Part shown: piece after piece, positions 1-64,000 of the stretch
Layout: each line of letters starts with the position of its first letter
Numbering within the stretch: position 1 is the first letter of the stretch
Position numbers and translations under genes: made by a program
The notes under the pieces: generated by a model
Seen by the model: only the letters and a program-made list of their open reading frames with translations
Databases searched by the model: none
What the model was told of the DNA's origin: nothing
Source of the DNA: an uncultured Mycoplasmatota bacterium
GTDB lineage: Bacteria > Bacillota_I > Bacilli_A > RF39 > UBA660
Reading direction: 5' to 3'
Assembly (NCBI GenBank): GCA_900552495.1
Contig: URZY01000005.1
Coordinates: 55,030 to 119,029, forward strand
DNA: 64,000 nucleotides

Positions 1-1
1 G

Positions 2-1174
2 AATTTTTCGACAAATCAAGTCTTACTTGATTCAGGATCTAGTACAACCATCACACAAACTAGGGCAAATGGAAGTTATCCAACTTGGTTTACGACCGGA
101 CCATTTATTGTAAATAGTAATGCTAGCTTATTTATGTATCAAAAGTCAGCTAATACAACTACAAATAATTACAATATATATTTTAAAACAAATCAGGCCT
201 CATTATCGATAACCAACCCTAAATATATTTTACTTTATAATATTAAAGCTGATACTATCTATACTAATTCACAAATCCCTTTCGAGTGGCAATTTTCTAG
301 AATTAATCTTTGGTCACAAGCAAATACTACGTCAAATGCGGGAACACTAGACGATATACCAAATTATTATTGGTATAAACAAAACGCTTTGGCTAGTATT
401 TCTGGTACTATTTCAACAACAGCAACAACAGTCACAACAAATAACTTTTCTAGTGATGAATTGCAGAAATTATTTCCACTATCTTCTTTTCAATTTCAAG
501 GGAAGAAAGTTATCTCTATAGGCAATCCAATCTTTTCTGTAGATACAATTACAAATAAAGATTTGATAATTACTGGACAGACGATGGAAAATGCTAATGT
601 ACAAATTCAATATGAAACTCAGACTGTGAGAGTAGTTTCTGATACAAAGGGGAAATTTAGTTTAACGCTTACTGCGCCTCTAGCAGTTGGAACAGATGTT
701 AAATTTTTAATTAATGAACAACCATACTTTTCGTACCGTAATGTTTCTACTGTTGTGGTTGATAGTGGCGAATTAAGCTTAAAAAGCGCTCCTAGTGAAA
801 TATATTTCGCAACAATTCCATATTCTCAAGATCCCATACTTTGTCAAAGAAAATCTGACTTGGAAATTGTGGTTGAGGATACAAGAGTTAGGAGTACGAA
901 CTGGAAATTATATGCTTATATAGATATTCCTCTAACTTCTAATGGTGGCTATAAACTTACTGATTCATTAGTCTATATTGATGAAAATCAAACTATAATT
1001 CCCTTAAGTAAGACTCCTCTACTTATTTATCAAGGAATAGCAAATGGAGGAGTTGCTCAAGAAACTAAAGTTTCTTTTTCTAGTCATCAAGGAATCTTAT
1101 TAAGAGTAATGAATGAGCCATTGGAAAATGGAGAAGAATATAAAACAAATATTTTTTGGTCTTTGGAAGAATAA
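2..1174 (+). CDS. 5'-truncated large surface/cell-wall protein (C-terminal part only; the reading frame is open to the window edge)
   Basis: Frame 2 has no stop codon from position 2 to 1174. The translation is Thr/Asn/Ser-rich with no catalytic motifs. It is followed by a DUF11-like surface protein gene. Confidence 0.4.
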   Translation, partial: NFSTNQVLLDSGSSTTITQTRANGSYPTWFTTGPFIVNSNASLFMYQKSANTTTNNYNIYFKTNQASLSITNPKYILLYNIKADTIYTNSQIPFEWQFSRINLWSQANTTSNAGTLDDIPNYYWYKQNALASISGTISTTATTVTTNNFSSDELQKLFPLSSFQFQGKKVISIGNPIFSVDTITNKDLIITGQTMENANVQIQYETQTVRVVSDTKGKFSLTLTAPLAVGTDVKFLINEQPYFSYRNVSTVVVDSGELSLKSAPSEIYFATIPYSQDPILCQRKSDLEIVVEDTRVRSTNWKLYAYIDIPLTSNGGYKLTDSLVYIDENQTIIPLSKTPLLIYQGIANGGVAQETKVSFSSHQGILLRVMNEPLENGEEYKTNIFWSLEE

Positions 1175-1195
1175 AATTAATATGGAGGTGAGAAA

Positions 1196-1733
1196 ATGAA
1201 CGATCAATTATCTAATATTGCTCAAGTCAATGGTAGTTATAATGGACTTCCAACATCGTTAACATCAGAAGCTTTAGTTGTTACTTTAGTCTCCGGCTTG
1301 TCAATAACTAAAACGGCTGATAAAGTTTCTTGGGCTAATGGAAATTTGACATATACTATTACAATTACCAATCAAGGAACTGAGTCCTATACTACTCCAA
1401 TATTGACTGACGTTTTAGATACTGCCTTAGTCGATTTTGTAGCGGATAGTGTTTTCATTAACGGAGAGAAAGCAGATACATCAAAATATCAATATGCAAC
1501 TAATACACTTACAGTTACACTAGATGATATTGCACCCTCAAACTCAAGTACTGTTACATTTCAAGTTAAGAAAAAAGCCTAGTACAAATGCGGCATTTGT
1601 TTTAAAATCACGTGCTCAAGTAACAACTAATGGGGAAAACTTTTTTAGTAATTATGTTACTGTCTACGGAAAACAAAAAATATATAAATATAGAGATTAT
1701 GGTTGTGCTACTCCGTATTGGAGAACACAATAA
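1196..1733 (+). pseudogene. DUF11/CARDB-like repeat surface protein, apparently frameshifted at an A6 run (about 1574-1579)
   Basis: ORF 1196..1582 contains LTYTITITNQGTESYTTP, typical of a DUF11 conserved repeat, and ends ...FQVKKKA*. The overlapping +1 ORF 1524..1733 continues ...KKPSTNAAFVLKSRAQVTTNGENFF. The junction sits on the homopolymer aagaaaaaagcc. Confidence 0.4.
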
Positions 1734-1764
1734 AACACCAGCATTTATTAGTTGGTGTTTTTCT
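1733..1764. terminator. Bidirectional intrinsic terminator between convergent genes
   Basis: The stem AACACCA(1734-1740)...TGGTGTT(1753-1759) is followed by TTTTCTT. It lies between the + gene ending at 1733 and the - gene ending at 1769. Confidence 0.5.
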
Positions 1765-1768
1765 TAAT

Positions 1769-3403
1769 TTATACTGTTAAATCCTTATATAATTTTTCGT
1801 ATATGTCAGCGTATTCTTGGGCAATTCTATTGGTTCTTTCTGTAATCTTTTCTATATAATTTTCTTTGGTAATTCCGGTTTCCAAAAATCTTTTAATATA
1901 TGGTTCGGAAACTGAGCTTTTCTGATAATCTTTTAGTTTTTCTTCAATTGTTTTTTCACTATAACTATCTTTTTTGACAGGAATGCAATTTCCTATTTTA
2001 AGAGCTTGATTATTTTCTGTAGAAATAGCAATAAAATGCTCTATAGTCATATCCGTGTTAATATTTTCTTCAACTAACATAATAATTTGTTTTGCGTGGT
2101 ATGTATTATTGTGATCAATATTAATTTCTTTTATAGTATTTATTATATAGTCTCTACTGTGGAAATTAAAATTGCTTTCTAAAAACTCTTTAATTATTTT
2201 CTTATATTCTTTTTTTAAGAAAAGTTTTCTACCTATCTTCTTGAAATCTGTTCCATATTGAGAAGGACTTGATTTGTTAATAGACATTATTTCTTGATGC
2301 ATTAAAACAAATTTAAAAAAATTAATTATTAATTGATAATTGTTTATAAATTTTGTTTTTTCTGACTTATTTCTAACGTGCAATAATGGTATTAATACAA
2401 CATCAAACTGTCTAAATTTTGCTTTTTCTAATAATTTTAAATAATTATTTAAGCCATCAAGAGATATATTACCATCATATATATTTTCTAGAGGCATAAT
2501 TGAGTGGCTATAAACGGCCATGGCGCATTTACATAGGCAATTTTGGTGACTCGAACCATAGGAAAAATTATCAAAATATTCCTCCGCATCTTGAAAATTT
2601 GTAATTTTATTAATAACACCATCAATTTTTCTAACCGTATTATTTTCAAGATAAAGATCATTGAAATTATCAAAATACCTTTGAGCATTTTTCTCACCAA
2701 TATTTTGAATAGTTTCATACCAACCTTCTTTATAATATTCTTTCCCTTTTCTTTCATCAAAGCATAAGTATTTAAATAGTTGACTTTTCAAAATATCAAT
2801 ATTTTCTAAAGTTTTACCTTTAGTATTTAAATTTACAAACATATTATGCGCATCAGCTTCGCTCTTAATAAATCTTATTTCAACAATCATTACGGTCAAT
2901 AAGCTTTTTAACAATTCTTTTGGATCTATAGCATTATTTACTATCGTTTTGGTAATCCTTTCATATATTTTTACTTCTTGATTACCTTTGTATTTTTTAG
3001 GAATATCATCAGCATATATAAATTTCAACAACCTACTTTCATTACTGGGAGCTCGATTTTCTATCTTTATCTTATTCCCCTTAGCTAGTAATTTATCTGC
3101 TATTTCTAGATTAAATTTATTTTTTAAACTACATAATATTAAATATGTACTTATTATTCTTTGTTGACCGTCTATTAATTCAACATTTTTTCTATTAGGA
3201 AGAGCCATAATATTTCCTATATAATAATCGTTATTGTTGCATATATCCTTAATAAATGTATCTATATTAATTTCTTCCCAATCATAGCCTCTTTGATACA
3301 AAGGGATAATAATTCTTTTATTCATCATGAAATATTCTTCTAGAGTATAATCATTGGCTTCAAGCATCTTTTTTGGTTTTATTCTCTCATCTGTCTTCGT
3401 CAT
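1769..3403 (-). CDS. GmrSD-like type IV (modification-dependent) restriction endonuclease candidate, DUF262 + DUF1524-like
   Basis: The N-terminus has the DUF262 hallmarks PLYQRGYDWEE and IDGQQRI (ParB-like nuclease fold). The C-terminus has TIEHFIAIS...NCIPV, resembling the His-Me finger of DUF1524. The gene is 544 aa and sits in an accessory context. Confidence 0.55.
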   Translation of the reverse strand: MTKTDERIKPKKMLEANDYTLEEYFMMNKRIIIPLYQRGYDWEEINIDTFIKDICNNNDYYIGNIMALPNRKNVELIDGQQRIISTYLILCSLKNKFNLEIADKLLAKGNKIKIENRAPSNESRLLKFIYADDIPKKYKGNQEVKIYERITKTIVNNAIDPKELLKSLLTVMIVEIRFIKSEADAHNMFVNLNTKGKTLENIDILKSQLFKYLCFDERKGKEYYKEGWYETIQNIGEKNAQRYFDNFNDLYLENNTVRKIDGVINKITNFQDAEEYFDNFSYGSSHQNCLCKCAMAVYSHSIMPLENIYDGNISLDGLNNYLKLLEKAKFRQFDVVLIPLLHVRNKSEKTKFINNYQLIINFFKFVLMHQEIMSINKSSPSQYGTDFKKIGRKLFLKKEYKKIIKEFLESNFNFHSRDYIINTIKEINIDHNNTYHAKQIIMLVEENINTDMTIEHFIAISTENNQALKIGNCIPVKKDSYSEKTIEEKLKDYQKSSVSEPYIKRFLETGITKENYIEKITERTNRIAQEYADIYEKLYKDLTV

Positions 3404-3507
3404 AGTTCCTCCATTTATAGTTGATTAAACTACTGATCTACTTAGTAAATTAGTTTTTCTTTTTTGCCATTATTATAACAGAGAAAAAACTTTTTTAATA
3501 GTTTATT

Positions 3508-3542
3508 ACAATAAATAAAATATCCACAAATACTGTGGATAT
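3508..3542 (-). terminator. Intrinsic terminator (ATATCCACA-N5-TGTGGATAT hairpin)
   Basis: There is a perfect 9-bp stem at 3520-3528/3534-3542 with an A/T run on both sides. It lies just 3' of the minus-strand Big_2 gene stop at 3545. Confidence 0.5.
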
Positions 3543-3544
3543 TT

Positions 3545-3916
3545 TTATTTTTCATATTCTTTGATTGCTAGTTCACCAACATTTACAACAAAGCTTTGAA
3601 CGTACTTTCGATTTTTAGTCTTAACCGTTACAGTTGCACTACCTTCACCAACTGCTTCTAGTTTTCCATACTCATCTACTCTAACAATGTCTTCATCCGA
3701 TGAGATATAGACAACTTTTTCATCTTTGTGTTCATCATTTAGTTCCAACTGAACTTCATCATTGGTTGAGGCAACATTTAAACTCTTTTCGATGGTTAAC
3801 AATTGGGCTTTTTGTTCTTCTCTTACATTTGCCAAAGAAAATCCGGCAACAATTATACCAATAAGGCAAAAACAATAAAAAACTGGTAAAAAGATTTTAT
3901 CCATAGCAATACGCAT
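3545..3916 (-). CDS. Small membrane-anchored Big_2 (bacterial Ig-like group 2) domain protein
   Basis: There is an N-terminal TM helix (LPVFYCFCLIGIIVAGF). The segment SSDEDIVRVDEYGKLEAVGEGSATVTV matches the Big_2 consensus. Confidence 0.5.
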   Translation of the reverse strand: MRIAMDKIFLPVFYCFCLIGIIVAGFSLANVREEQKAQLLTIEKSLNVASTNDEVQLELNDEHKDEKVVYISSDEDIVRVDEYGKLEAVGEGSATVTVKTKNRKYVQSFVVNVGELAIKEYEK

Positions 3917-4005
3917 ACAATCACTTCCTATTTTTATTATACCAAATATAAAATAATTATTATTTTAAAAACAAAAAATTTACAATAAAAATTGTAAACT
4001 TCTTA

Positions 4006-4941
4006 TTAGAACATATCTTTCTTTTTTAGAAAATAAGCAACTACTAATGATGTTAGTAATGAGATACTTATAACAATTGGAAAAGCATTATCTATATTAG
4101 ATATGGTTCCTAAATTGATATTCATTCCTAAAAAAGAAGAAATCATAGTAGGAATTGATAAGACAATGGTTGCAGCGGCTAAAAACTTCATAGCAATATT
4201 TAGATTATTAGAGACAATTGTTGAATACGTGTCCTTTATTGATAATAAAATATCTTTATAAATATTTGTCATTTCTATAGCTTGCTTATATTCGATTATT
4301 GCATCATCTAATAATTCAACATCATTCTCATACAAAGGTAAAACACTGCCTTTAGATAGCTTGTTTAAAACATTATCGTTAGCTTTTAAAGACCTCATAA
4401 AATATACTAACGTTTCTTCTAATTCTAGCATATCGATCAAGTCTTTGTTTTTGGTAGATTTTTTTAATTCTTCTTCCTTTGTTTCAATGTCTTTATTTAC
4501 TTGTTTTAAAACTCGTAAGTATGAAGCCGCAGTGTGAAGAAGAATTTGGATTAAAAAGCGGGTCTTTTTTGCAGTGCGAAAATCTTTTATTTTATCCTGC
4601 TTAAAGGCATTTAAAATAGTTGTTTTTTTAGGGGAGACAGTAATTACATAATTATTATCTGTAATGATGATACCTAATGGAATAGTGATATATTGATGAT
4701 CTTCATCTAGATATGGTGTATCAAGAACTACTAAAGTAGCATTACCACTGCGTTCTACACGAGGTAATTCCTCTATATCTAGCATAGTTGTAATTAGATC
4801 TTTATCTACTAGTGTTTTAGCAACTACTTTTTCTATTTCGTCATTAGTCGGGGCAGTGAGTTCCATCCAGCAATCAACTGTTATTTTCTTTACTTTTTTA
4901 ATTTTCTTTTCTACTGAACTAGTTTTATAGATTTTTAACAT
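4006..4941 (-). CDS. corA: CorA-family divalent-cation (Mg2+/Co2+) channel
   Basis: The gene is 311 aa with two C-terminal TM helices. The CorA GMN signature is present (FLGMNINLG) and is preceded by a cytosolic coiled-coil domain. Confidence 0.7.
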   Translation of the reverse strand: MLKIYKTSSVEKKIKKVKKITVDCWMELTAPTNDEIEKVVAKTLVDKDLITTMLDIEELPRVERSGNATLVVLDTPYLDEDHQYITIPLGIIITDNNYVITVSPKKTTILNAFKQDKIKDFRTAKKTRFLIQILLHTAASYLRVLKQVNKDIETKEEELKKSTKNKDLIDMLELEETLVYFMRSLKANDNVLNKLSKGSVLPLYENDVELLDDAIIEYKQAIEMTNIYKDILLSIKDTYSTIVSNNLNIAMKFLAAATIVLSIPTMISSFLGMNINLGTISNIDNAFPIVISISLLTSLVVAYFLKKKDMF

Positions 4942-5010
4942 ATTTACTCACTCCTTTTCATAATCTCACATATTATATCATATTTTCTTTAAAATTAAAA
5001 GAAAAAGTAC

Positions 5011-6138
5011 TTAATTAGTACCTTTCCCTAACTTTATTTTAACTGTTTTTTCTTTGCCATCTCTTATAAATGTTACGTCAACTGTGTCACCTGCAGAGTG
5101 TTGGTATAATTCATATCTTAAGTAAGCGTAATCTTTTACTTTTTTACCGGCAAAAGCAGTAATAACGTCACCCTTTTTTAGCCCAGCAGTAGCTGCGCCA
5201 GAGCCATCAACAGAACTGATTACAACAACGCCTTGTTTAATACTGGCATCTAGTTTAATACCACTTCTATATAAAGTTACTGTATCGGTAACATTAACCA
5301 TTTCAATACCTAGGACAGGCCACTCAACTTTAGCACCTTTTTCTAATGTTTCAACATGACTCATTGCGTACTCAATTGGAATAGCAAAGCCCATTCCCTC
5401 AATGTCATCATCGACTAATTTTAAAGAACAAACGCCAATTACTTCTCCATTAACATTTAATAATGGCCCGCCACTGTTTCCAGGATTAATTGAAGCATCT
5501 ATTTGAAGAACGCGCATCACCCAATCATTATTAGTTGAAGAAACTCTGACTGATACCATTCGTTCTTTTCCTGATAAAACACCGGAAGTTACACTTCCTC
5601 GATATTCATAGCCCATTGGTGCTCCTACTGTAAACACAGTATCTCCAAGATTCATTTTCTCACTACTACCAATGTTAGCAACTTGAATGACCTTATTGCG
5701 TGGTATTTTTAAGACAGCTAAATCTAAATAGCTATCTCCGCCTAAAAATTCAGCGTCTATTTCCTCGTCAGTGGTCAAAACAACTTTAACATTATCACCA
5801 CCAGATACAACGTGATTATTTGTTAATAAGTAGCCATAATTATCATCTACTTTATAAACAAATCCTGTTCCTGTTGAAGTTACACTACCATTGGTATAAG
5901 TGTTCACTAGGACTGTTGCATCATATATTTTTTCAACTGATGGTGCTAATGACGCCTTTTCAAACACTTGCGTTTCATTTTTTGTTACAACAGTTCCACT
6001 TGGTGTTGTTCCTAAAACCTCACTAATAATTGGGGTCCATTTAAGTAAGGCGAACATTACTATTCCACCTATTACAAAAGAAAAAGTAATAATAAATATT
6101 TGCTTTAAAACTTCATTTTTTTGTTTATTTTTTGTCAC
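5011..6138 (-). CDS. htrA: HtrA/DegP-family membrane-anchored serine protease with PDZ domain
   Basis: There is an N-terminal TM helix. The trypsin-like catalytic motifs LLTNNHVV, DLAVLKI and GNSGGPLLNVNGEVIGV are present, with a C-terminal PDZ domain. The start appears to be GTG, overlapping the upstream stop as TAGTG. Confidence 0.8.
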   Translation of the reverse strand: MTKNKQKNEVLKQIFIITFSFVIGGIVMFALLKWTPIISEVLGTTPSGTVVTKNETQVFEKASLAPSVEKIYDATVLVNTYTNGSVTSTGTGFVYKVDDNYGYLLTNNHVVSGGDNVKVVLTTDEEIDAEFLGGDSYLDLAVLKIPRNKVIQVANIGSSEKMNLGDTVFTVGAPMGYEYRGSVTSGVLSGKERMVSVRVSSTNNDWVMRVLQIDASINPGNSGGPLLNVNGEVIGVCSLKLVDDDIEGMGFAIPIEYAMSHVETLEKGAKVEWPVLGIEMVNVTDTVTLYRSGIKLDASIKQGVVVISSVDGSGAATAGLKKGDVITAFAGKKVKDYAYLRYELYQHSAGDTVDVTFIRDGKEKTVKIKLGKGTN

Positions 6139-7085
6139 TAGTTATCAGAGCTCCTTTCGATTTTAGCTAACTCACTCCAATTAGCAGGGAAGCCCATACG
6201 CTTAAATACTTTATCAATTGAAATAGTATGGAGATTATAATTTAAAGTTTGAATTATATTTTCTAGTTCAATGCTCATATTTTTGAAATCTTCTGTTTGT
6301 AGGAGTTGTTTCATGATAATTACAAGGGCAAATAAGTCGTGTTTACCATAAATATATTCCCCATCTTCTTTAGGTATACCTAAGATTTGATGATAAATTG
6401 TATCATCAATTTCCTTTTGTGTCTTATTCTCATATAAAATATCCTCATGAGCACAAAGATTGCGATAGTTAGCTAAGATTGGTAAATATGTCATAAAATC
6501 ATCTACTTCAACGCCATACACTTTAGCAATGTCACGTTGATCTTCTTGTTTTAAAACTGAATACATTTCACTAACTATTCCAAATGATAAAACTTTTACC
6601 AAAATCCATAGTGGAATATATCCATAATTTGAAACATAATGTAGTGTAGCGGTGTGTTGTGAACCATTAACTCTAATCTGTCGTTTCATCTTTTTCAATA
6701 AGTCATTTAATTGACGCTGCTTATCGGGATTTTGAGTAAAGTTTTTAGGTTTTAAATAATCACGCTCACGATATCCATATTTTTTAGATAACTGATATGA
6801 TGTAATTGATTTTAGGTTATTTTCAATTACAAGTAAATATTTAAAAAAGACATTTCTAATGGAACGATCGAATAAGAATAGGCTGTATAGTTCTTCAAAG
6901 GTTGTTCCATCAAGATAATTATTCTCTTCACGACGTTTCATAAAGAGATGACGGTAACCATTCAAAAAGAAATAATTTTCACGTAGTAATACCATTTTTG
7001 CGTAGTTATCATCATTTATAACCATACCCCTATGTTTAAGTATATCCAACTGTTCATCTAAATTTTTGAATTGTTTATCTATCAT
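6138..7085 (-). CDS. Abi_2 (AbiD/AbiF/AbiD1-like) abortive-infection family protein
   Basis: The N-terminal region LDEQLDILKHRGMVINDDNYAKMVLLRENYFFLNGYRHLF matches the Abi_2 (PF07751) pattern (L...RGL.I.D...A...L..i.YYRLsgY). The stop overlaps the htrA start. Confidence 0.55.
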   Translation of the reverse strand: MIDKQFKNLDEQLDILKHRGMVINDDNYAKMVLLRENYFFLNGYRHLFMKRREENNYLDGTTFEELYSLFLFDRSIRNVFFKYLLVIENNLKSITSYQLSKKYGYRERDYLKPKNFTQNPDKQRQLNDLLKKMKRQIRVNGSQHTATLHYVSNYGYIPLWILVKVLSFGIVSEMYSVLKQEDQRDIAKVYGVEVDDFMTYLPILANYRNLCAHEDILYENKTQKEIDDTIYHQILGIPKEDGEYIYGKHDLFALVIIMKQLLQTEDFKNMSIELENIIQTLNYNLHTISIDKVFKRMGFPANWSELAKIERSSDN

Positions 7086-7191
7086 ATTCTCACCTATTAT
7101 AGATTATATCATATAATCTTTAGAAAAGTATGAATTTTTAGTGAATTTGTATGATATAATTTAAGTAATATTTTATAAGGAGGCGTGATGT

Positions 7192-8163
7192 ATGCCAGCA
7201 ACAGTAACTCATGCTTATTTTGCAAAAGATGTGTTTGATATTTTACCAAGCAATATTAAGAATACAATTGATTATAGTCGAATTAAAATGTTTGGTCAAA
7301 GTATGGATTCCTTGATGTTTTATAATATTGCATCAGTTGCCCCAGGAAAAAAGATTCGAGAATTTGCGGGAGTGTTCCATAGGAGTAAGACACAAGAATA
7401 CTTTGTTAATTTGATTAACTATATAAAAGACAACGAATTGTATACAGATATGGATGTTTGTTCCTATTTAGCTGGGATGATTTGTCATTATGTATTAGAT
7501 TCTAATGTTCATCCTTTTGTAATATATAAAACAGGAAAATTTGATAAAAATAATAAAAATACTTATAAATATAATAATGTTCATGAGTTTATGGAAATAT
7601 TTATTGATAATGATATGATTAAAAGACGAGAAAATATTAATCCATATACATTTAGATTAGATAAATTTTGTTTTAATTTAAGAGAGTTTTCTCCTTGGTT
7701 AAATGCCGTGATTGATGATAGTTTTAAAAGGACTTTTGGGATTAAAAATATGAGTAAGATATATTATAAGGCTACAAAACAAATGAGAAATATTCTTTAT
7801 TTATTTAGACGAGACGTTAAAGGATATAAGAAGTTTTTTTATAAAATAATTGATACCTTTACAACAAAGAAGATGTTTCGATTTGAATGCATTAGTTATC
7901 ATTACCCTTTAGAGGATAAGCATAATTATTTAAATTCTAATCATAGTTTGTGGAGAAATCCAACATCTTATAATATGACGAGTACAGAATCATTTAAAGA
8001 TTTATATGTAAAATCAATAAAAATGGCAAAAGTTATAATTTGTGCTAGTTTTGATTATATTAATGGAAAAGATATTGATTTATTGAAGATTTTTGATAAT
8101 ACTAGTTATATAACTGGTTTAAATTGCGATTTAAAGAAAGAACTAAAGTATTTTGAATTTTAG
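7192..8163 (+). CDS. Zinc-dependent phospholipase C-family-like hypothetical protein (no signal peptide)
   Basis: The N-terminal MPATVTHAYFA and HYVLDSNVHPF resemble the His/Asp metal ligands of Zn-dependent PLC-domain hypothetical proteins of Clostridia. This is a tentative assignment made from memory. Confidence 0.3.
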   Translation: MPATVTHAYFAKDVFDILPSNIKNTIDYSRIKMFGQSMDSLMFYNIASVAPGKKIREFAGVFHRSKTQEYFVNLINYIKDNELYTDMDVCSYLAGMICHYVLDSNVHPFVIYKTGKFDKNNKNTYKYNNVHEFMEIFIDNDMIKRRENINPYTFRLDKFCFNLREFSPWLNAVIDDSFKRTFGIKNMSKIYYKATKQMRNILYLFRRDVKGYKKFFYKIIDTFTTKKMFRFECISYHYPLEDKHNYLNSNHSLWRNPTSYNMTSTESFKDLYVKSIKMAKVIICASFDYINGKDIDLLKIFDNTSYITGLNCDLKKELKYFEF

Positions 8164-8218
8164 TTCTTTTTTGTATAGTTTCTTTATTTTCTTACATAAT
8201 AATTTTAGGTGATTTAGT

Positions 8219-26212: not shown

Positions 26213-26965
26213 TCACTCTCCTGTCCCTGTCAAGATTTTATATCCATCGGCAGTTACTACTACTGTATGTTCAAAATGAGCTGATGGACGACCGTCTTTG
26301 GTATCTATTGTCCAATCATTATCATGAACGTAAATTCTCGGACTACCTAAAGTTAACATTGGTTCTACAGCAATAACCATTCCTTCTTTTAGTCTTGGAC
26401 CGGTATTTGGTGTTCCATAATTTGGAACTTCTGGATCTTCATGTACTGAGGTCCCTACTCCATGTCCACATAGTTCTCTAACTACTCCTAGTTTATGGTC
26501 TTCGGCATATTTTTGAATAGCATAACCAATATCGCCTATTCTATTACCAGGTTTAACTTGTTCTAAACCAACGTATAGAGATTTTTCTGTGTGTTCTAAT
26601 AAGAACTCTTTTTCTTTATCAACTTCGCCTACTTTATAGGTCCAAGCAGAATCTCCATGATATCCTTTATAGCAAGCTCCGATATCTATAGATACTATAT
26701 CACCATTCTTCAATACTCTTTCACTAGGAAAACCATGAACAACTTCGGAGTTTATACTAATGCATAGAGTACTTGGGAATCCTTCGTATCCCTTAAAAGA
26801 AGGTGTAGCATCTTTGCTTCTAATGAAATCTTCTGCTAGCTTATCTAACTCAATAGTTTTTATACCTTCTTTTATATATGGTTGTAGATACTTATGTGTT
26901 TGATAGACAATATTACCAGCAATTTGTAGGAGTTCAATTTCACGTTTACTTTTAATTGTAATCAT
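26213..26965 (-). CDS. map: Methionine aminopeptidase type I
   Basis: 250 aa; metal ligands in [18 protein letters not shown] and EPM. Confidence 0.85.
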
Positions 26966-26980
26966 CTAATCATCTCCTCA

Positions 26981-27637
26981 TTAGTTTTTGCTAATAATTT
27001 CGTCAATATGTTTAAATACATTTTCAACAGTGTCTTCACCGTTTACTTCATGTAAGACATTTTGTTTTCTATAATGTTCAATAATTGGGGCTGTCTTTTC
27101 AAGATACATTGCATATCTTGTTTGAAATGCTTCTAGATTATCATCATTTCTTTGATATAATCTACCACCACAATTATCACATACTGATTCAACTTGTGGA
27201 GTATTGTCTGGATCATTTATATTAAAAATCGTATGACAATCTTCACAAACTCTTCTTCCTGTTATTCTCTTTTCAAGTGTTTTTGGCTCTATATTAAGTA
27301 AAATTACATTACCTACTTCATAACCTAAATCTGCAAGAATTTTATCATATTCAATAGCTTGTTCTAAATTTCTTGGAAAGCCATCTATAATATAACCATT
27401 TTTGCAATCATCACGGGCTAGACGCTCTTCGATTAATTTATATGTAATGTCGTCTTTTACTAACTTACCACTTGCTAATGTTTCTGCAACATAATTTCCA
27501 ATCTCACTATCTTCTTTAGCGATTTCTCTTAAAATATCGCCGGTTGAAATGTGAGGTAATTTGTACTTAGCAGTAATTAACTCAGCTTGAGTTCCTTTTC
27601 CTGCAGCAGGTGGTGCTATAAACATTATATTTTTCAT
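26981..27637 (-). CDS. adk: Adenylate kinase (with a Zn-binding lid CxxC...CxxC)
   Basis: The P-loop GAPGAGKGTQA is present, with CEDC...CDNCGG. Confidence 0.9.
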   Translation of the reverse strand: MKNIMFIAPPAAGKGTQAELITAKYKLPHISTGDILREIAKEDSEIGNYVAETLASGKLVKDDITYKLIEERLARDDCKNGYIIDGFPRNLEQAIEYDKILADLGYEVGNVILLNIEPKTLEKRITGRRVCEDCHTIFNINDPDNTPQVESVCDNCGGRLYQRNDDNLEAFQTRYAMYLEKTAPIIEHYRKQNVLHEVNGEDTVENVFKHIDEIISKN

Positions 27638-27640
27638 AAA

Positions 27641-28912
27641 TTACCTTCTATATCCTCTTTTATAACTTCTAGATAGAATACTTCCTTCTAGCTGTTTAAA
27701 TGTTTCAAGAGCAACTCCTACAACGATTAATAATCCCGTACCACCAATTGATACTGATGTAGGCAAGCTCGTAAATTTTGAGAACAATATTGGTAATCCA
27801 GCGATTACTACTAAGAAAGATGCTCCTAAAACTGTTAGTCTAGATAACACTTTACTTATAAACTTTTTAGTTTCATCTCCAGGTCTTATTCCAGGAATAT
27901 AACCACCATTATCTTGTAAATTCTTTGAAAATTCTTCTGGCTTTACTTGTATAAATGTATAGAAATAAGCAAAGAAGAAGATAAATATAACATACAATAG
28001 GAATCCTACCGGAGTTGTATAATCTAAATATTTTTGTGCAATTAAAGTGAATGTATCATTTTTAATAACTTGGGCAAGAATAGTTGGTATTGATAATAAA
28101 CTTGATGCAAAAATTACGGGAATTACTCCTGCGGTATTAATTTTGATAGGCATAAAACTTTGTGCTGCACTTCCATATGCATTTGTTGATTTATTTGCAT
28201 ATTGAATTGGTATTCTTCTTTCAGATTCTTGAACAAATATTACTCCAATTACGATAGCAAAATAAACTATTACAAATAGTAAAAATTTAATTATTCCTAA
28301 AGCAATTACTTGAGCTGTTCCGTTAAATGTTATCAATCCATTAAAGGCATCAATAAACATTTGTGGAAGGGTTGCAATAATACCAGCCATGATTATTAAA
28401 CTGATACCATTTCCAATACCTTTTTGAGTAATTTGATCTCCTAACCATAATAGGAATGCAGTTCCAGCTGTTAATACTGTAGATATATACATATATTCAA
28501 GTACACTAGCACTGTTTCCTAAGAATGCAAAGGAAAAGGCATATCCTTCAATAAAGGCAAATACAATACCTACATACCTCGTTATTTGGTTAATTTTTTG
28601 ACGACCAGTTGGTCCTTGTTTACTTAATTCAGTAAAGTATGGAATAATGTCCATTTGTAATAGCTGCATTATAATTGATGCAGTAATATATGGTGAAACA
28701 CCTAGGGCAAATATTGAGAAATTTTTAAGTGCTCCTCCACCCATAGTGTTAATTAGTTCTAAGAATCCAAGGTTGCTAGTAATATCCTCTGTTCCTGGAA
28801 CCTTAATAGAGATTCCCAATATGAAGATCATTAATGCTCCAAGAGTAAAGTATATTCTATGACGTAAGTCTTTATTCGTTGAAGTAAATAATTGCTTCAT
28901 AGTTTTAAACAT
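27641..28912 (-). CDS. secY: Preprotein translocase SecY
   Basis: 423 aa with 10 TM helices, located between rplO and adk. Confidence 0.9.
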   Translation of the reverse strand: MFKTMKQLFTSTNKDLRHRIYFTLGALMIFILGISIKVPGTEDITSNLGFLELINTMGGGALKNFSIFALGVSPYITASIIMQLLQMDIIPYFTELSKQGPTGRQKINQITRYVGIVFAFIEGYAFSFAFLGNSASVLEYMYISTVLTAGTAFLLWLGDQITQKGIGNGISLIIMAGIIATLPQMFIDAFNGLITFNGTAQVIALGIIKFLLFVIVYFAIVIGVIFVQESERRIPIQYANKSTNAYGSAAQSFMPIKINTAGVIPVIFASSLLSIPTILAQVIKNDTFTLIAQKYLDYTTPVGFLLYVIFIFFFAYFYTFIQVKPEEFSKNLQDNGGYIPGIRPGDETKKFISKVLSRLTVLGASFLVVIAGLPILFSKFTSLPTSVSIGGTGLLIVVGVALETFKQLEGSILSRSYKRGYRR

Positions 28913-28913
28913 A

Positions 28914-29357
28914 CTAGATCACCTCAGCTTTGCTACCTGACTCTTTAATCTTTTCTAAGGCACTAGTTGAGAATTTGTTAGCTTGAATAGTTAATTCTTT
29001 TTCTAACTTTCCGTTACCTAATACTTTAATTCCATCTAATTCTTTTTTTACAATTCCTGCTTCTTTTAATAGTGCAGGTGTTACTACTGTACCATTTTCA
29101 AAAACATTTAACTGTTCTACATTTACAGTAGCATATGTTGTCTTAAACATATGATTTGAGAATCCTCTTTTTGGAATTCTTCTATATAATGGTAATTGTC
29201 CACCTTCAAATACTGGATTGATACTACCACCACTACGTGCTTTTTGTCCTTTTTGTCCGCGACCACTTGTTTTACCAAGACCACTACCTGATCCGCGTCC
29301 TACACGTTTTTTAGCATGAGTAGCACCGATATTTTTTTCTAATTCATGTAACTTCAT
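28914..29357 (-). CDS. rplO: 50S ribosomal protein L15
   Basis: MKLHEL...[15 protein letters not shown]. Confidence 0.9.
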
Positions 29358-29866
29358 TATCCTAATATCTCCTCTACTGTTTTTCCGCGAAGTGCTGCAA
29401 CTTGCTCTGCAGTCTTAATAGACTTTAATGCAGCTAAAGCAGCAGTCGCCATATTTAATTTTGTTCTTGCTCCTAGTGATTTAGAGACAACATCACGAAT
29501 TCCTGCTAATTCTAAGATTGCACGAACTGATCCACCAGCAATTACACCAGTACCAGCAGCAGCTGGTTTGATGATAACTCTAGCAGCTCCAGCGTGTCCA
29601 ATTGCTTCATGAGCAATTGTTCTTCCATCGATTAGAGGTATTGTGATTAATTTCTTATTAGCATCTTGAATTGCTTTTTTAATTGCATCAGGTACTTCGT
29701 TTGCTTTACCAATACCTAATCCAACTTTACCTTTACGGTCACCTACTACAACTATAGCAGAATATCTTCTTTGACGTCCACCTTTGTTAACTTTAACAAC
29801 GCTTTTTACATCAATTACTAATTCTTCTAAAAGTTTCTCTTTAGGTTCTTGAGTTCTCTTTTGCAT
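29357..29866 (-). CDS. rpsE: 30S ribosomal protein S5 (followed directly by rplO; no rpmD)
   Basis: [21 protein letters not shown]; its stop overlaps the rplO start. Confidence 0.9.
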
Positions 29867-29878
29867 AATACCCTCCTA

Positions 29879-30241
29879 TTAGAATTCTAGTCCGTTTTCA
29901 CGTGCAGCTTCTGCTAAAGCTTTTACACGTCCGTGATAAAGGTATCCACCTCTATCGAATACCACTTTTGTAATTTTTGCTTTTGTTGCTTTTTCGGCAA
30001 TTACTTTACCAACAACTTTAGCTGCTTCTACATTACTTCCATTTTCAAGTTTTAAATCTTTATCTAATGAGGAAGCAGATACAAGAGTAGTTCTAGTTTC
30101 ATCATCAATGATTTGTGCATATATTCCTGTATTTGAACGGAATATGCATAATCTTGGAGTTGCGCATGTTCCCATGATTGTCTTACGAATTCTTTCATGA
30201 CGTACTTTGCGCATACTATTACGAGATTCTTTTTTTATCAT
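29879..30241 (-). CDS. rplR: 50S ribosomal protein L18
   Basis: RHERIRKTI...[15 protein letters not shown]. Confidence 0.9.
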
Positions 30242-30263
30242 TTTATTTCTCCCTTCCTACTGA

Positions 30264-30794
30264 TTAAGCAGCTTTCTTTCCTTCTTTACGAATGATATGT
30301 TCGTCTTTATAACGAATTCCTTTACCTTTATATGGCTCAGGTTGTCTTACTTCTCTGATCTTAGCAGCAAATTCACCAACTAATACTTTATCAATTCCTT
30401 TTACGGTAATTTCAGTATTTCCGTTAGCTTCTACTGTTAACCCTGCTGGGATTGCCATCTCTACTGGATGTGAATAACCAGCATTAATTACTAATTTTTG
30501 TCCTTGAACATTGAAACGGTATCCAACACCGATGATTTCTAATGACTTAGCATAACCATCTTTAACACCAATAATCATGTTTTGGATTAATGCATTCATT
30601 GTTCCATGCATTGCTTTAGCATTTTCATTATTGCGATCTAAAGTAATTTGATTTTCTTCTTGTTTCATTGTAATATCTTTTAACATTGGTTGAGTTAATT
30701 CACCTTTAGGTCCCTTAACTGTTACAATATTATTATTTAATTCAACAGTAACTCCTTCTGGAACTGTAATTATACGTTTTCCAATACGGCTCAT
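30264..30794 (-). CDS. rplF: 50S ribosomal protein L6
   Basis: MSRIGKRIITVPEGV...GYSHPV. Confidence 0.9.
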   Translation of the reverse strand: MSRIGKRIITVPEGVTVELNNNIVTVKGPKGELTQPMLKDITMKQEENQITLDRNNENAKAMHGTMNALIQNMIIGVKDGYAKSLEIIGVGYRFNVQGQKLVINAGYSHPVEMAIPAGLTVEANGNTEITVKGIDKVLVGEFAAKIREVRQPEPYKGKGIRYKDEHIIRKEGKKAA

Positions 30795-30821
30795 CTTGAC
30801 ACCTCCTTATATTTTTTTTAA

Positions 30822-31220
30822 TTACCAAATATAAGCTAGAACTTCTCCACCTATATTTTGTTTACGAGCTTCTTTATCTGTCATAATTCCTTTAGATGTT
30901 GAAATGATTGCAATTCCTAATCCGTTTAATACTTTTGGAATCTCATCATTTTTAGCATATACACGAAGTCCTGGTTTGGAAATTCTTTTTAGCCCAGTGA
31001 TAACTCTTTCTTTTTTGTTATATTTTAATGTTAGAACAATTGTTCCTTGAGCATCATCACTAACGATTTTGTAATCTTTAATAAATCCTTCATTTTTTAG
31101 AATTTTTGCTATTTCTTTTTTAACATTTGAAGCAGGAACTGTTACTTCTTCATAACGCATTTGGTTAGCATTACGAATACGTGTTAACATATCTGCAATT
31201 GTATCTGTTACTACTGCCAT
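30822..31220 (-). CDS. rpsH: 30S ribosomal protein S8 (start trimmed to [12 protein letters not shown]; RBS AAAGGAGGAG)
   Basis: [14 protein letters not shown]. The longer ORF in the track would overlap rpsN. Confidence 0.85.
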
Positions 31221-31240
31221 TATAAACTCCTCCTTTCCAA

Positions 31241-31426
31241 TTACCAACTTGATTTTTTAATTCCTGGTATTTGTCCTTTATAAGCTAATTCACGGAAGCA
31301 AATACGGCAGATTCCGAATTTACTCATAACTGCGTGTGGACGACCACATCTAGAACATCTAGTGTATTCACGTACTTTATACTTTTGTGGTCTATTAGCT
31401 TTAATTATCATACTTTTCTTTGCCAT
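31241..31426 (-). CDS. rpsN: 30S ribosomal protein S14 type Z (zinc-binding)
   Basis: 61 aa; [23 protein letters not shown]. Confidence 0.9.
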
Positions 31427-31440
31427 AATTTTCCTCCCAT

Positions 31441-31980
31441 TTACTTTCTAAAAGGAATTCCAAGTCCATTTAATAAGTCGAATGATTCTTCATTAGTTTT
31501 TGCTGTTGTAACGAACACGATATCCATTCCGCGAACTTTTACAACATCGTCATAATTAATTTCTGAAAAGATTAATTGTTCTTTTAATCCCATTGTGTAA
31601 TTTCCTCTACCATCAAAGGCTTTTGGACTTACACCACGGAAGTCTCTTACTTGAGGTAATGAGATAGATATTAACTTATCTAAGAAGTTATACATATTAT
31701 CTCCTCTTAAAGTAACTTTACAACCAATAGCTTGACCTTCTCTTACTTTAAATCCAGCGATTGATTTTTTAGCTCTTGTTACAACTGGTTTTTGACCAGA
31801 AATTAAAGCTAAGTCTGCTACTGCTGCATCTAATAATTTAGAATTTCCAGTTGCATCTCCAACTCCCATATTAATAACGATTTTTTCTAATTTTGGAACT
31901 TCCATTACTGACTTATAATTATATTTATTCATTAAACTTGAAACAACTTCATTTAAGTATTTCTCTTTTAGGCGGTTCAT
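31441..31980 (-). CDS. rplE: 50S ribosomal protein L5
   Basis: [12 protein letters not shown]...NMGVGDA. Confidence 0.9.
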
Positions 31981-31997
31981 AGTTACCCTCCTTCCAA

Positions 31998-32309
31998 TTA
32001 ATCAATCTTCTCGTTTGATTTTTTTGTGATTCTTATTTTTTTACCTGTCTTTGTATCAGTTGTATGTCCTATTCTAGTTCTTTTCTTAGTTTTAGGATCA
32101 ACTATCATAACATTTGATGCATTGATTGGTGCTTCTATTTCTAAAATTCCACCAGTTGCTTGTCCGGTAGGTTTTTGATGTTTTTTTACAATATTAACAC
32201 CTTCAACTACTACTTTATTTTCATCTTTTAATGTTTTAACAATTTTTCCTGTTTTACCTTTATCAGAACCAGTGATAACTACAACTTCATCTCCTATTTT
32301 AAAGTTCAT
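31998..32309 (-). CDS. rplX: 50S ribosomal protein L24
   Basis: [21 protein letters not shown], a KOW motif. Confidence 0.9.
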
Positions 32310-32322
32310 ATTTATCCTCCTC

Positions 32323-32691
32323 TTATAAAACTTCTTTTGCTAAAGAAACAATTTTCATGTAATCTTTATCACGAAGTTCTCTTGCTACTGGTCCAAAAAT
32401 ACGAGTTCCTACTGGACTCTTGTCATCACGAATGATAACACAAGCATTGTCATCGAACTTAATGTAACTTCCATCTTCACGACGAACGCCTTGACGACTA
32501 CGAACGATAACTGCTTTTACAACTTTTCCTTTTTTTACTGGTGAGTTAGGAATTGCACTCTTAACTGTTCCAACTACTACGTCACCAATGTTACCTGTTT
32601 TTACCTTACTTCCACCTAGAACACGAATAACTAATAGTTCACGTGCACCAGAGTTGTCAGCAACCTTCATACGGCTTTCTTGTTGTAACAT
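32323..32691 (-). CDS. rplN: 50S ribosomal protein L14
   Basis: [28 protein letters not shown]. Confidence 0.9.
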
Positions 32692-32719
32692 AGATTATTC
32701 CTCCTTCTTCATCTAAGCG

Positions 32720-32980
32720 TTAAATAATAACTGCTTCTTTTACGATTTCTTTTAAATAGAAATGCTTAGTTTTTGATATAGGTCTTGTTTCAACTATACG
32801 AACTGTATCTCCAACTTTAGCGATATTTTTTTCATCATGTACACTATATTTTTTAGAGCTTTTAACTCTTTTATGATATAACGGATGGTTTTTATAAGTT
32901 TCAACTAAAACAGTGATTGTTTTATCATTAGTAGAGCTAACAACTTTACCAACTAATTCTTTGCTTAATTTCTTTTCCAC
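32720..32980 (-). CDS. rpsQ: 30S ribosomal protein S17
   Basis: [17 protein letters not shown]...HDEKN. Confidence 0.9.
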
Positions 32981-32991
32981 TTAAATCCCTC

Positions 32992-33186
32992 CTACTCGCT
33001 TAATTCACGTTCTTTTAGAACGGTTTTTAATCTTGCAACTGTATGTCTTAAATCTTTGATTCTAGATGGTTTTTCTAGGTTTCCTGTTGCTTGTTGGAAA
33101 CGTAAGTTAAATAATTCTTCTTTTGCTTCAACTAATTTTTTGTTGATTTCTTCTGTTGATAATTCTCTAATTTCTTTAACCTTCAT
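32992..33186 (-). CDS. rpmC: 50S ribosomal protein L29
   Basis: [18 protein letters not shown]...[13 protein letters not shown]. Confidence 0.9.
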
Positions 33187-33607
33187 TTACTTCACCACCA
33201 TTTTCTTTTTTTACAAATTTAGTTGCAATAGGTAGTTTATGAGATGCAAGTCTTAAAGCTTCACGAGCAACTTCTTCTGTAACTCCAGCAATTTCAAACA
33301 TGATCTTTCCTTCTTTAACTACTGCAACCCATCCTTCAACGTTACCTTTACCTTTACCTTGTCTTGTACCGATAGGTTTTTTAGTTAATGGCATATGAGG
33401 GAAGATGTTTATCCAAACTTTTCCACCACGTTTCATATAACGAGTCATCGCAATACGAGCTGCTTCGATTTGATTTGCTGTAATCCAAGCTCCCTCTTTT
33501 GCTTGAAGACCAAATTCTCCGAATGATAGTTCTCTATTTCCACGTGATCTTCCTTCGTAAGGTAATCTATGAACACGACGATATTTAGTTCTTGACGGTA
33601 TTAACAT
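33176..33607 (-). CDS. rplP: 50S ribosomal protein L16
   Basis: [14 protein letters not shown]. Confidence 0.9.
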
Positions 33608-33608
33608 A

Positions 33609-34259
33609 TTAATTACCTCCTTTTGCCTTTTTATTTAAGATTTCACCTTTGTAAATCCATACCTTTACACCGATTTTACCAAATGTTGTATCAGCTTCTG
33701 CTGTTGCATAATCAACATCTGCTCTCAATGTATGTAGTGGAATAGTTCCTTCAGTGTATCCTTCACTACGTGCCATATCAGCTCCACCTAGACGTCCTGA
33801 AACTGATGTTTTAATTCCTTTAGCTCCTGCTTTCATAGCATTTCTAATTGCACGTTTTTGAGCCATACGGAATGAAGCTCTGTTAGTAATTTGATTAGCG
33901 ATTGAATCAGCAACTAATTGAGCATCTAAATCTACTTTTTTAATATCAACGATTGAGATTTGAACGTTTTCATCTGCAACCTTTGATAATTGAGTTTTTA
34001 ATTTTTCAATTTCTTCTCCACCGTGTCCAATCATAACACCAGGTTTAGAAGTATGAATTACAACTTCACATTTCTTAGCATTTCTTTCAATTTCAACTTT
34101 TGCAATTCCGGCATTTTTTAAATTTTCAGCTAAATATTCACGAATTTTAACATCTTTTTCTAGGTATTTAGAAAAGTCTTTGCTGTTTGCATACCATTTT
34201 GCTTGCCAGTCTTTATTGATACCAAGTCTAAGTCCATTAGGATTAACCTTTTGTCCCAT
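33609..34259 (-). CDS. rpsC: 30S ribosomal protein S3
   Basis: [13 protein letters not shown], with a KH domain. Confidence 0.9.
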
Positions 34260-34274
34260 TTTGTAACCTCCTTA

Positions 34275-34610
34275 TTAGTTTTTTGTAGCCACTGCTATAA
34301 CTATGTGACTAGTTCTGTGATCTTTATGTCCAATATGAGAACGTGAATCAAACATGTGACGTTTCATAACAGGACCAGCATCTACTCTTGCTTCTTTAAC
34401 ATAAAGTGTTGCAGCATCTGCACCATTGTTGTTAACAGCGTTAGCAATAGCAGAGTCTAAAACTTTTTTAGTAAGTCTTGCAGACTTATTATTTACATTA
34501 CTTAATATGGTTAATGCTTCTTGTACACTTTTACCACGAATTAGATCTGAAACTAAACGAGCTCTAATTGGTGATATTCTAAGTCCCTTAGCAATTGCTT
34601 TTGCTTCCAT
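34275..34610 (-). CDS. rplV: 50S ribosomal protein L22
   Basis: MEAKAIAKGLRISPIRARLV. Confidence 0.9.
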   Translation of the reverse strand: MEAKAIAKGLRISPIRARLVSDLIRGKSVQEALTILSNVNNKSARLTKKVLDSAIANAVNNNGADAATLYVKEARVDAGPVMKRHMFDSRSHIGHKDHRTSHIVIAVATKN

Positions 34611-34633
34611 ATATTTCCCTCCTAGTCATTATT

Positions 34634-34900
34634 TTATTTTTTGTCTGAACCATGTCCACCGAATTTACGTGTTAATGCAAATTCACCTAATTTATGTCCA
34701 ACCATGTCTTCTGTAACATAAACTGGAATAAATTCTTTTCCGTTGTGAACTGCAAATGTGTGTCCTATAAAATCAGGAAAAATAGTGGAACGGCGTGACC
34801 ATGTTTTAATGACTTCTTTTTTTCCAGACTTATTTAATTCTTGAACTCTTTTTAGTAATCTATCGAATACATAAGGTCCTTTTTTTAAACTTCTTGCCAT
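34634..34900 (-). CDS. rpsS: 30S ribosomal protein S19
   Basis: [11 protein letters not shown]...[10 protein letters not shown]. Confidence 0.9.
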
Positions 34901-34920
34901 TTTTTAATCATCCTTTCCTA

Positions 34921-35748
34921 TTATTTACTACGACGACGTACTATGAACTTGTCAGATTGTTTTTTCTTACGTGTCTTTAATCCAAGTGCAGGTTTTCCCC
35001 AAGGTGTCATAGGTGCTTTACGTCCTACTGGAGCGCGTCCTTCACCTCCACCGTGTGGGTGGTCATTAGGGTTCATAACTGAACCACGAACTGTTGGTCT
35101 AATTCCCATGTGACGGCTACGTCCTGCTTTTCCGATTTTTACCAATGAAGAATCTTCATTTCCAACTTCTCCAACTGTAGCCATACAAGTTCCAAGAACT
35201 TTTCTTTGTTCACCACTTGATAAACGAATCATTACATAGTTTCCTTCACGACCAAGGATTTGAGCAGAGGCCCCAGCACTTCTTGCTAATTCTCCACCTT
35301 TTCCTGGACGAAGTTCAATGTTATGAACCATTGTACCAACTGGAATATTCATAATTGGTAAAGCATTACCAACTTTAATATCAGCATTTTCTCCAGCTTC
35401 AACTGTCATTCCAACTGTTAAACCTTTTGGAGCAATGATATATCTTTTTTCTCCATCTGCATAATTGATTAGTGCAATGTTTGCAGTTCTGTTTGGATCG
35501 TATTCAATTGTTGCTACTGATCCAGGTACGTTTAATTTATTTCTTTTGAAATCAATGATACGATATTTTCTTTTTTCTCCACCACCATGATGACGAACAG
35601 TTATCTTACCTTGATTATTACGTCCACCATTTTTCTTAATAGTAACTGTAAGAGATTTTTCAGGTACATTAGTTGTAATTTCTTCATTTACTAATGTACT
35701 CATTTTTCTACGTCCTGGTGTAGTAGGTTTATAATTTCTGATTGCCAT
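34921..35748 (-). CDS. rplB: 50S ribosomal protein L2
   Basis: 275 aa; [16 protein letters not shown]. Confidence 0.9.
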
Positions 35749-35765
35749 AATTTATTCTCCTCCTT

Positions 35766-36050
35766 CTAACCAAGATCAATTGTTTGTCCTTCTGCAAGAG
35801 TAACAATTGCTTTCTTATAACGATTAGTTAATCCTGTGTAACGACCAACTCTTCTTTTTTTAGGTTTTACATTTATTGTTCTAATTGCTGTAACTTTGAC
35901 ATTAAAGATTTTTTCAATTGCTTCTTTAATCTCAATTTTATTAGCTTTAGAATCTACTTTGAAAGTGTATTTTCCTTCGCTTTTAGCAATTTGTGATTTT
36001 TCAGTAATAACTGGTGCTTTAATTATTTCTAAATATTTTGTGTCTTTCAT
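35766..36050 (-). CDS. rplW: 50S ribosomal protein L23
   Basis: 94 aa, between rplD and rplB. Confidence 0.85.
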
Positions 36051-36676
36051 TATTTAAGCACCTCCTCAATATTTTTTAATGCAGTTTCTGTAACTAGCAT
36101 TACATCTGTTCCAACTACATCTAATACGTTGATTTCTTCTGCTAATATTAATACTAAGTTTTGAATATTTCTTGATGCTAAAATCATGTTATCATCAAAT
36201 TCATCAACTACTAATAATACTTTTTTATCAGCAACTTTTAAAGTTTCAAGAATGTTCATCATTTCTTTTGTCTTTGGTGTTTCAATTGTTAATTTTTCTA
36301 AAACGATGATTGCTTTTTCATTAGCTTTATCTGCTAAAGCTGATTTTAAAGCAAGTCTTCTTTCTTTTCTATTTTGTTTTTTGCTATAGTCTCTAGGTAC
36401 TGGAGTTCCATAATTTCCTCCACCTACCCATTGTACAGATCTAATAGATCCTTGACGAGCACGTCCAGTTCCTTTTTGTCTCCATGGCTTTCTTCCTCCA
36501 CCACTTACTTCTGAACGATTTTTTGTTTTATGGGTTCCTTGTCTTAGTGATGCCATTGTTAAAATTATTGCATCATGTAAAACAGCATTGTTTGGGGTAA
36601 TTCCAAATATTTCTTCGTTTAAATTAATGTCCTTTACTTTTTCACCTTTAAGATTTAAAAGTTCTACTTTTTTCAT
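36050..36676 (-). CDS. rplD: 50S ribosomal protein L4
   Basis: 208 aa; [16 protein letters not shown]. Confidence 0.9.
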
Positions 36677-36736
36677 TTACGATTCCTCCTTTCATCACAT
36701 TTAAATTAAAAATTTCTTTATTATATATTGTGATGA

Positions 36737-37456
36737 TTATTCAACTGTTGTTTCTTCAGTAGCTGTTTCTTCAACTTCAACTACTTCAGGTTCTACGTAA
36801 CTAACTAAGTTAGCAGCTTCTCTTTTTACGTCTGGTTTTTTAACCGCAGTACGAATCATAACTAATGATTTCTTTGGACCTGGAACATTACCTTTAACTA
36901 AGATTACACTGTTTTCTGTATCTACTGATACAATTTCAAGATTTTGAACTGTTCTTTGAACATTACCCATTTGTCCTGGCATCTTTTTACCTTTTAGAAC
37001 GTGCATTGGTAAAAGAGTACCTAATGAACCAACACCTCTGTGGTATTGAGAACCATGTCCTTTTGGACCGATTGATTGATTGTGACGTTTAATAACACCT
37101 TGGAACCCTTTACCTTTACTAGTTCCAGTAACATCAACCATTTCCCCTTCGCTGAAAATGTCTACGCCAATAGTTTGACCTAAAGTGTATTCATTAACGT
37201 TAACTCCTCTAATTTCTCTTAAGAAGCGCTTAGGTGCTGTATTAGCTTTGTTTGTATGACCCATAGCTGGCTTATTGCTTAACTTTTCTCTGATTGTTTC
37301 AGTTGCAAGTTGTACTGCTTCATAACCATCTTTTTCTACTGTTTTGATTTGAGTTACAACATTTGGTTCAACTTCAATAACAGTAACCGGAATTAATTTA
37401 CCTTCTGTAGTAAATACTTGAGTCATTCCGATTTTTTTACCTAAGATTCCTTTCAT
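36737..37456 (-). CDS. rplC: 50S ribosomal protein L3 (with an acidic C-terminal extension)
   Basis: [15 protein letters not shown]. Confidence 0.9.
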
Positions 37457-37473
37457 TATTGTTTCCTCCTAAA

Positions 37474-37785
37474 TTATTTTGTCTTGATTTCGATATCAAC
37501 ACCACTTGGTAAGTCTAAGTGAGCTAATGCTTCAACTGTTTCCTTACTTGGATTTTTAATATCGATTAATCTCTTGTGTGTACGCATTTCGAATTGTTCA
37601 CGTGAATCTTTATACTTGTGTACAGCTCTTAAAATTGTGAATTTTTCAACTTCAGTTGGAAGTGGTACTGGACCTGATATTACTCCGCCAGATCTTTTTA
37701 CTGTTTCAACAATTTTTTTAGCAGCATTGTCAAGTATTCTGTGATCGTATGCTTTAATTCTAATACGAATTTTTTCTGTTGACAT
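37474..37785 (-). CDS. rpsJ: 30S ribosomal protein S10 (start trimmed to [15 protein letters not shown])
   Basis: [15 protein letters not shown]...GPVPLPT. The longer ORF in the track runs into the leader. Confidence 0.9.
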
Positions 37786-37938
37786 ATTATTAATCTCCCT
37801 TCGCCTATATCTTGTATAGACTTGCTCCGTGCGAATAACCCAATAACTAGTTAACAACTTAACCCGGTGTATCGGCAACCTCGCACATCTAAGCAGTCAC
37901 ACGGTTATAATTATAACAGGGGTCTTATTGTTTTGCAA
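37786..37938 (-). promoter_or_regulatory. S10-operon sigma-A promoter (-35 TTGCAA at 37933-37938, 17-nt spacer, extended -10 TGTTATAAT at 37910-37918) plus a roughly 115-nt GC-rich structured 5' leader
   Basis: The minus strand reads TTGCAAAACAATAAGACCCCTGTTATAAT. The leader is roughly 50% GC in a roughly 28% GC genome and contains the helix GUGCGAGG...UUCGCACGG enclosing CCGAUACACCGGG. Confidence 0.5.
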
Positions 37939-37998
37939 GCATTTTTTAGTTTTTTTCTTATTTTTCAACAATATTTTTCATTTTGGAGAGTAAATTAA

Positions 37999-39231
37999 TT
38001 ATTTTTTTAATTTTTCTTTGGATGGATGTTGTTTGCTTATTAATTTTAAGGCGGCTGGAGCAAGAATTGATTTACCAAATTTATCATTAATATTATCAAT
38101 CATTTGTTGAACATCATCATTTTCAATAGTATCAAGTTCTTTTTCTGTATCAAATAAGGTTAGTTGTGTTTCTTTATTGTTAGAAAAGTCAGAAAGACGA
38201 ACACCAATTAGCCTAATCGGATCTTTTTTATAATTATTATTAAATAAATCGATAACTAATCTATATATATCCTTTGTATTATTAGAAGGGTATTTCAGTT
38301 TTGCTTGAGCAGAGTAACTGACAAACTGATTATTCTTAAAAATAATAGCAACAGTATTAGCATATTGTTTTTGATGACGTAGACTTCGTGAAACTTCTTC
38401 GGTTTGTCGAAATAAAATATCTTTTAATTTATCTTCATCAGTATAGTCGTATGAAAGAGTCTCTGTTGTACTAATACTTTCACGTTTAGAACTACGTGGA
38501 GCTACTTTAGAATTATCTATCCCCCAAGCTGCTTCTTTTAAATTTATAGCGTGATTTTTAAAATACCTTTCAAGTAAATGCATATCGGCATGAGCTAAAT
38601 CTTTAATTGTATAAATATTTAAATTATTTAAAGTCTTTTTACTGCTTTTTCCAACCATAAATAATTCCCCTACATCCAATGGCCAGAGTTTTTCCTTAAT
38701 TTCTGACTTATATAAGGTATGAACCTTATCTGGTTTTTCAAAGTCAGAGGCCATTTTGGCGCAAAGTTTATTATTACCAATTCCCACATTAACAGTAAAG
38801 CCAAACTTTTCTTTAACCTCTTCTTTTATTTTGTATGCAAGGGCTTTATGATCTTTGTACAAGTAACTTGTTCCTGTCATATCTAAAAAACACTCATCAA
38901 TAGAAAATTTTTCTAAAATTGGTGAATATTGTGATAAATAATCAAATAGTTGTTGTGACATTTTACTGTACCAACTGTAATTCGGTGGAAAAACTTGTAA
39001 AGTTCCGCATTTTTTCTTTGCTTGATAAAGGGTTTCAGCAGTAATAATTCCAAACTTTTTTGCTACTGGTGATTTAGCCAAAACAATACCGCGACGAGCT
39101 GTTTCATCGCCACCTATCACAGCTGGTATTTTCCTAATATCTTGCTTATAACCTTTCTTTAATAGAAGTACTGCAGTCCAAGAAAGAAAGGCGTTATTAA
39201 CGTCAATATGAAAAATAATACGTTCTTTCAT
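37999..39231 (-). CDS. Y-family (DinB/UmuC-like) translesion DNA polymerase
   Basis: IIFHIDVNNAFLSW and SIDECFLDMTG are the hallmark Y-family motifs. The start was reassigned to MKERII (AGAGGTG 6 nt upstream). Confidence 0.8.
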   Translation of the reverse strand: MKERIIFHIDVNNAFLSWTAVLLLKKGYKQDIRKIPAVIGGDETARRGIVLAKSPVAKKFGIITAETLYQAKKKCGTLQVFPPNYSWYSKMSQQLFDYLSQYSPILEKFSIDECFLDMTGTSYLYKDHKALAYKIKEEVKEKFGFTVNVGIGNNKLCAKMASDFEKPDKVHTLYKSEIKEKLWPLDVGELFMVGKSSKKTLNNLNIYTIKDLAHADMHLLERYFKNHAINLKEAAWGIDNSKVAPRSSKRESISTTETLSYDYTDEDKLKDILFRQTEEVSRSLRHQKQYANTVAIIFKNNQFVSYSAQAKLKYPSNNTKDIYRLVIDLFNNNYKKDPIRLIGVRLSDFSNNKETQLTLFDTEKELDTIENDDVQQMIDNINDKFGKSILAPAALKLISKQHPSKEKLKK

Positions 39232-39297
39232 GATTACACCTCTTGGTTTCATTATAAATGGTTTTTTAGAGTAATTCAATCGAACAAAAACGGCTCT

Positions 39298-39316
39298 TGT
39301 AAATTTGTAATTTACA
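39298..39316. promoter_or_regulatory. Perfect inverted repeat TGTAAAT-TTGTA-ATTTACA in the divergent promoter region between the Y-family polymerase and the HTH gene; candidate operator
   Basis: A 7-bp perfect inverted repeat with a 5-bp spacer, seen directly. Confidence 0.35.
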
Positions 39317-39362
39317 TATTATTTTTTAATTTTAGTACATAATAAAGTTAGTTGGTGATTTT

Positions 39363-39614
39363 ATGAATAAATATGAAGTAAATATATATGAACAAATTTC
39401 AAGAAATATTAAAAAGTATCGAACGGAAGTAGGAATTACTCAAGCAGTCTTGGCTGAGCGCGTTGGTGTCTCTCACGAATTTATTAGGAGAATCGAGTCT
39501 AAGAAAGGTGTGAAGACATTTTCAGTTGATACTATTTGGAAGATTTCTCTTGCTTTAGATATTGATCCTGGAAAATTATTTGAAATCGATATGGACGAAG
39601 TTGTCCATCTTTAA
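39363..39614 (+). CDS. XRE-family helix-turn-helix transcriptional regulator
   Basis: 83 aa; ITQAVLAERVGVSHEFIRRIE matches an HTH_3-type motif. It is divergent from the Y-family polymerase. Confidence 0.7.
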   Translation: MNKYEVNIYEQISRNIKKYRTEVGITQAVLAERVGVSHEFIRRIESKKGVKTFSVDTIWKISLALDIDPGKLFEIDMDEVVHL

Positions 39615-39684
39615 TAAAAAATAACAGTATTAGATGATGTAACCTATTTAGTTGACACGTATAAAAAAATAATACGTGTCTTTT

Positions 39685-40260
39685 TTAATTAATTCTAATT
39701 CTTTTTGTATTATAAAATAATATCCAATCTTTAACAAGATTAACATATTCATTCAAAGATGTGATATTATAACTTCTGAGAGTTTCTCTTTTTAGATTTG
39801 AATGGAAGCTCTCAATTGGTGAGTTATCTACTGGTGAGCCTTTAGGACTCATGGAAATGCGTATTCCATTTGACTCGCAGATAGCTTTGTATTCGTTAGA
39901 TGTATATTGGAATCCTTGATCTGAATGCAAGATAACTCCAAATACATCTTTTTGTTTGCGAATAGCTTCATTGAGCGTATCCATTACTAATTTATTATCC
40001 ATTCTTTTGCTAATTTTATATGCAATTATATTTCTAGTATGTAAATCCATAATTGATGATAAATAAGCTCGTTTACCATTATAAATAATATATTTTATGT
40101 CTGTAGACCACTTTTGGTTTGGCTTATCTGCATAAAAATTTCTTTTTAATAAATTTGGCATTACATTTTCTTCTAATCTTTCTTTATTAAAGTTTTTTTG
40201 AAATACTTTATGGTATTTAACTTTAATATTATATTTTTTCATTATTCTTCTTACTTTCAA
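39685..40260 (-). CDS. IS3-family transposase OrfB (DDE integrase core)
   Basis: WSTDIKYI (D), HSDQGFQYTS (D) and ESFHSNLKRE (E). The N-terminal region upstream of the first Asp is short; it may be expressed by a -1 frameshift from orfA. Confidence 0.7.
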   Translation of the reverse strand: MKVRRIMKKYNIKVKYHKVFQKNFNKERLEENVMPNLLKRNFYADKPNQKWSTDIKYIIYNGKRAYLSSIMDLHTRNIIAYKISKRMDNKLVMDTLNEAIRKQKDVFGVILHSDQGFQYTSNEYKAICESNGIRISMSPKGSPVDNSPIESFHSNLKRETLRSYNITSLNEYVNLVKDWILFYNTKRIRIN

Positions 40261-40266
40261 TAAATA

Positions 40267-40560
40267 TTATTTTTTGACGTGTTGTTGTTTGAGGAAGGCT
40301 TGGAATTTTTTTAATATTTCATTCTCGATCCTTAATTCTTCGATTGTCATATTAGAAGAACGCTTTTTTATTCCTTTTTTTGATCTATTAACAAAGCCTT
40401 TATCATTGAATCTCTTAATCCATGTCATCAATGTACCTCGAGGAATATTGTATTTTTTAGATAACTGTGAATATGACATACCTTTTTCAATTTTTTCTTT
40501 TACAATTTTTAAAATTAATTCTTCATTTCTTATTTCAAATTTTTGTCCTTTTTTTGCCAT
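40267..40560 (-). CDS. IS3-family transposase OrfA (HTH)
   Basis: 97 aa with an HTH (SYSQLSKKYNIPRGTLMTWIKRF) and a leucine-zipper-like C-terminus. Confidence 0.7.
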   Translation of the reverse strand: MAKKGQKFEIRNEELILKIVKEKIEKGMSYSQLSKKYNIPRGTLMTWIKRFNDKGFVNRSKKGIKKRSSNMTIEELRIENEILKKFQAFLKQQHVKK

Positions 40561-40650
40561 AGAAAAAAGTACCTCCTTATAGTTGACTTATTTTAACACA
40601 TCTATTTTTTTATGTGTGTCAACTATAAAGGGTACTTTATCTTAAACCTG

Positions 40651-42153
40651 TTATTTTTTTATTAGAGAAACGCCGGTCATTTCAACTGGCTTTTCTAATT
40701 GCATTAATTCTAGAATAGTCGGAGCTATATCGCCTAACTTGCCCGGAATTAAAGAAATATTTTCTTTAGTTACAATAAATGGAACTGGATTAGTAGTGTG
40801 TGCTGTCAAAATGTTGTTATTTTCATCTAACATTTCTTCACAGTTACCATGATCGGCTGTTACAACCATTATGCCACCTAATTCCTCTACTTTATCGTAG
40901 ATTTTACCAAGACATTCATCAACACTTTCAACAGCCTTTATTGCAGCTTCTAAAACGCCGGTATGACCAACCATATCACCATTAGCAAAATTTAATATTA
41001 CTAAGTCATAATTTCCTAATTCATTTAATAATTCATCTGTTACTTTGTAGGCACTCATTTCTGGTTTTAAATCATATGTTGCAACTTTGGGCGATGGAAT
41101 TAAAATCTTCTTTTCATTCTTATAGTCAACTTCTTTCCCACCATCAAAGAAAAATGTTACATGGGCATACTTTTCAGTTTCAGCAATTCTCAATTGACTT
41201 TTTCCCAGCGACTCAACATACTCTCCTAAAATGTTAGTAAGTTTTGGATCATCAAAAGCATACTCTGCAATTACTGAGTCTACGACTGGCATCATAGTTA
41301 CGACTGGAAGATTTTTGAAACGTACGACTTCCATCTCATTGAAATTAGGATTAGTTATAGCTGTTAAAATTTCGCGAAGTCTATCTTTTCGATAATTAAA
41401 AACAATTACTCCGTCGTTATCTTCGATATTTCCTTCTTTTGCAAAAACAGCCGGTTCAAAAAACTCGTCAATGATTCCTTGTTCATAGCTGGTGGCGATA
41501 TAGTCTTTTATTGAAGAAGATTCTACTCCCTTAGCATGAACTATGGCATCATACCCCTTTTTAAGGCGGTCATAATTGTTATCTCTATCCATGGCATAAT
41601 ATCTTCCTCCAATTGTGGCTATTTGTCCTATGCCAAGTTCTTTTAATTTATCTTCGACTTGTTTAATATATTCGTAAGCACTTTGTGGCAGAACATCTCT
41701 TCCATCAGTAAATAAATGTAAATATAATTTTTCTATATTTTTTTGTTTGCATAAATCTAGTAAAGCCATTAGATGATTAATATGAGAATGAACTCCACCA
41801 TCACTAATTAATCCCATTATGTGTAATTTAGAATTATTTTGCTGGGTATGACTTAGTACATTTAATAATTTTTCATTTTCGAAAAAGTCCTTATCAGCAA
41901 TACTTTTATTTATTAATTCAAGTGGTTGATAGACAATTCTACCGGCCCCAATATTCATGTGCCCTACTTCGCTATTACCCATTTGTCCTTTTGGTAGTCC
42001 AACCTTTTCACCTGAGGCTTCTAATGTAGTGTGGGGATACTTATCCCATAGCATATTAAATACTTTATTGTTGGCTAACTTGACAGCGTTGCCATGTGGG
42101 TTATCTCGTAATCCATAGCCATCTAAAATTGTTAAAATAACTGGTTTTGTCAT
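40651..42153 (-). CDS. gpmI: 2,3-bisphosphoglycerate-independent phosphoglycerate mutase
   Basis: 500 aa; the N-terminus PVILTILDGYG and SEVGHMNIGAGR are present with the C-terminus TADHGN. Confidence 0.9.
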   Translation of the reverse strand: MTKPVILTILDGYGLRDNPHGNAVKLANNKVFNMLWDKYPHTTLEASGEKVGLPKGQMGNSEVGHMNIGAGRIVYQPLELINKSIADKDFFENEKLLNVLSHTQQNNSKLHIMGLISDGGVHSHINHLMALLDLCKQKNIEKLYLHLFTDGRDVLPQSAYEYIKQVEDKLKELGIGQIATIGGRYYAMDRDNNYDRLKKGYDAIVHAKGVESSSIKDYIATSYEQGIIDEFFEPAVFAKEGNIEDNDGVIVFNYRKDRLREILTAITNPNFNEMEVVRFKNLPVVTMMPVVDSVIAEYAFDDPKLTNILGEYVESLGKSQLRIAETEKYAHVTFFFDGGKEVDYKNEKKILIPSPKVATYDLKPEMSAYKVTDELLNELGNYDLVILNFANGDMVGHTGVLEAAIKAVESVDECLGKIYDKVEELGGIMVVTADHGNCEEMLDENNNILTAHTTNPVPFIVTKENISLIPGKLGDIAPTILELMQLEKPVEMTGVSLIKK

Positions 42154-42161
42154 ATTTCCTC

Positions 42162-43439
42162 CTATATTTTTGTATCGTTTAGACAGAATACTGCGTAAAT
42201 TGGAATATATCTAATGTCTTTTTTCGTAGAGAAATTATTTTCTGTAATGCGATATGCTTGTGGTACTGTAAACTTTTTCATAAATACAGAAAGTGATTTA
42301 GCTTTAGAATTTGTTTTTGTGGCAATTTCTAGAGGAATTATTTGTCCCATCCTATTTTGTACTACAAAATTCACTTCGGCTTTTCCTTCTGATTGATAAT
42401 AATATAAAGAGTACCCTGCTTCAGCTAATGTCTTAGCAATGTGATTTTCATATAGAGTTTCTTTTATCTTTTCATCAGAAATAAATTGTTTATAATTTAG
42501 GTGAAGCATAGAAAATAGTAAACCATCATCTGGAATATATAATTTAAAGCTATCCTTTTCACGACAACTACTAAGTGGAGACTTAATAGTTTTAACTTTG
42601 AAACTACGGTATACTAATTGGTTATTTACTAAGAAATTTATAGTATTTTCATATTCTTTAGATCTTTTACCTGCTCCCATATGTCCATATTGGAATTTTT
42701 TATTTTCCTTTAAAAGCTGACTTGGAATTGAATCTAAAACTTCTAAACCACGAGGTATATCAATTAAAGCTTTATTTAAAGTTACTTCCTTTTTATATAC
42801 GTCAATTATTTTTTGCTTAATAGCGTCTATCTCATAAGGCGTTTTGCCTTCAATTCCGGCAATTACCACTTCCGGTAGTCCACCAGTCATTAAATAATCC
42901 GTAAATAACTCTAATGCAACTTTATGGAAGGGACAAGTTTTGTGCTTAGTAAATGATTCCTTAATTAATTCTGCTAGTGATTTTTCATCTCTAGCCCATA
43001 AATATTCTTCAAAGTCCATTTCAGTCATTGCCTTAAATTGAAGTTCTTCACCCTTAAACTCTGCTAGTTTTTCTCTATTAGAAGTAATACCAATTATATG
43101 ATACTTACTATGCTCACTACCAAATAATTTCATTCCTTTGACTATTTCAATAGAAGTTAAATTATCTAAAATAATTAGAGTGTCTTCAGGAAGTATAGTT
43201 TCTCCTGATAGTAAAGACAAATTTATAATTAGCTTTTCAGTTGATTTTTCTTTAGTAAATAACGTTTCTAATTGAATATTATTTTCTGTGTTAAAGTAAA
43301 TAACATTTTTATATTCTTTAGCAGCATAAGATAAAACTGTAAAGGTTTTGCCAATTTGCTTTGGTCCATATAGTATTAATGGTTTTCTAATTATATCTTT
43401 TTGCCATTTACGAAAAAAGTTCTCTATTTTACGTTCCAT
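42162..43439 (-). CDS. AAA+ ATPase of the AAA_14/DUF4143 family
   Basis: Walker A LILYGPKQIGKT and Walker B LIILDN are present. It is 425 aa, with a C-terminal DUF4143-like region. Confidence 0.55.
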   Translation of the reverse strand: MERKIENFFRKWQKDIIRKPLILYGPKQIGKTFTVLSYAAKEYKNVIYFNTENNIQLETLFTKEKSTEKLIINLSLLSGETILPEDTLIILDNLTSIEIVKGMKLFGSEHSKYHIIGITSNREKLAEFKGEELQFKAMTEMDFEEYLWARDEKSLAELIKESFTKHKTCPFHKVALELFTDYLMTGGLPEVVIAGIEGKTPYEIDAIKQKIIDVYKKEVTLNKALIDIPRGLEVLDSIPSQLLKENKKFQYGHMGAGKRSKEYENTINFLVNNQLVYRSFKVKTIKSPLSSCREKDSFKLYIPDDGLLFSMLHLNYKQFISDEKIKETLYENHIAKTLAEAGYSLYYYQSEGKAEVNFVVQNRMGQIIPLEIATKTNSKAKSLSVFMKKFTVPQAYRITENNFSTKKDIRYIPIYAVFCLNDTKI

Positions 43440-43520
43440 AAACTGTATTCTCCTTACATATTTTATAAATTAAGTATACTTTTTTATTTAAGTAAAGTCA
43501 ATAAGATTGGAGAATTATGT

Positions 43521-43568
43521 TAAAGAAAAAGACCAATGTGAAGTATTGATAGCACTCCACATTAGTCT
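43521..43568 (-). terminator. Intrinsic terminator after spo0A
   Basis: AAGACCAATGTG...CACATTAGTCTT is an imperfect 12-bp stem with a T-run on the minus strand. Confidence 0.45.
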
Positions 43569-44345
43569 TTAATTTGTTATAAATGGTTTATTGAACTCCA
43601 ATCTTAATTTATCGGCAACAGTTACAATAAACTCTGAATTGGTTGGCTTTGCTTTATCAATATCAACACTGTGACCAAATATATCTTCCATTAATTGCCA
43701 ATTACCTCTATTCCAACTAATTTCTATAGCATGTCTAATAGCTCTTTCTACTCTGGAAACAGTAGTATCATACTTTTTAGCAATTTCTGGATATAATTCT
43801 TTAGTTATTCCGCCAACTATTTCCGGTCTTTCATATACTATAGTGATTCCTTCACGGATGTATTGGTAACCTTTAATATGTGAGGGAACACCTAATTCAT
43901 GTAATGTTTTAGTAATTGATACTTGTAGATTGTTGTGATATAAGTCAATTGCTTCGCCACCATATTTGACTCCTGTTGCTACTTGGATAATTCTTTTTTC
44001 TAAATCATCTAATTCAAATGGTTTTAACATAAAGTAATTTGCTCCAAGTTCAGAGACTTTTCTAATCATGTCTTGAGTATTGTATGAAGTTAGCACAATC
44101 GTCTTCTTCATAATATTTTTCTCATGCATATATTCTAAAACGCTTATTCCATCTTTGTTAGGCATTATTAAATCAAGTAAAACGATATCAATGTCTTCTT
44201 GTTTAGTTTCCAATAACCTAATAGCTTCACTTCCATCATAGGCCTCATAAGAAATTTTAATGTCTGCATGGTCATTAAAATATTCTTTTATCATTTCTAC
44301 TAAACTTTTATTGTCATCTACTACTAATAATCTTGTATTTTTCAT
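43569..44345 (-). CDS. spo0A: Sporulation master regulator Spo0A (REC + Spo0A_C)
   Basis: The receiver domain is LLVVDDN...[10 protein letters not shown]. The C-terminus [19 protein letters not shown]...[18 protein letters not shown]...[20 protein letters not shown] is nearly identical to the Spo0A DNA-binding domain consensus. The start was reassigned to MKNTRLL (GGGAGAG RBS). Confidence 0.9.
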
Positions 44346-44412
44346 GTTTCTCTCCCTTTTCTTCATACTGCACGCATTATCATTATATAATAATTCTGCA
44401 AAAAACGATAGA

Positions 44413-44444
44413 GAAAAAAAAGACAAGTTTCGTCGAAACTGTCT
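44413..44444 (-). terminator. Intrinsic terminator of tpiA / palindrome AGACAAGTTTCG-T-CGAAACTGTCT, which contains a 0A-box-like TTCGACG
   Basis: The hairpin directly follows the tpiA stop and is followed by an 8-nt T-run on the minus strand. It lies about 80 nt upstream of the spo0A start. Confidence 0.5.
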
Positions 44445-44451
44445 AATTTGT

Positions 44452-45153
44452 CTATTTTTCGAGTTTTTCTAAAAAGATTTTTAAAAGTTCAGGCTTTAAA
44501 CTTAATCCTCCTAATAAGTACCCACCAATTAGTGGACATTTTTTTAATTCATCTATGTTTTTCTCATTAGCACTTCCACCATATAGAATCTCTGTTTTAG
44601 GAAGAAGTTCTTTAATAAATTTAAAAACTTCATTTATTTGTTCATTCGTTGGAATTAAACCTGTTCCAATTGACCAAATTGGTTCATATGCTACTATTAG
44701 CTTTGTCTTTTCAGCTTCTGTTAATAAATCTGTCGCTGTGGTGATTTCCTTTTCTATGATGTCTTTTACACAATTATTTTCTCTTTCTTCCTTTGTTTCT
44801 CCAACACATAATATAGGGATGATATCTTCTGCATATAGCTGTTTGATTTTAGCAGAGATGTCAGAATTACTTTCTTTTTGATCACACCTTCTTTCTGAAT
44901 GACCAACAATGCAATATTCTACGTTATATGATTTTAGTTGAGTAGCAGCTATTTCGCCTGTATGAGCGCCAATGGTGTCTTTACTGACGTTTTGACTTCC
45001 TAAATGACAATTTTTCAAATTAAAATTGGCAATATTTAAGGGGGAAGCACATAAAATAAGGGTTGATTGTGGTTTTATTGTTTCTAAATCTTCTTGATAT
45101 TTTAAAAACTCCTGTTTATTTAAATTACTTTTATTGTTTAATGCAACTATCAT
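44452..45153 (-). CDS. tpiA: Triose-phosphate isomerase (start trimmed to [10 protein letters not shown]; RBS GGAGGA)
   Basis: CIVGHSERR and [11 protein letters not shown]. Confidence 0.85.
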
Positions 45154-45184
45154 AATTATCCTCCATAAGAAAAAAGAAAAGACA

Positions 45185-45697
45185 CTAAGCAGCCATAGCG
45201 GTGCCTCTTCCTTTATCATTTGTAAATTCTTTTTCTTTTAGATATGTTATGGTTCCTCCATCTTCACCAAGATTTTCAAAACCTTTCTTCTCTAAGTTTG
45301 TACTTAATTGCTGATCGACTCCATCAGTAGATACAGTTACAAAAATATCTTCCATTCCTAATACGTCAAAGGCATAATCTGTCGCTAAAGTGACTAATTT
45401 TCGTTCATGATTAGTCACAATTGGGGCGAAGAAAATACGGCATGACTTCATATCTTTTTCGGCTTGAACATGACATGTGTCAACTATGGCATCTTCGTCT
45501 TGAAGGAAAAGACTTTGATGAATTTCATTGCTTTCTTTTGCTTCTTCTTTATACTTTTCTTCTGTTCTTGTCTGTCTAATGTTTCTTAAAAGTGTTGAGG
45601 TAACAGTAGTGATTCCATTTGTTTCTTCAAAATCAGTAATCAGTCTAATATGTTCGTCATTATATGGATCTGCAATGAAAAATCTTTCTGTACTCAA
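45185..45697 (-). CDS. GNAT-fold (RimL/RimJ-like) acetyltransferase-like protein with a degenerate acetyl-CoA P-loop, inserted between pgk and tpiA
   Basis: TLATDYAFDVLGMEDIFVTV...STNLEKKGFENLGE parallels RimL A..DYAFnELnLhRIea...N..S.rLLEKLGF..EG. The R/Q-x-x-G-x-G/A motif is replaced by NHERKL. Confidence 0.35.
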   Translation of the reverse strand: MSTERFFIADPYNDEHIRLITDFEETNGITTVTSTLLRNIRQTRTEEKYKEEAKESNEIHQSLFLQDEDAIVDTCHVQAEKDMKSCRIFFAPIVTNHERKLVTLATDYAFDVLGMEDIFVTVSTDGVDQQLSTNLEKKGFENLGEDGGTITYLKEKEFTNDKGRGTAMAA

Positions 45698-45718
45698 ATT
45701 AGGTCACCTGCTTTTATT

Positions 45719-46885
45719 TTATATTTTTTGTTTAATTAATGATTTACCTTCTAAATATTCTAGTGTAGCTCCACCGCCTGTTGAGGCATGATATACTTTG
45801 TCCTTATAACCCGCGGTTGCGGCAGCAGCAACGATATCGCCGCCACCCAATATTACTTTTATTTTATTATCAACTATAAATTTTAGTAACTCGTCTGTAT
45901 GTTTTTTATATTTAGAAAATTCGTATACACCTAATGGTCCGTTCCACACAGCTATACTGGCATTTTTTAAATGCTCCGCAAATAAATTTTTTGTAGCAGG
46001 ACCAATGTCTAACCCCATTTCGTTTTCAGCTATATTATCAACCATTTTTACTCTATACTCTTCGTCATTCGTATATTCATTAGTTACAGCTGTGTCGATT
46101 GGCAAAATAATTTTGTTACCATAAGTTGATAATATCTTTTGACAAAATTCAATATTTTCTTCATCCACTAAGGACTTTCCTACTTCATAGCCTTGGGCTT
46201 TTAAAAAAGTGAAAGCCATTCCACCACCAATTAAAATGGCGTCGGCTGTCTTTACTAAATTTTCAATTACACCAATTTTATCAGCTACTTTAGCACCACC
46301 TAAAACAACAACAAATGGATGTGGTGGATTATCTAAAAGTGTAAGTGCAGAAAGCTCTTTTTCGATTAAAAATCCAAATGCTGAAGGAATATGCTCGGCA
46401 ATTCCGTAATTTGAGGCATGAGCTCTATGAGATGTACCAAAGGCGTCATTAACAAAGACATCTCCAAGGGAAGCCCAATATTTACCTAGTTCTGGATCAT
46501 TTGAACTCTCTTTTTTACCATTTAGATCTTCATATCTAGTATTTTGAACTAAAATGACATCTTTTGGTTTCATGGCTGAAACAGCATTTTCCAACTCTGC
46601 ACCACGTGTTTTATTAATAAATTTAACTTTTCTTCCTAATAATTCACTTAATCTTATGGCAATTGGCGCTAGATCATTCTTTACAAGATCTGCTTCTTCT
46701 TTTACACGGCCTAAGTGTGATAATAAAATTACTCTAGAATTTCTATCTAAACAGTAATTGATTGTTTCTAAGGCCGCAACAATTCTAGTATCGTCAACTA
46801 TTTTTCCGTCTTTTAACGGAACATTAAAATCACAACGAATTATTACTTTCTTATTATCGACGTTTAAATCTTTTAGCGTTTTCAT
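45719..46885 (-). CDS. pgk: Phosphoglycerate kinase
   Basis: 388 aa; RCDFNVP, FGTSHRAHAS and GGGA. Confidence 0.9.
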   Translation of the reverse strand: MKTLKDLNVDNKKVIIRCDFNVPLKDGKIVDDTRIVAALETINYCLDRNSRVILLSHLGRVKEEADLVKNDLAPIAIRLSELLGRKVKFINKTRGAELENAVSAMKPKDVILVQNTRYEDLNGKKESSNDPELGKYWASLGDVFVNDAFGTSHRAHASNYGIAEHIPSAFGFLIEKELSALTLLDNPPHPFVVVLGGAKVADKIGVIENLVKTADAILIGGGMAFTFLKAQGYEVGKSLVDEENIEFCQKILSTYGNKIILPIDTAVTNEYTNDEEYRVKMVDNIAENEMGLDIGPATKNLFAEHLKNASIAVWNGPLGVYEFSKYKKHTDELLKFIVDNKIKVILGGGDIVAAAATAGYKDKVYHASTGGGATLEYLEGKSLIKQKI

Positions 46886-46967
46886 GGCTAATCCTCCTGT
46901 CTTAATTAAAGTATAACATTAAATTAGATTAAAAAAAAGGAATTACTCCTTTTTTGGCAGTTGTTTA

Positions 46968-47969
46968 CTATTCAAAGAAATATTTAGCAGTACGGACCAT
47001 TTGGGCAGTATAACTCATTTCATTATCATACCAAGAAACAACTTTTACTAATTGTTCACCGTCAACATCTAATACAGTAGTTGAAAGACCATCTACTAGT
47101 GATCCACAGCGTCTTCCGATGACATCACTGGAAACAATTGGATCCTCTGTATATTGAAGAGTTTCATTTTGCGCATTCTTTAAGGCGTTGTTTATTTCTT
47201 CAACAGTTGTATTTCTACCTAATTCTAGAGTTAAATCTACTACTGAGCCGGTTGGTACAGGGACACGCATAGCAGTTCCATCTAACTTTCCAGCTAAATT
47301 CGGACAAACCAATCCTATTGCTGAAGCTGCTCCTGTTGAGGCTGGAATAATATTGGCAGCACAAGCTCTACCACGACGGGCTTTAATTCCTTTTTTATGA
47401 GCAATATCTAATGATGCTTGATCATTAGTGTATGCATGAACTGTTGTCATAAATCCCTTTTTTATACCAAATGTTTTATCTAAAACATCAACTACTGGGG
47501 CTAAGCAGTTAGTAGTACAGCTAGCAGCAGAAATAATTTTTTCGTCGCCTGTTAAAGTTTCATGATTTACGTTATAAACAATTGTCTTTATATTACCTTT
47601 AGCTGGAGCAGAAATAATTACTTTTTTTGCTCCGGCATTGATATGAGCCATAGCTTTTTCTTCTGATGTAAATAAACCAGTACATTCAAAAACTACATCT
47701 ATATCTAAATCACCCCATGGTAACATAGCAGGGTCTTTTTCAGCATAAACACGTACACGACGATTACCTACTACAATATAATCTCCATCATGTGTAATTT
47801 CATCAATACGATAATTTCTATGGTTAGTATCATATTTTAATAAATAAGCTAATTGTTCAGCATCGGTTAAATCATTGATAGCGACAACTTCAAATTCTTC
47901 ATTTTCCTCCATTAAACGGAAACAAAGTCTTCCAATTCTTCCGAATCCATTAATTGCAACTTTAATCAT
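46968..47969 (-). CDS. gap: Glyceraldehyde-3-phosphate dehydrogenase
   Basis: INGFGRIGR and ASCTTNCLAP. Confidence 0.9.
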   Translation of the reverse strand: MIKVAINGFGRIGRLCFRLMEENEEFEVVAINDLTDAEQLAYLLKYDTNHRNYRIDEITHDGDYIVVGNRRVRVYAEKDPAMLPWGDLDIDVVFECTGLFTSEEKAMAHINAGAKKVIISAPAKGNIKTIVYNVNHETLTGDEKIISAASCTTNCLAPVVDVLDKTFGIKKGFMTTVHAYTNDQASLDIAHKKGIKARRGRACAANIIPASTGAASAIGLVCPNLAGKLDGTAMRVPVPTGSVVDLTLELGRNTTVEEINNALKNAQNETLQYTEDPIVSSDVIGRRCGSLVDGLSTTVLDVDGEQLVKVVSWYDNEMSYTAQMVRTAKYFFE

Positions 47970-48083
47970 ATATTATATATCCTCCTATATTTTCATTATA
48001 TAGTCTTATCTTTTTTGTTTCAATATATTATAAATATTTTGACACTTTTTATTGTCAAAGTATTTTATCCACAAGGAAAGAGA

Positions 48084-48118
48084 TAAAAATAAAAAATATC
48101 CACAAGAACTGTGGATAT
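48084..48118 (-). terminator. Intrinsic terminator (second copy of the ATATCCACA-N5-TGTGGATAT hairpin)
   Basis: There is a 9-bp perfect stem at 48096-48104/48110-48118, flanked by A and T runs. It is 3' of the minus-strand gene ending at 48131. Confidence 0.5.
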
Positions 48119-48130
48119 TTTTAGTCACCT

Positions 48131-49795
48131 TTATTCGTGAAAGTAGCTGCCTCCAATAAACTCTCTTATGACGGCATCCTCTGGAATGGCATCAGCTGGA
48201 ATTGGTAAAAATAAACGTAAGAAGTTTAATAAACGTTTTGCCTCTTCATAGTATGGTGAATCTGATGGAACAGAGTATAGGAGCGGTTCAACATAGGTCT
48301 TTAAAACTCCGATCTCATAAATTGCGGCAGAATTGATAGTTGCATCAGCTTCATCTTGATATGGGAAGATATATTTTTCTTCACCACGACGGACACTAGG
48401 CCACAAAGATAAAGTGTGTTCAATGCGGTAATTACGCGTTCGATTGTCACGAACAATTCTTCTTAATAGTCTATTATCACTTGTACAAATTCGGTTATGA
48501 TAGTCCATATTTAACTCAGTCAAAGCCGATATATATATTTTATATTTATTCTCACGTGGAATATTAGTTAGTATTTTACTATCTAAAGCATGAATTCCCT
48601 CAATTAATAAAATATCTTTTTCTTCTAATTGAAGTTCACTTTTATATTCTTTGATTCCAAGCGTAAAATTATAGGTTGGAAGAAGAACCTTGTCACCTTT
48701 CATTAATGATGCCATTTGTTTATCAAATAGTTTAATATCCATTGCCTCTAGACATTCATAGTCGGGTTTGCCATATTCATCCAATGGTGTATCTTCTTTA
48801 TCTACAAAATAATCATCCATAGAAATAACATGTGGGGTTAAACCAAAACTCTTTAAATACATGCATAATTTTCTAGTGGAAGTTGTTTTTCCAGAAGACG
48901 AAGGGCCGGCAATTAAAATTATTTTAACTTTATTTTTATGTTCATTGATATCCTTAGCAACAGTTAGTAACCGGTTGCTTTGAAGTGTTTCATCAATTTT
49001 GATTAGATCACTTATTTTACCAGTTGAAACAACCTTATTTAAATCAGATGAGGTCTCAATATGAATTAATTTTGCCCAATCTCTATTTTCCTTAAAAACT
49101 TTAAACATATTAGGATGATGTTCATACTCCTTTATCCTATCATTTATATAAACCGTTGGGAATCTTAAAACAAAACCATTATCTTTGACATATGTTAAAT
49201 CAAAGTCCTTTAAATCTCCCGTTGATGGAGCCATTAAACTATAAAAATAATTATATAGGTTTCCTAAACGATATAAAGTAATATAATTATTGGTGTTATA
49301 TGTCATAACTCCTGCTTTAGCAAAATCATTTATACTTTCAAAATATTTTATAGCTTCTAGGCGGTCAATTGTAACTTTGGATATAGGCATATCGGCCTCA
49401 ATAACTGCTTTCATCGCTTCTTTTATAGATTCTAGTTTGCTTTCAGTTAAGCGGAATGTTGTCTCAATGTACAAGCCTTTATCTAGAGAATGTTGAACTA
49501 TTATATCGCTAGTTTTACCATAGAGTTTTTTAATAGCATAAACCAAGATATATATAAGACCATTTACGTGACAGCGATTAGCTTCTCTTTCAGTAAGATC
49601 TAAAAATTCAACATCGGAGTTTTCCTTTAATGTTGCTGTTAATTCCTTATAGTGATTATTAACGCGCGCTAAAATAATTGGATATTTTCTTTCTGGCTCT
49701 AGCTCATTAGCTATTTCTTGAAGTGTTATTCCCTTACTAAATTTATATTTTTTTCCATTTATTCTTGCTTCAATTGTTTCTATCACAATATTCAC
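48131..49795 (-). CDS. TGS-domain protein fused to a uridine-kinase/PRK-family nucleoside kinase
   Basis: The N-terminus has a ThrRS-like TGS domain (IVIETIEARINGKKYKF). The C-terminus has the P-loop IAGPSSSGKTTSTRKL plus a PRK-like fold. Confidence 0.6.
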   Translation of the reverse strand: MNIVIETIEARINGKKYKFSKGITLQEIANELEPERKYPIILARVNNHYKELTATLKENSDVEFLDLTEREANRCHVNGLIYILVYAIKKLYGKTSDIIVQHSLDKGLYIETTFRLTESKLESIKEAMKAVIEADMPISKVTIDRLEAIKYFESINDFAKAGVMTYNTNNYITLYRLGNLYNYFYSLMAPSTGDLKDFDLTYVKDNGFVLRFPTVYINDRIKEYEHHPNMFKVFKENRDWAKLIHIETSSDLNKVVSTGKISDLIKIDETLQSNRLLTVAKDINEHKNKVKIILIAGPSSSGKTTSTRKLCMYLKSFGLTPHVISMDDYFVDKEDTPLDEYGKPDYECLEAMDIKLFDKQMASLMKGDKVLLPTYNFTLGIKEYKSELQLEEKDILLIEGIHALDSKILTNIPRENKYKIYISALTELNMDYHNRICTSDNRLLRRIVRDNRTRNYRIEHTLSLWPSVRRGEEKYIFPYQDEADATINSAAIYEIGVLKTYVEPLLYSVPSDSPYYEEAKRLLNFLRLFLPIPADAIPEDAVIREFIGGSYFHE

Positions 49796-49894
49796 CCCTT
49801 ATATTTTCTCATAATAAGTATAGCATAATATGTCTATTTATTATAGGAATATTTTCTTCATTTTACATTATACTATGTATAGGTAGGTGATAAT

Positions 49895-50467
49895 ATGAAT
49901 TTAGTACCAGTTGTCGTTGATAAAGATATTCAAGGAGAAAGAAGTTATGATATTTTTTCAAGATTGTTGAAGGAAAGAATTATTTTTATTAGTGGTGAAA
50001 TTAATGATAGTGTTGCAAACAGCGTTATTGCTGAATTATTGTATTTAGATTCTATTAATCACGAGGATATTTCTATTTATATTAATTCGCCTGGTGGCGT
50101 TATTACTTCTGGAATGGCAATTTATGATACTATGAATTTTGTCAAAAGCGATGTTACAACTATATGTATTGGTATGGCAGCTAGTATGGCAGCGTTTTTG
50201 TTATCTAGTGGAACCATTGGAAAAAGATATATTTTACCAAATGCAGATGTTATGATTCACCAACCTCTTGGAGGAGCTGAGGGACAGGCTACGGATATCA
50301 AGATTGCAGCGGAGAGAATTTTGGAGTTAAAGAGACGTATTAATAGAATACTGGCAAAAAATACAGGAAAATCCTTAAGTAAAATTGAAAAAGATACGGA
50401 ACGTGATAATTATTTAACAGCTGATGAAGCAGTAAAATATGGACTTGTAGATAAAATCATAAGATAA
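49895..50467 (+). CDS. clpP: ATP-dependent Clp protease proteolytic subunit
   Basis: The catalytic Ser is in GMAASMAA and the catalytic His in MIHQPLGG; 190 aa. Confidence 0.9.
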
Positions 50468-50500
50468 AGAGCTATTTAAAATAGCTCTTTATTTATTTTT
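50466..50500. terminator. Bidirectional terminator between clpP and whiA
   Basis: AAAGAGCTATTT-AAAATAGCTCTTT, followed by ATTTATTTTT. Confidence 0.5.
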
Positions 50501-51421
50501 AGATAAGTTGTCTGCTAACTCCTTTATTTTTCTTAGTCTATGATTTAGACCAGATTTTGTAATTGGCTTTGATGTCTCTAAAGAAATTATTTCTGACAAT
50601 TCTTTTAGAGAAGCCTCGGGATATTTTTTTCGATATTCTAAGGTTTCTTTTGTTTTATCGTCAAGCAAGTCTAGAGAAGCTGTTTCTTCAATAATTCTAA
50701 TTTGGTCAAGTTGACTTGTTGCAGTGGCAACTACACGATCAATATTAGCTTGTTCACAATTATTTAGACGGTTAGTTTGATTTTTTTGTTCACGATAAAT
50801 TCGAACATTTTCAAAATACATTACAGCATTATTGGCGCCAAGTATTTTGATATAGTCACTTATTTTCTCGGCTTCTTTCAAGTAAATCATATACCCTTTA
50901 TCACGATTTAGTATTTTAGCATTTAAATCAAAGATGTTCAAAAGCTTTTGAACAAAAACTGCCTCTTCTGGTGTTGAAATTAATAATTCCATATGATAAC
51001 GAGAGGTTTTGGGATCATTAATACTTCCACAGCATAGAAAGACTCCCCTTAAATAAGCTCTTATCTCTTCATTTGCCCCTACTATATATGTTGGAGGAGT
51101 TGGAAGAATTTTTTTGTTTTTATCAATAAAACCAATATCTTGTAAAATCATATCGACTTTAGTATCAATAGACATTAGAATTAATTCTTTTTTACTAAAG
51201 TTAACATTTTCTTTAGTATCAATTTTTAAATCTACTTCATATTCGGTTTTTAGAAAGTTTTTTATTCTTTCGACAGTCTTTTTATTCTCTGTTGTTAGAG
51301 TTATTGTACCATCGGTGATTGTGCCATTATTTCTAATAAAGCCGGCTAGTTCGGCTATCGTTTCTGATTCAGTGGTCTTTATACTAGCGATTTCTTCTTT
51401 TATACGCGTTGTGTATGACAT
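50489..51421 (-). CDS. whiA: DNA-binding sporulation/cell-division regulator WhiA
   Basis: 310 aa with a LAGLIDADG-like N-terminus and a C-terminal HTH. It is in a conserved pair with yvcK. Confidence 0.8.
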   Translation of the reverse strand: MSYTTRIKEEIASIKTTESETIAELAGFIRNNGTITDGTITLTTENKKTVERIKNFLKTEYEVDLKIDTKENVNFSKKELILMSIDTKVDMILQDIGFIDKNKKILPTPPTYIVGANEEIRAYLRGVFLCCGSINDPKTSRYHMELLISTPEEAVFVQKLLNIFDLNAKILNRDKGYMIYLKEAEKISDYIKILGANNAVMYFENVRIYREQKNQTNRLNNCEQANIDRVVATATSQLDQIRIIEETASLDLLDDKTKETLEYRKKYPEASLKELSEIISLETSKPITKSGLNHRLRKIKELADNLSKNK

Positions 51422-52380
51422 TATCTAACTAAATATGAGAAAATTAAAGAACTTAATTTTAAGCTATTATGTCTTAAAATATTGTCTTCTATAATGATTA
51501 AGTCATCTTCAATTAACTCTACACCTAACTTCTTTATTTTATCATGATCAATTGGCACAGGATCCTTTTGTTCTTTAGTATAGTACTTTTTGGCAATGGC
51601 CTTATCTATCTTAGTATTACTTGCAATAACTACATTTAGCTTTCGCGTTTCTAAATATTTATTAATCATTTCAATGTGATCACCAACTGTAAATTTATCG
51701 GTTTCTCCTGGCTGGGTTACAACATTACATAAATACATAATAGGAGCTTTAGATTTACCTAAGGCATCCTTAACTGATTTGCATAGAACATTTGGTAAAA
51801 CAGATGTATATAAGCTTCCCATACTAAGAATAATTAAATCAGCTTCAGCAATCGCTTTTAAAACTTCTGGAAGAACAACTGGTTCTTCTTTGTAAAAAAT
51901 CTCTGCAAATTGTTTATGAGCACTAGTAATTTGGTGTTCTCCCTCAACAATGTTTCCGTCATAATCTTTAGCCATAAGAGTTAGTTTTGAGTCTTCTGAA
52001 ATAGGTAAGACGGTGTGTCTTACATCAAGAAGTTTACTTAAATAACCAATCGAGTCTTTAAGTGAACCATTTAAGTCTAACATAGCTGTTAAAATTAGAT
52101 TTCCTAAAGCATGACCATCTAAATCACTTGATGTATTAAAACGATACTCCATCATTTTCTTTATCGGATCATCAATTCCAGAAAGAGAAGTTATTACCTT
52201 TCTAATATCTCCCACTGCAGGAGTATGAAACTCTTCTCTTAAACGGCCAGTTGAACGACCGTTATCTGAAGTTGTGATTACTGCAGTTATATCTACTGGA
52301 AAATCTTTTAAACCACGTAATAAATAAGAAATTCCTGTTCCCCCACCAAAAACTACTATTTTTTTATTCATTTTCTTCAC
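51421..52380 (-). CDS. yvcK: YvcK/UPF0052 gluconeogenesis-factor family protein (CofD-like)
   Basis: IVVFGGGTG...TTSDNGRSTGRLR. Confidence 0.8.
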   Translation of the reverse strand: MKKMNKKIVVFGGGTGISYLLRGLKDFPVDITAVITTSDNGRSTGRLREEFHTPAVGDIRKVITSLSGIDDPIKKMMEYRFNTSSDLDGHALGNLILTAMLDLNGSLKDSIGYLSKLLDVRHTVLPISEDSKLTLMAKDYDGNIVEGEHQITSAHKQFAEIFYKEEPVVLPEVLKAIAEADLIILSMGSLYTSVLPNVLCKSVKDALGKSKAPIMYLCNVVTQPGETDKFTVGDHIEMINKYLETRKLNVVIASNTKIDKAIAKKYYTKEQKDPVPIDHDKIKKLGVELIEDDLIIIEDNILRHNSLKLSSLIFSYLVR

Positions 52381-52398
52381 CTCTATTTAAAATATTAA

Positions 52399-53211
52399 TT
52401 ATTTGCTAGTAATTACGTCATCATTATGATACAAATATTTTTTGTCTTTACATTTAATTGTATTATGGATAATTATTCCTATACCAGCTATCGAAAATAA
52501 GATTGATACTATTTGGGCAATCTTTAAAGGACCTAACATTAATGAATCACTGCGCATTCCTTCGATAAAGAAACGTAGTATCCCATACCAAATTAAATAT
52601 GTGGCAGTCAGCGTTCCTTCCTTTAAAGTCTTACTTTTTCTTAAGAAAAGAAGTAATATAAATCCTAATAAGCAGCCAATAGATTCATAAAAGAAGGTCG
52701 GTTGGCGATAATTTCCTAAGATATACATACCATTAATTACAAAAGTTGGTAAGGGTTGGGCTTGCAAGGCGTTTAAAGAGGTTACAGCTCCGTAAGCCTC
52801 TTGATTAAAAAAGTTCCCCCAGCGCCCTATCGCTTGACCAATTATGACACCGACGACAATAATATCAATAGTTTTAATAATATTTACTTTTTTAATTTTA
52901 CAATATAGAATAACTGTAATTAAGCCAGCAAAAATTCCGCCATGAATAGCTAAACCGCCATTCCAGATTTCAAAAATTTCTATTGGATTAGCAAGGTAAT
53001 AATTAAAATTAAAGATAACATAATATAATCGTGCACCAATTATCCCGAATATTAATGTATAAAAAGTTAAATTTACTAAAAAGTCACTATTAATATTTTG
53101 CTTTTTAGCCTCTTTGTATATTAGAAAACATGCTGTTAACATACCAAGGAAGATAAAAATAGAATACCAATATATTTGAATAAAACCTAAATCTAATGCT
53201 ACTCTATTCAT
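52399..53211 (-). CDS. lgt: Prolipoprotein diacylglyceryl transferase
   Basis: The Lgt signature GRWGNFFNQEAYG is present; the protein is polytopic. Confidence 0.85.
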   Translation of the reverse strand: MNRVALDLGFIQIYWYSIFIFLGMLTACFLIYKEAKKQNINSDFLVNLTFYTLIFGIIGARLYYVIFNFNYYLANPIEIFEIWNGGLAIHGGIFAGLITVILYCKIKKVNIIKTIDIIVVGVIIGQAIGRWGNFFNQEAYGAVTSLNALQAQPLPTFVINGMYILGNYRQPTFFYESIGCLLGFILLLFLRKSKTLKEGTLTATYLIWYGILRFFIEGMRSDSLMLGPLKIAQIVSILFSIAGIGIIIHNTIKCKDKKYLYHNDDVITSK

Positions 53212-53221
53212 TTACATTCCC

Positions 53222-56041
53222 TCATTCCGATAATATTTTCTTTAAAAATTGACCGGTATATGACTCTTTTACTTCGGCTATTTCTTCTGGAGTACCAGTT
53301 GCAACGATTGTTCCACCGGCATCGCCACCTTCTGGGCCAAGATCAATGATGTGGTCTGCTACTTTGATTACATCTAAGTTGTGTTCAATCACTACTACCG
53401 TGTCTTTATTATCTACTATTTTCTGTAAAATTGCAAGTAAACGCTTAATATCATCAACGTGAAGTCCAGTGGTTGGTTCATCTAAAACAAATAAAGTTTT
53501 ACCAGTTGCTTTACGTTGTAGTTCTTTTGCTAATTTAACACGTTCAGCTTCTCCACCAGATAAGGTAGGGGCACTTTGACCTAATTTTATATAACCTAAG
53601 CCTACCTCTTCTAAAACTTGTAATTTATGTTTTATTTTAGGAACATTATCAAAAAATGTTAAAGCCTCTGTTACTCGCATATCTAAAACTTCGGCAATGT
53701 TTTTGCCTTTATATTTTATGTTTAGAGTCTCCCTATTATATCTAGTTCCATGACAAACTTCACAAGGAACATAAACATCTGGTAAAAAATGCATCTCGAT
53801 TTTTTTGACACCGTCTCCACGGCAGGCTTCACAACGTCCACCCTTTACATTAAAGGAAAATCTATTTTTCTCAAAGCCATACATTTTTGCTTCTTTAGTA
53901 GTTGTAAATAGGGTTCTTATATCATCAAAAACGCCAGTGTAAGTAGCCGGATTAGATCTTGGAGTTCTTCCAATTGGATTTTGTGAGATTGCAACAATCT
54001 TGTCTAAATTGTCCATACCAAGAATCTTTTCATATTTACCCGGTTTTTCTTTAGTGTTATATAAATATTTAGAAAGAGCTTTACAAAGAATTTCATTTAT
54101 TAAACTACTTTTCCCACTACCAGAAACACCTGTAATACAAGTAAATGTTCCAAGCGGGATATCAACATTAATATTTTTTAGGTTATTTTCACGTGCACCT
54201 TTTATTTTAAGATATTTTTTGTTGCCTTTTCTTCTTTCTTTTGGTATTTCAATGCATTTTTTGCCACTTAAGTATTGTCCCGTAATGCTGCTATCATTTT
54301 GCATTACTTCTTCCGGTGTTCCTTGGGCAATAATTTGACCACCTGCATCCCCTGCACCAGGTCCAATATCTACCAAATAATCACAGGCTAACATAGTATC
54401 AGTATCATGTTCTACAACAATGAGAGTATTACCTAAATCTCGCATTTCTTGCATTGATTTAATTAATTTGGCATTATCTCGTTGGTGCAATCCGATACTT
54501 GGCTCATCTAAGACATATAAAACTCCTGTTAAATGAGAGCCTATTTGAGTCGCTAAACGAATACGTTGTGCTTCTCCTCCAGATAGTGTTCCCGCACTTC
54601 TATTCAACGTTAGATAGTCAAGCCCTACATTTGATAGGAAACTTAAACGTTCATTTATTTCTTTTAAAACTAGAGTAGCGATTTGCTTTTGTTCTTCTGT
54701 TAACGTTAATTTACTATAGGAATTTAGTAGTTCTTTAATACTCATACAGGTAACTTCATAAATATTTTTACCATCTACTTTTACAGATAGAACTTCGTCT
54801 TTTAGTCTTGCTCCTTGACAAGCGTCACAAACATGCTCAACCATGTAGTTCTCTAACCAATCACGAACCCAAGTAGAGCTTGTTTCCATGTAACGACGTT
54901 CTAGGTTATTAACGATGCCTTCATAAAAGTCTTTACTATTATAACTGTTACCGCTCTTAGACTTATATGAAAAGTGAATTATTTCGTCAGAACCATATAA
55001 GATAACTGATTGTTGCTTAGGAGTTAGACTCTTCCATGGTTTAGTCATATTGATTTTGTAATGCTTACACAAGCATTCTAGTTTTTTATAATCTAATCCT
55101 TCCGGGTCATCTGTTAAGGTTTTTATACATCCGGAAGCAATAGATAGATTTTTATCAGGAATAAGAAGGTCTTCATCAATTTGCAATTTTACTCCTAAGC
55201 CTTTGCATTCTGGACAGGCACCATATGGAGCATTAAAACTAAATGTTCTTGGCTCTAATTCGCTTAATGAGAAGTCACAGTGTGGACAAGCAAATTGTTC
55301 AGAAAAAACAACTTCTTTAGCATTTTCCCCTAATATTTGAACAATAACTTTTCCGGCGGCTAACTTAGTAGCCGTCTCAATGGCTTCAAAGATTCGACTG
55401 TGAGAATCTTCTTTGATGACAACACGGTCAATTACAACATCGATATTATCTTTTTTATTTTTATCTAGTTCAATATTATCGCTTAAATCAACCATTTCCC
55501 CATTAACTCTTATTCTTACATAACCCTCTTTACGTAATTTATCAAGTAAATCCTTGTGAGTTCCTTTTTCACCATGAACAACTGGGGCAAGAATAATTAT
55601 TTTGGTTCCTTCACCATATTCTAAAACTTTATCAGTCATTTCTTCAACACTCTGTGATGAAATTGGAATATTGTGGGTTGGACAATATGGTACCCCTACT
55701 CTTGCAAATAAAAGACGTAAGTAATCATATATTTCTGTCACAGTTCCAACCGTGGAACGTGGATTGTTAGATGTTGTTTTTTGATCAATACTAATAGCAG
55801 GAGATAACCCCTCAATACTGTCGACATCAGGTTTTTCTGAGCCCCCTAAGAATTGTCTCGCATAGGCTGACAGACTCTCTACATAACGACGTTGTCCTTC
55901 AGCATAAATTGTATCAAAAGCCAATGAACTTTTACCACTACCCGATAATCCAGTCATAACAATCATTTTATTTTTTGGTAGTTCTATATCTATATTTTTT
56001 AGGTTATTTTCACGTGCACCTTTAATTATAATTTTATCCAT
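53222..56041 (-). CDS. uvrA: Excinuclease ABC subunit A
   Basis: 939 aa; two ABC modules ([11 protein letters not shown] and [10 protein letters not shown]) plus zinc fingers. Confidence 0.95.
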
Positions 56042-56097
56042 AATATCACCCGGCTCTTATTATAACACAAAAAAAGAAAATAATGCGGATTATTTCC

Positions 56098-56949
56098 TTA
56101 TTTAAATCGATTTTTATAAGTACATTTTTGACATAATTCTTCAATTGGATGATGATTTTGAAATGATTTTTTTAAGTCTTGACAGCGTTTACTATTAATT
56201 ATTTTTGTGAATGAGTCTTTAAATATATTCCCTAGTTCAATTTCTCCATTACTGTCAAGGCAGCAGGGAACAACTGTTCCGTCGGACAAAATTGCTATTT
56301 GAGTTTTTAAGGCCATACAGAAACCATCGCTGGTTTTAGAGGTAGTGGTTGTTGGCCACTCAAACTCATTATCTTTATCCACATAAATTGTGGAAGAAAT
56401 TTTGACATTGTTCTCGGTTTTTAATTTTTCCACCGTTCCTGGGGATAAATTATAATATTTAGTCAATTTTTCCACTGTTTTTAGGGACTTCTCATCTAGC
56501 TTTTTATTTTGAAGTGTCCATAGACGATAGATTACCACAGTATTTGGGGATAACTTTTCTACACTCTTAAATATTTTTTCTTCATAATTAGGAATATTTT
56601 GCTCACAATGTAAGGAAAAGTTTATTTTATGTAAAGCTTTACATTCTTTTAATTCTTCTACTAATTTAGGAAATAAAATCCCGTTTGTTGTAATATTGAC
56701 TTTCATATCAAAGTCTTGGGCTATTTTTAAAAACGTAGATAAACTTTTATGTAATAATGGTTCGCCCTTAACATGTAAATATATATTATCTGTATATGGT
56801 TTTATTTGCTCTAAAATATGAGAAAACTCTTTAATTGTCATAGATCTAGGTGGCCGCAAAACTTTACTACAAAAATGACAAGATAGGTTACAGATATTAG
56901 TTATTTCAATATAAACCTTTTTAAATTTCTTCTTCATTATATACCACAC
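56098..56949 (-). CDS. Small radical SAM enzyme with a C-terminal SPASM/twitch-like auxiliary cluster domain
   Basis: The CxxxCxxC motif is ICNLSCHFC and the SAM motif is GEPLL. The C-terminus has DGTVVPCCLDSNGEIELGNIFKDSFTKII and CQKC, matching the SPASM pattern G.v.PC...G.lGNi...sl.eiw. The protein is 283 aa. Confidence 0.65.
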   Translation of the reverse strand: MWYIMKKKFKKVYIEITNICNLSCHFCSKVLRPPRSMTIKEFSHILEQIKPYTDNIYLHVKGEPLLHKSLSTFLKIAQDFDMKVNITTNGILFPKLVEELKECKALHKINFSLHCEQNIPNYEEKIFKSVEKLSPNTVVIYRLWTLQNKKLDEKSLKTVEKLTKYYNLSPGTVEKLKTENNVKISSTIYVDKDNEFEWPTTTTSKTSDGFCMALKTQIAILSDGTVVPCCLDSNGEIELGNIFKDSFTKIINSKRCQDLKKSFQNHHPIEELCQKCTYKNRFK

Positions 56950-57643
56950 AGACTAAATTTTTTCCTGGCTTATTTCCAAGATTAGAAAAATATTTATTAT
57001 TTGTTGTTGAATCAGTATTATCAAAGTAAATATTATTAGGATCGACAATTTCTTTAATTAAAGTATTGAAGATAGCATATCTAATATCTAAAAAGGTCTT
57101 CTTTTTCCTTTTAATTGTAGTATCTTTCCAAATATAATTATTTGTTAATAAGGATGGCGCAACTTCTAATTTATCTTTATTTGGGCAAGCACTAATATAG
57201 AAGGTCATTTCAAATGGTGCCGCGTTGGTTTCTTTTATTAAACTTTCAACGATTTCATGTAATAAGTTATTGTTTAAGTTTTCTAATGTACCAATAGCAA
57301 TAGCTACTACTGAATGACCAGTCTCTGTTTGAGCGGAGGCTATTATAACTGGATAGTCATCCATTTCAGCAGCAACGCATAAACCGTTGCTACTATCTTT
57401 TAGTAATAAAATAGCTTCTTTTACTTTTTTGATAGATGGAGTTACCACTCGAGATTTAATCTCTTTATTTTTATTTGGTAATATTATAACTTTTTCAGAA
57501 TCTATATTTTTCTTGGCAAAAAAACGCTTTAAAGTATTTTCATATAAAAGGTTTCTCTCTGCCGATGAAAGCGTTGGGAAAAACTTTTTCTCATTTGACA
57601 TAATTCCATCTTTTTGAGACGAAATAAATACATTTAACTTCAT
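56921..57643 (-). CDS. Hypothetical protein (240 aa), translationally coupled upstream partner of the radical SAM enzyme
   Basis: It overlaps the rSAM gene start by 29 nt. There is a weak resemblance to the DUF152/YfiH pattern (CVAAEMDDYPVII...TGHSVVAIAIG), but the HAGWRG motif is absent, so the family is unassigned. Confidence 0.35.
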   Translation of the reverse strand: MKLNVFISSQKDGIMSNEKKFFPTLSSAERNLLYENTLKRFFAKKNIDSEKVIILPNKNKEIKSRVVTPSIKKVKEAILLLKDSSNGLCVAAEMDDYPVIIASAQTETGHSVVAIAIGTLENLNNNLLHEIVESLIKETNAAPFEMTFYISACPNKDKLEVAPSLLTNNYIWKDTTIKRKKKTFLDIRYAIFNTLIKEIVDPNNIYFDNTDSTTNNKYFSNLGNKPGKNLVCVVYNEEEI

Positions 57644-57655
57644 ACTTCCTCCTGA

Positions 57656-64000: not shown

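What the first reader, a model, noticed from the sequence alone, without database searches (positions are those of the whole stretch)
56098..57643. Radical SAM/SPASM enzyme plus coupled 240-aa partner inserted between uvrB and uvrA
Seen: a 283-aa radical SAM protein (CNLSCHFC, GEPLL) has a C-terminal SPASM/twitch-like Cys cluster (PCCLDSNGEIELGNIF..., CQKC). Its start is overlapped by 29 nt by an upstream 240-aa protein of unassigned family, with only a weak DUF152-like pattern. A weak AT hairpin and a separate uvrA promoter (TTATAAT) follow. Established: uvrB and uvrA are adjacent in most Firmicutes, and small SPASM radical SAM enzymes are typically peptide or cofactor maturases acting with a partner protein. 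I found no convincing precursor-peptide ORF, so the substrate is unknown.
Basis: partly seen in the sequence, partly recalled or inferred. Interest (0 to 1): 0.6.

Follow-up and report, generated by a model that had tools for sequence, protein, structure and literature searches.

The report
Orphan radical SAM enzyme inside uvrBA
Two real genes sit between uvrB and uvrA: an uncharacterised BtrN-like radical SAM enzyme that, in this group of uncultured gut Bacilli, repeatedly sits behind DNA-repair genes, and a YfiH-like protein that has lost its catalytic residues; this does not look like a peptide-maturase pair.

Summary
Both ORFs are real, conserved and tightly packed in the order uvrB, 240-aa protein, radical SAM (rSAM) protein, uvrA.

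- **rSAM protein.** Its likely start is the ATG at 56937, giving 279 aa. It has a CX3CX2C cluster plus one fully Cys-ligated auxiliary cluster. That makes it a "twitch" enzyme like BtrN, not a full two-cluster SPASM. It has no peptide-recognition domain and no precursor ORF nearby. It fits no curated family; public records call its relatives only "radical SAM/SPASM domain-containing protein".
- **240-aa protein.** It has a DUF152/YfiH/YlmD fold (TM about 0.7), but the catalytic Cys and a His are replaced in every member. It occurs only in a few subclades, always in the order uvrB, partner, rSAM. It is an accessory, not an obligate partner.
- **New finding.** Across 163 related loci the rSAM gene lies directly behind uvrB in 63, often with overlapping stop and start codons. 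It lies behind uvrB with one or two inserted genes in 19, behind nth in 17 (2 more with an insert) and behind recG in 3. It is near tag in one locus and beside an SPL-family gene in another. In cultured Firmicutes and Fusobacteria the neighbours are unrelated to repair.

My best reading is an orphan BtrN-type rSAM oxidoreductase co-expressed with DNA repair, substrate unknown. The peptide-maturase reading is not supported.

The parts
57656..59620 (-). uvrB, first gene of the unit; its stop is 12 nt before the partner's ATG, with AGGAGG between them
   Evidence: ORF; Pfam UvrB domains on orthologues; junction sequence
56921..57643 (-). 240-aa DUF152/YfiH-fold protein lacking the catalytic Cys and His (accessory 'partner')
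56098..56937 (-). Radical SAM twitch enzyme, 279 aa from the ATG at 56937 (alternative GTG at 56949 gives 283 aa)
56869..56892 (-). Codons for C16-N-L-S-C20-H-F-C23, the CX3CX2C radical SAM [4Fe-4S] motif
   Evidence: Invariant in 79 family members; Pfam PF04055
56122..56319 (-). Twitch region: C207, C225, C226, C269 and C272, ligands of one auxiliary [4Fe-4S] cluster
   Evidence: Invariant Cys; they align with the BtrN auxiliary-cluster Cys; Pfam SPASM E 9e-16
56069..56099 (-). Weak terminator-like hairpin (11-bp A/U-rich stem, CCGC loop) followed by a T-run
   Evidence: -6.5 kcal/mol, z -3.06
56059..56067 (-). TGtTATAAT extended -10-like element ahead of uvrA
   Evidence: Read from the sequence; a consensus match only, function not shown
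53222..56041 (-). uvrA, downstream of the pair
   Evidence: Pfam UvrA domains on orthologues

Best explanation
**What it is (shown).** The unit is uvrB, then a degenerate YfiH-like protein, then a BtrN-like twitch radical SAM enzyme, then uvrA, in an uncultured low-GC gut member of the Bacilli. The rSAM belongs to a widespread, uncharacterised family of about 270-295 aa. Members occur in the uncultured Bacilli clade and also in Paenibacillus, Brevibacillus, Lysinibacillus, Clostridium and Fusobacteria.

**How it most likely works (inferred).**
- The CX3CX2C cluster cleaves SAM to a 5'-deoxyadenosyl radical, which abstracts a substrate hydrogen.
- The single, fully Cys-ligated auxiliary cluster takes up the electron, as in the rSAM dehydrogenase BtrN. 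The net result would be an oxidation, or a redox-assisted rearrangement, of a small or nucleoside-like substrate, or of a DNA lesion.
- In this clade the gene is co-transcribed with uvrB, and its start often overlaps the uvrB stop, consistent with translational coupling. In sister clades it sits behind nth or recG. I therefore infer that it serves the DNA-damage and genome-maintenance programme, for example by reversing or processing a damaged base or nucleotide.
- The 240-aa protein keeps the nucleoside/nucleotide-binding YfiH fold but not its catalytic triad. It is most likely a non-catalytic, lineage-specific accessory subunit, perhaps for ligand binding or delivery, and is dispensable in most relatives.
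For: **rSAM architecture**
- Pfam Radical_SAM plus SPASM.
- Invariant C16/C20/C23 and C207/C225/C226/C269/C272 across 79 sequences.
- BtrN is the best match by sequence (E 4.5e-9, both domains aligned) and by fold (E 2e-11). The next fold hits include sugar- and nucleoside-acting rSAM enzymes (BlsE, AbmM, SpeY, DesII).
- No curated family matches, and names in public records are generic.

**Gene context**
- Of 163 loci, uvrB is directly upstream in 63, typically with a gap of -8 to +14 nt.
- uvrB lies upstream with one or two inserted genes in a further 19.
- nth is directly upstream in 17, plus 2 with an insert. recG is directly upstream in 3, with an 11-nt overlap.
- The nth, recG, tag and SPL neighbours were identified by Pfam.
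- The NJ tree indicates a single origin each for the nth and recG arrangements.
- In some relatives the gap from the rSAM to uvrA is only 27-119 nt.

**Partner**
- The fold matches only YfiH/YlmD/PgeF structures.
- Canonical ADC is replaced by xD[YDNE], and H[AC]G by [ILQKA][GA][TS], in every member.
- The nearest relatives that keep the Cys and His sit elsewhere, for example ychF-DUF152-rpsF.
- The triad is required for YfiH/YlmD activity (PMC8844914; PMC6978800).
- The partner always occupies the same slot and is patchily distributed.
Against: - The link to DNA repair rests on gene order alone, and only within one broad uncultured Bacilli clade.
- In cultured Paenibacillus, Lysinibacillus, Psychrilyobacter atlanticus, Cetobacterium, C. 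sporogenes and Proteiniborus the neighbours are unrelated to repair. No Pfam family recurs there: at most 3 of 121 neighbours share one.
- lgt, cofD and whiA are equally syntenic with uvrA in this clade without any functional link, so vertical inheritance can preserve an accidental position.
- There is no LexA box upstream of uvrB.
- The pI of the rSAM is near neutral (6.4-7.3) in cultured Bacillales, so there is no sign of DNA binding.
- The rough enrichment estimate (3 of about 11 operonic upstream contexts are repair genes; binomial P about 0.003 assuming 3% repair genes) is post hoc.
- The substrate, the dehydrogenase-type chemistry and the partner's role are all untested.
Confidence: 0.45

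Rival explanations
1. The rSAM is a housekeeping or stress-related small-molecule (metabolite or cofactor) enzyme with no tie to DNA repair. Its position behind uvrB, nth or recG is a historical accident, preserved by low rearrangement rates in reduced genomes.
For: - Outside the uncultured Bacilli clade the neighbours are miscellaneous: SIR2, isochorismatase, nitroreductase (twice), rubrerythrin, GNAT, MerR, ArsC.
- The closest structures act on small molecules.
- The pI is near neutral in cultured members.
- The uvrB-uvrA interval collects unrelated genes in this clade.
- uvrA-lgt-cofD-whiA synteny is equally stable.
Against: Three separate operonic placements behind three different repair genes (uvrB, nth, recG), plus tag and SPL neighbours, are unlikely if placement were random. 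Stop/start overlaps with uvrB and recG are maintained across deep divergence, down to 42% identity.
Confidence: 0.35
2. One reading: a peptide (RiPP) or protein/cofactor maturase that acts together with the 240-aa partner on an unidentified precursor.
For: - SPASM/twitch rSAM enzymes include many peptide maturases. SkfB, SuiB and EpeE are among the fold hits, and several NCBIfam maturase models give weak hits.
- The two genes overlap.
Against: - No RRE domain: the rSAM core starts 7 residues from the N-terminus.
- No precursor ORF fits in the window, and none recurs in 163 loci.
- The partner is absent from most genomes that carry the rSAM and lacks catalytic residues.
- No protease, transporter or immunity genes travel with it.
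Confidence: 0.05
3. A nucleoside-centred pair. The rSAM modifies or cleaves a nucleoside or nucleotide-sugar, or is a queuine-lyase-like salvage enzyme. The YfiH-like protein binds that nucleoside or the 5'-deoxyadenosine by-product.
For: - DUF152 proteins bind inosine and UDP-MurNAc and metabolise adenosine, MTA and 5'-deoxyadenosine (PMC6978800; PMC8844914).
- The top fold hits of the rSAM include the nucleoside- and sugar-acting BlsE, AbmM and DesII.
- QueL is an rSAM used by gut bacteria (PMC11130926).
Against: - The catalytic triad is lost in the partner.
- The partner is dispensable in most lineages.
- No recurrent queK, queT or tgt neighbours appear.
- The one preQ1 riboswitch seen lies on the other strand, 3.3 kb away.
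- The QueL sequence could not be obtained for comparison.
Confidence: 0.1
4. An atypical activating enzyme for a glycyl-radical enzyme such as anaerobic ribonucleotide reductase (NrdG-like).
For: NrdD lies directly downstream in one locus (L050). A TSCPD-domain gene lies upstream in three loci. There is a weak NCBIfam NrdG2 hit at E 2.7e-9.
Against: The NrdG2 score is 36.6 bits against a cut-off of 131. Only one of 163 loci has the NrdD adjacency. Activases of this type do not normally carry a BtrN-type twitch domain (my knowledge).
Confidence: 0.03

Closest known systems
BtrN (2-deoxy-scyllo-inosamine dehydrogenase, butirosin pathway; PDB 4M7T)
   Same: Similar small size (about 250-280 aa). 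The rSAM core starts at the N-terminus. There is one auxiliary [4Fe-4S] cluster in a C-terminal twitch domain, and all four ligand Cys align. It is the best hit by both sequence and fold.
   Different: Only 16-17% identity. There is no aminoglycoside gene cluster. The family has an extra invariant Cys (CC-L-D) and its own invariant His55, His63, His110, Arg138, Trp140 and Trp194. The substrate is unknown.
Spore photoproduct lyase (SplB/SPL, PF20903)
   Same: It is the only established radical SAM DNA-repair enzyme, so it is a possible functional analogue given the uvrB, nth and recG contexts. An SPL-family gene lies 81 nt downstream of a family member in L052.
   Different: No Pfam SPL match, and SPL is not among the top 50 fold hits. 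To my knowledge SPL has no auxiliary cluster. This protein is not a member of that family.
YfiH/PgeF, YlmD and FAMIN (DUF152, PF02578)
   Same: The partner has the same fold (TM 0.63-0.74). There is weak but consistent Pfam similarity, and 25-29% identity to intact DUF152 proteins of related low-GC bacteria.
   Different: The catalytic Cys and the second His are replaced in every member, and there is no invariant His at all. It sits next to an rSAM gene rather than in cell-division or ribosomal-protein neighbourhoods. It is probably non-catalytic.
SplB-like rSAM linked to UDG and DUF4130 ('putative DNA modification/repair radical SAM protein')
   Same: Another rSAM tied to DNA repair only through gene neighbourhoods (PMC3765255).
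   Different: A different family: it is not among the 25 best NCBIfam matches listed. It has different partners and no twitch domain (my knowledge).

Membership tests
Radical SAM superfamily (PF04055) | CX3CX2C motif binding the SAM-cleaving [4Fe-4S] cluster | tested here: met
   C16-X3-C20-X2-C23 is invariant in 79 sequences; Pfam E 8.5e-13
Radical SAM superfamily (PF04055) | Partial TIM-barrel core fold with a GGE-like SAM-binding motif | tested here: met
   AF2 model pLDDT 85.9; 50 rSAM structures match at E<=1e-3; invariant G58-E59-P60
SPASM subclass (two auxiliary clusters) | Seven-Cys motif CX9-15GX4C ... CX2CX5CX3C ... C | tested here: not met
   Only C207-X12-G-X4-C225 and C269-X2-C272 are present. 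There is no CX5CX3C, and the protein ends 7 residues after C272.
Twitch subclass (one auxiliary cluster, BtrN type) | Four Cys equivalent to the BtrN auxiliary-cluster ligands | tested here: met
   The phmmer alignment to 4M7T places C207, C225, C269 and C272 (C211, C229, C273 and C276 in GTG-start numbering) on the four BtrN Cys. Cluster content itself was not measured.
BtrN orthologue (2-DOIA dehydrogenase) | High similarity and an aminoglycoside biosynthetic context | tested here: not met
   16-17% identity; no such genes in 163 loci
RiPP rSAM maturase | Adjacent precursor peptide and/or an RRE (peptide-recognition) domain | tested here: not met
   No N-terminal extension; no RRE Pfam hit; no recurrent small ORF next to the gene
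Spore photoproduct lyase (PF20903) | Match to the SPL profile | tested here: not met
   No hit at E<=1, whereas the neighbouring gene in L052 hits at 1.6e-22
NrdG / glycyl-radical activase | Score above the NCBIfam cut-off | tested here: not met
   TIGR02495: 36.6 bits against a cut-off of 131
QueL (queuine lyase) | Orthology to C. difficile YP_001088187.1 and clustering with queK/queT | not testable with these tools
   The sequence was not obtainable. No queK, queT or tgt family ranks among the 25 most frequent neighbour families, where the maximum is 3 of 121.
DUF152 / YfiH (PF02578), for the 240-aa protein | The alpha/beta/alpha YfiH fold | tested here: met
   The top 18 Foldseek PDB hits are all DUF152 structures, at E 3e-12 to 6e-10
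DUF152 / YfiH (PF02578), for the 240-aa protein | Pfam gathering score | tested here: inconclusive
   The window protein scores 19.8 bits against 22.9. All 24 family members hit, with a best E of 2.3e-8. A profile of the family finds no PDB YfiH by sequence.
DUF152 / YfiH (PF02578), for the 240-aa protein | Catalytic Cys-His-His triad (E. coli H71/C107/H124; YlmD H80/C125/H142) | tested here: not met
   C107 aligns with Y/D/N/E and H124 with I/L/Q/K/A in all members. The family has no invariant His. Triad definition.

The most novel reading that the evidence does not exclude
This family is a second kind of radical SAM genome-maintenance enzyme, unrelated to spore photoproduct lyase. It would be a BtrN-type rSAM that works alongside UvrB, Nth and RecG in anaerobic gut Bacilli to reverse or process a lesion directly, without light or oxygen. 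One example would be re-oxidising a 5,6-dihydropyrimidine or resolving a radical-derived cross-link, either in DNA or in the nucleotide pool. In some lineages a catalytically dead YfiH-fold protein would serve as its nucleoside-binding adaptor.
Probability: 0.2. Interest if true: 0.85.

Novelty: new variant of a known kind. Interest (0 to 1): 0.55.

Why it matters
[quoted passage not shown] Here a conserved, uncharacterised twitch rSAM is embedded in nucleotide-excision (uvrB), base-excision (nth) and fork-rescue (recG) operons of abundant uncultured gut bacteria. That gives a concrete and testable candidate for oxygen-independent damage processing.

Homologues exist in tractable hosts (C. sporogenes, Paenibacillus, Brevibacillus), so genetics and anaerobic enzymology are feasible.

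The partner is also a clear example of a DUF152/YfiH fold that has shed its Cys-His-His triad while staying under strong purifying selection. This is relevant to the unsettled question of what DUF152 proteins do.

If the gene order turns out to be accidental, the result is still useful. It removes a false RiPP lead and defines a large orphan rSAM family.

Tried and rejected
- **LexA/Cheo box.** Searching GAAC-N4-GTTC found none upstream of uvrB. One copy lies inside the rSAM gene, consistent with chance.
- **Riboswitches.** An Rfam scan of the window and of 8 cultured loci found nothing upstream of the rSAM. A TPP element and a preQ1 element belong to other genes on the opposite strand.
- **Anti-phage defence.** PADLOC gave only generic rSAM-core similarity to pVip, and nothing for the partner.
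- **Curated families.** No NCBIfam equivalog matched.
- **PDB sequence searches for the partner.** Neither the single sequence nor the family profile gave a hit. Only the fold comparison worked.
- **QueL hypothesis.** The primary paper and the sequence are not held, and no Q-salvage neighbours appeared, so I dropped it as unsupported.
- **The other 239-aa gene in the uvrB-rSAM slot (L009, L013).** I tested whether it is a diverged partner. hhalign gave probability 0.3%, so it is not detectably related.
- **Variable genes between the rSAM and uvrA.** They are a mixed set (GT1, HAD, DUF7666, bPH, DUF3267, unknowns) with no shared theme.
- **Neighbour-family enrichment outside the clade.** None was found.
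- **pI as a proxy for DNA binding.** Uninformative to slightly negative.
- **SPL adjacency.** It is not conserved in the congeneric P. atlanticus.
Full report
**1. The observation**

- ORF listing reproduces both genes at the stated coordinates on the minus strand, flanked by uvrB (57656..59620) and uvrA (53222..56041). lgt and a CofD/YvcK-like gene lie further downstream.
- The junctions are tight. The uvrB stop is followed by 12 nt containing AGGAGG and then the partner's ATG.
- The partner's last codons overlap the rSAM start.
- After the rSAM stop comes an 11-bp A/U-rich hairpin (-6.5 kcal/mol, z -3.1) with a T-run, then TGtTATAAT and GGTGA before the uvrA ATG.
- The generic terminator scan did not report this hairpin, because it has too few G-C pairs. 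It is at best a weak terminator.
- Every homologue begins MKKFKK. The rSAM start is therefore the ATG at 56937 (279 aa), and the overlap with the partner is 17 nt.

**2. The radical SAM protein**

*Family assignment*
- Pfam finds Radical_SAM (E 8.5e-13) and SPASM (E 9.3e-16).
- No NCBIfam model comes near its cut-off. The best is 65 bits against 380.
- Cluster members from Paenibacillus, Brevibacillus, Lysinibacillus, Clostridium, Psychrilyobacter and Cetobacterium are all labelled "radical SAM/SPASM domain-containing protein" or similar generic names.

*Conserved residues.* In an alignment of 79 family members the invariant Cys are C16/C20/C23 and C207, C225, C226, C269 and C272. Other invariant residues are His55, His63, His110, Arg138, Trp140, Trp194 and Asp228.

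*Cluster count*
- The pattern CX12GX4C ... CX2C, with no CX5CX3C, indicates one auxiliary cluster (twitch).
- phmmer against the PDB aligns both the core and this C-terminal region with BtrN, placing the four Cys on BtrN's four auxiliary-cluster Cys.

*Structure*
- The AF2 model (pLDDT 85.9) finds BtrN first (E 2e-11). BlsE, SuiB, SkfB, AbmM, MoaA, anSME, EpeE, PqqE, SpeY and DesII follow.
- The barrel begins at residue 7, so there is no room for a peptide-recognition domain.

**3. The 240-aa protein**

*Fold and family*
- It has a small family: 146 clusters at 90% identity, and about ten 50% clusters at E<=1e-30.
- The AF2 model is very confident (pLDDT 94.6).
- Its only significant PDB matches are the 18 DUF152 chains: YfiH, YlmD, PgeF, CC_0490 and NMB0706 (E 3e-12 to 6e-10, TM 0.63-0.74, 11-18% identity). 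The next hit is CheD at E 5e-3.
- All 24 aligned members hit Pfam PF02578 weakly.

*Catalytic residues*
- YfiH uses His71, Asp89, Cys107 and His124 (PMC8844914).
- YlmD and FAMIN use the equivalent Cys-His-His triad to hold the ribose of a purine nucleoside. FAMIN also turns over 5'-deoxyadenosine (PMC6978800).
- The partner family has no invariant His, and its one invariant Cys (C153) lies elsewhere.
Its residue numbers match the published H71, C107 and H124.
- In those alignments ADC becomes xD[Y/D/N/E], and H[A/C]G becomes [I/L/Q/K/A][G/A][T/S]. This holds in every member, down to 42% identity.

*Nearest intact relatives*
- More distant relatives (E 1e-30 to 1e-15) keep ADC and AHCG.
- They are 25-29% identical to the window protein over the full length.
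- One of them sits between ychF and rpsF-ssb-rpsR, not near any rSAM.

*Conclusion on the partner.* It is a degenerate offshoot of a housekeeping DUF152 lineage. A block of near-invariant residues (KETNAAPFEMTFYIxACP, VDPNxIYFD) shows that it is still under selection.

**4. Distribution and context**

*Genome collection (80 species from GTDB-derived contigs)*
- About 45 loci, at 42-72% identity, belong to uncultured "Bacilli", "Mollicutes" or "Tenericutes" gut MAGs. These include UBA660 and UBA3789; I believe this is the RF39 group, from memory. In these loci uvrB lies immediately upstream.
- The rest (39-47% identity) include cultured Paenibacillus, Lysinibacillus, Solibacillus, Psychrobacillus and Clostridium disporicum, with no uvrB nearby.

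*Metagenome collection.* I seeded a second scan with a member not linked to uvrB. It returned 80 more loci.

*Pooled classification of the gene immediately upstream of the rSAM*

| Upstream context | Loci |
|---|---|
| uvrB directly upstream (gaps mostly -8 to +14 nt, about 30 with overlapping stop/start) | 63 |
| uvrB with the partner inserted | 8 |
| uvrB with other inserts | 11 |
| nth directly upstream (arrangement dnaD-nth-rSAM-asnB) | 17 |
| nth with an insert | 2 |
| recG directly upstream (11-nt overlap) | 3 |
| tag nearby | 1 |
| other | 47 |
| contig end | 11 |

*How the neighbours were identified*
- nth was identified by Pfam HhH-GPD (3e-24) together with a C-terminal Cys cluster.
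- recG was identified by the RecG_wedge, DEAD, Helicase_C and RecG_dom3_C domains.
- tag scored 1e-79 and lies divergently about 390 nt upstream in L054.
- An SPL-family gene (1.6e-22) follows the rSAM by 81 nt in a Psychrilyobacter MAG. Another lies 4.9 kb away in L054.

*Tree.* An NJ tree places the nth-linked and the recG-linked genes in one clade each. uvrB linkage is spread over the whole uncultured clade.

*Partner.* It appears in three separated subclades, and its identity tracks that of the rSAM: 72/72, 52/65 and 44/53%. This fits vertical inheritance with repeated loss. Every sampled partner homologue sits in the order uvrB, partner, rSAM.

**5. How strong is the repair link?**

*For*
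- I counted distinct operonic upstream contexts, meaning same strand and no more than about 125 nt away.
- There are about eleven. Three are repair genes: uvrB, nth and recG.
- The other eight are GNAT, an unknown pair, a SpoIVB-like gene, a pseudouridine synthase, an M20 peptidase, an unknown, TSCPD and an isochorismatase.
- I assumed that about 3% of genes are repair genes. On that basis the binomial probability of seeing three or more is about 0.003.
- This is a rough, post hoc figure.

*Against*
- Neighbours in cultured Firmicutes and Fusobacteria are unrelated to repair.
- The SPL adjacency is not kept in P. atlanticus.
- No LexA box precedes uvrB.
- The rSAM is not notably basic where genome composition is neutral.
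- The uvrB-uvrA interval of this clade accumulates miscellaneous genes.

I therefore rate a functional tie to DNA-damage handling as plausible, at roughly 0.35-0.45 including the nucleotide-pool variant. It is not established.

**6. Mechanism**

*Shown*
- The sequence motifs for two clusters are present.
- The fold is BtrN-like.
- The gene sits in an operon with uvrB.
- The partner has lost the YfiH triad.

*Inferred*
- SAM cleavage is followed by hydrogen abstraction, and the auxiliary cluster acts as the electron acceptor, as in the rSAM dehydrogenase BtrN. The invariant His, Arg, Trp and second Cys would line the substrate pocket.
- The partner is a non-catalytic binder, possibly of a nucleoside or nucleotide, and is dispensable in most lineages.
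- The chemical idea of re-oxidising a reduced pyrimidine lesion is speculation.

**7. Comparison, novelty and verdict**

The protein is a member of the radical SAM superfamily and of the twitch subclass. It is not a member of the full SPASM class, BtrN orthologues, SPL, NrdG or any curated maturase family. The partner has the DUF152 fold but fails that family's catalytic criterion.

I found no paper linking rSAM enzymes with uvrB or with DUF152. The known repair-linked rSAM enzymes are SPL and the SplB-like/UDG-linked group.

I class the finding as a new variant of a known kind. The peptide-maturase interpretation is not supported. The more interesting lead is the recurrent embedding of this orphan rSAM in DNA-repair operons.

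Noticed in passing
L009:7274-7993, L013:7274-7993; also L150, L158, L155, L119 (upstream of the rSAM): A second recurrent gene family (216-239 aa, 7 loci) fills the same slot between uvrB and the rSAM as the DUF152-like partner. Its stop overlaps the rSAM start (-14, -4 or -1 nt). It has no Pfam hit and no detectable similarity to the partner.
   Followed up: partly
window 59844-60599 (+): An exodeoxyribonuclease III-like ORF (assigned by eye from the sequence MKIVSWNVAGFRAC...) is transcribed divergently from uvrB, so this corner of the genome groups three repair genes. I did not check whether the arrangement is conserved in relatives.
   Followed up: no
window 60677-61033 (+), 61006-61410 (+), 61500-62897 (-): By eye these are an ArsC/Spx-family ORF, a desulfoferrodoxin-like ORF and a rubredoxin-fused FMN glutamate-synthase-like ORF, which together suggest an anaerobe. 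An ArsC-family gene also lies 234 nt upstream of the rSAM homologue in C. sporogenes (L174:4417-4767).
   Followed up: no
window 56268-56279: GAACAACTGTTC, a match to the Firmicute LexA (Cheo) box core, lies inside the rSAM coding region. None lies upstream of uvrB. There are two matches in the window against 0.5 expected; 10 of 100 shuffles reach two.
   Followed up: yes
L084:6683-7532; L023:8001-8837: The rSAM gene is split into two ORFs in one metagenome contig, while near-identical contigs keep it intact, and also in one MAG. This could be occasional decay or an assembly error.
   Followed up: no
L050:4481-6328; L153, L157 and L161 upstream ORFs: Anaerobic ribonucleotide reductase NrdD lies directly downstream of the rSAM in a Tissierella MAG. 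A TSCPD-domain gene lies directly upstream in three metagenome loci, with murG downstream. These are further neighbours related to DNA precursors.
   Followed up: partly
L172:5919-6620; L175:4428-4976: In P. atlanticus a SIR2 gene follows the rSAM by 34 nt. In Proteiniborus an isochorismatase-family gene precedes it by 25 nt. Both families can be connected to nicotinamide/NAD metabolism, which may be coincidence.
   Followed up: no
L071:4623-4669 (-): A preQ1 riboswitch (41.3 bits, gathering score 39) lies 3.3 kb from the rSAM homologue of Psychrobacillus mangrovi, on the other strand and serving other genes.
   Followed up: partly
window 37801-37899 (-): An S10-Clostridia ribosomal-protein leader is the only Rfam match in the window at gathering threshold.
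   Followed up: no
L089:6001-6795: The nearest catalytically intact relatives of the partner (ADC and AHCG motifs kept) sit between ychF and rpsF-ssb-rpsR. I do not know this as a usual position for ylmD/pgeF genes.
   Followed up: partly
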